A DNA stretch of 64,000 bases from positions 484,625 to 548,624 of the forward strand of contig CAWANI010000009.1 of NCBI GenBank assembly GCA_963783365.1. The letters run 5' to 3'. A program made the translations under genes and the position numbers. This DNA comes from an uncultured delta proteobacterium. GTDB lineage: Bacteria > Desulfobacterota > Desulfuromonadia > Desulfuromonadales > CAWANI01. A model generated the notes under the pieces. It searched no databases. It was not told where the DNA came from and worked only from the letters and a program-made list of their open reading frames with translations. Shown here in pieces: positions 1 through 64,000 of the stretch. Every line of letters starts with the position of its first letter. Positions within the stretch are counted from its first letter, which is position 1.

Positions 1-736
1 GTCCCTCTATGCCTGGTTTTTCTGCAAGCGCCAGGGCCTGAAGACCGTGCCCCGTCCGAGCTTCGCGTGAGGTCCTCTGCGGTGCTGCGCGAGAGCATCT
101 GGGCGCTGCTGTTGCCGGTGGTGATCTTCGGCGGCATCTATTCGGGCATCTTCACCGCCAACGAAGCGGCGGTGGTCGCCTGCTTCTACGCTTTTTTCGT
201 CGAGATCTGCATCCACAAGGATATGAAGCTGCGCGACGTGAAAAAGGTCATCGTCGCCTCGGCGGTGACCTCCTCCACCCTGCTGCTGATCGTCGCCGGC
301 GCCTCGGTCTTCGGCGAATACCTGACCTTCGCCCAGATCCCCGGACAAGATCGCCAATGCCGTGGTTGCCAACATCCAGACTCCCTGGGTCTTCCTGCTG
401 GCGGTCAACGTCCTGCTGCTGGTGGTGGGGATGTTCATGGACATCATCTCCGCCACCCTGATTCTGACGCCGATTTTTCTGCCGCTGCTCTCCCGCTTCG
501 GCATCAGCACCCTGCACTTCGGCTTGCTGATGACCCTCAACCTGGGCATCGGCTACTGTACGCCGCCGTTGGGGGTCAGCCTCTACATCACCGGCGCGGT
601 GGTCGATCGCGACCTGCTCTATGTGTCGAAGGCGGTGCTGCCGTTTATCCTGATTCAGATCGGAGTGCTGCTGGTACTGACCTTCTGGCCCGATCTGGTT
701 CTGCTGCTGCCGCGCCTGGTTTACGGTCACGGCTGA
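1..736 (+). CDS. dctM: TRAP transporter large permease (C-terminal part; frameshift near 345)
   Basis: WALLLPVVIFGGIYSGIFTANEAA then LLVVGMFMD...HFGLLMTLNLGIGYCTPPLG in a second frame; starts before the window. Confidence 0.88.
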
Positions 737-779
737 GGGCGCGATGCGCTTCCCTTCTTTTCTCTGAGATAGAGGAGAT

Positions 780-1205
780 ATGAACACTAAGATCCTGGTT
801 CCCCTGGACGGCTCCAAGACCTCGGCAAAAACGGTACGGGCCGTTACCTCCCGGAAGGAGCGCTTTCCCGTTCCTCTGACTCTGCTTCATATCGTCGATC
901 TGGATCGGTTGGCCTACCGGATGATCCCCGAATTCCAGGTGGAAATGGTCAGGGAGCAGGCCCGCAAGGCGGGCGAGCATCTGCTGGAAGAGCAGCAGAA
1001 ACTGTTCACGGTGGCCGGCATGTCCACCGAGCTGCGTCTCGAGTTCGGAGTTCCCCGGGAGGCGATCTGCCGCATCGCCAACGACGAGGATTTCCAGCTG
1101 GTCATCCTCGGGCGCCGAGGGCTGGGGGAAATTCGCGATGTGCTCTTCGGATCGGTGGTCAATCACGTCCTGCACCATGTGCGCTGTCCGGTTCTTCTGT
1201 TCTGA
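780..1205 (+). CDS. Universal stress protein
   Basis: KILVPLDGS N-terminus, ILGRRG...LFGSVVNHVLHHVRCPVLL C-terminus; GAGGAG RBS. Confidence 0.93.
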   Translation: MNTKILVPLDGSKTSAKTVRAVTSRKERFPVPLTLLHIVDLDRLAYRMIPEFQVEMVREQARKAGEHLLEEQQKLFTVAGMSTELRLEFGVPREAICRIANDEDFQLVILGRRGLGEIRDVLFGSVVNHVLHHVRCPVLLF

Positions 1206-1285
1206 TCCCCTTGAGAAGAGGCTCTGCCGCGATAAACTGATGAACAGAGAACCGATCCATTCAGCCTTTGCGGAGGGAGCCAGTC

Positions 1286-1945
1286 ATGAACCCCGATCAG
1301 CAGATCGTCCATCAGGTCGAAGGCGTCTTCACCCGGAATGCCCATCTCGCCACAAATCACCGGAGCCTTGAGATCCACTGTGATAGTGGCTACGTAACTT
1401 TGAACGGTACCGTCGATTCCGTGGCCGCCAAGCGGTTGGCTTCTTCACTGGCAGGCTCCGTCACCGGTGTCAAAGGGGTGGAGGATCGCCTGCGGGTCGC
1501 CACTGCCGATCCCATGGGGGATTTGGAAATCGCCGACCACATCCGTCATGCCTTCATTCAGGAAGGAAATCTCGAGGAAGGCGGTATCGAGATCGAAACC
1601 GATCCTGACGGCGGAGTGATTCTGCGCGGGGTGGTCCATTCACTGATTCAGCGTCGCTTGTGCGAGGTTCTCTGCTGGTGGGTGCCGGGCGTCACCGAGG
1701 TGCGCAACCTGCTCGTAGTCAACCCCGCCGAAGAGGATTCCGACGAGGAGCTGCGGGACAACCTCATCACCATCCTGGAGAAGGATGTGCTGGTAAATCC
1801 GAAGAAATTCCGCGTGGAAGTCCAAGGATGTCGGGTGACCCTGCGGGGGCAGGTCGATTCGGAAACGGAGCGGGACGCGGCAGAAAACGACTGTTGGTAC
1901 ACGCCGGGGGTCGAAGACGTGGACAACCGTCTGACGGTCGCCTGA
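1286..1945 (+). CDS. BON-domain protein (three BON repeats)
   Basis: Repeated VTL.G.V.S...A.....GV..V.N.L.V motifs; GGGAG before ATG 1286. Confidence 0.88.
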   Translation: MNPDQQIVHQVEGVFTRNAHLATNHRSLEIHCDSGYVTLNGTVDSVAAKRLASSLAGSVTGVKGVEDRLRVATADPMGDLEIADHIRHAFIQEGNLEEGGIEIETDPDGGVILRGVVHSLIQRRLCEVLCWWVPGVTEVRNLLVVNPAEEDSDEELRDNLITILEKDVLVNPKKFRVEVQGCRVTLRGQVDSETERDAAENDCWYTPGVEDVDNRLTVA

Positions 1946-1973
1946 GCCGAAGGGCTCTGTCTCTTTACCTATG

Positions 1974-3422
1974 CTAGCTGCCTGGTGCCAGATTGGCTGT
2001 GGCGGAGCGGGTGGCCTGTGCGAGCTGCGGCTGGTCCTGCCCGGTCTTTTCGAGTAGGGCCACGAGGGGCCGGATGGCGATCTCGAACCGGTGCCGCTCC
2101 TTTCGGCCGAGGGGGCTGCCGGCCGGAAGGTGAACCGTCAAGGGGTTGCGGGGAGTGCCGTTGACGCGGATTTCAAAATGTAGATGTGGCCCCGTTGTCT
2201 CTCCCGTTTCGCCGACATAGCCGATGATCTGCCCCTGGTGGACGTAACTGCCGCGGTGCAGGCCGCCGGCGAAGCGATGCAGATGCGCATAGCGGGTCGA
2301 ATAGGGGCCGAAATTCTTTATTTTGACCAAGTTGCCGTAGCCGCCGTCCCTTCCGATGTAGGTGATCCGGCCGTTGCCGGCGGCTCTCACCGGTGTCCCG
2401 ATGGGGGCGGCCAGATCCACGCCGTAGTGCGGCCGCCAGACATGGACCACGGGATCGAAGCGGTGCAGGGAAAAGGGCGAGCTGACGCGGGTATAGTGGA
2501 CGGGGGTGCGTATCAGGGTCGGATGCATGGACTTGCCGCTGCTGTCGTAGTATCCGGCATCGCTGCTCGAGCCGGAAAAGCGAAAGGCGTGCACCGACCG
2601 GTCGGGAAGCGTGAGCTCGGCTGCCAGAATGGGGCCCGGGGCCAGCTTCTTTGAGCCCGCAAACCGTTTGTCGTAGACCAGGGCGAAGCGGGTCCCCGGT
2701 TGGATTTGCCGGCGAAAGTCGATGCGCCAGTGGAAAATTCTGACGAACTCGGCAGCCAGGGAAGGGCTGAGACCTGCCTGCTGCAAAGCTTCGGAGAGGG
2801 TTTCGCGGACGACCCCCTGCACTTTGATCTTCTTCGTTTCCGGCTGCAGGTGATCGACCTGGGCCTTCAGACCATCGGGACTATCAGTCACGATCAGGGT
2901 ATCCAGGGGGGTCTCCTGGTACCGCAGGTCGGTGAGGTGGCCGCTCGGATCAAGGCGCAAGCGCAGTTGATCGCCCGGATGGAGAAGCCGCAGGGTTTTT
3001 ACCGCAGGGCCCAGAGTCATCACCCGAGCACATGTCGCTTGGTCCAATCCCGCCCGGGCAAACAGGTTGGACAAGGTATCCCCCGGATCAACCTGGAGCG
3101 TTTGCCACCGGGGAGGGGGGGGCTCCTCATGTGTCTGGACCGGTTGGTTTGCCGCATCGGTGGGGGAGGTTGTTGCTACCGTGGCTGGGGAGGATTCGGA
3201 GGAGGTAGAGAGGGAGAGAGCTTTGCTGGTTGGAGCGGCATCCCGGGAGGCGGGGCGCATAAGAACCGCGGCCGAGAGCACGAGGACGCCGACCAGGCAA
3301 AGGCCGATCCCGAATCGCCAGGGGGATCCGGCCGCTGCGTTTTGCCACGTGCGACGCACCAGCCCCGCTGTGAGATCCGCGCCGACGCGGAAAACCCCGT
3401 CTTTGCGGCCCGGAACCGCCAT
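1974..3422 (-). CDS. M23 family peptidoglycan DD-endopeptidase (OapA/MepM-like)
   Basis: TM anchor, Ser/Thr/Pro linker, LysM-like PGDTLS, HYGVD and GPHLHFE zinc motifs. Confidence 0.9.
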   Translation of the reverse strand: MAVPGRKDGVFRVGADLTAGLVRRTWQNAAAGSPWRFGIGLCLVGVLVLSAAVLMRPASRDAAPTSKALSLSTSSESSPATVATTSPTDAANQPVQTHEEPPPPRWQTLQVDPGDTLSNLFARAGLDQATCARVMTLGPAVKTLRLLHPGDQLRLRLDPSGHLTDLRYQETPLDTLIVTDSPDGLKAQVDHLQPETKKIKVQGVVRETLSEALQQAGLSPSLAAEFVRIFHWRIDFRRQIQPGTRFALVYDKRFAGSKKLAPGPILAAELTLPDRSVHAFRFSGSSSDAGYYDSSGKSMHPTLIRTPVHYTRVSSPFSLHRFDPVVHVWRPHYGVDLAAPIGTPVRAAGNGRITYIGRDGGYGNLVKIKNFGPYSTRYAHLHRFAGGLHRGSYVHQGQIIGYVGETGETTGPHLHFEIRVNGTPRNPLTVHLPAGSPLGRKERHRFEIAIRPLVALLEKTGQDQPQLAQATRSATANLAPGS

Positions 3423-3942
3423 GGGTCGCTTTTGTGCGATCCTCCGTCCACTCCTCAAAAGAAAAAACCCTCCCTGTCCGCAATTCAGGCGGACCGCACT
3501 CCTGGCATCACCGCTGCAAGTCAGCCGGTAGGCGATTTCTTGGCCTGCTTGTTCGTTCGTATCCGGCAGTCTTCATCTCCCATGGTGTTTACAACAGGCG
3601 CCCCCCCTCCGTCAATCCCAAAGATGATGAGCGCCGCGTTATTTTTCTGTGAAAGAGAAAAAAACGGGACCGCCCGCCGACCGGTAATGGAGGCGCAGAG
3701 AAAGGTCAAGGGGCGCCGACTCTCCCCGGTGGCGGCTGAAAACCGTGCCGGCCAGAGGGCAATGGAGGGGATAGAATCCATGAGGTGAAGATAGCGGGTC
3801 GACGGAGGGCGTGCGTCTCTTCCCCCACCTTCCGGCGAGGCGGGTTCGGCGATGGAGTGCATCGGCGCCCTTTTCCTTCCCGGAAAAAGGGCGGATCGTT
3901 CCCGGGCCCGGCAGAGCCGCGGATACGGAAGTATCTCTTTGG

Positions 3943-4419
3943 TCAGACCGGGGTCAATTCCTGGCGATGCTCCCATAGTCCGTGAAGATTGCAGTATTCG
4001 CGGACGATCAGGGTCACCGGCTTATCCAGCTTCAGGGTAAAGGTTGCCTCCGGCTCGTTCAACTCGGGCCAGAATTCGCCCCGTCCGACAGGAGCGTTTC
4101 CAGCGAACAGATTTACCCAGTGAATGTAATGATCGGGGACCATGGGATGCAGGGTTTCGCCGATCGCGACCGAGACCCGAAAAGGTTTCCCCGCACGGAT
4201 TTTCTCGTGAACGGTGATGACCGGGACGTGAAGTTTATCGAGTGGGGTGGAGGGCGTTTTGGCCCGGTTGATCCCCTCAAAAAGCGACGGGTCGACCTTG
4301 TTGTAGGTCATCAGCTTGCCCCCTTCGCTACGGGCGAAAGCTGCAGGGGCTCCGGCCAGTATCCCACCGGTGAGCAGGGCTGAATTCATTAGAAAATCGC
4401 GGCGTTTCATCGGATTCAT
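3943..4419 (-). CDS. Superoxide reductase (neelaredoxin-type domain) with twin-arginine signal peptide
   Basis: KRRDFL...AFA signal; ligand motifs HVP, HPM...HYI.W, CNLHGLW; GGAG upstream. Confidence 0.85.
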   Translation of the reverse strand: MNPMKRRDFLMNSALLTGGILAGAPAAFARSEGGKLMTYNKVDPSLFEGINRAKTPSTPLDKLHVPVITVHEKIRAGKPFRVSVAIGETLHPMVPDHYIHWVNLFAGNAPVGRGEFWPELNEPEATFTLKLDKPVTLIVREYCNLHGLWEHRQELTPV

Positions 4420-4453
4420 GGGCCTCTCCTTTCTGGGGTCATGGGTCAGGAGG

Positions 4454-4531
4454 ACTATAGCGCGCCGTGGTGGACAGTCAAGGCAGGAGCGGGAAAAAGT
4501 CTTGTCGAACCGCAGAACAATGCTATATACT
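4454..4531. promoter_or_regulatory. Divergent sigma70-like promoters (SOR gene and small ORF)
   Basis: Minus strand TTGACT-16nt-TATAGT (4481-4454); plus strand TTGTCG-16nt-TATATA with TG extended -10 (4502-4529). Confidence 0.5.
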
Positions 4532-4560
4532 GAAAGGACGATTATTTGGAGGTATAAACG

Positions 4561-4710
4561 ATGGACATTCTCGCTCTTCTCGGCGTTCTCGCCGTCTGGT
4601 TCATTCTGAATCGCTGGGTTCTGCCCAAGATGGGAATCCAGACCTGAATGGCAGACAGCTGCACCCTTCCCGTGCGGAAGGAAGGTAAAGAAAAAAAAGA
4701 GGAAGATTAG
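4561..4710 (+). CDS. Small single-pass membrane protein, candidate selenoprotein (TGA at codon 29)
   Basis: GGAGGT RBS 7 nt before ATG; MDILALLGVLAVWFILNRWVLPKMGIQT-TGA-MADSCTLPVRKEGKEKKEED-TAG; hairpin 4665-4681 after the TGA. Confidence 0.72.
4665..4681 (+). other. Putative bacterial SECIS hairpin
   Basis: CCTTCC/GGAAGG stem, loop CGTGC, 23 nt between TGA (4645-4647) and loop. Confidence 0.55.
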
Positions 4711-4985
4711 TAGGCTATTAATTCTAAAGCCTACAAAGTCACCCATGCAATCACTCTTTGGGTGTCTGTCACACCAAGAAATAGATACGGGGTCAAATAG
4801 ACTCGGGGTCGGGCTTGTCGTGGCAGAGTATTGTACGGATTTATATTTTTCAGTAACGTTATATTTCTCCTTAAAATCGCTCCTTGCCGTCCGATTCCTC
4901 GACGTTTCCGCCGAACTCGAAGCGCACCGCATTGCTCCTCAAGGCGCCGCGGGCCGAAATCCCCCTTTGCAAAGAAGCGAAGACC

Positions 4986-7131
4986 TCATCCGCGCCGCCA
5001 GGCGTGGAAGCGTTCCACCCAGCGCAGCAGTTGTTGCGGAGCATGGTCCCGCTTCCAGACTCCGGCCGCCATTTTGTTCGCCTCGGCCAGAGTCGGGTAG
5101 GCGTGGATCGTGCCGAGGATCTTGTTCAGGCCGAGGCAGTGCTTCATCGCCAGGACGAATTCGGCGAGCAGGTCCCCGGCATGGTCGCCGACGATCGTCA
5201 CGCCGAGGATTTTGTCTTTGCCGGGCGGGGTTAGAACCTTGACCCAGCCGCGCTCCTCCCCCTCGGCGATCGCCCGGTCGAGCTCTTCCAGCTCGAAGCG
5301 GGCGACCTCGAAGGGGACTTTCTGCTGCCGGGCCTCGGCCTCGTTGAGACCGACGCGGGCCACTTCGGGGTCGGTGAAGGTACACCAGGGGATGACCCGG
5401 TAGTCGGCCCGGAATTTTTTGAGCTGGCCGAACAGGGCGTTGACCGCCGCGTACCAGGCCTGGTGGGCGGCGGTATGGGTGAACTGGTAGGGGCCGGCCA
5501 CGTCCCCGGCGCAGAAGATGTTCGGAAAATTGGTGCGCAAAAAGGGGTCGGCGTCGATGGTGCCGCGCTCATTGAGGCGCACCCCCAGCTCCTCCAGGCC
5601 GAACCCCTGGTGTGGGGCTTGCGGCCGACGGCGACCAGAATGGCATCGAAGGGGACCTCGACCCGCTCGCCGTCCCGCTCGCAGACCAGGAGCTTACTCT
5701 CCCCCTCGAACAGCACCTCCTTGGCGGCGTGACCGGTCAGCACCCGCACCCCTTCGGCCTCGAAGCGGCTCCGGATGAATGCGGCGACCTCCGCGTCCTC
5801 GCGCCCCATGCAGCTGCGGCACCATCTCCACCTGGGTGACTTGGCGAGCCGAGGCGGGCGAAGGCCTGGGTCATCTCGCAGCCGATGGGGCCGCCGCCGA
5901 GGACCACCAGCCGCTCGGGCCGCTGGCGCAGCTGCCAGAGGTTGTCCGAGGTCAGATAGTCGATCCGGTCGAGCCCGGGAATCGGCGGCACCAAGGGGGA
6001 GGCGCCGGTGGCGAGGATGATGGCCCGGGTGGTCAGGGTGCGGCCGTTCACTTCGACGGTGTAGGGGGAGGTGATGCGGGCCTCGCCAGCTAATCACCTC
6101 GACGCCCAGGTCGCGTGTAGCGCTCGACCGAATCGTGGGGTTCGACCTTGCGGATCACCGTCTGCACCCGCTCCATGACGGCACGAAGTCGATCGCGGGG
6201 GGCTCTCATCGAGGCCGAACTCCGCCCCCCGCCGCCGATAGGCGCGCCATTTTGGCGCTGCGGATCAGCGCCTTGCTCGGCACGCAGCCGGTGTTGAGGC
6301 AGTCGCCCCCCATCCGGTGCTTTTCGATCAGGGCGACCTTCGCCTTCACGGCCGCGGCGATGTAGCTGGTGACCAGCCCCGCGCTGCCGGCGCCGATCAC
6401 CACCAGGTTGTAGTCGAAGCGTTTCGGCTTGGGAAACCCGGCCAGGCTTTGGCGCGACTTGAACACGTCGAGAACCTTTTTGGCCAGCAGCGGGAAGAGC
6501 CCGAGCAGGACGAAGGAGAGGAGCAGCCCGGGGGAGAGGATGCCGGAGAGATGTTCGATCCTGGCCGAGCTGGGTGCCGGCGTTGACGTAGACCGCCGTG
6601 CCCGCCAGCATGCCGAGCTGGCTGACCCAGTAGAAGGTCCAGGTCCGGCATCGGGGTCAGACCCATGACCAGGTTGATGACGAAGAAGGGGAAGAGGGGA
6701 ACCAGCCGCAGGGAAAAGAGGTAGAAGGCGCCTTCCCGTTCGATGCCGGCGTTGACGGTCTTAAGCCGCTCGCCGAAACGCTCCTGCACCCAGTCGCGCA
6801 GCAGAAAACGGCTGACCAGAAAGGCCAGGGTGGCGCCGATGGTGCTGGCGAAGGAGACGACCACCAGCGCCGGCCAGAAGCCGAACAGGGCGCCGCCGGC
6901 CAGGGTCATGACCGCCGCGCCGGGCAGCGACAGGGCGGTGACGGCGAGGTAGAGGAGGAAGTACGCGGCCAAAGTCATCAGTCGATGGGCGGCGTAGTAG
7001 CCTTGAAACGCCTCCTGCCGTGCCTTGAGCTCGGCCAGGGTCAGAAAGCGTTGTAAATCCAGGGCGAAAAAGAGCCCGATCAGCACGGCAAGAACAATGA
7101 AAATGACGATTTTTTTCCAGCGACCTGCCAT
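4986..7131 (-). CDS. DedA/TVP38 membrane domain fused to FAD-dependent pyridine nucleotide-disulfide oxidoreductase (multiple frameshifts)
   Basis: TALSLPGA..LAGGALFG, LRLVPLFPFF; VIGAGSAG, GGDCLNTGCVPSK, LGGGPIGCE, FTDPEVARVG, IHAYPTLAE across frames. Confidence 0.88.
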
Positions 7132-7190
7132 GATGACCTCCTGAAGCTCCCCTGGAGAAGCAGCCTCCCCCGGGGCACAACCCGGATTTT

Positions 7191-7499
7191 TTATTTTCCC
7201 TCTGAACAACTGGCGCCGCAGACAAAACATGAGTAACAGCGGTGATGGCCGAGCAGAACACGCCGCGCCATCGCCTCGTGCAACGTTTCGCCAAGATCAT
7301 AGCTTTTGACATCGTCGACCAGGGTACAAGCATAGACCCCGCATTGACCGTTCTTCCGGACAATCATTTTACTGAAACTGCACATAAAAGCCGCGCGCTG
7401 CCCGGCGCTCAGGTAGCGGGTCATGCAGGTTTCGGTAATTTCCGGACCCATGGGAAGCGCGCCGTTCAGATGATTTGTTGGGGATTGAATCCTCTGCCG
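7191..7499 (-). pseudogene. Cys-rich C-terminal remnant resembling a radical SAM protein tail
   Basis: PEITETC...FMCSFSKMIV...YACTLVDD...HHRCYSCFVCGASCSE; no CxxxCxxC core and no room upstream. Confidence 0.5.
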
Positions 7500-8087
7500 T
7501 CAGACCTTGAGTTCCAGCAACGACCGCAGGGTTTCCAGGGTGCGGGCGAGGGGGCCTTCCTCTTTTTTCATCCGGGATTGCATGATCGCACCTTCCACGG
7601 TGGCGACCACCAACTCGGCCAGACAGGGTGCCGGAAGGTCCCGACGAACCTGTCCGGCAGCCTGTGCAGCGGCAACGGTTTCCTGCAGCTTGCCGATCCA
7701 CTCGGTGAAAACTTCACTGGCTACCCCGACGAATTCGGGCGCGGTGTCGCTGGTCTCCAGGGCGGTGTTGCCCCACAGGCAACCGCCGACGAAGCCGCTC
7801 TCCCGATGCTTTTCCAAGGCCTGGCGAAAGAAATTGTCCAGGCACGCACCCGGAGAAACTCCCTGCAGGGAGGCGTCGAGGAAATGAATGAAACCTCCCT
7901 TGGCCCTGCGAAGAACCTCAAGACCTACCTCCTCCTTGCCGGGAAAGTGAAAGTAGAGATTACCTTTGGTCGTCCCTGTGGCGGCCAGAAGGTCGTTGAC
8001 GGTTGTCGCTGCAAAGCCTTGACGGTTGAAGATTCGGGTTGCACCTTCAAGGATTTTTTCCCGAGTAATTTCTCCCTTGGTTGCCAT
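7500..8087 (-). CDS. TetR family regulator, NemR-like
   Basis: HTH GFAATTVNDLLAATGTTKGNLYFHF; GGCLWGN sensor-Cys motif. Confidence 0.9.
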   Translation of the reverse strand: MATKGEITREKILEGATRIFNRQGFAATTVNDLLAATGTTKGNLYFHFPGKEEVGLEVLRRAKGGFIHFLDASLQGVSPGACLDNFFRQALEKHRESGFVGGCLWGNTALETSDTAPEFVGVASEVFTEWIGKLQETVAAAQAAGQVRRDLPAPCLAELVVATVEGAIMQSRMKKEEGPLARTLETLRSLLELKV

Positions 8088-8102
8088 AAATTGATCTCTC
8101 CC

Positions 8103-8128
8103 ATAAATAGACCGTTCGGTTTATTTAT
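8103..8128. promoter_or_regulatory. Palindromic TetR/NemR-type operator
   Basis: ATAAATAGACCG-TT-CGGTTTATTTAT (one mismatch) just upstream of the TetR start; TTGACA on minus strand at 8160-8155. Confidence 0.7.
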
Positions 8129-8331
8129 ATCCTCTTATCATCCAGATATATTTTTGTCAAGAAATCAAGGGAAAACCGCGTGGGTATTACACCGAGGGGG
8201 AAAGAATTCATTCGCGGGAAGAAATCGCGAGCCTCGGAAAAATAAATAGGGAGAAATCTCATTCCTCTCCCTGGAAGACATGAAAAAATGCGAAAGGCTC
8301 CAGCTTGACGAATCCTAAACAGGGGTGGTCC

Positions 8332-8522
8332 ATGGATTTTACCCAAATGAAAAAAAGTTCACCCGCAAGAAGGTATTGTCAGTTTCCGACACGACACCAT
8401 TCGAACAACCGACCAAACCCTTCCCGCTTTTAAAACCGCTACAGCAATGCCGAGTGGCCTTGGTGACCACCTCAGGCGCTTTCCTTCAAAGTCCTTACCT
8501 CGCCCCCTTTCTCTGGTCTTGA
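8332..8522 (+). pseudogene. Degenerate 5' remnant of a glycine/betaine/sarcosine/D-proline reductase protein B-like gene
   Basis: MDFTQMK start, then shifted frame PFPLLKPLQQCRVALVTTSG; ends abruptly. Confidence 0.45.
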
Positions 8523-8563
8523 GAACCCCGTAATAAATTCCCAGGTCTCCCTTTAGCACCTCC

Positions 8564-8580
8564 TTTAAGGCTTCCTTAAG
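8564..8580 (+). promoter_or_regulatory. OmpR-family (PmrA/BqsR-like) direct-repeat box
   Basis: TTTAAG-N5-CTTAAG about 75 bp upstream of the PepSY gene. Confidence 0.45.
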
Positions 8581-8654
8581 ACTTTCCGACTATCGTGGCA
8601 ACCCATGGCGGGCAGAGGCCCGCCAATGTCAGCCACCTCTTAAAGGAGCCAAAA

Positions 8655-8978
8655 ATGAACAAAAGGGAAAAACACACATTCACTCTTCCTGCCCTTCTGG
8701 TGGGAGCAGCCTTTTTGCTGGTTTCTTCCCAGGCTTTTGCCCTGACCGGCAGCCAGTATAAAAACGAGGCCAAAGTCACTTTGCAGCAGGCACGGCAGAT
8801 CGCGCATAAAGCGTGTTCCGGCAAAATCGTCGATCAGGAACTGGAGAAAGAGGGCGGCGGCAGCGGGCTGCGTTACTCCTTCGATATCCGGCATGGGAAG
8901 ACTGTCCATGAAGTCGGCATCGACGCCAAAACCGGCAAAGTCCTCGAAAACAGCGTCGAGGGCCCGAACGCCGACTAA
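8655..8978 (+). CDS. Secreted PepSY-domain protein
   Basis: Signal peptide ending AFA; ELEKEGGGSGLRYSFDI...EVGIDAKTGKVLEN; AAGGAG RBS. Confidence 0.88.
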   Translation: MNKREKHTFTLPALLVGAAFLLVSSQAFALTGSQYKNEAKVTLQQARQIAHKACSGKIVDQELEKEGGGSGLRYSFDIRHGKTVHEVGIDAKTGKVLENSVEGPNAD

Positions 8979-9082
8979 TCCTCTGAAGCTCTTCCCCCCT
9001 GCCCATCCCCTCCCCGGGGATGGGCAGGGAGACATTCGTGTCTATTCCCCTTTTTCGCAACACCCTAAAGGCCGAACTTCTT

Positions 9083-10903
9083 ATGTGCGGAATCGCCGGG
9101 ATCGTTCACCGCCGCCCAGCAGGCATCTGTCACCAGCGTCTAGCGACTGCCGCGCGCCTGCTTCACCACCGTGGTCCCGACGACACCGGTTTTGCGGTAT
9201 ATGGCCGGGTGGCACTGGTGCATACGCGCCTGTCCATCATCGACCTCGCAGGCGGACATCAGCCCCTCGAAAGCAGTGACAGACAACTTGCACTGGTCGC
9301 CAACGGCGAAATCTACAACTATCGCGAACTTTTTGCCGAATGGCAGACTACGGGATGGGCTCCAAGAACCCGCTCCGACTGCGAGGCCATCCTGCAGGCC
9401 TATGCCGAAGTCGGCCTGGATGGGCTGAAGCTCCTCAACGGCATGTTCGCCTTCGCCCTGCACGATCGTTCCACGGGTAGTCTGATTCTGGGTCGCGACC
9501 GGCTCGGTATCAAGCCTCTCTTTTATACCGTCCAGCCCGATTTCGTCGCCTTCGCCTCGGAGATCAAGGGGCTTCTGGCCCTTCTGCCGCAAACCCCTTC
9601 CGTAAGCCCTGCCGCTCTTTACCAGTATCTCGAAAACAAGTTCATCAGCGGCGAAGAGACCATTTTCCAAGGGATCAGGCGCGTTCCGCCAGGATGCTGC
9701 CTGAGCGTATCCGCCGACCTCGCTACCCAGATGCATCGCTACTGGAGCGCGGCAGAAGTCGTTCCGCAGAAGATCAAACAGGAGGAGGCCGAAGAGCGGT
9801 TTGAGATGCTCATGGCCCATGTCATGGAAGAGCACATGCGCTCGGACGTGCCCTTCGGGCTGTTCCTCTCGGGCGGGGTCGATTCGGCGACGCTGTGCGC
9901 CCTTCTGCATGCTCATGGAGCGGGCCCCATCCGGACCTATTCGGTGGGGTACAAGGACACCGCCAAGCGCAACGAGCTTGGCGATGCCGCCCGTATCGCC
10001 GGGATCTTCGGCACACAGCACGAGGAACTTCTCCTCGATACCGAGGACCTTTTCCGGCGCATTCCCCTGATGATCCATGCCGCCGACGAGCTGATGCTGG
10101 ATGACGCCGCCTTGCCGACCTCTTTGCTGGCCGAGCGGGCCGCCAGGGATCTGAAGGTGGTGTTTACCGGAGAAGGTGGGGACGAGGTATTTGCCGGCTA
10201 CGGCCGGTACCGAAGAACGTGGATGCAGCGTTTTTTGGCCAATCTCATCGCTCCCGGCTCTGGGGGATTCCGCACGCGCAAAAGTTGGTCGTCCGGTGAG
10301 GAAAAGGACCTCTTTTCCGACCCTCTGCATGCCGTCGCAGGGGCCGGCCGGGCGCCTTTCATCGCCAGTTGGCGGAAGACTCCCAAGGGCTGGAGTCACC
10401 TGCAGCGCGCTCAATTTACCGATATGGAAACGGAACTGGTCGACGACTTTCTGGTGAAGGCGGATCGGGCCCTGATGAGTTTTGGTTTGGAAGGGCGCGT
10501 CCCCTTTCTCGATCACCGTATCGTCGAATTCGGCCTCTCTTTGCCCGACTCTCTGAAGATTCAGGGTCGGGTGGGCAAACTCTTTTTACGCCGGTGGGCC
10601 CTGAAGGATCTGCCCCGGGATCATCTGTTTCAGACGAAGCGCGGGTTTCACGTTCCGGTCGCCGGATTTTTCACCCCGCCGGTACTGCAGCGACTCGCTA
10701 TTGTATTGCCGCAGAGTCGAGCCATTCGTGAGTATTTCAATCCAACGGGCGTTTCCTGGTTGGTTCAACAGGTCCTGGTCGGAGGAGAGGGGATCGGCAA
10801 GCTCTGGCGCCTGATGCATTTCGCCATCTGGCACAGGATGTTTGTCGAAGAGCCCATTTTGCGGCCCGCCCCTGGCGAAGACCCCCTTCAGTGGCTGGTA
10901 TAG
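9083..10903 (+). CDS. asnB: Asparagine synthase (glutamine-hydrolysing) family amidotransferase
   Basis: MCGIAG, HRGPD, RLSIID, NGEIYN, LSGGVDS, GEGGDE, EGRVPFLD. Confidence 0.93.
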   Translation: MCGIAGIVHRRPAGICHQRLATAARLLHHRGPDDTGFAVYGRVALVHTRLSIIDLAGGHQPLESSDRQLALVANGEIYNYRELFAEWQTTGWAPRTRSDCEAILQAYAEVGLDGLKLLNGMFAFALHDRSTGSLILGRDRLGIKPLFYTVQPDFVAFASEIKGLLALLPQTPSVSPAALYQYLENKFISGEETIFQGIRRVPPGCCLSVSADLATQMHRYWSAAEVVPQKIKQEEAEERFEMLMAHVMEEHMRSDVPFGLFLSGGVDSATLCALLHAHGAGPIRTYSVGYKDTAKRNELGDAARIAGIFGTQHEELLLDTEDLFRRIPLMIHAADELMLDDAALPTSLLAERAARDLKVVFTGEGGDEVFAGYGRYRRTWMQRFLANLIAPGSGGFRTRKSWSSGEEKDLFSDPLHAVAGAGRAPFIASWRKTPKGWSHLQRAQFTDMETELVDDFLVKADRALMSFGLEGRVPFLDHRIVEFGLSLPDSLKIQGRVGKLFLRRWALKDLPRDHLFQTKRGFHVPVAGFFTPPVLQRLAIVLPQSRAIREYFNPTGVSWLVQQVLVGGEGIGKLWRLMHFAIWHRMFVEEPILRPAPGEDPLQWLV

Positions 10904-11170
10904 ATCCGATACCTTACGGCATTCCAACATGACATGTCCATGCCGGAGGAGAGGGGAATGATGGCGAAACGGCTTCGCTGGTCGATGTCGATCCTGGCAT
11001 AGTTACTTCTTCCGGCTGCGCCACCCTGCCGTACGGGCCGCGATGGAGGGAGAACGCCACCTTGCGGCCCCGGCTGGGCTCGAAACCGCCGCTGCCCATG
11101 CGGGTCGTCCCCCCGGGGAGCACCGGGGGGAGGAGAAAAGAGAGGGGGGAACCGTGCGGCGGGGCACGCC

Positions 11171-11492
11171 TCAGATAGATGGGACCTGAACGAGTACTCT
11201 CCCCCCCCCCCTCGTCGGTCCGGACGGGCAGCAGGGGGAGGTTGCGCTGCGCCGGTCCCCTGGTCACGGCGCCTTCGGGAGCGAAGGTCGAACCGTGGCA
11301 GGGGCAGATGAAGGAGCGATCGGGCGCGAGGTTCAGGGTGCACCGGCGGTGCGTTCAGATGCTGGAGAGGGCGAAGAGCCGCCCGCCCCGGCGGACCAGG
11401 AAGAATCCCTGGTAGCGGAAGCGGTCGTACACCCCTTCCTCCCGGTAGTGTCTTTCCGGGCGGTCCATCCCGCCGATGACTGCGATACACAC
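11171..11492 (-). pseudogene. Chimeric DUF2325-like N-terminus plus Rieske [2Fe-2S] domain with in-frame TGA
   Basis: GTG start, MCIAVIGGMDRPERHYREEG...FALSSI-TGA-THRRC...FICPCHGSTF...GPA; G11 tract (11201-11211) shifts the C-terminus. Confidence 0.6.
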
Positions 11493-11508
11493 GTAACCCC
11501 CTTTCCTT

Positions 11509-11721
11509 GGTAATGATGTTCGTTTTCAATCTGTGCCCTGAAAAAATATCTGCCTTATCTCTTTGGGGTCTGCCGACGGGGCCAGACAATTGAAGGGGGT
11601 CGCGCATCCTCCTGCGTGTCGGGGTTGCCTGGAAGGTGTCACAAAATTGATAATGAAAAGGTTTTCAGGTTATGGGGAAAAAGATCTCCGGCGTCAAATA
11701 AAAAATGACTTTCTTTTTCAA
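11509..11721 (-). promoter_or_regulatory. Three Fur-box-like sites
   Basis: GGTAATGATGTTCGTTTTCAAT (11509-11530), ATTGATAATGAAAAGGTTTTCA (11646-11667), AAAAATGACTTTCTTTTTCAA (11701-11721) resemble GATAATGATAATCATTATC. Confidence 0.55.
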
Positions 11722-11934
11722 AAAATACAACCCGGCTGTTTCAGCATCCTGCCGAAGACCGGAAAGGGAGCGAAAATCGGCCGGAAAGAGCTACCGCTTT
11801 AAAAAGGCCGGGAACCTTTCGGCTTCCCTGCGCATCTAAGAAGTGAGAGCCGGAAAAAGGAGTCCTGAAAGGATGATGGCAAATGAATCCGGCGCTACCC
11901 CGGAGGCCGTATCGGATCGGCAGGTGGCGGACCG

Positions 11935-11963
11935 TGGAAATGACAACCGAAAACTGACCACCT
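11935..11963. mobile_element. Possible IS21-type terminal inverted repeat remnant
   Basis: TGGAAATGACAACCGAAAACTGACCACC resembles IS21 ends; abuts the IS3 fragment. Confidence 0.35.
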
Positions 11964-12115
11964 GTGATCACCGAATACATCGAAATCTTCTACAATCGCC
12001 AAAGGAAACAGGCCCGGCTCGGCTATCTCTCGCCAGCGGCCTACGAACAGAAATATTTCAAAGAGCTAAGAGCCGCTTAAGGAATTTTGGTGTCCGCTAT
12101 TGACGACCGACCCCA
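11964..12115 (+). mobile_element. IS3-family transposase C-terminal fragment and right end
   Basis: ITEYIEIFYNRQRKQARLGYLSPAAYEQ followed by TGTCCGCTATTGACGACCGACCCCA. Confidence 0.8.
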
Positions 12116-12181
12116 CCCACGGCCCTCTTTGGCAATAGGAGTAAGTCGAACAAGTGTAACGGCTCTGGGACTCGGAGAGAA

Positions 12182-13612
12182 TTACAGATAGGGGGAGAAG
12201 AGTTTGGCAAAGGCATCCCGGAGCTTTTGCGGCAGGGGACGGCCATCGACTTCCGGCAGGGTGAGTTCGTGGGAGCGGGCGCAGACGTCATCGAAATGGC
12301 GATGAAGTTTATCCGTGAGCTCCCGGTCGTAGACTTCGACATTGAACTCGAAATTGAGCCGCAGGCTGCGGGGATCGAGGTTGGCCGAACCGGCCAGGAC
12401 ATACTCATCGTCGACCAGCAGCAGCTTGCTGTGGACGAAGGGGGGCGGCTGATAGAAAATCCGGGTGCCGTATTCCAACATCTCCCAGTGGTAGGCCCAG
12501 GACGCCCAGGCGACATAAAAGAGATTGTTTTTCCCCGGCAGGACGATATCGATCTCCACCCCCCGTAGGGCGGCGGAGTTGATGGCGGTGATCAGGGAGC
12601 GATCCGGAATGAAATAGGGGGTCATGATCCGGACACGCCGGCGGGCGCAGTTGAGTGCCCCTACCACAATCCAGGTCAGTTTTTCGAAGTCCTCGTTGGG
12701 CCCGGCGCTGATGCCGCGACAGAAGGCTTCCCCGCCGGGCACGGGCGGCGGATAGGGCACGTCATCGAAGTCCTCGCCGGTGACGAAGTGCCAATCCTCC
12801 AGAAACGCTTCCTGAAGATGGCCGACGATCTGGCCCTCAAGGCGAAAGTGGATGTCCTCCACCCGCCTGGCATTGCTGCGCTCGGCGGCCAGGTGACGAT
12901 CGCCGATATTCATCCCTCCGGTAAAGCCGACGCTGTCGTCGATCACCAGCAGTTTGCGGTGATTGCGCAGATTAAAATAGATTCCCCGGCCCGAGACAGA
13001 GGGCGGCAGAAAACGGGCCACCCGAATCCCGGTGCCGCGCATCAGGCGGCCAACGGGGGGAAAGGAGTATCTCTCGCCGAGACCGTCGATCAGAACCTTG
13101 ACCGTCACGCCGCGGTTTACGGCATTCTGCAGCGCTTCGACGAACTTTTTGCCGGTGTTGTCGGCATCGAAGATATAGGTGGACAGAACGACCGATCGGC
13201 GGGCCTCGCCGATGGCCTGAAGCATGGCGGGGTAGGCTTCTTCGCCGTTGTGGAGGGGCAGGATGCGGTTTCCCGAGAGAAGCGGCCGCCGGGTGACGGC
13301 ATCGGAGAGGCTGAGCAGGGCGGCATAGTTTTCCCTGCGAAAGGGAAGGGCCTCCTCGCGCTCGGGAGACCACTCACAGAGGCCGGGCTCGACCCAGACC
13401 ATCCCCTTGCCGAGGGCCTGCCAGTCCCGGGCGCGGGTGCGGATCCGGTTGACCCCGAAGAGCCAGTACAGACAGGCCCCCAAACCGGGCAGGGCGAGAC
13501 AGGTGACGATCCAGCCCAGGCCGGCCCGCGGGTCGCGCTTGTGCAACAGCGCATGTCCGGCCGAGAAAAGGACCGCCACACCCAGGGCGCTCCAGAGTAG
13601 CAGCTCGAGCAA
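12182..13612 (-). CDS. cls: Cardiolipin synthase
   Basis: Two N-terminal TM helices, HRKLLVIDD and HSKLLLVDD HKD motifs; TTG start after AAAGGAG. Confidence 0.9.
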   Translation of the reverse strand: MLELLLWSALGVAVLFSAGHALLHKRDPRAGLGWIVTCLALPGLGACLYWLFGVNRIRTRARDWQALGKGMVWVEPGLCEWSPEREEALPFRRENYAALLSLSDAVTRRPLLSGNRILPLHNGEEAYPAMLQAIGEARRSVVLSTYIFDADNTGKKFVEALQNAVNRGVTVKVLIDGLGERYSFPPVGRLMRGTGIRVARFLPPSVSGRGIYFNLRNHRKLLVIDDSVGFTGGMNIGDRHLAAERSNARRVEDIHFRLEGQIVGHLQEAFLEDWHFVTGEDFDDVPYPPPVPGGEAFCRGISAGPNEDFEKLTWIVVGALNCARRRVRIMTPYFIPDRSLITAINSAALRGVEIDIVLPGKNNLFYVAWASWAYHWEMLEYGTRIFYQPPPFVHSKLLLVDDEYVLAGSANLDPRSLRLNFEFNVEVYDRELTDKLHRHFDDVCARSHELTLPEVDGRPLPQKLRDAFAKLFSPYL

Positions 13613-13759
13613 GAAAACTCCTTTGCAGCTCCCCGCCGACGTCCACGGCCTGTCTGAAGGCGACGAAAAGCAAGGGCACACCCCGAACGCAGAGCGGCAG
13701 AGCTTATTTACGGCAGACCTTCGGTATTTTCTCCGCCCGCGGCGCCGGGTAATGGATCT

Positions 13760-14089
13760 TTACCGCAAACTGGTGGCACAGCGCGGACAGGTGAGCATAC
13801 TGGTGGAGGGGACCTTGTGCCCGCAGGTGGGGCAATTGAACCAGTATTTGCAATATTTACACTGAGGCTCTGAGAGCCCCTGCTTTTTTTTGCATTTGGG
13901 GCAACGCCGGTACATTTTGCGTTTGTCGATATAGTCGGCGAACAGCAGGCCGCAGCGGGGGCATTCCTGGGCGTCCCTTTTGCGGATCTCGGCACCACAA
14001 TTGGGTTGGGGGCAAACAAAGACCGTCTTGCAGGCGCTGCACCAGTACTTTCCCTTCGTCGTTTCTTTGCACACCGGGCATTTTTCCAT
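13760..14089 (-). CDS. Cys-rich multi zinc-ribbon protein
   Basis: Seven CxxC and one Cx4C in 109 aa. Confidence 0.8.
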   Translation of the reverse strand: MEKCPVCKETTKGKYWCSACKTVFVCPQPNCGAEIRKRDAQECPRCGLLFADYIDKRKMYRRCPKCKKKQGLSEPQCKYCKYWFNCPTCGHKVPSTSMLTCPRCATSLR

Positions 14090-14180
14090 AGGAGATCCTC
14101 GGCAGGTCTTTGAAATTACTCGCTGATTTTCAGATTAGCATGTTCGTTGACAAAACCCAAGGCCCGAGGGCCGAGGCATG

Positions 14181-14209
14181 AAAAAAGCCGGTCCCCGAAG
14201 GAGCCGGCT
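14181..14209 (-). terminator. Intrinsic terminator after rubrerythrin
   Basis: AGCCGGCTCC-TTCG-GGGACCGGCT followed by a T-run on the minus strand. Confidence 0.7.
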
Positions 14210-14231
14210 CAAAGGGGGAAAGGCGAGATTC

Positions 14232-14741
14232 TCAGGGGATTTTTTTAAAAACCGATTTAGGGGAGCCGCAGATTTCGCAGGGACCGTCCGGTTCCCCTTC
14301 GACCGTGTTGCCGCAGACCTGGCAAACGTAATAGTCGACCGCCTCTGCCTGGCCGAGTTTTTTCAGGGCCTTCTGGTAGAGGTTGGCATGGACTTTTTCC
14401 ACCTCGTTGGCATAGGTGAAGCCGTCGAGGGCTTCTTCGAAATCCTCCTCGGAGGCCTCGCGGATCATCTGGGGATACATCTTGGTGAATTCTTCTGTCT
14501 CGCCGGTGATCGCGGCGCGCAGATTCTCTTCGGTGGAACCGATACCCCCCAGGACCCTCAGGTGGGCGTGGGCATGAACCGTTTCCGCATCGGCGGCGGC
14601 TCGAAACAGTTTGGCAATCTGGGGATATCCCTCGGTCTCGGCCTTTTTCGCAAAGGCCAGGTATTTGCGGTTGGCCTGAGACTCTCCGGCAAAGGCTTCC
14701 CGCAGATTTCCCTCCGTCTTGCTTCCGCTCAAATCGGCCAT
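14232..14741 (-). CDS. rbr: Rubrerythrin
   Basis: AFAGESQANRKY, ETVH, EKVH, C-terminal CQVCG...CEICG. Confidence 0.95.
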   Translation of the reverse strand: MADLSGSKTEGNLREAFAGESQANRKYLAFAKKAETEGYPQIAKLFRAAADAETVHAHAHLRVLGGIGSTEENLRAAITGETEEFTKMYPQMIREASEEDFEEALDGFTYANEVEKVHANLYQKALKKLGQAEAVDYYVCQVCGNTVEGEPDGPCEICGSPKSVFKKIP

Positions 14742-14922
14742 GACCCGGCTCTCCTTCCTTGAAAACAAATCCGACTGAAAATTTTGGACAACGGATACAA
14801 GTTTAGCGGCCCGAACCGATATGTCAACCCGATGCCGGGGTTGGAGGAGGCGTTGCTGCCGCTCTTCGGGATTCGCCGGTCGACGAGAGCCCTGGCGGAA
14901 AAGTTCCGTTGACTGGCGGAAA

Positions 14923-15579
14923 TTATTTTTTTTGGCAAGCCTTTTCCAGGTCCCCGGCCTTGCCGATCATGATCAGCAGGTCGCTGTCCTTGATGACGTG
15001 GTTGGCCGGCGGCACCGGCGTGAAGACATCGGTGAGGACATCCTTGATGCCGATGATGGTGACGTTGAACTTGCGGCGCAAATCGAGGTCGATGAGGGTT
15101 TTGCCGACGAAGTGGGCGGGCGGGGCCGCTTCGGTGATGGAGTAATCCTCTGCCAGCGGGATGAACTCCAGGATATTGGGGCTGGAGATGCCTCGGGCGG
15201 TTTTGACCGCCATATCCTTTTCCGGAAAGATGATGTCCGTCGCCCCGACCTTTTTCAGGATCGTGCCGTGATCCTCGTCGAGAGCCTTGACCAGAATCCG
15301 GGGCACTTTGAGCTCTTTCAGGTAGAGGGTGATCAGGGTTGAGAGGTGGGAACGCTCCCCGGTGGACACGACCACGGCATCCATCTCGCCGATGCCCTGG
15401 CCCTTGAGAAACTCCTTGTTGGCCGCATCCCCCAGCAGGGCGTAGGAGGCGAAGTCCTGAATGCGCTGAACCTTGTCCCGGTCCGTGTCGATGGCGACCA
15501 CCTCATGGCCGGCTTCGTAGAGGGTGCGGGCCACGTGGAAGCCGAAATTCCCCAGACCGATAATGCAGAAACGTTTCAT
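14923..15579 (-). CDS. trkA: Trk/Ktr potassium uptake NAD-binding subunit
   Basis: IIGLGNFG, RCK_N and RCK_C domains. Confidence 0.9.
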   Translation of the reverse strand: MKRFCIIGLGNFGFHVARTLYEAGHEVVAIDTDRDKVQRIQDFASYALLGDAANKEFLKGQGIGEMDAVVVSTGERSHLSTLITLYLKELKVPRILVKALDEDHGTILKKVGATDIIFPEKDMAVKTARGISSPNILEFIPLAEDYSITEAAPPAHFVGKTLIDLDLRRKFNVTIIGIKDVLTDVFTPVPPANHVIKDSDLLIMIGKAGDLEKACQKK

Positions 15580-15614
15580 ACCGTTTGATCTCCATTCCAT
15601 GAGATCGGCCGGCA

Positions 15615-16997
15615 TCAGCCGATCATGATGTTTTCCTCCGAATAGCGGATCGCATCCTGGCGAGAATGTTTGACGAAGGTAAAGGCCATGGTCAACAGCC
15701 CGACCCGGCCGACGAACATGAGGAAGATGATGATGATTTTTCCCATGGGGGTCAAGAGGGCCGTCCCCCCCAGCGAGAGCCCCACCGTGCCGAAAGCGGA
15801 AATTGCCTCGAAGGCGAATTCGAGCAACCCTCCCGAACTGTGGCTGGCGGAGATCCCCGGGTATTGGACGACCAACAGCGCGAAGGTGGCGGCGCCCAGC
15901 AGCAGGGAGGCGAGCATCACCAGGGTGAGCGTTTTGGTGGCGATATCGTCAGGAATGGTGCGTTTAAACATGTTGGTGTGGCGATTGCCTTTCAGACGGC
16001 TGTGCAGGATGCCGACGAACAGGGCCAGGCTGGTGGTTTTGATGCCGCCGCCGGTCGAGCCCGGAGACGCGCCGATGAACATCAGGGTCATGATCAGAAA
16101 CAGGGTCGGAATCCGGAAGCGGTTGAGATCGATGGTATTGAAGCCGGCAGTGCGGGCGGTCACCGATTGAAAGAGAGCGGTCCATACGCTCTGCCCCGCC
16201 CCCATATGTTGAAAAGAGGAAGAATACTCGAGAACGCCGATGAGCAGGGCCCCGCCGAAAATGAGGATGGCGGTGGTAATGAGGACCAGGCGCGAATGCA
16301 GTGACAGGCGCCGGCGCCCCGGTCGGCCGGGCCTCGAGAGATCGAGAACCTCGCGGATGACCAGAAATCCGATCCCCCCCAGAATGATGAGCCCCATGAT
16401 GGTCAGGTTGACAAGGGGGCTGTTCCGGTAGGCGACCAGGCTGTCGGGAAACAGGGCGAACCCGGCGTTGCAGAAGGCGGAGATGGAGTGGAACACGCCG
16501 TAGTAGATCCCCTTGGCCCACCCGAACTTGGGAACGAAGGCGATCGCCAGCAGGGCTGCGCCGATGCCCTCGATGGCGGCGGTCATGAGGAAGATGCTGC
16601 GCACCAGGGAGGTGAGAGACTCAACCGGGGTGTGCAGCAGGGTCTCATGGATGATCCAGCGCCCCCGGGTGCTTACCCCCAGGCGCAGATAGAAAAAGAG
16701 GTAGACCGAAAAGGTGGTGATTCCCAATCCTCCGATCTGGATCAGGACCAGGACGACGAGCTGGCCGAAGAGGGTCAGCTTGGTGCCCGTATCGACCACC
16801 ACCAGACCCGTGACGCATTGAGCCGAGGTGGCGGTGAAGAGGGCGTCCAGAAAAGAAAGGTGTGAGCCGTGGGCGGCGATCGGCAGGGTGAGGGCCAGCG
16901 CTCCCAGCACAATCGACAAGGCAAAGTAAGAGATCAGGGCCCCGCCGGGCGAGAAGTTCCGCCGGCGCCATCGCGTGAGATTCATAATATTTCCCAT
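15615..16997 (-). CDS. trkH: Trk/Ktr potassium uptake membrane subunit
   Basis: SAQCVTGL, SAFCNAGF, TARTAGF, SAFGTVGLS pore loops. Confidence 0.93.
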   Translation of the reverse strand: MGNIMNLTRWRRRNFSPGGALISYFALSIVLGALALTLPIAAHGSHLSFLDALFTATSAQCVTGLVVVDTGTKLTLFGQLVVLVLIQIGGLGITTFSVYLFFYLRLGVSTRGRWIIHETLLHTPVESLTSLVRSIFLMTAAIEGIGAALLAIAFVPKFGWAKGIYYGVFHSISAFCNAGFALFPDSLVAYRNSPLVNLTIMGLIILGGIGFLVIREVLDLSRPGRPGRRRLSLHSRLVLITTAILIFGGALLIGVLEYSSSFQHMGAGQSVWTALFQSVTARTAGFNTIDLNRFRIPTLFLIMTLMFIGASPGSTGGGIKTTSLALFVGILHSRLKGNRHTNMFKRTIPDDIATKTLTLVMLASLLLGAATFALLVVQYPGISASHSSGGLLEFAFEAISAFGTVGLSLGGTALLTPMGKIIIIFLMFVGRVGLLTMAFTFVKHSRQDAIRYSEENIMIG

Positions 16998-17109
16998 GGG
17001 TTTTAGCCGCGATGCTAACGTTCCGGAGGGGACAAATCAAGGGAAAATCACCCGCCGCTCAGTCTCCTTGCCCTCGCGTCCCCCCCTTCTCCTTGAGCGG
17101 ATTTCCGCG

Positions 17110-19932
<2,823 letters not shown>

Positions 19933-19936
<4 letters not shown>

Positions 19937-21074
19937 GGTTTTAAGGTAGGTGCGAGGCCCGAGGTTCTAGGCCCAAGGCGAAAAGCGAAGTCCGGAAAAC
20001 CCGGAACGCAGAGTTTTGTGTTTTGAGGTTTACCTCGGGCCTTGGGCCTCGGGCCTCGGGCCTGATTCACCATCTCCTCCGCCATGCGGATCGCCGCGAT
20101 CAGGCTTTTTTCGCTCGCCCGGCCGGTGCCGGCGAGGTCATAGGCGGTGCCGTGATCGACGCTGGTGCGGACGATGGGCAGGCCGAGGGTGACGTTGACC
20201 CCGTCGTCGAAATGCAGCAGCTTCAGGGGGATCAAGCCCCTGATCGTGGTACATGCAGACGACCGCGTCGTAGGCTCCCTGCGCGGCGAAGTGAAAGAGG
20301 GTATCGGCGCTGTGCGGCCCGCTGGCGGCGATTCCCTCCCGCCGGGCCGCCTCGATGGCCGGGCTGAATCAGCGCGCTCCTCCTCGCCGCCGAAGAGTCC
20401 GCCCTCGCCGGCATGGGGGTTGAGGGCCAGCACCGCCAGTCGCGGGTCGGTCCGGCCGAAAAACCGGCGAAGGGAGGCCGCGGTGATGCGGATCGTGGCG
20501 AGGATCTCTGCCGCGGTCAGGGCCGCCGGCACGTCGACGAGGGCCATATGGGTGGTGACGAGGGCGACTTTGAGGCGCTCGCCCGCCAGCATCATTACCA
20601 CCTTGTCCACGCCGCAGCGCTCGCCAGCAGCTCGGTGTGGCCGGGAAAGGGGGAGCCGGCGGCCCGGATCGCCGCCTTGTTGATCGGGGCGGTCACCATC
20701 GCCGCCGCTTCCCCGGCGAGACAGCGGTCGCAGGCCCACTCGATGTAGGCGACCATGGCCCGGCCGCACGCTCCGTCGGGGCGGCCGTAGGCAAGCTGTC
20801 CGGCGGCAAGCTCGGAGAGGGCGCGGATCGCCAGGGAGCGGCCGTCGACGGCGAGTCGGTGAGTCGCCAGACCCTGCTCCGGGGTCACCGTGGCCTCGGC
20901 GCCGAAAACCGCCGCCGCTCGCAGCAGCACGGCCGGGTCCCCGGCCACCAGCAGGGGCCGGGAGATTCCGTCGAACGCCCCGGTGAGCAGGGCCTTGAGG
21001 AGGATTTCCGGTCCGACGCCGGTCGGATCGCCCATGGTCAGGATGATCGGTTTTTCCTTCTCCCCTCGCGACAT
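19933..21074 (-). CDS. pdxA: 4-hydroxythreonine-4-phosphate dehydrogenase (frameshifted; repeat-derived C-terminal tail)
   Basis: [41 protein letters not shown]. Confidence 0.93.
19953..20063. repeat. Inverted array of GGCCC(G/A)A heptamers
   Basis: CGAGGCCCGAGG..TAGGCCCAAGG ... CCTCGGGCCTTGGGCCTCGGGCCTCGGGCCT; related half copy at about 14156-14176. Confidence 0.7.
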
Positions 21075-21131
21075 CAGACGGACTCCCTCTTCATCGGAAA
21101 GCGCAGCGGACAAAGGAGCCCCAGACGCACC

Positions 21132-21162
21132 AAAACCCCGTCACCGGAGGGGCGGGGCTTTT
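21132..21162. terminator. Terminator-like hairpin between surA and pdxA
   Basis: AAAACCCCGTCACCGGAGGGGCGGGGCTTTT. Confidence 0.45.
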
Positions 21163-21236
21163 CGGCCGGACAGCGCTCCTGCATGCCGGCTTCTCTTTCC
21201 GGATTGGTGGCGGATAACCTCCCAGGAGGCGCAGGG

Positions 21237-22187
21237 TTAAAGCCGAATATCGATATAGGCTTTTTGCTTCAGTTCGGTGGTCCACTTTTTGAACCGCTGT
21301 TGGGTTTTTTGTTTTACCAGGGTCTTGCGAATTTCGTCCTTGACCGTGTCGAATTTCTGAATTTTACCGGGAGTGAGTCCGGTGACCTTGAGCAGATGGA
21401 ACCCCTGCGGCGTTTCCACCACCTGACTGATCTCGCCCTTCTTGAGACCCTTGATGGCCCGGGCGAAGACGGGGGTCAGCTGGTCCTCGGTGAAGGTTCC
21501 CAACTTGCCTCCTCGGGCGGCATCCGCCGTGGCGCAGTCGTTCAGGACGGCCGTAAAGTCCTCTCCCTTCTCGATCCTCGCCCTGGCCCGCAGGGCTTTG
21601 CGGCGGACGGCGTCGGCCTGTGCCGCGGAGGCACTGGCCGGCAGGGGAAAGGTGATATCGCTGATCTGTACCGCAGCCCGTTTCCGGTAGTCGTCGATAT
21701 GCGTGCGGAAGTAATCAAGCAGTTCCTGATGGGTCACTTCCACCTTGCTTCGCACCTCGCGCCCGACCAGCTTGAACCGCAGAATCTGTTTCCGCAGGTT
21801 CTCACGGTAGGTGGCCAGGCTCATCCCCTGGGCTTCCAGCGCCCCCTTCAACTGGCTGTCGGTCAGATGATTCGCGGTCTCCACGTCCTTGATCGCCCCA
21901 GCGATCTCCTTGTCGGAGACGCTGATGCCCAGTTCTTTGCTCTTCTGTTCGAGGAGGTCGTTGTCGACGAGCTGATTCAAAATCTCGTGGCGCAGGGCGT
22001 CCCGGTTAGGGTCCGAACGGGGTTTTTCCCCTTTGCGGGCGGTCTGGACGGCCACCGCCTGATCCAGCGCATAGGTGGTGATGATGTCGTTGTTGACCAC
22101 TGCGGCGATACGATCCACGATGGCGGCGTGGGCCGTCGCTCCCAGCGAGAGAGAGAGTATGGCGCTCAAAATAAGGATTCGTTTCAT
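21237..22187 (-). CDS. surA: SurA-type peptidyl-prolyl isomerase/chaperone
   Basis: Signal peptide, VDRIAAVVNNDIIT, parvulin domain GG.LG...VETPQGFHL; upstream of pdxA. Confidence 0.85.
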   Translation of the reverse strand: MKRILILSAILSLSLGATAHAAIVDRIAAVVNNDIITTYALDQAVAVQTARKGEKPRSDPNRDALRHEILNQLVDNDLLEQKSKELGISVSDKEIAGAIKDVETANHLTDSQLKGALEAQGMSLATYRENLRKQILRFKLVGREVRSKVEVTHQELLDYFRTHIDDYRKRAAVQISDITFPLPASASAAQADAVRRKALRARARIEKGEDFTAVLNDCATADAARGGKLGTFTEDQLTPVFARAIKGLKKGEISQVVETPQGFHLLKVTGLTPGKIQKFDTVKDEIRKTLVKQKTQQRFKKWTTELKQKAYIDIRL

Positions 22188-22243
22188 GCCTGTAAACCTT
22201 TGGCTATGCGGTTAGTGTCCGCGATATTTACGGAGACGTTGCT

Positions 22244-23176
22244 TCACTTCTGCAAAAGGGACCAGTTCACTTTGATCGAGGCCTGGCTCCGCAGATCCTG
22301 GAGCCACTGCTGATAGGCCTGCTCTTCCTTTTCCCGGTGTAGTTTCTCGCGAATGTGCTCCCGTACGTCCTTCAGGGGGAGATGGACCGCCTTGCGGTGC
22401 TCTTCGACCTGAAAGATGTGGTAGCCGTAGTCGCTCTTCACCAGGCCGCTGAGCTTTCCCTTCGGCAGGGAAAAAACCACCGCGTCGAAAGCCGGCGGCA
22501 TTTCGCCGCGGGCGAAGAACCCGAGATCCCCTCCCTGTTCGCTGTCGGGGGAAAGGGAATATTTTTTGGCGACCTCGGCAAAGGGCTCTCCCTGTTGCAG
22601 AAGGGCCAGGACCTTGCGTCCCTCCTCCTGGGTTTCGACCACGATCTGGCGCGCCCGGACCTGCGCCGGTCGGTCGAACTCCTGCCGGTGCTTGCGGTAA
22701 TAGGCGGCGATTTCTCCCTTGCCGACCGTCACCTTGGCATCGACCGCCTGGCGGACGACTTTCTCGATGAGCAGCGCCCTCTCCAGTTCGCCTCGCCACG
22801 CTTCGAGGGAGGTGCCGCGCGCCTGGAGCATTTTTTGGAAGGTCCCGGGGGGATAGTCCCGACGGTATATTTGCAGGGCCGCATCGACCTCGGCCGGGGT
22901 GACGGACAGTTTGCGCCGGGCGGCCTCGGCCAGAATCAGCTGGCGATCGATGGTCTGAACCAGAAATGAGCGTTCCAGATCCTCTTTTTCCCGGGCCGAG
23001 AGAGCCTGGTCCGGGGAGAGGGATTTTTCAAAGGCCTCCTTGAACTGTTTCAGGGTCACGGAGCGGCCGTTCACCCGCAGCAGGACCTCGGGAGGGGATT
23101 CCCCCCGGCTCCGGCAGGCGCAGAGCAGGCAAAGGATGACAACCAGCGACAGGGCGCGGGAGTGGCGAGCAATCAT
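22244..23176 (-). CDS. PpiC-type peptidyl-prolyl isomerase, lipoprotein
   Basis: LCAC lipobox; FAEVAKKYS.SPD...GGDLGFF...SDYGYHIF. Confidence 0.88.
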   Translation of the reverse strand: MIARHSRALSLVVILCLLCACRSRGESPPEVLLRVNGRSVTLKQFKEAFEKSLSPDQALSAREKEDLERSFLVQTIDRQLILAEAARRKLSVTPAEVDAALQIYRRDYPPGTFQKMLQARGTSLEAWRGELERALLIEKVVRQAVDAKVTVGKGEIAAYYRKHRQEFDRPAQVRARQIVVETQEEGRKVLALLQQGEPFAEVAKKYSLSPDSEQGGDLGFFARGEMPPAFDAVVFSLPKGKLSGLVKSDYGYHIFQVEEHRKAVHLPLKDVREHIREKLHREKEEQAYQQWLQDLRSQASIKVNWSLLQK

Positions 23177-23257
23177 CAAAACTTCCCGCCGCAGGTCCTT
23201 CGACCGGCGGCACGTGACCAAAAAACGAGGCGGGATCGACTCTCCAAGCTACCATAG

Positions 23258-26763
<3,506 letters not shown>

Positions 26764-26851
26764 CAACACATTTTGCTTTCTTGCGAAAGCGCCAAGAGGG
26801 GGCGCGACCTGCACGCCCCCGGCTAGGGAAAGTCCTGCGGCAAAACGGCGA

Positions 26852-27773
26852 TCAGTCGCGGGGCACGGCGAGCATCCGGTCCAAGGCGACCCGGGCCCGG
26901 TCGCGGCATCGCTTTCGGAACGGTGATCTCGCGGGCTCATCGTCTGCAGGCTGTTCAGGACATCCTCCAGGGAGGTGAGCTTCATGTTCGGGCAGATCAG
27001 CCGGGAGGTGGGCAGGATGAACTCCTTGGCCGGGATTCTCCCGCCGCAGCCGGTAGAGGATCCCGGCCTCGGTGCCGACGATGAATTTTTTCGCCGGACT
27101 TTGCCGGGCAAAGTCGTACATGCCGCTGGTCGAGCAGATGTGGTGGGCCAGCGCCAGGACTTCCGGGGGACACTCGGGGTGGGCCATGAAGAGCGGCATC
27201 GGGATGCTCGGCCAGGGCCCGCTCGACGTCGGCCACCTGCAGCCGCTCGTGGGTCGGGCAGTAGCCCTTCCCAGAGATGAGCAGGTCTTGTCTGGTGTGG
27301 GCGGCGATGTAGCGGCCGAGGTTGCGGTCGGGGACCAGGATCACCTCCTCGGCCTCGAGGGAGTTGACCACCCGCACGGCGTTGGCGCTGGTGCAGCAGA
27401 TGTCGCTCTCGGCCTTGACCGCGGCGCTCGAGTTGACGTAGGTGACCACCGGCGCGCCGGGGTGACGGGCCTTCATCGCCCGCAGCCCCTCGGCGGTGAC
27501 CATGTCGGCCATCGGGCAGCCGGCGTCGGGACGCGGCAGCAGGACGATCTTGTCCGGGGCGAGGATCGCCGCGCTCTCGGCCATGAAGTGGACCCCGCAA
27601 AAGACGATGACCTCGCGCTCGGTGCGGGCCGCCTCCATCGACAGGCCGAGGGAATCTCCCGTGATATCGGCGATTTCCTGGATCTCGTCACGCTGGTAAT
27701 TGTGGGCCAGAAGCAGCGCATTGCGCTCTTCGGCCAGACGGCGGATCTCCTGCTTGATCTCTTGCTGGTTCAT
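26852..27773 (-). CDS. nadA: Quinolinate synthase (frameshifted)
   Basis: [34 protein letters not shown]. Confidence 0.95.
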
Positions 27774-27972
27774 TCGCTCCCTTTCCCTGAACTTCTTTGA
27801 TCATCGTATATTAGTTCAAAACCCCTGATATGTCAAACCCTTAACTGTCCCCTTTGGCGCTTGACAGGGACCGGCAATGAAGCTATTCTCTGCACACTCG
27901 TCAACCAGGTTTCCGTCTGGAGTTCCCGGGCTGGAACACCCCAGGCGCTCTCCCTTAACTGAGGTATCGCCC

Positions 27973-28362
27973 ATGTTCGGAATCGGAATGAACGAGCTGT
28001 TGCTCGTCCTGGCGCTGGCCCTGATTATCATCGGTCCCAAAAAGTTGCCCGAGATCGCCAAAGCGCTGGGAAAGGGTCTGGCTGAGTTCAAGCGTGCCAC
28101 CGAAGAGTTCAAGAACACCATCAACGAAGAAAGCCGGGTCGCCGAAACCCGGGACCAGTTGGTTCGGGAGGGAAAAATCCAAGCTCCTGAAACCGATGCT
28201 GATACCGATGTCGGTACCGAGACCGATGTCGCCGAGCCTTCCGCCGCCCCTTCTGCCGAGGAGGAGGTAGCCGCCTCCGAGTCCGTGGACCGCAAACCGG
28301 GCCCTGAGAGCGGCAGCGAGCCTGCCGGCAAAGAAGTCCGGGGGTCTTCCCATGACGGATGA
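27973..28362 (+). CDS. tatB: Twin-arginine translocase TatA/TatB subunit
   Basis: [27 protein letters not shown], acidic tail, overlaps tatC. Confidence 0.85.
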
Positions 28363-29122
28363 ACAGCTCCCCTTTACCTCCCATCTGGAGGAGTTGCGCA
28401 AGCGGCTGATCATCGCGGCGGCTTCGTGGGCCGTCGGCTTCGCGGTCTGCTACAGCTTCGCGGAGCGCCTCTTCCAGTTCATCTCCGAGCCGGTACGGGC
28501 CGCTCTGCCCAAAGGCAGCTCGCTGGTTTTCATCAACGCTACCGAACCCTTTTTCACCTATCTGAAAATCGGTGCGATCGCCGGACTGCTCCTCGCCCTG
28601 CCGGTGGTTCTCTGGCAGATCTGGATGTTCGTGGCGCCGGGGCTCTACTCCAATGAAAAAAAATTCGCCATCCCCTTCGTTTTCGCCAGCTGCCTCTGTT
28701 TCGCCTGCGGCACCTTTTTCGGCTTCGTCTACGTCTTCCCCACCATTTTCACCTTTCTGATCAAATTCGGCACCAGCACCGGCGATATCAACGCTATGCT
28801 CTCGATGGGGGCCTATCTCTCGCTCTCCTCCAAGCTGCTGGCCGCCTTCGGCGTGGTTTTCGAGCTTCCCATCGTCATCTTCTTCCTCGCCCGAATGGGC
28901 ATCGTCGACCACAAATGGCTCGCCAAGAACCGCAAATACATGCTCGTCGTCGCCTTTCTGGTCGGCGCCGTGCTGACCCCTCCGGATGTCTTTTCCCAGT
29001 GCTCCGTGGCCATTCCCTTTATCGCCCTCTACGAGGTCGGCATTCTGGTGGCACGGATCTTCGGTAAAAAAAGGGTTGAGGAGACCAAAGAGAAAGAGGC
29101 GGAGGCGAAGGCCGGAGACTGA
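28352..29122 (+). CDS. tatC: Twin-arginine translocase TatC
   Basis: [29 protein letters not shown]. Confidence 0.96.
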
Positions 29123-29211
29123 GCCGAAAGCGCGCTGCCTCGCCATACCTCCGCACGCTCTTACGCAGTTGCTGCCGAAGGGCGGGGAAAGTCCCATTTT
29201 CCTCGCCCTTC

Positions 29212-29808
29212 TCAGCGTTGGTGATAGGGCTCCCAGGGGATGTCACCCTTGCCGCCGTTGTTGCAGAGCCTGGCCCAGACGAAGCAGAGATCGGAGAGGC
29301 GATTGAGATACTTGAGGCACAACGGGTTGATGGCCGAAGCGCTTTGCGGCGCCGCCCTGCCCGCCTCGGCCTCGATCAGGCCGACCACCTCCCGCTCGGC
29401 CCGGCGGGTCACTGCGCGGGCCAGGTGAAGGGTCGCCGATGCCCGGCTGCCGCCCGGCAGAATGAAACTGTCGACCGGCTCCAGTTGGGCAGTGGCTGTC
29501 GCGATGGCGTCTTCGAGACGGCGCACCTGGTCCTCTCGCAGGCGGGGAACATGGGACTCTGCGGAGCCCGAAGGGGGGGTAGCCAGGTCGCCGCCGAGAT
29601 CGAAGAGATCCTGCTGGATGGCCAGCAGCGCCCCCTTCATGCCGGGGAGAAGTTCCTCCTGACGCGCCAGGCCAAGCAGGCAGTTGACTTCGTCCACGGT
29701 GCCGTAGGCGCACACCCGGGGGCTGGTTTTGGCCACCTTGCTGCCGTCGGCCAGGGTTGTCGTTCCCTTGTCGCCGCTGCCGGTGGTGATGCGATCGAGC
29801 GTGACCAT
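29212..29808 (-). CDS. ATP:cob(I)alamin adenosyltransferase (PduO type)
   Basis: T.SGDKGTT, AYGTVDE.N, RRAER, YLNRLSD. Confidence 0.92.
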   Translation of the reverse strand: MVTLDRITTGSGDKGTTTLADGSKVAKTSPRVCAYGTVDEVNCLLGLARQEELLPGMKGALLAIQQDLFDLGGDLATPPSGSAESHVPRLREDQVRRLEDAIATATAQLEPVDSFILPGGSRASATLHLARAVTRRAEREVVGLIEAEAGRAAPQSASAINPLCLKYLNRLSDLCFVWARLCNNGGKGDIPWEPYHQR

Positions 29809-29984
29809 TGTCTCCTCCTGTGGGCAGGGTGTTGCGTTTCAGGCATTCATTGACATCCGGTTGCCGGGATGCATGACAAAATCGGTGAAAAAAAGATCGA
29901 TTCGGGGCGAAGGTGAGCCTTCGACCCGCCGACCATGGGCGGAGAGCTTGAATCTCCCTCTTTTTTGAGGTTATAGTGGCCGCC

Positions 29985-30922
29985 ATGACAACTCCGGCAC
30001 TCGATATCCGCCATCTCTGGAAACAGTATGATGGCTTCACCGCGGTCAAGGATGTCTCCTTCGGCATCGAGCAGGGAGAGATTTTCGGCCTGCTCGGCCC
30101 AAACGGCGCCGGCAAGAGCACGACGATCAACATGGTGGCCGGCGTCACCCGCGTCGGTCGGGGGGAGATTTTGGTCTTCGGTCACGACAACCGCCGGGAG
30201 TATCTCCTCACCCGCCGCCTGATCGGGGTGATGCACCAGGAGATCGTCATCGACAACTTTTTCACCATCGACCAGGCGCTAAAGTTCCACAGCGGCTACT
30301 ACGGGGTGCGCGACGATCCGGCCTGGCGGCAAAAGCTCATCGAGCGCCTCGATCTGGGGCCCCATCTGCACAAAATCATGATCAAGCTCTCCGGCGGGCT
30401 CAAGCGGCGCTTCATGATCGCCAAGGCGCTGATTCACAAGCCCCCCTTCTGATTCTCGACGAGCCGACCGCCGGCGTGGATGTGGAGCTGCGCCACGGTC
30501 TGTGGGACTTCGTCCGGGAGATCAACGAGCAGGGCACAACGATTCTGCTCACCACCCATTATCTGGAGGAAGCCGAACAGATGTGCGGGCGTCTCGCCAT
30601 CATGAATCACGGCGAACTGATCGCCCTGGAATCGACGGAGGCTCTCTTGCGGCGGCTCGGCAACCGCCAGGTGTCGGTCCAACTCCGCGCCCCTATCACC
30701 TCCCTGCCGCCCGAGCTGGCTCCCTTTCACGCGCGGCTCTCCGAAGACGGCCGGCGCCTGGAGATCCCTCTGCAGAACGGCCGGGGGGCCGGAGACATCC
30801 TCGAACTGCTGTGCCGCTGCGGGGTGGCGGTGGAGGATATCGAAACGCGGCGGGCCGGCCTGGAAGAGGTCTTTCTCAAGCTGACCGGCATCGATCGCGC
30901 GGAGAGGGGAGAGGCCCGATGA
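29985..30922 (+). CDS. ABC transporter ATP-binding protein, YadG-like (frameshift near 30445)
   Basis: GPNGAGKST, LSGGLKRR, ILDEPTAGVD, LTTHYLEEAE. Confidence 0.9.
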
Positions 30923-31698
30923 GCGAGCGCCCCTTCGTTCCCTGGCTGCCCTTTTTCACCCTGCTGCAAAAGGAGGTGCGCCGGTTCCTCCGGGTCGCCT
31001 CCCAGACCCTGATCACGCCGATCATCACCGCCTCTCTCTACCTGTTCGTCTTCGGCGCCACCCTGGGCGATCGGATCAGCATCCTGCCCGGCTTCAGCTA
31101 TGCCCAGTTCGTCATTCCCGGGCTGATTCTCATGGGGGTGATCAACAACTCCTTCGCCAACACCTCCTCTTCCCTGTTCATGTCCCGCTATCTGGGCAAT
31201 ATCGTCGATCTGCTGGTGACCCCGGTGACCCCGGCCCAGTTCATCCTCGCCTATACGCTGGCCGCCATGCTCCGCGGCTTTCTGGTCGGGCTGACGGTGC
31301 TGGTCATCTCCACTCTGTTCGCTCACCTGCCCTGGGTCCATCCCCTGGCGGCGGTGGCGATGGCGGCTCTTGCCAGCCTGCTCTTCGCCCAGTTCGGGAT
31401 GGTTGCCGCCATCTACGCCAACAACTTCGACGCCCTGTCGATGTATTCCAACTTCGTCATTCTGCCCCTCATCTATCTGGGCGGGGTCTTCTATCCGATC
31501 TCCATCCTGCCGTCCTTCTGGGCGGGGCTCTCCCACCTCAATCCCCTGTTTTACCTGATCGACGGGTTTCGCCACGCCATTCTCGGCGTCGGGGACCTGT
31601 CGTTTTTCACCGCCTTCGGGGTCACCTCCCTGATGGCGCTCGGCATGTTCTTCTGGGCGGCCCTGCTTATCGGCAAGGGCTACAGGCTGCGCTCCTGA
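30919..31698 (+). CDS. ABC-2 permease, YadH-like
   Basis: KEVRRFLRV, F..PGLILMGVI.NSFAN, NPLFYLIDGFR; ATGA overlap with the ATPase. Confidence 0.9.
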   Translation: MSERPFVPWLPFFTLLQKEVRRFLRVASQTLITPIITASLYLFVFGATLGDRISILPGFSYAQFVIPGLILMGVINNSFANTSSSLFMSRYLGNIVDLLVTPVTPAQFILAYTLAAMLRGFLVGLTVLVISTLFAHLPWVHPLAAVAMAALASLLFAQFGMVAAIYANNFDALSMYSNFVILPLIYLGGVFYPISILPSFWAGLSHLNPLFYLIDGFRHAILGVGDLSFFTAFGVTSLMALGMFFWAALLIGKGYRLRS

Positions 31699-31741
31699 GG
31701 GAGCTCGTTGTTTTGTTTTTACAGGGAGGGTTTCCGGAGCG

Positions 31742-32494
31742 ATGGCACATTTCCCCTGGCAGTATCCGCTGCTGGTCTTCGTCGGCCTTGTCGCCGGTTT
31801 TCTCAACGTTCTGGCCGGCGGCGGCTCCCTGCTGACGTTGCCGATTCTCATCTTCACCGGTCTGCCGGCGGCGGTGGCCAACGGGACCAACCGGGTGGCG
31901 ATTTTTTTCCAGAACATCTTCGCCATCAGCGGATTTCGCCGCCAGGGGATCTTTCCGTGGAAGCTGGCGCTGCTGTGCGTGGCACCGGCCCTCGTCGGCA
32001 GTTACCTGGGGGCCAACCTGGCGGTGACCATCGACGATGCGATGTTTCGGCGCACCTTGGCGATCATCATGGTCGGGGTGCTGATCTTCACCGCCCTCGA
32101 TCCGATGAAACGCCTGCGGGGGACCGTCGAGCGGTTCACCCCGGTGCGTATCGCCGTATTGCTGGTCAGTTTTTTCGCCATCGGGGTCTACGGGGGGTTC
32201 GTCCAGGCGGGGGTCGGATTTCTGGTCCTCACCGGCCTTCTGGTCCATGGCCTCGACCTGGTCCAGTCCAACGCCGTCAAGGTGATCGTTATTTTCGCCT
32301 TCACCATCGTCGCCCTGGCGGTCTTCATTTACCACGGCGAAGTCGACTACGGGCTGGGCATGGCGTTGGCGGCGGGCAATTCGGCCGGAGGCTGGATCGC
32401 CAGTCACATGGCGGTAAAAAAGGGGCACGACTGGATCAAGAAGGTCGTGACCCTCACCATTCTGGTCTTCGCCATCAAACTGTTTATCTCCTGA
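31742..32494 (+). CDS. Sulfite exporter TauE/SafE family protein
   Basis: AGGGSLL..P, ANGTNR, GVYGGFVQAGVG. Confidence 0.9.
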   Translation: MAHFPWQYPLLVFVGLVAGFLNVLAGGGSLLTLPILIFTGLPAAVANGTNRVAIFFQNIFAISGFRRQGIFPWKLALLCVAPALVGSYLGANLAVTIDDAMFRRTLAIIMVGVLIFTALDPMKRLRGTVERFTPVRIAVLLVSFFAIGVYGGFVQAGVGFLVLTGLLVHGLDLVQSNAVKVIVIFAFTIVALAVFIYHGEVDYGLGMALAAGNSAGGWIASHMAVKKGHDWIKKVVTLTILVFAIKLFIS

Positions 32495-32501
32495 CGACCT
32501 T

Positions 32502-32653
32502 ATTTGATGCTCTCGTAAAGACGCCTGGGATGGCTAAGCAAAAATTTCGTCCTACAAGGCGGTGGTTTTTCAGGGGCGAAAGCCACCAGTCGGGTGGTCG
32601 AGGCCCTGAAAAAATGCCGTTACGCCGTAGGGCGGACTTTTTGCGTCGCCATC
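32502..32653 (+). repeat. About 150-bp structured intergenic repeat (MITE-like), copy 1
   Basis: Ends ATTTGATGCT.TCG...GGATGG.TAAGCAAAAAT and TTTTGCG...CCA.C are shared with 46428-46574. Confidence 0.6.
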
Positions 32654-32872
32654 TTATTTCAACAAAAAGGACACGTTGAGTCGCACCTGGTACTCGTTGA
32701 CCTTGCCGGTCTCGTCCACGTGCCCCCGTATTTCCTCCACTTCGAACCAGGAAATCCCCTCCAGCGTCTTATGGGCCCGGGCCAGGGCCAACTGGATGGC
32801 CTCCTCGATCCCCTTGCCCGATACCCCGATCACTTCCACTTTCTTGTACGTGCGCTCCTCGCCGTAAGTCAT
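32654..32872 (-). CDS. Dodecin (flavin-binding)
   Basis: TYKKVEVIG.S...IEEAI..A...WFEV.EIRG.V....EYQV; GGAG RBS. Confidence 0.93.
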   Translation of the reverse strand: MTYGEERTYKKVEVIGVSGKGIEEAIQLALARAHKTLEGISWFEVEEIRGHVDETGKVNEYQVRLNVSFLLK

Positions 32873-33138
32873 GTCTACTCCTCCCGGTTGTGGTTGATGT
32901 ATACGCATAAGCCTATCACCTTCGGGCGGGGTGTAAAGAATCGGCGCCCGGTGCGGGTGTCTCGTCGCGGTCGTTTGGAAGGAACCTGATGGCCTCGCCT
33001 GGCGGTTTTCGAGGACCTGGTGCGCATGCGGATTTCCCCGGCGGAAAAGCGGTTGCGGGCTCCCCCCCGATAGTTGCAAAACATGAAAAATATTCTATAG
33101 GTAGAGGAGGACGTGATGCGAGCGGAAAGGAGAAAAGC

Positions 33139-34433
33139 ATGCGAAGGCAACTGGCTCGGGCAGAAGATCAGACCGTGCAGGAGACCCTCTTCTCTTTGCA
33201 GACGTTGCTGGGGGATCTCCCGTCGATCGATTTTGCCGTACGGCTCTGGGACGGGTCCTTGTGGGGGGCCTCCCCGCGGAAGCTCGATTTACCTGGGTGC
33301 TGAACCATCCCGGCGCTCTGCGCCGGATGTTCTGGCCTCTGAATGAGCTTTCCCTGGGAGAATCCTACATCTTTGGCGATTTCGACATAGAAGGGGACCT
33401 GGAGGCGGCGTTCTCTCTGGGGGATCTGCTCCTCGAGCGGCACTGGAGCTGGAGGGAGAAGCTGCAGATGGGCAAGGCTCTTCGGCGGCTGCCCCAGGGG
33501 GACAGACAGGATGGCGGGCGCCGGCCGGCCCGGCTGCACGGGGCGGCGCACTCCCGGCGCCGCGACTCGGAAGCCGTCACCCACCATTACGATGTGTCGA
33601 ACGACTTTTACCGCCTGTGGCTGGACCAGCGTATGGTATATTCCTGCGGATATTTTACCGCCGAATCCGACGATCTGGAGAAGGCCCAGGAGGGGAAGCT
33701 CGATTACATCTGCCGCAAGCTGCGTCTGCGCCCCGGCGAGCGGCTGCTCGACCTCGGCTGCGGTTGGGGGGGCTGATCCTGCACGCCGCCCGCAAATACG
33801 GCGCCCAGTGTGTGGGAATCACGCTCAGTCGACCCCAGGCCGAACTGGCCAACGAACGAATCCGGGCGGCGGGACTGGCCGAGTGCTGCCGGGCCGAGGT
33901 GCGCGATTATCGGGAGATCGAAGAGTGGGGCGGTTTCGATAAGCTGGTGAGCGTAGGGATGTTCGAGCACGTCGGGTGAGTCCCGGCTGCCCGAATATTT
34001 CGAGCGGGCCTGGCGCCTACTGCGGCCCGGCGGCGTTTTTCTCAACCACGGCATCACCAAAAGCCTCGCCCATCCCGATCCTCCCGGCCCCTCCTTCATC
34101 GACCAGTACGTCTTTCCGGACGGGGAGCTTCTGCCGATCGCCACCACGGTGAAAACCGCCGAGATCTGCGGGTTCGAGGTTCGCGACCTGGAGAGTCTGC
34201 GGGAACACTACGCGCTCACGCTGCGGCACTGGGTGCGGCGCCTGGAGGAACAGTACGAAAAGGCCCGCCGTCTCACCAACGAGGTGACCTGTCGTATTTG
34301 GAAATTGTATATGGCCGGCTCGGCGCACGGTTTCCGGATCGGCCGGATCAATGTCTATCAGGCGTTGCTGTCCAAGCCGGATGGCGCCGACAGCCGCCTG
34401 CCGCTCACCCGGGACGATTGGTACTGCGTCTGA
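33139..34433 (+). CDS. cfa: Cyclopropane-fatty-acyl-phospholipid synthase (three frameshifts)
   Basis: HHYDVSNDFY, YSCGYF, LLDLGCGWG, SVGMFEHVG, YVFPDGEL, REHYALTL. Confidence 0.92.
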
Positions 34434-34479
34434 TCGCTCGGAAAGGGGCGCTTTGCGGGAAAAGGTTCTTCAGTTCGTG

Positions 34480-34794
34480 TCAGGGCATCAGGCCCCGCTT
34501 GCGCAGCTCCGCCCACACCCGGTTTCGCCGGGTCTGAAGGACCTTCACCCGCGGCGGCAGGGGGGCATTTTCCGGCTTTGCGCTCCCCAGGCGAAAGCCC
34601 CCTCCCGAAGCCTCCCGCTCCTCGTTGGCGATCTGGTCGTTCAGCTGCCGGAAGTAGGTCTGCAGCTGGGCATTGGTCATGGTCGTATCGTCACGGGCCA
34701 GCAGGGCGTGGGTGGCCTTGCCCGTGGTGGCGCAGCCCAGAAATGCCAGGATGAGAAGAATCGCGGCGCCCTTTCCCATTCGTTTCAGAATCAT
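34480..34794 (-). CDS. Small hypothetical lipoprotein
   Basis: AAILLILAFLG-C lipobox; start uncertain. Confidence 0.65.
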   Translation of the reverse strand: MILKRMGKGAAILLILAFLGCATTGKATHALLARDDTTMTNAQLQTYFRQLNDQIANEEREASGGGFRLGSAKPENAPLPPRVKVLQTRRNRVWAELRKRGLMP

Positions 34795-34850
34795 CGGCAC
34801 ACTCCAGTTAGATAAATCACCATCGATCATTGTCCCTTCCGGCAGGGGCA

Positions 34851-35600
34851 TCAGTCTTCGCCTCGCTTGCGTCCCCGCCAATCGCGGATGCTCCAGGCGA
34901 TCTGGCTCCACATCCCCCGCAGCAGGGAGAGCTCTCTCTGGTCCAGATCCGCCCGCCGGAGGATTCGGCGCAGGGCGTTCATGGCCCCTTCGGGGCGCCG
35001 GGGGTTGAGAAACGCAATGCGTTCCAGCACGGTTTCCATCTGGCGAAAGAGTGCCTCCATTTCCCCCTGGACGGGCCTGTTGCCGTGAGGTGTGGCCGGC
35101 TGAGCCGAGCTCTTCCGGGTGCATTCGTACAAAAAGAGCAGAACCGCCTGGGCCAGATTCAGCGAGCCCAACTCGGGTGCCGTTTCGATACGGGCCCCAT
35201 GGGCGCAGAGGGCGACCTCGGCGCTGGTCAGGCCGGCGTCCTCCCGCCCGAAAACCAGTCCCAAGCGCCCTTCGGCGGGGAGCTCGGCCAACAGGCGCGG
35301 CATCTCGCCGACATTTTTCAGGGCTCCGCGCAGCTGGCCGCGGCGGCGGGTGGCGGCGACGGTTGTCGTCAGGTCGGCCAGGGCGGACGGCAGGTCCTCG
35401 TATACCTGTGCCCCCTCCAGCAGGGGAGCCGCTCCGACGGCGAATTTGCGGGCCTCGGGGGCAAGATGGTCGCAGGGAGCGACCAGGCGCAGGTCGCCGA
35501 CGCCGAAGTTGGCCATGGCTCTGGCCACCGACCCGATATTGCCGGGGGTTTGCGGTTCGACGAGGATGATGGCGAGATGATTCGAATGGCGCTGATTCAT
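34851..35600 (-). CDS. trmJ: tRNA methyltransferase, SPOUT TrmJ family
   Basis: PGNIGSVARAMANFG, LVFGRED.GL, SLNLAQAV. Confidence 0.88.
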   Translation of the reverse strand: MNQRHSNHLAIILVEPQTPGNIGSVARAMANFGVGDLRLVAPCDHLAPEARKFAVGAAPLLEGAQVYEDLPSALADLTTTVAATRRRGQLRGALKNVGEMPRLLAELPAEGRLGLVFGREDAGLTSAEVALCAHGARIETAPELGSLNLAQAVLLFLYECTRKSSAQPATPHGNRPVQGEMEALFRQMETVLERIAFLNPRRPEGAMNALRRILRRADLDQRELSLLRGMWSQIAWSIRDWRGRKRGED

Positions 35601-35691
35601 GAAGGACTTGCGACGCGTGGCCGGACCCTTGGCCCCGGCCACGCTCGGAGGATCGGATTTGACCCGGTTTCGATCAGAAAATGGCTTCGGC

Positions 35692-36864
35692 CTATTCCGG
35701 TTTCTCCCGCATGTACTCCAGCGAGGCGGTCCAGAAGGAAAGGTCGTACAGGGTCTTCTCGTACACCCGGGCATTCATGATGGCAATGCCGGCGATCTGG
35801 GCGAGAGCCACGAGGAAGGTCACCTCGTCATGGCTGTAACGGCGTTGTTCGGCTGCGTAGATCCGCAGCACCCCCACCACTCGCCGGTGAGCGGTGATCG
35901 GCAGGGAAAGGATCGAGGCGATCCCTTCGGCGATCGTCTCGGCCGGATACTCGAGACGTTTGTCGGTGGCCGTGTCGGCGACCAGCACGGGCTTGCCCTG
36001 CAGGGTTTCGCGAATGCTCCGGTCGGTGTGGGGCGGCCCTTTCTGCAGAAAGCGCGTGCTCAGTCCCTTCGAGGCGAGCAGTTCCAGTTCGCCGGTGGTT
36101 TCATTGATGAGCCGCAGGGCACAGCCCTTCACATTCAGGATGGCGATGATCTTGGCGACGATCAGCTCCATCACCTTCTGCGAGTCGAGGGTGGAGAGGA
36201 TTGCCTGGGTGACTTCGTGCAGGGTGCGGAAAAAGTCCAGGCTGCTGCCGGGGGAGATCGGCTCGAAGGCAAAGCTCTGCTCGTGGCCTTCAGGCGTTTC
36301 GGCCGGGGGCGGCAGTTCGACGCCGATTTCCTTGAGAAGGGCCGAGAGCTTGACCCCTTTGGTTTCACAGATGCGGGCGTTGGCGATGGCGAGGCCCCCC
36401 ATCTGCGCCAGAGCCGCCGCGAATTCGATCTCCTCGGCGCTGAAATCCCGGGGCTCGCACGTGTAGAGCCGCAGCACCCCGATGACCTTCTCCTTGGCGA
36501 TCACCGGCACCGAAAGGATGGTGTTGAGGCCCTCGTTGCGCAGGGCGTCGCGGTATTGCAGGCGGGGGTCGTCGAAGGCGTTCTTGACGCAGACCGCTTT
36601 CCCCTCCAGCACCTCGGGAATGCTTCGGTCCGCGCTCAGATCCCCCTTCTCCAGGTAGACCCGGCTCAGCCCATGGGCGGCCACCAGCTCGAGGCGGTTG
36701 GTTTTTTCATCCACCAGTCGCAACAGCCCGGCCTTGGTCCCGAGGGCAGCGACGGTCCGCTCCACCAGGGCATCGAGGGTCGGTTCGAGCGCAGGTGAAG
36801 AGAGAATCGACTGGGCCGCTTCGAAGAAAATCTGAAAATACTCACGCGCCTTCATTGGGGACAT
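35692..36864 (-). CDS. Tandem GAF-domain protein without output domain
   Basis: Two repeats of LRL..E.T..LEL.A..GLS..(Y/F)L.KG...GVLR.Y; GAGGAGG RBS. Confidence 0.85.
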   Translation of the reverse strand: MSPMKAREYFQIFFEAAQSILSSPALEPTLDALVERTVAALGTKAGLLRLVDEKTNRLELVAAHGLSRVYLEKGDLSADRSIPEVLEGKAVCVKNAFDDPRLQYRDALRNEGLNTILSVPVIAKEKVIGVLRLYTCEPRDFSAEEIEFAAALAQMGGLAIANARICETKGVKLSALLKEIGVELPPPAETPEGHEQSFAFEPISPGSSLDFFRTLHEVTQAILSTLDSQKVMELIVAKIIAILNVKGCALRLINETTGELELLASKGLSTRFLQKGPPHTDRSIRETLQGKPVLVADTATDKRLEYPAETIAEGIASILSLPITAHRRVVGVLRIYAAEQRRYSHDEVTFLVALAQIAGIAIMNARVYEKTLYDLSFWTASLEYMREKPE

Positions 36865-37145
36865 CGGATCTGGCCTCCTCGGGATTGGGGTTCGCCGCCT
36901 GGGGAGCTTGTAAGAACGGCATTGTTTCATTATAGGGGAAAACGGCGTGGATGAGAAGAGGATTCACCGAACGGGAAATTCGTCTCCTTTCGAGGGCAAA
37001 GGCCAAGGTGGAGATCCTTTTCATCCTGCAGGGGCGTTGGGGGTAAAAGCGTTAAATAATTTGCAAAAAACCTGTCGGGGCGATAAAAATATGATAGATT
37101 AAAATAACGTTTTGTCACGTCTTTGCAATTTTATCCGGAGCACCG

Positions 37146-38312
37146 ATGGCCACGCACGACTTGCTTCACCTGCGAAAGTTTGTGGCGCCGGAGTTCATTT
37201 TCGGCGCCGGGGCCCGCCATCTGGCCGGGCGCTATGCGCGGAACCTGGGTGGGCGCAAAGCCCTGGTGGTGACCGACCCGGGAGTCATCCGCGCCGGATG
37301 GGTAAGGGGTGTCACCGCCAGCCTGGAGGAGCAGGGGGTTGCCTTTGCCCTTTTTTCCGGAGTCAGCCCCAACCCCCGCGAAGAAGAGGTCATCGCCGGC
37401 ACCGAGGTTTACCGCCAGGAGGGGTGCAACCTTCTGATCGGGGTCGGCGGCGGCAGTCCGATGGACTGCGCCAAGGGGATCGGCGTTCTCTGCACCAACC
37501 CGCCTCCCCTCCGCCACTTCGAAGGGGTGGACCGGGTCGAAGCGCCGATGCCGCCGCTGATCTGCATTCCGACGACGGGGGGCACCTCGGCCGATGTTTC
37601 CCAGTTTGCCATCCTTCTGGATCAGCGGGAGAAGGTTAAATTCGCCATCATCAGCAAGTCGGTGGTTCCCGATGTCTCCCTGATCGATCCGGCGACCCTG
37701 ACCACCCTTTCGGCTGAACTGACCGCCTGTACCGGCATCGATGCCTTGGTCCATGCCATCGAGGCCTTCGTCTCCAGCGCCCATGCGGCGCTCACCGATC
37801 TGCACGCTCTTGAGGCGATCCGCCTGCTCCGTCGCAATCTTCTGCCCTCTCTCGCCGAGCCGGAAAACCTGGAGCTGCGGACCCGGATGATGATGGGAAG
37901 CCTGGAGGCCGGCCTGGCCTTTTCCAATGCCTGCCTGGGAGCGGTCCACGCCATGGCCCACAGCCTGGGGGGCCTCCTCGATCTGCCCCACGGCGAATGC
38001 AACGCCCTGCTGCTGTCGCACGTCATCGGATTCAATTTCGCGGCGGCCGTCGATCGCTACAAGGAGGTGGGGGCGGCCCTCGGCCTCGATCTGCGGGGGT
38101 TGAACGCAGCGCAAACCGCGGCGGCGATTCTGGCGGACCTTGAGACGCTGCGGCGGGAGGCGGGTCTGCGGGGGTCGCTGCGCACCCGGGGGGTAGGCTC
38201 CTCGGATATCCCCCTACTGGCCCGCAAGGCCCTGCAGGATCCCTGCGTGATCACCAATCCCCGCCGCCCGGGTCAGCGGGACCTGGAGGTCATCTATGAA
38301 GAAGCCCTCTGA
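37146..38312 (+). CDS. ercA: Iron-containing alcohol dehydrogenase-like regulatory protein
   Basis: [14 protein letters not shown]-terminus, [29 protein letters not shown]...PHG. Confidence 0.82.
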
Positions 38313-40072
38313 CCCCGGCGCTCGGGACGAATTGCTGGCCCGTCTCATCGGTCTCGGAGAGCACTCCTTTCAGAAAAGCTACTACCCCGAGCTGCAGCGC
38401 CGGCTGGCCGAGCTCGAACGGTTCCGCACCCTGCTGGACCAGGGGCACGACGGGATTTTTCTGATTCATGTCTCCTCCCGAAGTCTTGCCGATGTCAATC
38501 AGTCGGGGTGCCGGATGCTGGGATTCTCCCGGGAGGACCTCCTCGCCATGCCTCTCGACCGGCCCCCCCTGGCCTCCTCATTCGGTCACCTGCCGGAGTT
38601 TCTGACCGGGAGCGCGTCGGCCCCCGGAAACCAAACCATCCTTTCGGCCAATTTGGGGCCGCCTGAAGGCGAAAAGGTACCGGTGGAGATCACCCTGCGC
38701 TTCGTTCCCTTCGACGGCGATCTCTATGCGGTGGCGGTGGCTCGGGATGTCACCGAACGGCAGCGTGCCGAAAGGGAGATGCGGCAGCTGGCCTATTATG
38801 ACCGGATGACCGAGCTTCCCAACCGGCTGCTGTTCGAGGACCGTCTGCACCAGATCCTGGACCAGGCCCGCCGCTACGGCCATCGGGCCGCCTTGCTTTT
38901 TTTCGATCTGGACCGTTTCAAAAAGATCAACGATACGTTCGGGCATGCCGGAGGCGATCGGATGCTGGCCGTCGTCGGCCGGCGCCTGCGCGAAGGGCTG
39001 CGGGAAAGCGATGCGATCGGTCGGCTTGCCGGCGATGAATTCGCCGTTCTGCTCCCCGAGATCGACACGCTTCAAGAGGTGGTGGGGGTCGCTCAGAAAC
39101 TGCAGCACCTGCTCGCCGACCCTTTTCGGCTCGACGAAAAAGAGGTTTTCCTCGGCGCCAGTATCGGCATATCGCTTTTCCCCGATGACGGCGTCGACGG
39201 CGAGACCCTGTTGCGACATGCCGACCTGGCCATGTATGCGGCCAAGGAAGGCGGGCGCAACACCTTCCAGTTTTTCGCCCCCGAGATGAATCTGCGGATC
39301 CGCGAAAAGCAGCGGCTCGAGGCCGGTCTGCGTCGTGCGCTGCAGGAGGGGGAGCTTTTTTTGCACTACCAGCCGCAGCTCGATCTGGCCGCCGGTCGGG
39401 TCAGCGGCGCCGAGGCGCTGCTGCGCTGGCGGAAACCCGACGGCGAGCGAATTTCACCCGAGCAGTTCATTCCCCTGGCCGAGGAAACCGGGCTGATCCG
39501 CCCTATCGGCGAATGGGTGCTGGAAACGGCCTGTCTTCAGGTGCGGACCTGGTTGCGGGCGGGTTGTTCCGCCGCTAAGGGTGGCGGTAAACCTCTCGGG
39601 GCAGCAGGTCAAGCAACCCGATTTTATCGATGTGGTCGACCGCATTCTGGCTAAGACGGGTCTCGACCCTCGTTACCTCGAGCTGGAACTGACCGAAAGC
39701 ATCCTCATGGCCGACGTGGATGCCACCATCAATCTGCTGACCGATCTCAAGGCCCGCGGCATCCAGCTTGCCATCGACGACTTCGGCACCGGCTACTCTT
39801 CCCTCAGCTACTTGAAGAATTTCCCCATCGATCGCATCAAGATCGATCGCTCCTTCGTTCGGGAGATCGCCACCGACGCCGATGCCGCCGCCATCGTCCA
39901 GACCGTCATTGCCATGGCGAAGCATCTCAACTTGCAGGTGATAGCCGAAGGGGTGGAAACGCGGGAGCAGGCGCAATATCTTCTCGGCCAGAACTGTTTC
40001 GAGATGCAGGGTTTTTACTTCGGCCGGCCGATGCCGGCAGAGAACCTGGCCTGGTTCCTGGCGTCCCGTTGA
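38296..40072 (+). CDS. PAS-GGDEF-EAL c-di-GMP enzyme (frameshift near 39575)
   Basis: [17 protein letters not shown] leader, [37 protein letters not shown]. Confidence 0.9.
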
Positions 40073-40126
40073 GTGAGGATTTCATTTTACAAAGAGGAAA
40101 ACAAGATCCCCATAAAGGCTCCATCG

Positions 40127-41425
40127 ATGACGACCCAGACCCCCGGCGAAAGCGGGGACTCCAAAACCCGCGCCGCGGCGACCGAGGTCCTCGCGGGTTC
40201 CGGTCGGCAGGGGACGTTCGCGCGCCTGCTGCCCTTTCTCGGTCCGGCCTTCATCGCCAGCATCGCCTACGTCGATCCGGGCAACTTCGCCACCAATATC
40301 CAGGGGGGGGCCAAGTTCGGCTACACGCTGCTGTGGGTGGTGGTGGCCAGCAATCTGATGGCGATGCTGGTCCAGGCCCTCTCGGCCAAGCTCGGGATCG
40401 CCACCGGCTGCAATCTGGCCGAACTCTGCCGCCGCCACTTTTCCCGCCCGGTGGTCTGGGGGATGTGGGTGGTCATGGAGCTGGTGGCGATGGCCACCGA
40501 CCTGGCCGAGTTCGTCGGCGCGGCCCTGGGGTTCAATCTGCTGTTCGGCATGTCCCTGTGGGCGGCCGGGCTGGTCACCGCCGTGGCCACCTTTCTCATT
40601 CTGGCCCTGCAGTCCCGGGGCTTTCGCCCGCTGGAGGCGGTCATCACCGCCCTGCTGGGGGTCATCGCCTTCTGCTACGTCGTCGAAACCCTTCTCGGCA
40701 GGCCCGATTGGGGCCAGGTGGCCTTTCATGCCGTCGTTCCCCAGTTTGCCGGAGCGGAGAGCGTCCTGCTGGCCACCGGCATTCTCGGCGCCACCATCAT
40801 GCCCCACGTGATCTTTCTGCACTCCTCGCTGACCCAGGGGCGCATTGTTGCCAACCAGCCGCAACAGAAGCGCCGTCTGTTTTTTTTCGAGGTGGCCGAC
40901 GTCACCATCGCCATGGGGGTGGCCGGGTTCGTCAATGCCGCCATGCTGATGATGGCCGCCGCCACCTTTCATCAGCGGGGCCTGAGCCACATCGCCACCA
41001 TCGAGGAGGCCTATCGCACCCTGGAGCCGCTGCTCGGACGAGCGGCCGGCTGGGTCTTCGCCATCTCCCTGCTGGCGGCGGGCCTGGCTTCGACCACGGT
41101 GGGAACCATGGCCGGCCAGGTCATCATGCAGGGATTTCTGGAGCGGCACATCCCGGTGTGGCTGCGCCGCCTGGTCACCATCGTTCCCTCCCTGGTGGTC
41201 ATCTTCCTCGGCCTCGACCCCACCCGCACCCTGGTCATCAGCCAGGTCGTGCTCAGCTTCGGTCTGCCCTTCGCGGTGGTCCCGCTGGTGCTGTTCACCC
41301 GGCGCCGGGATCTGATGGGAGAGCTGGTCAACTGGCGCCTCACGACCTGGCTTGCCTGGACGGTCGCCATTCTCATCATCACCTTGAATCTGTACCTGAT
41401 CACCCAATCCCTGTGGGGAGGATGA
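40127..41425 (+). CDS. mntH: Nramp divalent metal transporter
   Basis: YVDPGN and GATIMPH motifs. Confidence 0.93.
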   Translation: MTTQTPGESGDSKTRAAATEVLAGSGRQGTFARLLPFLGPAFIASIAYVDPGNFATNIQGGAKFGYTLLWVVVASNLMAMLVQALSAKLGIATGCNLAELCRRHFSRPVVWGMWVVMELVAMATDLAEFVGAALGFNLLFGMSLWAAGLVTAVATFLILALQSRGFRPLEAVITALLGVIAFCYVVETLLGRPDWGQVAFHAVVPQFAGAESVLLATGILGATIMPHVIFLHSSLTQGRIVANQPQQKRRLFFFEVADVTIAMGVAGFVNAAMLMMAAATFHQRGLSHIATIEEAYRTLEPLLGRAAGWVFAISLLAAGLASTTVGTMAGQVIMQGFLERHIPVWLRRLVTIVPSLVVIFLGLDPTRTLVISQVVLSFGLPFAVVPLVLFTRRRDLMGELVNWRLTTWLAWTVAILIITLNLYLITQSLWGG

Positions 41426-41428
41426 GCC

Positions 41429-42325
41429 ATGATCCAACACCTTTTGGTTCCCCTGGACGGATCCCATCTGGCCGAGGCGGCCCTGCCGGCGGCTTCGGTG
41501 CTGGCGCGGGCGGTGAATGCCCGGATCACCCTGCTGCATCTGCTCGAAAGAGATGCGCCTGCCTCAGTGCATGGCGAACCCCACCTGACCGGGGCCCATG
41601 AGGCCGAAATCTACCTGCAGACCCTCCGGCGGGAGTCCCTGCCCGCCGATCTCCAGGTCGCCTGCCACGTTCACGCCCCGGCCGTCGCCGATGTCGCCGG
41701 TGGCATCGCCGCCCATCTGCGGGAGCTGCACCCCGACCTGATCGTTATGTGCACTCATGGCCCGACAGGGCTCGGCCGCCTGTTGCGGGGCAGTCTCGCC
41801 CAGCAGGTGGTGGCGCACGGATCGACGCCGCTTCTTCTGGTGCGGGCGGAAGCGGTCGCCGCGGGCAAGCCCCTGGCTCTGCGCCGCCTGCTCGTGCCCC
41901 TGGACGGAATGCCGGAACACGAAGGGGGGCTGGTGCTTGCCACCGAGTTGGCCGAGGCGGGCAAGGGCCGGCTGCATCTGCTCTCGGTGGTCCCCTCGAC
42001 GCTGGCTCTGGCCGGGCGCGATGCCACCCTCTCGCGGTTTATGCCCGGATCCACCCAGGCGCTGCAGGAAATGGCCGCCGCCAGCCTCGAGGATTATCTG
42101 AAAAAGCAGCAGGTCCGACTGGAGGGACGGGGCATCGAAACCACGATTGAGGTCTGTACCGGCAAAACGGCCGAGCTGGTGGTGCAGAAAGCGGAGGCCG
42201 TCGATGCCGATCTGATCGTGCTGGCCACCCACGGCAAAATCGGTACGCGCGCCTTCTGGGCCAACAGCGCCGCGGTGCGGGTTCAGGCGGAGACCCACCA
42301 TCCTCTGCTCCTCGTTCCGGTGTGA
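41429..42325 (+). CDS. Tandem universal stress protein
   Basis: Two LLVPLDG domains; THG...GS.A; follows mntH. Confidence 0.9.
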   Translation: MIQHLLVPLDGSHLAEAALPAASVLARAVNARITLLHLLERDAPASVHGEPHLTGAHEAEIYLQTLRRESLPADLQVACHVHAPAVADVAGGIAAHLRELHPDLIVMCTHGPTGLGRLLRGSLAQQVVAHGSTPLLLVRAEAVAAGKPLALRRLLVPLDGMPEHEGGLVLATELAEAGKGRLHLLSVVPSTLALAGRDATLSRFMPGSTQALQEMAAASLEDYLKKQQVRLEGRGIETTIEVCTGKTAELVVQKAEAVDADLIVLATHGKIGTRAFWANSAAVRVQAETHHPLLLVPV

Positions 42326-42359
42326 AGGATTAAGACTCCTTCGAAGGAAGAGGGAGGAG

Positions 42360-42632
42360 TCAGGGGGCGGGAGGTTTGCGCTGCGATCCTTCGAGCTTTT
42401 CGAGGGTCGCCCGGAGAATGGTGTCGTCGACCCCCATGCCGAGGTAGCCGGTCTGGGCGTAGGTGTCGTAGTCGGGCAGCTGCTCGAGAAGAAGAAGCAA
42501 AAGGTCGCGGCTGTTGCGGTAGCGCTGCGGGTGCTCGGCGATGGACAAAATCCGCCGGGCGAAGCAATCGGGCAGCTCGTTCTCTTCCTGGGCCTGCAAA
42601 GTCGCCAGACGCAGCCGGGCAAAAAGATCCAT
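42360..42632 (-). CDS. Small helical hypothetical protein (paralogue B)
   Basis: GGAGG RBS; aligns without gaps to the upstream ORF. Confidence 0.8.
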   Translation of the reverse strand: MDLFARLRLATLQAQEENELPDCFARRILSIAEHPQRYRNSRDLLLLLLEQLPDYDTYAQTGYLGMGVDDTILRATLEKLEGSQRKPPAP

Positions 42633-42662
42633 TCCCTCCTCCGTTGTTTTGACCCCCTCTGA

Positions 42663-42911
42663 TTATTCGGCTATTTTCTGCAACGTTCGCTCGATATCGT
42701 GACTGTCGAATGCCCACTTGCAGCAGCCGGCTTCGGCGTAGGGTGAGTACTCCTCGACCTGCGAGAGCAGTACCTCGAGGAGGTATTCCTTGTCGCCATA
42801 CTGATCCGGCGCCATTAAAATGGCCCGGATTTCCTCCGTCAGCCGATCGGGCAGGCTGTCGTTTCCCCTCTGTTCGCTCAAAGCCTCTTCCAGACGGTCG
42901 AAAATAGTCAT
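42663..42911 (-). CDS. Small acidic helical hypothetical protein (paralogue A, YAEAGCC motif; possibly GSU3529-like)
   Basis: GAGGAG RBS; 23 bp after the cysteine desulfurase stop. Confidence 0.8.
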   Translation of the reverse strand: MTIFDRLEEALSEQRGNDSLPDRLTEEIRAILMAPDQYGDKEYLLEVLLSQVEEYSPYAEAGCCKWAFDSHDIERTLQKIAE

Positions 42912-42934
42912 CGGCTGCTCCTCTCGGATTCGGA

Positions 42935-44071
42935 TTATTCCCTTCGCAATCGCTGCAGGATAGAGATGACCTCGTCCCAGTCGACCTTTTCGGTCAGGTG
43001 GCACCAGGAGATCCGGAAAGAACAGGCGGCCAATTCTTTCGGGACGCCCATGGCCCGCAGCACATGGCTCGGCTCGGCGGAACCGGCGGTACAGGCCGAG
43101 GTCGCCGAAACGGCAATGACCTCTTTGAGAGCTGAAATCGACCGGCTCGCGGAAATCCCGGGAAAAGCCAGATTCAGGGTGTGGGGCAGACAGAAAGAGG
43201 GGGCGCCGTGGATGACCGGTTCCAGCGGAAGAAGGGCCTCCAGGGCTTTAGTGCGGAAGGTGAGACAGGCCTCCCGCCGCGCCGCGGCAAACCGGCCGGC
43301 CAGTTTGGCGGCTTCGCCGAATCCGACGATGAGCGGCACCGGCAGGGTGCCGGGGCGCAGCCCCTGTTCCTGGCCGCCGCCCGCCATCAGAGGCTCCAAG
43401 GGCGGACGCTCGCGTCCCCGCCGGCGCAGGGCGAGGGCGCCGACCCCTTTCGGCCCATAGATCTTGTGTGCCGAGACCGAGAGCAGATCGATGCGCTCCA
43501 GGCGGCAGCCCTCCAGGTCCTTGCCGAACCCCTGGGCGGCGTCGACATGCCAGAGGGCCGGATGGTCCTGGAGAAGGGCCGCCATCTCCTCCAGCGGTTG
43601 ACGGATGCCCGTCTCGTTGTTCACCTGCATCAGGGAGATCAGAAAAGTGTCGGGGCGCAGGGCCTTCGCCAGGGCCTGCGGATCGGTGTAGCCGGCGGAT
43701 GTTGTGGGCAGGAATTCGACGGTAAAGCCTTTTCTTTCGAGCCACTGCAGAGGTTCGAGGACGGACTTGTGTTCCGCTGCCGAACTAAGGATGTGTTTTC
43801 GGCCGCTTCTTTCGCCGAAGGCCGCCAAACCGAGCAAGGCAAGGTTGTTGGCCTCCGTGGCGCCACTGGTGAAGATGACGTCCTCCGGGCGAACGGCGAG
43901 CAGTCGGGCAATCTGCAGGCGGGCATGTTCGACCGCCAGACGCGCCCACTCGCCGAAGGAGTGGATCGGGCTTGCAGCATTGCCGTAATCGGTGGTGAGG
44001 AACCGCTGCATCCTTTCAATCACAGCAGGCTCCATGGGCGTGGTCGCGTTGCAGTCAAGGTAGATCGGCAC
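42935..44071 (-). CDS. Class I cysteine desulfurase (IscS/DndA-like)
   Basis: YLDCNATTP, FTSGATEANN, HVDAAQ, SAHKIYGPKG, catalytic ATSACT...PSHVL. Confidence 0.92.
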   Translation of the reverse strand: MPIYLDCNATTPMEPAVIERMQRFLTTDYGNAASPIHSFGEWARLAVEHARLQIARLLAVRPEDVIFTSGATEANNLALLGLAAFGERSGRKHILSSAAEHKSVLEPLQWLERKGFTVEFLPTTSAGYTDPQALAKALRPDTFLISLMQVNNETGIRQPLEEMAALLQDHPALWHVDAAQGFGKDLEGCRLERIDLLSVSAHKIYGPKGVGALALRRRGRERPPLEPLMAGGGQEQGLRPGTLPVPLIVGFGEAAKLAGRFAAARREACLTFRTKALEALLPLEPVIHGAPSFCLPHTLNLAFPGISASRSISALKEVIAVSATSACTAGSAEPSHVLRAMGVPKELAACSFRISWCHLTEKVDWDEVISILQRLRRE

Positions 44072-44135
44072 GGCTGAAGCCTCTCACATGAAAGGGACGG
44101 GGAAGGCCTTTCTTCTTTTGCCAATCCTTTGTAAA

Positions 44136-44164
44136 ATCTTAAAAATTAAACGGATTTTTGTCAA
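44136..44164 (-). promoter_or_regulatory. Sigma70-like promoter for the desulfurase operon
   Basis: TTGACA-17nt-TAAGAT. Confidence 0.6.
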
Positions 44165-44365
44165 GAAAAGCCTGAGTTTTGCCCATTGCAAATTGATCCG
44201 GGCGAGGCATAATTTTTTTACAAGGCTGCTACGAAAATAAGCGCTGCTCCGAGTCCTTGCCGTGGCGAAGGGGCCCTTTTTCGTGCCTCTGCGACGAGGA
44301 AGCAGTTGCTCTGAAAGAAGTTGCTTTGTAACGCGTTTTTCTCAAACTTCCCAAGGGGATACGCC

Positions 44366-45037
44366 ATGATACGTTCCGGTATTCTACTCATATTAACAGC
44401 GTTTCTTGCCGCCTGCACTTACCACCCTTCTTTGCCGTCACGGGCGGCCGCAGCCCCGACGCCTTACCATTTGTCTCTCGGGTTTTCTTCGGCCCTGCCT
44501 TCCACCTATACGGTAACCACCGGACCGATGCAGACCTATCAGGGTTACCCCGTGAATGCCTGGGCCCGGGCCCTGCTGGACGAGGAAGTCACCCGCCGCT
44601 CTTCTGCGGAGTCCGGCGAATCGGCCGAGGTGAACGTGCGCCTTCTCTCACTCAAAACCACCTATCATGAAATGGGGCAGGTCCGTCGCCACACTTCTCC
44701 CGGCAGGGTGCGTCTGGCACTGGCGTCCGCGGCCGTCGGCCCTTCGGGGGAGGTGTTCGTGGACGACTTCGATGGCCACGGTGACGGTGGCGAGCGTCCC
44801 TATCTGGTGATAAAAAAGGCCTTTCTCCGTGCCGAGGTGCAGATCCGTTCGCCGGGGCGAACCCTGGCGCACCAGACCGTGGAGGTGGAGGCGACGGACC
44901 AGGTGCGCTACGATGACGTCTTCCCCCACTTCTACGACTATGATCGGGTCCTGTTGCGGGTTTTGCACCATCTTGTCCGGCAGGTGGACGGCCTTATTAC
45001 CCAAACCCTCGGTGTCCGCTCGGGGCAGGGAGGCTGA
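44366..45037 (+). CDS. Hypothetical lipoprotein
   Basis: LAAC lipobox; no recognised domain. Confidence 0.7.
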   Translation: MIRSGILLILTAFLAACTYHPSLPSRAAAAPTPYHLSLGFSSALPSTYTVTTGPMQTYQGYPVNAWARALLDEEVTRRSSAESGESAEVNVRLLSLKTTYHEMGQVRRHTSPGRVRLALASAAVGPSGEVFVDDFDGHGDGGERPYLVIKKAFLRAEVQIRSPGRTLAHQTVEVEATDQVRYDDVFPHFYDYDRVLLRVLHHLVRQVDGLITQTLGVRSGQGG

Positions 45038-45055
45038 CACCTCACCCCGATTGAC

Positions 45056-45100
45056 GAAAAGAAAAGGCCCGGCCCCCCGTAATGGGGGGCCGGGCCTTGT
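45056..45100. terminator. Terminator between convergent genes
   Basis: AAGGCCCGGCCCCCC-GTAAT-GGGGGGCCGGGCCTT with A-runs on the left. Confidence 0.8.
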
Positions 45101-45118
45101 TGCTGAAGACGGAAGGTC

Positions 45119-46402
45119 TTACAGACCCTTGAAGGCCCTGCGTGCGGCCTCGATGGTGCGGTCGAGCTCCTCGGTGGAATGGGCGGCGCTCATGAAGCCG
45201 GCCTCGAACTGGGAGGGGGCGAGGTTGATCCCGGCCTCGAGCATGGCGCGGAAGAAGACGCCGAAGCGCTCGGTGTCGCTTTTGGCGGCGTCGGCGAAGG
45301 AGGAGACCGGTCCGGCGGTGAAAAAGGTGCAGAACATGCCGCCGACCCGCTGGAAACAGGTCGGGATCGGCGCTTCCTTGGCCGCCTCGGTCAAGCCTTT
45401 TTCCAGGTAGGCGCTCTTCTCCTCGATCCGATCGTAAAAGCCTTCTTCTTTCAAGAGCTTCAGCGTGGCGATACCGGCGTTCATGGCCAGGGGATTGCCC
45501 GACAGGGTCCCCGCCTGGTAGATCCCCCCTTCGGGAGAGAGCTGGTCCATCAGCTCCTGTTTGCCGCCGAAGGCGCCGACCGGCAGGCCGCCGCCGATGA
45601 TCTTGCCCAGGCAGACCAGATCGCCGCGCACTCCGAAGCGCTCCTGCGCTCCGCCGTAGGCGACCCGAAATCCGGTCATGACCTCGTCGACGATGAGAAC
45701 GATGTCCTCCTTGGTGCAGAGCTCGCGCAAACCCTCCAGAAAGCCCGCTTTCGGGGGGACGCACCCCATGTTGCCGGCCACCGCTTCGAGGATGATGCAG
45801 GCGATCTGCCCCCGGTTGGCTTCGACCAGGGCGCGGACCTCAGCCAGATCGTTGTAGGTGGCGGTCAGGGTATGCTTGGCGAAATCGGCCGGTACGCCCG
45901 GCGAGGTGGGGACCCCGAAGGTGGCGGCACCGCTGCCGGCCTTGACCAGCAGGCTGTCGGCGTGACCGTGATAGCAGCCGTCGAACTTGAGGATCTTGTC
46001 GCGGCCGGTCGCTCCGCGGGCGAGGCGGATGGCGCTCATGGTCGCTTCGGTTCCCGAGGAGACCATGCGGACCTTCTCGATGTTGGGATAGGCTTCGCAG
46101 ACCATCTCCGCCAGTTCGATCTCGCTCGGAGTGGGGGCGCCGAAGGAAGCGCCGTCGCCGGCCGCCCGGCGGATCGCCTCGACCACCTTGGGATGGCAGT
46201 GCCCGAGGATCATCGGCCCCCAGGATCCGACATAGTCGATGAAGCTGTTGCCATCGACGTCGATGATGCGGGAGCCCTCGGCACGGGCGATGAAGAGCGG
46301 ATCGCCCCCTACTGATTTGAAAGCCCGCACCGGGCTGTTGACCCCGCCGGGGATGACGCGCTTGGCCTGGGTGAAATATTCTTTCGATTTGAGATGTTTC
46401 AT
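45119..46402 (-). CDS. hemL: Glutamate-1-semialdehyde 2,1-aminomutase
   Basis: [44 protein letters not shown]. Confidence 0.97.
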
Positions 46403-46427
46403 GACGCCCCCTTTGAAATCAAAGATT

Positions 46428-46574
46428 GTTGGGTTCGCAAAATTGTGCGCTCGCAACAAGCAAGCGACAGGCTCTGGGTATCTTAAAGCCGTAAATATAA
46501 TGGCGGCAACGCAGCAGTTGGTGGATTTTTGCTTACCCATCCACACATTTGGCTTTCTTGCGAAAGCATCAAAT
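46428..46574 (-). repeat. About 150-bp intergenic repeat, diverged copy 2
   Basis: Reverse complement begins ATTTGATGCTTTCGCAAG...GGATGGGTAAGCAAAAAT as in copy 1. Confidence 0.55.
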
Positions 46575-46967
46575 ATAAACCATATTTCGTGTCGCGGCCA
46601 GAAATAAATCGGCAAGCTTCCCTTCGGGCAGGATGTAGAGGGTGTCTTCCTTTTACGAAAACGTTAACTTTCAGTCGCCGACGCCCAGGACTCCCTTGGC
46701 GAAGGAGCCCGGTGAGGTTTCGCCTCCCTGTGGCGGGAACGGCGGATGGCCATCGGGAAAGGGGAAAGAGAAAATGGACGAATTGAAAAAACAAAACATA
46801 ATTTGTTTAAAACTTACCGCCTTACAAGGTCGCAACCATAGGTTGTAAGTATATGATCTGGAAAATTTTTAGATAAATGTTCGACGCCGTCTGTCCTGCC
46901 GGCAAGGTATCGTGATGATGGAAATGAGGCAAAATCACTGAACTATAAAAAACAGTTTGATTTTATG

Positions 46968-46996
46968 TTGACCTTCACGTTAAAGTTTTGTATACC
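46968..46996 (+). promoter_or_regulatory. Sigma70 promoter overlapped by LiuR-like operator (fadL)
   Basis: TTGACC-17nt-TATACC containing TTGACCTTCACGTTAA. Confidence 0.7.
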
Positions 46997-47085
46997 CCTA
47001 ATAGGGAAGGATGGCCGACCACCTCGTCCCTGCGGGGCGGGGCCGGTCCAATGTTGGTCTTTGTGGGAGGAGAAAAGGAGCTGTT

Positions 47086-48474
47086 ATGAGAGTTTGGGTG
47101 AGGTTTTTCTTGGGTATGCTTGGTCTTTTGGCCATCGCGGCGCCGGCCTATTCCGCCGGTTTCGCCATTATCGAACAGAGCGTGAGTGGACTCGGCAACG
47201 CCTTCGCCGGGGGCTCTGCCGTAGCGCAGGATGCCACCACCGTTTATTTCAACCCCGCCGGCATGACCCGACTCAAGGGGCAAGAGGTCGTTCTCGGCCT
47301 CCACGTGATCATGCCGCAGGCCAGGTTTCACGACGATGGGTCGCATATCGCCGACAGCCTGGGAGGAGGCGCCCTGAGTGGCGGGGACGGCGGGGACGGC
47401 GGACAAACGGCCCTCTCTCCCAATGCCTACTATACCCTCTCTCTCGAAAACGGCTGGTCCTTCGGTCTTGGGATCAATGCGCCTTTCGGGCTGGCGACCG
47501 ACTACGACAGCGGCTGGACGGGTCGTTATTATGCCCTGCGATCAAAGGTCGAAACGGTCAATATCAATCCGGCGGTCGCCTACAAGGTCAACGAACATCT
47601 AAGTCTCGGTGCCGGGTTCAACGCCCAATATCTCAAAGCCAAGCTGAGCAACGCCGTCGATCTGGGTTCCATCGCCTTCGCCCAGGTGGCTGGAAACCCG
47701 GCGACGGCAAGCATGGCCAATCCGGCCTGGATTCAGGGCCGCGACGGCAAGGTCGATCTCGACGCCGACGACTGGAGCTTCGGCTACAATCTGGGCCTGC
47801 TCTATGAGTTCACCCGAGATACGCGGATCGGCCTCGCCTACCGCTCCCGGATGCGCCATTCGGTCTCCGGCAGCGCCGATTTTACCCTCCCCCGGACGAT
47901 CACCGGCATTCCCCAGGTCGACGGCGCCATTGCCGCGCAATTCGCCGATGCAGGGGTCAAGGCCGATATCACCCTCCCCGACAGCGCCTCGCTGAGCGTA
48001 TTTCATCGCATAAATCCCCGCTGGGCGGTGATGGCCGATGTTACCTGGACCAACTGGAGCACCTTCAAGGAGCTGCGGGTCAAGTTCGATCCGAACGCCA
48101 ACGGCCTCACCCTGCCGGACAACGTGACGAGCGAAAACTGGAAGGACAATTGGCGCTATTCGGTGGGGGCGACCTACAATCCGATGGAAAAACTCGCCCT
48201 GCGCCTCGGCCTCGCCTACGATCAGACGCCGATTCCCGACGCCGCTCACCGCACGCCGCGTATCCCCTCGGAGAGGCGCTACTGGGTCGCCGCCGGAGCG
48301 GGCTACTGGTTTACCGAGGCTTTGGGTGTGGATGTCGCCTACGCCCACCTCTTTGTGCCCGATGCCAAGGTCGACCATCAGGCCGCCGGGGAAGATCTTT
48401 TGCGGGGCGCTCTGCGGGGGAAATTCGAGAATTCAGTGGACATTGCCAGTCTCCAGTTGGATTATCGCTTCTAG
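47086..48474 (+). CDS. fadL: Long-chain fatty acid outer-membrane transporter
   Basis: Signal peptide, AGF...EQS.SGLG.AFAG, FNPAGM, APFGL.TDY, C-terminal YRF. Confidence 0.92.
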   Translation: MRVWVRFFLGMLGLLAIAAPAYSAGFAIIEQSVSGLGNAFAGGSAVAQDATTVYFNPAGMTRLKGQEVVLGLHVIMPQARFHDDGSHIADSLGGGALSGGDGGDGGQTALSPNAYYTLSLENGWSFGLGINAPFGLATDYDSGWTGRYYALRSKVETVNINPAVAYKVNEHLSLGAGFNAQYLKAKLSNAVDLGSIAFAQVAGNPATASMANPAWIQGRDGKVDLDADDWSFGYNLGLLYEFTRDTRIGLAYRSRMRHSVSGSADFTLPRTITGIPQVDGAIAAQFADAGVKADITLPDSASLSVFHRINPRWAVMADVTWTNWSTFKELRVKFDPNANGLTLPDNVTSENWKDNWRYSVGATYNPMEKLALRLGLAYDQTPIPDAAHRTPRIPSERRYWVAAGAGYWFTEALGVDVAYAHLFVPDAKVDHQAAGEDLLRGALRGKFENSVDIASLQLDYRF

Positions 48475-48501
48475 CCGCCGGGCTTTACGGCCCGATTTCG
48501 C

Positions 48502-48528
48502 AGCCCCGGCCGTCCGGCCGGGGCTTTT
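48502..48528 (+). terminator. Intrinsic terminator after fadL
   Basis: AGCCCCGGCCG-TC-CGGCCGGGGCT followed by TTT. Confidence 0.7.
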
Positions 48529-48601
48529 CCTTCCATCGTACGCCCATATCTCCGGGAAAAGAGCGACTTTTGGGTGAAATAGAAAAACGTTTTAAATTAT
48601 G

Positions 48602-48630
48602 TTGACGTGAACGTTAAAGTTAGGTATAAA
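48602..48630 (+). promoter_or_regulatory. Sigma70 promoter overlapped by LiuR-like operator (fadD operon)
   Basis: TTGACG-17nt-TATAAA containing TTGACGTGAACGTTAA. Confidence 0.72.
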
Positions 48631-48658
48631 GGGTTCAGGCGCTTTCGGAGGACGCTTC

Positions 48659-50522
48659 ATGGACGAGATGAGATTTCAGTCGGTGCCGGCGATGGTAAAG
48701 GCGAACGCGGTCCGGTTTGCCACCCGACCCGCCGTCAGCTTCAAAAAGGACGGAGCGTTCGTCTCTCTAACCTACGCGCGCTTTTACGAGCGGGTCCTGA
48801 TGGCCGCCCGCGGCCTGCGCAAGGCGGGGGTGGCGCCGCAGGAGCGGGTGGCGATCCTTTCGGAAAACCGCACCGGCTGGGCCATCTCCGACCTGGCGAT
48901 CCAGGCGGTGGGGGCCGTCACGGTGCCGATCTACGCCACCAGCACTCCCGCGCAGGTCGCCTACGTCCTCCACCACGCCGAAGCGAAGCTCGTCTTCGTG
49001 TCCAACCGGGTGCAGTACGAAAAGCTCCTTAAAATCCGCGAGCGGATTCCGCGGGTCGAGATGGTCGTTTCCTTTGAACGGTTCCTGGGGGAGAAGGTCC
49101 TGCCGGTGGCGACCCTGTACCAGCTCTCGGAGATCTCCCATCCCCTCACCGGCGATGAAAAAATAGAGATCGAAGCGGAAATCGACCGGATCGTCCCGGA
49201 CGATCTGATCACCATCATCTATACTTCAGGAACCACGGGGGTGCCGAAGGGGGTCATGCTGACCCAGCGAAACATGCTCTTCGACGCCGACTACGGCATG
49301 CGCAAGCTGGGCGGGCTGACCGAAGAGGAGGTGTTTCTCAGCTTTCTGCCGCTGAGCCACGTGCTGGAGCGGACCGCCGGATACCATGCGGCGCTCATGG
49401 CCGGGGCCCATGTGGCCTTTGCCGAAAGCGTCGAGAAGGTGGTGGAGAACATTCTCGAGGTGCAGCCGACGGTGATGGTCAGCGTGCCGCGCCTGTTCGA
49501 GAAGATTTACTCGCGCATCCACGAAAACGTCCACCTGATGTCCCCCGTCAAACGCAAGCTGTTCCACCGGGCGATCGAGGTCGGCCGGGAGTACGTTCAC
49601 CGCCGCTATGTCCGGCGGGAACCCGTCGGCTTGCTGGCGCTGCGCTACCGGGTGGCCGACCGGCTGGTGTTCCGCAAAATCCGCGAGCGCTTCGGCGGGC
49701 GCCTGCGTTTCTTCCTCTCCGGGGGCGCGCCCCTTGACAAGACCATCAACGAGTTCATGTGGATTATCGGCATCCCGACCTTCGAGGGATACGGGCTGAC
49801 CGAGACCAGCCCGGCCGTCACCCTGAACTCCCTGGAAGCGGTGCGCTTCGGGGCGGTCGGTACGGTGCTGGAGAAAACCGAGGTCAGGACCGGCCGAGGA
49901 CGGCGAGCTGCTGGTCCGGGGGCCCCAGGTGATGCGGGGTTACTACAGAGATCCCGAGGCGACCGCTGAGGTCCTCGCGGAGCGGCTGGCTGCGCGACCG
50001 GCGACATCGCCCGCATCGACGAGGAGGGATTCGTCTACATCGTCGACCGCAAAAAGGAGATCATCGTCACCGCCGGCGGCAAGAACATCGCCCCGCAGCC
50101 GCTGGAGAACGAGCTCAAGCTGGACAAGTTCATCTCCCAGGCCTTCGTCTACGGCGACCGCAAGCCCTACCTGGTGGCGCTTTTGACCCCCAACGCTGGA
50201 GCGGCTGCTCGAGTTGGCCCAGCACGAGAAGCTCGACCTATTTCGACCTGGAGGATCTGGTCGCCCACCAGCGGGTGCGGGCCCTGTACGCGGAGCGCGT
50301 CGCGCCAGCCTCAACGCCAGGCTCCCCTCCTACGAAACGATCAAGAAATTCGCCCTGTCGCCGGGGAGTTTTCCGATCGACGGGGGCGAGCTGACCCCGA
50401 CCCTCAAGCTCAAGCGCAAGGTGATCTACGAAAAGTATCGGGACCGGATCGAGAAGCTGTATCTTGACGCCCAGAAGGGCGGCAACGGCATGGATCAAAT
50501 TCAGAACGGAGGAAACCAATGA
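48659..50522 (+). CDS. fadD: Long-chain fatty acid-CoA ligase (3' frameshifts)
   Basis: [36 protein letters not shown]. Confidence 0.92.
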
Positions 50523-52914
50523 GGCAAATCAAGCGGGTAGCCGTGCTCGGCGCGGGCGTCATGGGCGCGACCATCGCCGCCCATCTCGCCAATGCGGGCC
50601 TGGACGTGTTGCTGCTCGACATCGCTCCCAGGGAGCTGACCGCCGAGGAGCAGGCCCGGGGCCTGACCCTGGAGAGCCCGGAGGTGCGCAACCGCATCGT
50701 GCGGCGGGGGCTGGCGACGGCTGGCCAAGATGAAGCCGGCGCCCTTCTATCTCGCCGACTACGCGGCCCGGGATCGAGACGGCAATTTCGAGGACGACGT
50801 GGCCCGGCTCAGCGAGTGCGACTGGGTGGTCGAGGTGGTGGTCGAAAACATGGCGATCAAGAAGAAGCTCTTCGCCGAGAAGGTGGCGCCGCACCTGGCG
50901 CCCGGGGCGATCCTCTCCACCAACACCAGCGGCCTGTCGGTCAATGCCATGGCCGAGGTGCTGCCGGCCGAGGTGCGCCAAAACTTCCTCGTCACCCACT
51001 TCTTCAATCCGCCGCGCTACATGCGGCTGCTGGAAGTGGTCGCCTGCCGCCGAGACCGATCCCGCGGTGGTCGCCGGCATGGCCGACTTTATCGACCGGC
51101 GCCTGGGCAAGGGGATCGTCTACGCCAAGGACACCCCCAACTTCATCGCCAACCGCATCGGCGTCTACGCCATCTTCAAGGCGATGCCGCCACATGCTGG
51201 AGATGGGGATGACGGTGGAGGAGGTCGATGCCGTCGCCGGGCCGGCCACCGCGCGGCCGAAGAGCGCCGCCTTCCGCACCGCCGACCTGGTCGGCATCGA
51301 CACCCTGGTCCACGTCGCCGACAACTCCTTCGAGCTGCTGCCCGAAGACGAGGAGCGCGAGGTCTTCAAGGTCCCCGACTTCATCAACGAGATGGTGCGG
51401 AAAGGGCTGCTCGGCAACAAGAGCCAAAAAAGGGTTCTTTCGCAAGGAGAAGGGGGAGAACGGCGCGCCAGATCTTTTACTACGACTATCGCAGCGGCGA
51501 CTACCGTCCCGGCGCAGAAGCCGAAGTTCCCCTCGCTGGAGGCGGTCAAGCAGGTGGACGATCCTGCGCAAGCGGCTCAAGATGGTGGTCGGCGGCAGCG
51601 ACAAGGCGAGCGAGTTTGCCTGGCGCAGCCTGCGCGACACCCTGATCTACACCGTCAACCGCATCCCCGAGATCGCCGACGACATCGTCAATATCGACAA
51701 CGCCATGCGCTGGGGCTTCAACTGGGAGCTCGGCCCCTTCGAGATGCTCGACGCCCTCGGCGTCGCCGACTTCGTCGCCCGCGCCGAAAAGGACGGCGTG
51801 GCGGTTCCCGCCGCCCTCAAGGCGGTGGAGCGCTTCTACAACTTCGCAGACGGCAAGAAGGTTTATTTCGATCTACGCGCCGGCGAGTATCGCGAGCTGC
51901 CCCTGCCGGCCGGACCAGATCCGGCTCGACATCCTCAAGGCGACCGGCGGCGTGGTGGAGAAGAACGCCAACTGTTCGCTCCTCGATCTCGGCGACGGGG
52001 TCTTCGGGCTCGAATTCCACTCCAAGATGAACGCCATCAGCGGCGACATCCTGGCGATGACCCACAAGGCGCTCAAGCGCGCCGAAGAGCAGGGCGTCGG
52101 TCTGGTGGTCGGCAACCAGGGGGCCAACTTCTCCGTCGGCGCCAACCTGATGCTGCTGGCGGTGGCCCTGGCCGAGGGGGCCTTCGAGGACGTCGACATG
52201 GCGGTGCGCGCCTTCCAGAAGGCGACCATGGCCCTCAAGTACGCCAGGGTGCCGGTGGTGGCGGCGCCCTTCAACATGACCCTCGGCGGCGGCTGCGAAT
52301 TCTGTCTGCATGCCGACGCCGTCAACGCCCACGCCGAAACCTATATGGGGCTGGTCGAGGTCGGCGTCGGCCTGTTGCCCGCCGGCGGCGGCACCAAGGA
52401 GATGGCCCTGCGCGCCATCGAACTGGCCGACCGCTACGATACCGATGTCTCTCCCTTTATCTTCAAGCACTTCCAGAATATCGGCATGGCCAAGGTGTCG
52501 ATGGGCGCCGCCGAAGCCTTCGAGCTCGGCTATCTGCGGGAAGGGGATACCCTCACCATGAACATCGACCGCCTGATCGCCGATGCCAAGCAGCAGGTGC
52601 TGGCCCTGGCCAGCAACTACCGGCCCCGGCGACCTGCGGAGAATCTGAAGGCGCCCGGCAGCAGCGTGGCGGCGAGCATCCGCAGCCAGCTCTGGAACCT
52701 GAAAATGGGCGGGTTCGCCACCCCTTACGAGGAGGAGATGGGGGGCATCATTGCCGGGGTCATCACCGGCGGCGATGTCCCGGCGGGAACTCTCATCACC
52801 GAACAGTACCTCCTCGATCTGGAACGGGAAGGGTTTCTCAAGCTGTGCGGCAACAAAAAAACAGCCGAGCGCATCCAGCACATGCTGAAAAAAGGCAAGC
52901 CGCTGCGCAATTGA
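50519..52914 (+). CDS. fadN: 3-hydroxyacyl-CoA dehydrogenase/enoyl-CoA hydratase, FadN type (frameshifts)
   Basis: VLGAGVMG, STNTSG, THFFNPPRYM, KDTPNFIANRIG, LGGGCE, GKPLRN end. Confidence 0.9.
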
Positions 52915-52927
52915 GAGAGGTGGCAAC

Positions 52928-52998
52928 GTAGGGGCAGGCCCCTGTGTCTGCCCTTGGAGCGGGTACCGGCAAAGGCGCACAGACAGATGCGCCCCGAC
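52928..52998. repeat. GTAG-type REP doublet
   Basis: GTAGGGGCAGGCCCCTGTGTCTGCCC ... GGCGCACAGACAGATGCGCCCCGAC. Confidence 0.6.
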
Positions 52999-53021
52999 AG
53001 CGACGAACGATGGAGGAAATC

Positions 53022-54207
53022 ATGAAAACAGCATATATTCTGGCAGCCTACCGGACCCCCGGCTGCAAGGCGAAAAAAGGCAAGTTCCGGGAGATGCGCC
53101 CCGACGACCTGGCGGCGGCCGCCATCCAGGGGCTGGTCGAGCGGACCGGGGTCGACCCGCACCGGATCGACGACGTCATCCTCGGCTGCGCCTTCCCCGA
53201 GGGGGAGCAGGGGATGAACGTGGCGCCGGATCGCCGTCCCTGAAGGCCGGACTGCCGGTGGCAGGTCCCCGGCGCAGACCGTCAACCGCTTCTGCTCCTC
53301 GGGGCTGCAGACCATCGCCATGGCCGCCGAGCGGATCATGGCCGGCTTTGCCGACTGCATCATCGCCGGCGGCACCGAGTCGATGACCATGGTGCCGATG
53401 GGGGGCAACAAGTACAGCGCCAATCCCGAGCCTGGTGGCGACTGGCCCGAGGCCTACGCCTCCATGGGGATCACCGCCGAGCTGGTGGCCGAGCAAGTAC
53501 GGCATCGGCCGCGAGGACCAGGACGCCTTCGCCTGCGCCAGCCACCAGAAGGCGGCCGCGGCCATCGCCGATGGGCGCTTCGCCGACGAGATCATCCCGG
53601 TCGAGGTGGAAAAGGCGACCCTCGTTGCAGGGTAAGATGCAGCGGGCGAAGGAGACGGTCGAACATCGACGACGGCGTGCGGCCGGACACCACGCGTCGA
53701 GGCGCTGGCCAAGCTCAAGCCGGCCTTCAAGATGGGACGGACGGTCACCGCCGGCAACTCCTCGCAGATGACCGACGGCGCCGCCGCGGCGCTGGTCGTT
53801 TCGGAGGACTATCCTGAAGCGAGCTCGGCAAGGACCCCCTGGCCCGCTTCGTCGCCTTCGCGGTGCGCGGGCGTGCCCCCGGAGATCATGGGGATCGGCC
53901 CGGTCGAGGCGATCCCGGCCGCCCTCAAGCTCGCCGGCCTGAAACAGGACGACCTCGGCCTGATCGAGCTGAACGAGGCCTTCGCCGCCCAGTCGCTGGC
54001 GGTGATCCGGCAGCTGGGGCTCGATCCCGAGACAGGTCAACGTCAACGGCGGCGCCATCGCTCTTGGCCATCCCCTCGGCTGCACCGGGAGCCAAGCTGA
54101 CCGCCACCCTGCTGGCCGAGATGAAACGGCGCCAGACCCGCTACGGCATGGTGACCATGTGCATCGGCGGCGGCATGGGCGCCGCGGGGATCTTCGAGCG
54201 GATGTAG
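53022..54207 (+). CDS. fadA: Acetyl-CoA C-acyltransferase (thiolase; frameshifts)
   Basis: [42 protein letters not shown]. Confidence 0.92.
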
Positions 54208-54292
54208 AGGGCCGGCAGCGTCTGCGGTGGCTGAATTGCACGGGCGAGGCAGGTCTCGCCCCGATGAAAGATCATTCCATTTGAGGTGAATC

Positions 54293-56074
54293 ATGGCAGA
54301 GCGGATCTTTAAAGGAGGCGAGTACCTGGTCGCCGAAGTGACCAAGGACGACGTCTTTACCCCGGAGGATTTTACCGACGAGCAGCGGCAGATCGCCGAG
54401 ACGACCGAGCAGTTCGTTACCAACGAGATCCTCCCCCACGCTGAGGAGATCGAAGCGCAGAACTTCGATCTGGTGGTCGAGGGGATGCGCAAGGCCGGCG
54501 AACTTGGGCTGCTGATGATCGACGCCCCGGAGGAGTACGGCGGGCTGGACCTCGACAAGGCCACCAGCATGCTGGTCGGCGAGAAGATCGGCTCCTCCGG
54601 CTCCTTCTCCGTCGCCTTTGCCGCCCACACCGGCATCGGCACCCTGCCCCTGATCTACTACGGCACCAAGGAGCAGAAGGAGAGGTACCTGGAGAAGATC
54701 ATCACCGGCGAGTGGATCGCCGCCTACTGCCTCACCGAGCCCGAGTCCGGCAGCGACGCCCTGGGCGCCCAGGCCACCGCCACCCTCTCGGCGGACGGCA
54801 AATATTATCTGCTCAACGGCACCAAGCAGTTCATCACCAACGGCGGCTTCGCCAACCTCTTCACCGTCTTCGCCAAGATCGACAAGGAGCATTTCACCGC
54901 CTTCCTCGTCGAGCGCGACCTTCGAGGGGGTGTCGGTCGGCCCCGAGGAGAAGAAGCTGGGCATCAAGGGCTCCTCGACCTGCCAGGTCCTCCTCGACAA
55001 CGCCAGGGTGCCGGTGGAGAACGTGCTCGGCGAGATCGGCAAGGGGCACAAGATCGCCTTCAACGTCCTCAACGTCGGCCGCTTCAAGCTCGGCGCCGGG
55101 GTCACCGGGGCCGCCAAGGGCGCCCTTGTCGGTCGGCATCCAGTACGCCAACGAGCGCAAGCAGTTCGGCCGCACCATCGGCTCCTTCGGCGCCATCCAG
55201 CGAAAAGATCGCCGATCTGACCGCCGACCTCTTCGCCTCCGAATCGCTGGTCTACCGCCTCGCCGGGCTGCTCGACACCAAGCTCGTCACCCTCGACCCG
55301 GCGGTCGACAATTACTACGAGGAGTATCAGAAGGGGATCGAGGAGTACGCCCCCGAATGCGCCATCGCCAAGGTCTTCTGCAGCGACGTGCTGGCCGACG
55401 TGGTCGACGAGGTGGTGCAGATCCACGGCGGCTACGGCTTCGTCAGCGAATACCCGGCCGAGCGCTTCTACCGCGACGAGCGTATCAACCGCATCTTCGA
55501 GGGGACCAACGAGATCAACCGCCTGCTCATCCCCGGGATGATCCTGCGCAAGGCGATGAAGGGAGAGCTGCCCCTGCAGAAAGAGGCGATGAAGGCCTTC
55601 GAGTCGTTAATGACCCCCTCCTTCGAGGAGATCGACGAGAGCGTACCCTTCGCCCGGGAAAAGGCGCTGCTGAAGAATCTCAAGACCCTCTTTCACATCC
55701 TCTCCGGCGCCGCCGTCCGGAAATACCTGGATCGACTGGCGGATGAGCAGGAAATCCTCCTCGCCGCCGCCGACATGGCGATCCAGATCTTCGCCCTGGA
55801 GAGCGTGGTGCTGCGGGCCGAAAAGGCCCTCCCCGGCGCCAGCGACAACAAAAGGGCGCTGCTGGAGGCCGCGACCAAGGTCTTCGCCTTCAAAGCCACC
55901 GAGGTGATCGGGACGGCCGCCAAAAAGGGCGCCTTCTACCTCGAGGAGGGGGACACCCTGACCATGATCCTGAGCGGGGTGCGCCGCTTCGCCAAGTACG
56001 ACGCTTCCGGCCTGCTGGCCGCCAAGCGCCGCCTGGCGAAGGCCGCCATCGAGGCAGAGAAGTACATCTTCTGA
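54293..56074 (+). CDS. fadE: Acyl-CoA dehydrogenase (compensating frameshifts about 54920-55200)
   Basis: YCLTEP.SGSDA, LNGTKQFITN, QIHGGYGF, RINRIFEGTNEINR. Confidence 0.92.
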   Translation: MAERIFKGGEYLVAEVTKDDVFTPEDFTDEQRQIAETTEQFVTNEILPHAEEIEAQNFDLVVEGMRKAGELGLLMIDAPEEYGGLDLDKATSMLVGEKIGSSGSFSVAFAAHTGIGTLPLIYYGTKEQKERYLEKIITGEWIAAYCLTEPESGSDALGAQATATLSADGKYYLLNGTKQFITNGGFANLFTVFAKIDKEHFTAFLVERDLRGGVGRPRGEEAGHQGLLDLPGPPRQRQGAGGERARRDRQGAQDRLQRPQRRPLQARRRGHRGRQGRPCRSASSTPTSASSSAAPSAPSAPSSEKIADLTADLFASESLVYRLAGLLDTKLVTLDPAVDNYYEEYQKGIEEYAPECAIAKVFCSDVLADVVDEVVQIHGGYGFVSEYPAERFYRDERINRIFEGTNEINRLLIPGMILRKAMKGELPLQKEAMKAFESLMTPSFEEIDESVPFAREKALLKNLKTLFHILSGAAVRKYLDRLADEQEILLAAADMAIQIFALESVVLRAEKALPGASDNKRALLEAATKVFAFKATEVIGTAAKKGAFYLEEGDTLTMILSGVRRFAKYDASGLLAAKRRLAKAAIEAEKYIF

Positions 56075-56146
56075 GGTAGCGCCATATTTGTCCAACACCG
56101 GGGCGCGGGAAGCCGCGCTCCTTTTGAAAAGCATCTAAAATCATTT

Positions 56147-56234
56147 ACCACTGAGGGCACAGAGGACACTGAGAAAACCAGAGAGACATCTTTAAGGATT
56201 TGAATTTCTCAGTGCTCTCAGTGTCCTCGGTGGT
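56147..56234. repeat. Inverted array of 9-mer CAC(A/T)GAG units
   Basis: ACCACTGAGGGCACAGAGGACACTGAGAA ... TTCTCAGTGCTCTCAGTGTCCTCGGTGGT. Confidence 0.75.
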
Positions 56235-56302
56235 TCAGATTTTGTTTTTCAACGTTTTTTCTGTGTCGCAGACCCATGGTTAACCCTTCTCGGGCGGATG
56301 AC

Positions 56303-57268
56303 ATGACCTCAGGTTCCGAACCAATTGTCCAAAAGCACACCCTCCCGACCCCCTTCGTCGTCGGCGACGTCCATCTCTACACGGCGCAGCTGGAGGGGGA
56401 ATTGGTGCTTTTCGACACGGGTCCGGCCACCCCCGAGGCCCTCGATCTGCTGCGGCGGCGCATCGACCTGGAGCGGCTGAAGCACGTCTTCGTCACCCAT
56501 TGCCATGTCGAACATTACGGGTTGGCCAAATACCTGGCCGAAAGCACCCGGGCCGAGATTTATTTCCCCCGGCTCGATGCCATCAAGATCCGCCACCACG
56601 AAAGGCGCATCGATCATATCCATGAGCTGCTGCTGGGGTGCGGCTTCAGCGACGGGTTTATCCGCAACGTCCGGGAGAGCGTCTGTCGCAGAGGCCTTTT
56701 CCCTCCCGTTCCGGACCGCTACCGGGTGGTGGAGGAGTCGAAGACGCCCGAGCGGCTGGGGATTGCCTGGATGAGCTGCCCGGGGCATTCCCAGAGCGAT
56801 CTCGTCTATCGGGTCGGGGAGTGGGCGGTGACGGGGGACATCCTGCTGGAAAACATCTTTCAGGCCCCGCTGCTGGATGTGGACCTGGAGACCTTTTCGG
56901 GCCGGTTCCGCAATTACGACGCCTACTGCGACAGCCTGCTCAAGCTGAAATGCCTGCGGGGACAGCGGATTCTCCCCGGACACCGGAAGGAGAGTGATCG
57001 CTTCGAGGAGACGGTCCACTTCTATGTCGCCAAGCTGATCGAGCGGGCCGGCCGGATCAAGGCCTTCGAGGGTGTGGAAGCGGTCAGCGAGGTCATCGAC
57101 CGCCTCTTCGGCGACACCCTCTCCGATCCCTTCGCGGTCTATATCAAGGCGTCGGAGGTGATTTTCATGCGCGATTTTCTCGCCGATCCCGGTCGTTTGC
57201 AGAGGGTTCTGGAGGAGATCGGCCTTCTGCCCGGGGTGCGGGAGGCGCTGGCGGCGGTGGCGGCATAA
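56303..57268 (+). CDS. MBL-fold metallo-hydrolase
   Basis: LFDTG, THCHVEH, PGHS, TGD, LPGH; start could be 56276. Confidence 0.85.
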   Translation: MTSGSEPIVQKHTLPTPFVVGDVHLYTAQLEGELVLFDTGPATPEALDLLRRRIDLERLKHVFVTHCHVEHYGLAKYLAESTRAEIYFPRLDAIKIRHHERRIDHIHELLLGCGFSDGFIRNVRESVCRRGLFPPVPDRYRVVEESKTPERLGIAWMSCPGHSQSDLVYRVGEWAVTGDILLENIFQAPLLDVDLETFSGRFRNYDAYCDSLLKLKCLRGQRILPGHRKESDRFEETVHFYVAKLIERAGRIKAFEGVEAVSEVIDRLFGDTLSDPFAVYIKASEVIFMRDFLADPGRLQRVLEEIGLLPGVREALAAVAA

Positions 57269-57627
57269 ATGCTTAAGTCGACCGCGAGGCCAGATGGCCG
57301 CCAAAGACTTGAAAGACAGCGGCAGGGTCGCGGCCCGCCCGACGAGACGCAAATCGTGCTATTTTGTCCAGGCGGCAACAAAAAGTAAGCAAGAAGTGCC
57401 TTCGCTGTGCCGGGAGCATTTCTGTCGCCGTGGTTCGAGGCTTTTTCGAACGATCATAGGGCTCTCCGACATCCGCCTTCGTGGTACACTCCACATTGCC
57501 GAGGCAGTGCTTTAGGGTGCGGGCCGAGCGATATAAGGTTGAAAGAGCACGCGAGTGGAATCAAGAAAGACTTCCGATATATTTCCTGATACCTCGTATA
57601 ATCCTGTCCCCTCAAGTGGAGTGAAGC

Positions 57628-59637
57628 ATGATGCGAGATCCCCTGTTCGAGCCGATTCTTCTTGGCGGCATGGAGGTGAAAAACCGGATTTTCATGCCGG
57701 CCATGCACCTGAACATGTGTCGCAACTACCAGGTGACCGACCGGCTGATGGCCTTTTATGCCGAGCGGGCCCGGGGAGGCGCGGGGATGATCACCGTGGG
57801 CTATGCCTCGGTCGACGAACTCTCAGCCAATCCGATGCACATCGGCGCCCACCGGGACGCCTTCGTTCCGGGGCTCTCCCGGCTGGCCGCCGCCATCCAC
57901 GAGGGGGGCGCCCGGGCCGCCGTGCAGCTCAACCACGCCGGGCGCTACAACCATTCGATGCTGACCGGCGGCCGCAAACCGGTCGCCCCCTCCCCCATCG
58001 CCTCGCGACTGACCGGCGAGACCCCCAGGGAGCTGGCGGTCGAGGAGATCCGGGAGATCGTCGAGCGCTTCGCCCAGGCGGCGGGCCGAGTCCGGGAGGC
58101 CGGGTTCGATGCGGTCGAGATTCTCGCCGGTACCGGCTACTTGATCAGCGAATTCCTCTCGCCGGTGACCAACCGGCGCAGCGACGCCTACGGCGGCTCT
58201 CCGGAAAACCGGATGCGCTTCGGCCTGGAGGTGCTCGCGGCGGTGCGATGCGCCGTCGGCGAGAAGTTTCCGGTGGTCTTTCGGATCAACGGCAACGACT
58301 TCATGCCGGGAGGAATCGGCAGAAAAGAGCTGCAGCTCTTCGCCGAGCAGCTGGATGCGGGGGGCGTGGACGCCCTGTGCGTCAACGTCGGCTGGCATGA
58401 GGCCGCCGTGCCGCAGATCGTAACCAAGGTCCCCCGCGGGGTGTTCGCCTACCTGGCTCAAGGCGTCAAAGAGCGGGTCGGCGTACCGGTGATCGCCAGT
58501 CACCGGATCAACGATCCTGCGACGGCCCGGCAGATGCTCGCCGCCGGCCGGTGCGACGGGGTAGCGATGGGACGGGCGCTTATCGCCGATCCCTCCCTGC
58601 CGGAAAAGGCCCGTACCGGTCGGGAGTCGGCGATCGTCCACTGCGTCGCCTGCGCTCAGGGGTGTTTCGACAACCTGTTCAAGATGAAGGCGGTCGAGTG
58701 TCTCTGCAACCCCCGGGCGGGGTACGAGTTGAAGACCGGCGCGGCGAAGGCGCAAAACCCCCTCGACCTGCTGGTGGTCGGCGGCGGCGCCGCCGGCATG
58801 AGCGCCGCCCTGGCCGCGGCCGAGGCGGGCCACCGGGTGACCCTGTGCGAACAGAGCGGCCGGCTCGGCGGCCAGCTGCACCTGGCCGGCGCTCCCCCGG
58901 GGCGCGAGGAGTTCGCAGAGTTGGCGGGGGATCTGGCCCGGCAGGTAACGACCTCGGGGATCAAGGTGATTTTCAACCGCACCGTCGACGAGGAGACTCT
59001 TGAAGAACTTCGTCCCGACGCGGTGATCCTGGCGACCGGAGGCGCTCCCGTTGTACCACCGATTAGCGGCGTCGATCAGCCCCACGTGGTCCAGGCCTGG
59101 GATGTCCTCGCCGGTCGGGCGCCTGCCGGAAAAAAGGTGGTGATCATCGGCGGCGGGGCCGTCGGAGTCGAGACCGCCCTGGCCCTGGCCGAGGAAGGGA
59201 CCCTCTCGGCCGACGCCCTCAAATTCCTGCTGGTGCACGGTGCCGAGGCCCCACAGGACCTGTTGGAGCTGGCGGTGCGGGGGTACCGGGAGATCGTTTT
59301 GGTGGAAATGCTCAAGGAGGTCGGCGGCAATTTCGGCAAGACCACCCGCTGGGGGATGATGCAGGATGTCAAGCGCTTCGGCGTCCGCATCCTCACCTCC
59401 GCCCGGGTTCTGGAAATTACTCCGAAGGGGGTTCGGCTGGAACGGGAAGAAAGGGTCGAGGAGATCCCGGCCGAGACGGTGGTCCTGGCCGTGGGGACGC
59501 GATCCCACGACCCGCTGAAGGAGCTCCTGGTGAGAAAAGGGATCCCCTTTCGAACTGCCGGCGACGCCGAACGGGTCGCCCTCGCCTTCGACGCCGTCCA
59601 CCAGGGCTTCGCCGCCGGGCGGGAGATCGGGCGGTGA
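57628..59637 (+). CDS. fadH: 2,4-dienoyl-CoA reductase (OYE plus FAD domain)
   Basis: KNRIFMPAMH, FYAERARGG, GYLISEFLSP.TN.R.D.YGG, VGWHE, CVACAQGC, C..NP. Confidence 0.85.
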   Translation: MMRDPLFEPILLGGMEVKNRIFMPAMHLNMCRNYQVTDRLMAFYAERARGGAGMITVGYASVDELSANPMHIGAHRDAFVPGLSRLAAAIHEGGARAAVQLNHAGRYNHSMLTGGRKPVAPSPIASRLTGETPRELAVEEIREIVERFAQAAGRVREAGFDAVEILAGTGYLISEFLSPVTNRRSDAYGGSPENRMRFGLEVLAAVRCAVGEKFPVVFRINGNDFMPGGIGRKELQLFAEQLDAGGVDALCVNVGWHEAAVPQIVTKVPRGVFAYLAQGVKERVGVPVIASHRINDPATARQMLAAGRCDGVAMGRALIADPSLPEKARTGRESAIVHCVACAQGCFDNLFKMKAVECLCNPRAGYELKTGAAKAQNPLDLLVVGGGAAGMSAALAAAEAGHRVTLCEQSGRLGGQLHLAGAPPGREEFAELAGDLARQVTTSGIKVIFNRTVDEETLEELRPDAVILATGGAPVVPPISGVDQPHVVQAWDVLAGRAPAGKKVVIIGGGAVGVETALALAEEGTLSADALKFLLVHGAEAPQDLLELAVRGYREIVLVEMLKEVGGNFGKTTRWGMMQDVKRFGVRILTSARVLEITPKGVRLEREERVEEIPAETVVLAVGTRSHDPLKELLVRKGIPFRTAGDAERVALAFDAVHQGFAAGREIGR

Positions 59638-59664
59638 CATCCTGAGAATAGAGCAATGCGTTTC

Positions 59665-59757
59665 AACGCAGAGAACGCAGAGGAGGTAAAGTCGCAAAAA
59701 ACAGGGAATTTATTGAAATAATAATGATTTTCTTCGCGACCTTCGCGTCTTTGCGGT
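59665..59757. repeat. Degenerate 9-mer-unit inverted repeat (CGCAGAG/CGCAAAG type)
   Basis: AACGCAGAGAACGCAGAG...GTCGCAAA ... TTCGCGACCTTCGCGTCTTTGCGGT. Confidence 0.55.
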
Positions 59758-59815
59758 AAATAACTGGTTTTGTGGAATACGTTCTTATGAGCCGTCGATC
59801 CAAAGAGGTGATCCC

Positions 59816-60373
59816 ATGAAAAAGCTGCTCGTCCTCATTCCCCTGCTGCTCTTTGCCGTCAACGTCCAGGCCAAGGAGGTGGGCGGCATCACCGTGCCGA
59901 AGCAGGTCGCCATCGGCTCTCACACCCTGAATCTGAACGGGTACGGCTATCGAACCAAGTGGTTTTTCAAGATCTACCTCGGCTCCCTCTATGCGGTCCA
60001 TCCGATCTCCAGTCTGGCCGACGCCGATCGGGATCCCGGCGACAAGCTGATCCGGATGACGTTCATCTACCACCGGGTCGGAGCGGAAAAGATTGTCGAT
60101 GCCTTCAACGAAGACTTCCAGAACAATACCCCGGGTCTGGCGGGCACCTCCGCGGCGAAGCGCTTTCTCTCCTTCTTCACCACCGATTTTATCAAGGGGG
60201 ATGTCGTCGACCTGGCCCTGGAAGGCTCGGGAACGGTAACCGTCACTAAAAACGGACGAATTCTGGGGAGTGTGACCTCCGTGTCGCTGGAGAAGGGGAT
60301 TCTGGCCGTTTACCTGGGGAAGGAACCGGCCGATGAAGATATGAAAGAAGGGATGCTGGGCCGCAAATCGTAA
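59816..60373 (+). CDS. Periplasmic chalcone-isomerase-fold protein
   Basis: Signal peptide ending VQA; L.LNG.G.R.KWFFKIY.GSLY; LG.EPA...K..MLG. Confidence 0.85.
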   Translation: MKKLLVLIPLLLFAVNVQAKEVGGITVPKQVAIGSHTLNLNGYGYRTKWFFKIYLGSLYAVHPISSLADADRDPGDKLIRMTFIYHRVGAEKIVDAFNEDFQNNTPGLAGTSAAKRFLSFFTTDFIKGDVVDLALEGSGTVTVTKNGRILGSVTSVSLEKGILAVYLGKEPADEDMKEGMLGRKS

Positions 60374-60516
60374 AAGGCGAACACCCGCGCCCCGCCAACG
60401 CCCGATTCTTCCGCCGCCACGCGCCTCCTGCGTGTCACTGTTGGACTGGGGGAAACGCTTCGTTCCCCCCCTTCTTCCGTTACTTCGTGGGAGAAGGGGC
60501 CGAAGAGGAGTCATGA

Positions 60517-61314
60517 ATGAATACTGAGCCTTCAAATCCGCCTATCACGATCGAGCATCGAGACGGTATCCTTCGTCTCACGCTCAATCGACCGGAGAAG
60601 AAAAACGCCCTGAGCCCGGCCATGTACGACACTCTGGCAGAGGCCATCGAAGAGGCCGACCGGGACGACGAGGTGCGAGTCCTGCTCTTCCAGGGGGCGG
60701 GGGACTGCTTTACCAGCGGCAACGATCTGCGGGATTTCGTCGAGGCGCCCCCCGCCGGGGAGGCGAGCCCCGTGTTTCGCTTTCTGATGGCGATCCACCG
60801 GGCGCGAAAACCGCTCGTCGCCGCGGTGCTCGGCTCGGCCGTCGGGGTCGGCACCACCATGCTTCTCCACTGCGACCTGGTCTGTGCCGGAACGGGAGCG
60901 CGCTTTCAGCTCCCCTTCGTCACCCTGGGGCTTTGCCCAGAGGCGGGTTCGAGTTTGCTCCTGCCACGCCTGGCCGGCTACCAGCGGGCCGCCGAATTGC
61001 TCCTGCTGGGAGAACCCTTCGGCGCCGAGCGGGCCAGGGAGATGGGGCTGGTCAACGCCGTCTTTGCCGACGAGGAGCTGGTCGCGGGGGCCTATGCGCT
61101 GGCCCGGAAGCTGGCCCAACAGCCGCCGGCCGCCGTGCGTCTGACCAAGGCCCTGCTCAAAAAGGGAGTGGAGCAGGCCGTCACCGAAGCCATTTCCGAG
61201 GAGGGGCGCCTCTTTCTGGAGCGACTTCGCTCCCCCGAGGCGACGGCGGCACTGGCCGCTTTTTTCCAGCGGCCTCGGCCCGATGGTTCAGGCGAAAGCG
61301 AAAAGAACGGATGA
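60517..61314 (+). CDS. Enoyl-CoA hydratase/isomerase
   Basis: NRPEKKNAL, FTSGNDL, AVGVG.T.LLHCD, LGLCPEAGSS. Confidence 0.92.
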   Translation: MNTEPSNPPITIEHRDGILRLTLNRPEKKNALSPAMYDTLAEAIEEADRDDEVRVLLFQGAGDCFTSGNDLRDFVEAPPAGEASPVFRFLMAIHRARKPLVAAVLGSAVGVGTTMLLHCDLVCAGTGARFQLPFVTLGLCPEAGSSLLLPRLAGYQRAAELLLLGEPFGAERAREMGLVNAVFADEELVAGAYALARKLAQQPPAAVRLTKALLKKGVEQAVTEAISEEGRLFLERLRSPEATAALAAFFQRPRPDGSGESEKNG

Positions 61315-61397
61315 CGTTTTTTTCTTCGAAATTCTGCGTTAATCTGCGGAGGCCGGGTCTTTGATTTCCGCACCCCGAAGCGAATGGAGAGAATTAG

Positions 61398-62574
61398 TTG
61401 GGTCATCACCTCGGCTCCAAAAGCAGCATCGTCCCGCTCATCGACCGGCTCAACCAGTACCCCGTCGGCCTCGTCGACAACGAGGGACTGCGCGAAATCC
61501 TCGACCTGCTCTTCGACGAGACCGAGGCCTTCGTCGCCTCGCGCTTTCCACTCCATGAAGCCACCCTGGCCGAGCTGGTCCGCGCCACCCGGATGTCCGG
61601 CGGCGGACCTTGCGCCGCTCTTGGACCGGATGGCCGACAAGGGGCTGGTCGTGGACGTGCCCTACGGTGAGGAGACCTACTATTTGCTCCTGCCCGGGCT
61701 GATCGGCTTTTTCGAGTTCACCTTCATGAAGAACCGGGTCGACCTGCCGATGGAGAAGGTGGCGCGGCTGATGAGCGACTATCTCCATGCCGACCCGCGG
61801 CAGGCCCAGGCGCGGGAGTTTTTCGGCAGCCGCACCCAATTGACCCGCTCCCTGGTCTACGAGGAGGCGATCCCCGTTTCCTCCCAGATCACCAGCTACG
61901 AGAATGCCCGCGAGATCGTCCGACAGGCCGGCTTCGGCGCCGTCGGCATGTGTTACTGCCGCCACAAAAAAGAGCATCTTGGGGAAACCTGCGGCAAGGG
62001 GGCGCCGGTCGAGGGGATCTGCATCTCCCTCGGCGCCGCGGCCCGCTTCATGACCCGCCGCGGCTTCGCCGAGGAGCGCAGCGCCGCCGAGCTGCTGGCG
62101 ATCCTCGATCGCGCCCGCGAGCTGCGCCTCACCCACATCACCGACAACATCCGCCATAAACCCTCCTTCATCTGCAACTGCTGCTCCTGCTGCTGCGAGC
62201 TTCTCGCCGGAGTGCGGGCCGGTTTCCACGACGGGGTGGCGAAAACCCCCTTCCTGGCAAAGATCGACCCCGTCCTCTGCAGCGGCTGCGGCCTGTGCGT
62301 CGGCGCCTGCAATGCCGCCGCCATCGAACAACCCGGCGCTGAGGCGGGCCAACGGCGGCCCGCCGCGGTCAAAACGGCCGTCTGCCTCGGCTGCGGCGCC
62401 TGCGTCTCGGCCTGCCGGATCGGCGCCCTTACCCTGAGCGAGCGCCCCATACGCCCGCTACCGCCGGAGAAGAAGAAAGATCTTTTCGTCGCCATGCTGA
62501 AGGAAAAGGGGCGGCTGCGGCCGTATAGGGTGGCGGGTGTAAAGCGCAAGCTGCGGCGGCTGTGGCCGGGGTGA
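61398..62574 (+). CDS. 4Fe-4S dicluster-domain protein (frameshift near 61600)
   Basis: CYCR, ICNCCSCCC, CSGCGLCVGAC, CLGCGACVSAC; TTG start after GGAGAG. Confidence 0.85.
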
Positions 62575-62698
62575 AGGTAAAGAGGGCACGGCCCTCGACT
62601 TGAAAGGCTTGCCCGAAAATAAGGTGTGATTCCCCTTTCGTTTTTGCTATAAAGGGTAAAAAGGAGGGGGAATGGGAAAACTTCCATAAATTCGATCC

Positions 62699-62744
62699 AA
62701 AGGCGTCCAGGGAACCAGAGTTTCCCGGGACGCCTTTTTGTTTT
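62699..62744 (+). terminator. Intrinsic terminator after the fad cluster
   Basis: AAAGGCGTCC..GGGAA...TTCCC.GGACGCCTTTTT. Confidence 0.65.
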
Positions 62745-62830
62745 GGGCGTTGGGGAAGAAAACGGTGGGGCGGGCAACGGCTCGAATCGATGAGGAAGAG
62801 GCGTGCGTGATTCACAGCAGAAAGGGCAAA

Positions 62831-63360
62831 ATGTTGAGGAAGAACAATTTGCCCCCCACCGACAGTTAGGTGGTCATCGACGTGGAGACCACGGGGCTCT
62901 CCCCCGGCGCGACCGGGTGATCGAGATCGGCGCCGTGGCCGGGAAGGGGGGGCGCATCATCGAGGAATTCCACCGCCTCATCGACCCCGGCAGGCCGGTC
63001 CCCCGCCAGGCGCAGCGCATCCACCACATCAGCGACGCCATGCTGCGCGGCCAGCCTCCTGCCCGGGAGGTGTTCCCCGAGCTGCACCGCTTTCTCGGCG
63101 CCAGCCTCCTGGTGGCCCACAACGCCCGCTTCGACCTCGCCTTTCTGCGCAGCGAGTTGGCCCGCCTCGGGCTGGGGCTGAGCAACCCCCATCGCTGCAC
63201 CTTGCAGCTCAGCCGCCGCGCCTGGCCGCAGCTTCCCAACCACCGCCTGGAGACCGTGGCCGGCACCTGTTCGGCGAAGCGGGCGGCAGGGGAGGGGCTG
63301 CACCGGGCGCTGGCCGATGCGCGGTTGACGGCGCGGGTTTGGTTGGCGTTGAATGCGTAG
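62831..63360 (+). CDS. DEDDh 3'-5' exonuclease (DnaQ-like; 5' frameshifts)
   Basis: VVIDVETTG, RVIEIGAV, VAHNARFD, HRALADA. Confidence 0.85.
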
Positions 63361-64000
63361 GGCCAAGATGAAATAGAATCCTCGGCACCCCCATTGCTGA
63401 TCCATCCGCCTGGCCCGCCCGGGTCCCAAAACAGGACCCTTTACCCGCGCGGAAACGCTGAACTCATATGGGGGTCTCCACACAAGCCTAGTTGTTTGTT
63501 TGAAAATGTCCTGTGACTTATTCTGTCACCGTGAGCAGATCCAATATTGGCTATTTCAATTTATGGGCTTAGGATGAGACCCCGTCAATGGGAGATCCCA
63601 TTTGCGGATATATTCCAACAGGTAGGGCGATTCAGGCGCGGGTTTTCGGTTAAGGCTTGTCGGGGGAGATGATCTGCCTGAGAGGATGGGCTGGGGACGC
63701 TGATCCGGCACGGGAAGGAGCAAGACGGGGGACTGACGAGTGATTTCCGGTATTTGGGGAAAACACCTGTGAGGGTGGTCGTTACCACCTGCTGCTGTAT
63801 CACTGTTCGGACGCGGCAGCGGCAGTCGCCGCAGGCTGGACGTAAGCCTTACTATTCCTGCGTAGCTTCTCGTTGAAACGGTGACGAAGATCAAACGCGG
63901 GCATGGGTGCTGTTCTTCTGTGCATTACACTATTATGGAAAGTTTGATCTTCGTTTCAACGGAACAACACTTCCCCGCCTTCAACGCCCTTGACCCGACA

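Follow-up and report, generated by a model that had tools for sequence, protein, structure and literature searches.

A predicted 49-residue membrane selenoprotein gene with an in-frame UGA and a bacterial SECIS-type hairpin in Desulfuromonadia

A short stretch of the genome of an uncultured delta proteobacterium (Desulfuromonadales) raises the question of whether a TGA that follows a start codon by only 28 codons ends a peptide or is read as selenocysteine (Sec). The stretch lies in a window of 64,000 nt, by which we mean the whole of the DNA analysed here (contig CAWANI010000009.1 of assembly GCA_963783365.1), and a Table-11 ORF listing splits the gene at 4561–4710 into ORFs of 28 and 20 aa. 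The gene would have been overlooked because gene callers stop at UGA. We conclude that it is very probably a genuine gene, transcribed on its own, whose product is a single-pass membrane protein of 49 residues, and that the UGA of its codon 29 is read as Sec by way of SelB and a hairpin. The features of the locus, in coordinates of the window, are as follows.

4502..4531, + strand: promoter-like site of the sigma-70 type, TTGTCG-18-TATACT (consensus scan, 9/12 matches)
4548..4553, + strand: ribosome-binding site GGAGGT, 7 nt ahead of the ATG (sequence)
4561..4710, + strand: whole gene, 49 codons with UGA at codon 29, plus the stop TAG (translation, homologues)
4564..4629, + strand: predicted single transmembrane helix, residues 2–23 (AlphaFold2 helix 2–23, block pLDDT 92 and 88)
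4645..4647, + strand: in-frame TGA, predicted selenocysteine codon U29 (conserved or exchanged for Cys in homologues)
4660..4662, + strand: codon of Cys34, the predicted partner of U29 in a U-x4-C pair (invariant in the family)
4665..4681, + strand: bSECIS-type hairpin inside the ORF, with stem CCTTCC at 4665–4670, loop CGTGC at 4671–4675 and GGAAGG at 4676–4681 (fold and conservation)
4672..4707, + strand: Lys/Glu/Asp-rich tail, unconserved in sequence, frame open (59 class loci; low pLDDT)
4711–4713, + strand: second stop TAG (sequence)

The reading frame runs from the ATG at 4561 through MDILALLGVLAVWFILNRWVLPKMGIQT, the TGA, MADSC and the tail TLPVRKEGKEKKEED to TAG. A first-pass annotation of this DNA had described the promoter-like site, the GGAGGT ribosome-binding site, the transmembrane helix, the segment T-TGA-MADSC, the charged tail, the paired TAG TAG and the hairpin, and we found every one of them in its place. 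By eye, the promoter of relatives reads CTTGC, about 17 nt, TATATAT, at a like distance from the start codon, and a GGAGG-like ribosome-binding site precedes the start codon in nearly all of them. Contigs from two metatranscriptome studies span the entire ORF of one relative (locus L074), including the part after the TGA (1–351 and 77–337), which is a weak hint of expression; one RNA run (X3) covers only 385–535 of that locus, outside the gene, and another (X7) gave no placement. Two other candidate roles were rejected, a lipoprotein signal peptide for want of a lipobox and a positive N-region, and a cis-acting leader peptide on the ground that the gene downstream points towards it, both here and in 12 of the loci of relatives.

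Protein searches with the single sequence gave no candidates, and alignment-based searches were needed. Within the order, we found 39 matches with E of 1.3e-8 or better in 38 of the 41 genomes (27 families), each with exactly one in-frame TGA and with similarity that reaches query residue 41–49. A profile search then recovered the gene in 263/301 genomes of the class; the in-frame TGA is present in all 150 class-level rows among the matches listed, and it stands at codon 29 in 59 of 59 parsed class loci. Homology continues beyond the TGA, as the selenoprotein proposal of the first pass had anticipated, and TAA or TAG occupies codon 29 in no parsed orthologue.

The sequence on either side of the TGA carries an equal coding signature. 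Entropy per codon position is 0.77/0.43/1.31 for the five codons that follow the TGA vs 0.82/0.46/1.41 for the 20 codons that precede it, both TCN and AGY codons occur in Ser columns, and frame 0 is open through tails of 17–26 codons in 59/59 class loci. If UGA were an ordinary stop, the product would be a 28-residue membrane peptide and the downstream sequence a noncoding RNA element, for instance a hairpin for stability or termination; this would agree with the 28-aa ORF of Table 11, with the many 28–29-aa calls of the peptide in databases and with our finding no selA, selB or selD in the same assembly. Bacterial Sec insertion is usually inefficient, and some truncated peptide is likely in any case. 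We nevertheless consider an ordinary stop improbable, given that the 15 nt from the TGA to the hairpin vary in the manner of codons and hold a Cys codon that is invariant, that Cys homologues read straight through the site and that the hairpin is lost where the TGA becomes TGC or TGT; in addition, a site scan found no U-tract or terminator-like site.

The same relatives bear on a second alternative, raised in the first pass, in which a 28-aa ORF stops at the TGA and a restart at the overlapping or adjacent ATG yields a separate 20-aa MADSC... peptide. An ATG does follow the TGA directly in the window and in 30/58 relatives, as such coupling would need, but ATG, GTG and TTG are all absent from this position in the other 28/58 genes, which have CTT, CTC, CTG, CTA, ATC or AGG there and still keep x-S-D-x-C and the open frame. 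The Cys forms, moreover, are single polypeptides. The coupled pair fails on these counts, and we regard it as extremely unlikely.

Reading of the UGA as Sec is further supported by what replaces it. Outside the class, position 29 in 79 loci is TGA in 55, TGC in 19, TGT in 4 and TAT in 1, and the profile recovers 965 representative proteins, which include many full-length ...TCMSGxC... forms. It had been suggested that homologues would carry TGA or Cys at codon 29 together with a conserved downstream cysteine, and this is the pattern that we see, with the x4-C invariant. The hairpin tracks TGA and not Cys codons: outside the class it follows 42/54 TGA forms vs 2/24 Cys or other forms, counts that ignore kinship, and the association may be inflated by relatedness because the Cys forms cluster in certain lineages. 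One of the two hairpin-bearing Cys or other forms (L129) looks like a fossil of a Sec-form hairpin.

In the window, the stem of the hairpin begins 17 nt and its loop 23 nt after the TGA, and the element, with a 6-bp stem, overlaps codons 35–41 (T-L-P-V-R-K-E). The bacterial SECIS model, as outlined in PMC13188914, has a loop of 3–9 nt, a stem of 4–16 bp, a G in the first two loop positions, a UGA-to-loop distance of 16–37 nt and an MFE of -7.5 kcal/mol or lower. The likeness to a SECIS noted in the first pass holds against this model for the 5-nt loop CGUGC, the 6-bp stem and the 23-nt spacing, while the MFE of the bare stem is borderline: the predicted energy is -13.6 kcal/mol for a 46-nt stretch, -8.9 kcal/mol with 3-nt flanks and -7.4 kcal/mol for the bare 17-mer, against the limit of -7.5. 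Taken alone, the window's hairpin is unremarkable and no more than chance would give, as its 46-nt fold has z = -1.42 and 20/200 shuffles fold equally well. An Rfam search of 4300–5000 at E up to 1 gave no match.

The conservation of the hairpin across relatives, in contrast, is far beyond chance. A perfect 5–9 bp hairpin is present in 55/58 class members, and 48/58 reach a score of 16 or more, compared with a mean of 1.2/58 (maximum 5) at a score >=16 in shuffled controls; in the same genome as the window, such a hairpin follows 8% of 2732 long TGA-ended ORFs. The class hairpins comprise 25 distinct 5' stems, start their loops 21–24 nt after the TGA and carry a G in the first two loop positions. 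Stem changes are compensated despite changes of the peptide, which reads LPVRK, LPVRE, LPRDGSK, SPAARE, LEDRG or LGDRG, and the pair 24–34 is CG in 26 sequences, UA in 26 and UG in 5, and unpaired in none. In the ungapped alignment only 72.9% of cells are paired and slid controls are similar on some measures, figures that are diluted because the register of the hairpin shifts by 1–3 nt between lineages; the evidence for the hairpin is accordingly the per-sequence hairpin finding with its controls, and not the ungapped pair count. The conserved peptide L-P-V-R-K after Cys34 is best explained, for the most part, as a side effect of the RNA hairpin rather than as a protein motif.

A Sec codon needs decoding machinery, and here the check proposed in the first pass came out in part. 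Present in the window's own assembly are tRNA-Sec, that is selC (72.7 bits, anticodon TCA), YedF beside it (199.5 bits vs a cut-off of 110) and an FdhA-type gene in which TGA encodes the canonical Sec position (ENQARI-U-HSS). Our searches of the same assembly did not find selA (TIGR00474, PF03841), selB (TIGR00475, PF09107) or selD (TIGR00476); their absence is not established, because the assembly is 86.5% complete and in 36 contigs, but that all three are missing is still uncomfortable. SelB was found in 35/37 relatives that hold the gene, the two others being an assembly of 670 contigs (G007) and one that is 65% complete (G013). In the one complete relative that has no SelB (G027), the gene is absent too.

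The missing genes would also suit two further alternatives. In the first, ribosomes pass the UGA with an amino acid other than Sec, either by hairpin-stimulated near-cognate read-through (Trp or Cys) or through reassignment of UGA in the lineage, and some database gene calls do have W at the site, calls that we infer to stem from gene calling with TGA=W. We consider this very unlikely: UGA is a normal stop in the window's own genome, where 2732 ORFs of >=250 codons end in TGA, the hairpin has SelB-type features (a small loop at fixed spacing, with G, then G/U, near its beginning), the residue that specifically alternates at the site is Cys, and SelB accompanies the gene in the relatives as counted above. 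In the second, the gene is a relic in this genome, where selA, selB and selD have been lost from among the machinery genes and the TGA now truncates a protein that formerly contained Sec. The three genes missing from an 86.5%-complete assembly speak for such a loss, but tRNA-Sec, YedF, a TGA-intact FdhA and the gene itself with an intact SECIS and tail are all retained, and in the nearest complete relative that lacks SelB the gene is gone entirely; we therefore hold a relic to be unlikely.

We return to decoding as Sec, in which the hairpin at 4665–4681 would recruit SelB carrying Sec-tRNA(Sec), and the ribosome would read through the UGA and continue through M-A-D-S-C and the charged tail to the double TAG. 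The product would have a short N-terminus, a helix at residues 2–23, a segment N-R-W-x-L-P-K-x-G-x-x-T at the membrane surface and then the U-x4-C pair. AlphaFold2 with the family alignment gave a high-confidence helix for residues 2–23 and low-confidence coil for the remainder, and the monomer model did not resolve the geometry of the U-x4-C pair. The end of the transmembrane helix forms a conserved interface motif, N-R-W-x-L-P-[KR]-x-G, and W13, W19, L21, P22 and G25 are invariant in a 34-sequence alignment. Cys34 is invariant as well, both in two alignments and in the class genes, where it is encoded by TGC in 41/58 and TGT in 17/58. The positive charges of R18 and K23 behind the helix, together with the charged tail, would by the positive-inside rule place the U-x4-C pair on the cytoplasmic face.

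The U-x4-C sequence suggests a selenol/thiol pair at the membrane with a redox role. The pair most likely switches between selenol/thiol and selenenylsulfide states, or else serves as a carrier of sulfane sulfur or a metal. The neighbourhood of the gene differs between the class and more distant lineages. Within 2.5 kb of the gene, rhodanese-fusion genes (Pyr_redox_2+Rhodanese, Lactamase_B+Rhodanese) occur, as raw counts, in 39/79 loci outside the class, and in 30 of the 79 such a fusion is the immediate same-strand neighbour; further neighbours are ArsR-type genes (20 loci of 79), thioredoxin (13), TauE (11) and SQR-like genes (7). In the Planctomycetota, Sec and Cys forms both lie inside operons with ArsR-type regulators, rhodanese fusions, thioredoxin, TauE exporters and SQR-like flavoproteins. 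We take persulfide/sulfide-response operons with an ArsR-type regulator, rhodanese fusions, TauE and SQR to resemble BigR/cst-like systems. Membership in a persulfide/sulfide-response operon was found for outside-class homologues (39/79) and not for the window or its order, where the gene lies outside any sulfur operon. Its neighbours in the order include a divergent gene with a TAT signal and a desulfoferrodoxin domain (10/39 loci, and downstream in one more locus), a convergent cardiolipin synthase (cls, 12 loci), and Usp, BON and TRAP genes. These neighbour gene calls are rough and were filtered by a crude GC3 criterion; a first context clustering, before the GC3 filter, was swamped by shadow ORFs of the G+C-rich DNA.

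For the window's gene, the sulfur operons outside the class would support working with such systems rather than membership in them. Our best single guess, which we offer tentatively, is a membrane-bound relay in persulfide, polysulfide or sulfite handling, because family members in the Planctomycetota sit in rhodanese/TauE/ArsR operons. This functional guess is carried over from another phylum. A search for longer forms found only 2 database proteins that fuse the module to thioredoxin-fold domains; in both, an upstream ORF has apparently run into the module, and we take them as a functional hint only.

We compared the protein with libraries of known families. NCBIfam 20.0 gave 0 families at E up to 10 for the window's protein, and Pfam-A only a chance match (12.5 bits vs a cut-off of 25); ten Cys homologues matched no NCBIfam model at E up to 1 and no Pfam family either, the single exception being the thioredoxin fused to one of them (P0133). 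The family is not listed in a 2026 catalogue of 119 selenoprotein families, and a literature search on the motif, and on a Planctomycetes selenoprotein with rhodanese or TauE, found nothing relevant. Table 2 of a recent predictor benchmark gives 0 new selenoprotein genes for three Desulfuromonadia genomes (PMC12013277). The ESM Atlas returned one Planctomycetota cluster at 0.84 and nothing further. The family is widespread, and is new relative to the Pfam and NCBIfam libraries and to the one selenoprotein catalogue compared.

If the reading of UGA as Sec is true, every selenoproteome in a class of environmentally important anaerobes would be larger by one gene than listed, and so would those of many Planctomycetota and other lineages, and the class would take in well-studied metal- and sulfur-reducing bacteria. 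The gene would mark a blind spot of homology-driven selenoprotein discovery, being an ORF below the length limits of gene callers with no named Cys family as an anchor. It could offer a very small, genetically tractable model for Sec insertion, in which the SECIS is a third of the post-UGA sequence, and also for Sec-to-Cys exchange, by way of the fossil-like SECIS of L129, and for dual RNA/protein coding. The operon context in the Planctomycetota would provide a testable link between selenium use and the handling of reactive sulfur species at the membrane. More speculatively, and with some doubt on our part, the protein could be one of the smallest bacterial selenoproteins, near-universal in the class and acting as a membrane selenol/thiol relay, which takes sulfane sulfur (or selenium) at the inner face and passes it between SQR/polysulfide-type chemistry, rhodanese-fused reductases or dioxygenases and TauE-type exporters, with L-P-V-R-K written by the RNA element.

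The prototype of bacterial selenoprotein genes decoded through an intragenic SECIS is E. coli fdhF. The gene described here shares with such genes the in-frame UGA, a downstream stem-loop inside the ORF with an early loop G and 21–24 nt spacing, Cys homologues at the Sec position and co-occurrence with SelB and tRNA-Sec. It differs in that its product would be a membrane protein of 49 residues with a single pass, which belongs to no described family, that its motif is U-x4-C and not the usual UxxC or CxxU, and that its SECIS occupies a third of the coding sequence beyond the UGA and determines the peptide over that stretch. Class I pyridine nucleotide-disulfide oxidoreductases have a redox-active C-x4-C disulfide, and the motif is visible in a neighbouring ORF of the window (6206–6466), GGDCLNTGCVPSK. 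The likeness lies in the i, i+5 spacing, with T/G before the first Cys and G before the second (G-x-x-T-C-M-S-G-x-C), which indicates that such spacing can form a reversible disulfide; the window's protein has neither homology to these enzymes nor a flavin domain, and we treat the resemblance as no more than a lead.

Haft and Tolstoy 2025 is reportedly the source paper for TsoA, the LULAxC motif selenoprotein (NF045695). To judge by its entry in Table 1 of PMC13188914, TsoA resembles the window's protein in being an uncharacterised selenoprotein with a short Sec...Cys motif, which takes its name from a few residues, and differs in its U-x3-C spacing and flanking residues. MerT-type mercuric transport selenoproteins (PF02411), as they are presented in PMC13188914 and bioRxiv 10.1101/2022.07.06.499078, are likewise membrane proteins with a Sec/Cys pair beside a helix, but the window's protein has no Pfam match, one helix rather than several and no mer genes nearby. 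The family's own Cys forms, hypothetical small membrane proteins mostly of the Planctomycetota (...LNRWVLPxFGxxTCMSGxC...), differ from it in having Cys for Sec, no hairpin after the codon and longer, unrelated tails, and they are often found in rhodanese/TauE/ArsR operons, in contrast to the solitary gene of the window. They have the same helix, and the N-R-W-x-L-P-x-x-G-x-x-T segment and the x4-C spacing are common to both; with profile E down to 1e-19, they are clear homologues of the window's protein.

The candidate gene comprises 49 codons, with an in-frame TGA at codon 29 (U29) and a cysteine at position 34 (U-x4-C), and encodes a transmembrane helix and a charged tail. Under translation table 11 it appears as two ORFs of 28 and 20 aa, not as one. 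The first-pass annotation had read this locus as a membrane micro-selenoprotein with a SECIS-like hairpin, and the elements that it described are present in the window sequence:

4502-4531, + strand: sigma-70-like site TTGTCG-18-TATACT, upstream of the candidate gene
7 nt 5' of the ATG, + strand: ribosome-binding site GGAGGT
4561-4710, + strand: candidate selenoprotein gene, reading MDILALLGVLAVWFILNRWVLPKMGIQT-TGA-MADSCTLPVRKEGKEKKEED-TAG-TAG in translation
4665-4670 and 4676-4681, + strand: hairpin CCTTCC / GGAAGG enclosing the loop CGTGC, 3' of the TGA

The hairpin starts 17 nt past the TGA and its loop 23 nt past it, the latter as annotated. A promoter-like CTTGC...TATATAT and a GGAGG site are common to relatives. 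Metatranscriptome contigs from two studies span the ORF of one relative (locus L074, gene at about 198-350), its post-TGA part included: contig X1 covers L074 1-351, with adapter letters immediately past 351, and contig X4 covers 77-337. They hint only weakly at expression, because RNA-library contigs can contain DNA.

We searched whole genomes in six frames, reading through stops, with the read-through peptide of the window as query. This gave 39 matches (E <= 1.3e-8) in 38 of 41 genomes of the same order, which represent 27 families; G003, G022 and G027 gave no match at that level. Each match holds exactly one in-frame TGA, and homology runs past it, to residue 41-49. All 39 loci (L019-L057) share the helix, N-R-W-x-L-P-[KR]-x-G-x-x-T, the TGA, [LMI]-[SA]-x-x-C and a charged tail. 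W13, W19, L21, P22, G25, U29 and C34 are invariant in a 34-sequence alignment, which leaves out L039 (a near-duplicate of L021), L044 (which has an N), L046 and L049 (unparsed at that stage) and L056 (cut by a contig end). In L044 (G019:C27), the N and a duplicated ...GTACGGGAGGAG... stretch lie in the SECIS region just past the hairpin, probably an assembly or scaffolding artefact there. A profile of this alignment matched 263 of the 301 class genomes sampled, with an in-frame TGA in all 150 class matches listed (121 more lie beyond those). Sister orders have Y or F in place of W19 and a different post-Cys peptide but keep the TGA; the nearest titled loci that show the class-typical form are from Geopsychrobacter MAGs (L141, L145).

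Codon usage was analyzed in 58 loci, 38 from the order (L044 was dropped for its N) and 20 from sister orders. Column entropies by codon position are 0.77/0.43/1.31 over the five codons 3' of the TGA and 0.82/0.46/1.41 over the 20 codons 5' of it. Both TCN and AGY codons occur in the serine columns, Cys34 is encoded by TGC in 41 loci and TGT in 17, and past the TGA frame 0 runs without a stop for 17-26 codons in 59 of 59 loci. Restart at the codon right after the TGA could account for a downstream reading frame, and that codon is ATG in 30 of 58 loci; the other 28 have CTN, ATC or AGG there, and restart is therefore ruled out. The codon pattern indicates that the candidate gene is translated in frame past the TGA.

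The bacterial SECIS model has a loop of 3-9 nt with G in its first two positions, a stem of 4-16 bp, a UGA-to-loop distance of 16-37 nt and an MFE <= -7.5 kcal/mol (PMC13188914, Fig. 2 legend). The bare hairpin of the window has -7.4 kcal/mol. The 46-nt fold at the window locus (-13.6 kcal/mol, z -1.42, 20 of 200 shuffles as good) is unremarkable by itself, so the case rests on comparison across relatives. A perfect 5-9 bp hairpin follows the TGA in 55 of 58 class members, the remaining three having imperfect stems, and 48 of the 58 score at least 16; mononucleotide shuffles reach the hairpin score in a mean of 1.2 of 58 (maximum 5), and 8% of the 2732 TGA-ended ORFs of at least 250 codons in the own genome do so. 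Across these hairpins the loop starts 21-24 nt past the TGA, the 5' stem takes 25 distinct sequences, and G always occupies loop position 1 or 2 (CGUGC, GUU, GGC, GUG and others). Pair 24-34 of the ungapped alignment is CG in 26 sequences, UA in 26, UG in 5 and unpaired in none; the whole-structure pairing figures from this alignment are blurred because the hairpin register shifts. The stem covaries with the peptide, from CTT...AAG (L-P-V-R-K) to CTC...GAG (L-P-V-R-E), and the hairpin is kept where the peptide is LPRDGSK, SPAARE, LEDRG or LGDRG, which suggests that the LPVRK motif is mainly a product of the RNA hairpin. The predicted hairpin behaves as a SECIS.

Searching 1.84 billion representative proteins with the profile yielded 965 matches at E <= 0.001. 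They include many full-length ...LNRWVLPxFGxxTCMSGxC... proteins and many 28-29-aa truncations named at most 'hypothetical protein'; a few carry W at the Sec site, presumably from TGA=W gene calls. In a scan with an alignment of the Cys forms, covering one genome per species, at least 530 of 600 candidate stretches were confirmed. The best 80 matches are mostly from Planctomycetota, with others from Syntrophobacterales, Acidobacteriota, Gemmatimonadaceae, Spirochaetia and Myxococcales MAGs. In the 79 of these that could be parsed, the Sec-site codon is TGA in 55, TGC in 19, TGT in 4 and TAT (Tyr, in L147) in 1, so that homologues carry Cys or TGA at position 29 in all but one. A hairpin score of at least 16 is found behind 42 of 54 TGA forms (one TGA locus lay too near a contig end) versus 2 of 24 Cys or other forms, a contrast that kinship may inflate; G lies in the first two loop positions of all 51 hairpins found. 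The Cys form (TGC) L129 keeps, at about 4001-4060, the hairpin GTGCGGT/GTC/ACCGCAC of the Sec forms L149 and L152, apparently a fossil SECIS left by a recent change from Sec to Cys.

The own assembly (36 contigs, 86.5% complete) holds a tRNA-Sec with anticodon TCA (72.7 bits; gathering score 47) and a YedF gene (TIGR03527, 199.5 bits; cut-off 110), and what would be a second selenoprotein gene:

G000:C5:36994-37711 (L009 879-1596): YedF gene followed directly by tRNA-Sec
G000:C31:34372-35673, - strand: formate dehydrogenase alpha-type (FdhA) gene with TGA at the canonical ENQARI-U-HSS site

Of the Sec machinery genes, selC is present, and TIGRFAM and Pfam models did not find selA, selB or selD in this 86.5% complete assembly. 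The genome sequence analyzed comprised every contig in full except C5, which was covered up to its last 1398 bases (56001-57398). The candidate gene occurs in 37 of 40 relatives, 35 of which have SelB above cut-off; the other two are G007 (670 contigs) and G013 (65% complete). Among the three relatives that lack the gene, SelB is present in G003 and G022, and G027 has no SelB match. We read the missing genes as a result of incomplete assembly, and consider a true loss of selA, selB and selD from this genome very improbable. The conserved TGA, post-TGA coding, conserved hairpin and Cys homologues support the annotated selenoprotein reading, and with high confidence we regard the candidate as a SelB/SECIS-decoded selenoprotein.

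The predicted structure is helical over residues 2-23 and coil from there on, and by the positive-inside rule the U-x4-C pair and tail would lie in the cytoplasm. Two genes flank the window locus:

3943-4481, - strand: divergent neighbour, 158 aa, with a twin-arginine signal and a desulfoferrodoxin ferrous-iron domain (PF01880)
4986-7230, - strand: convergent downstream gene, with a VTT/DedA-type membrane domain, then a class I pyridine nucleotide-disulfide oxidoreductase (GGDCLNTGCVPSK)

The divergent gene recurs in 10 of the 39 order loci, the window's own included, and its promoter-like TTGACT-16-TATAGT (4481-4454; + strand GTCAAG...CTATAG) is kept in the 10 paired loci. The convergent gene is broken into four or more ORFs that lie in different frames (6397-7230, 6206-6466, 5737-6051 and 4986-5582), reflecting either a decaying gene or assembly indel errors. 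Twelve of the 39 loci have a convergent cardiolipin synthase; further neighbours include Usp, BON and TRAP genes.

In loci outside the class, the micro-protein gene is part of a recurring operon and shares its strand (Planctomycetota; L086, L101, L104, L155 and others; about 1500-7000 in each locus). The operon comprises an ArsR-type regulator, a small rhodanese protein, thioredoxin, a rhodanese fused to a flavoprotein disulfide reductase or a metallo-beta-lactamase-fold protein, the micro-protein gene, TauE, an SQR-like flavoprotein and a methyltransferase-DsrE fusion. A second operon type joins an ECF sigma factor, the micro-protein, a small rhodanese-cluster ORF and RND efflux genes. In 39 of 79 loci outside the class, rhodanese fusions are encoded no more than 2.5 kb away, and in 30 they are the immediate same-strand neighbour. 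One database protein (P0133, 171 aa) fuses the transmembrane and T-C-M-S-G-A-C module to a full thioredoxin; in another (P0152, 105 aa) the module follows on from the C-terminus of a Thioredoxin_3 domain and the protein stops at the TGA site, which may be a gene-calling artefact. The rhodanese, thioredoxin and TauE context, carried over from another phylum, points to possible thiol/selenol chemistry at the membrane that acts on sulfane sulfur or sulfite. A sulfur-relay role for the micro-protein is a tentative suggestion, somewhat more doubtful than probable.

Pfam and NCBIfam (release 20.0) contain no model that matches the window protein or ten Cys homologues, and Rfam has no match at the locus. 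The family's motif strings gave nothing relevant in the full-text literature searched. The candidate family is absent from the portions consulted of older Geobacter selenoproteome lists (the tables of PMC1794560, PMC1242214, PMC1914089) and of the Haft and Gwadz preprint. Table 1 of a May 2026 review lists 119 selenoprotein families (PMC13188914), none of which is a single-pass membrane family with U-x4-C; the closest in name is TsoA (LULAxC, NF045695), whose model did not match the window protein. Absent from the compared family libraries and from this table, the predicted family is, as judged from sequence, an uncharacterised and widespread family of micro-proteins.
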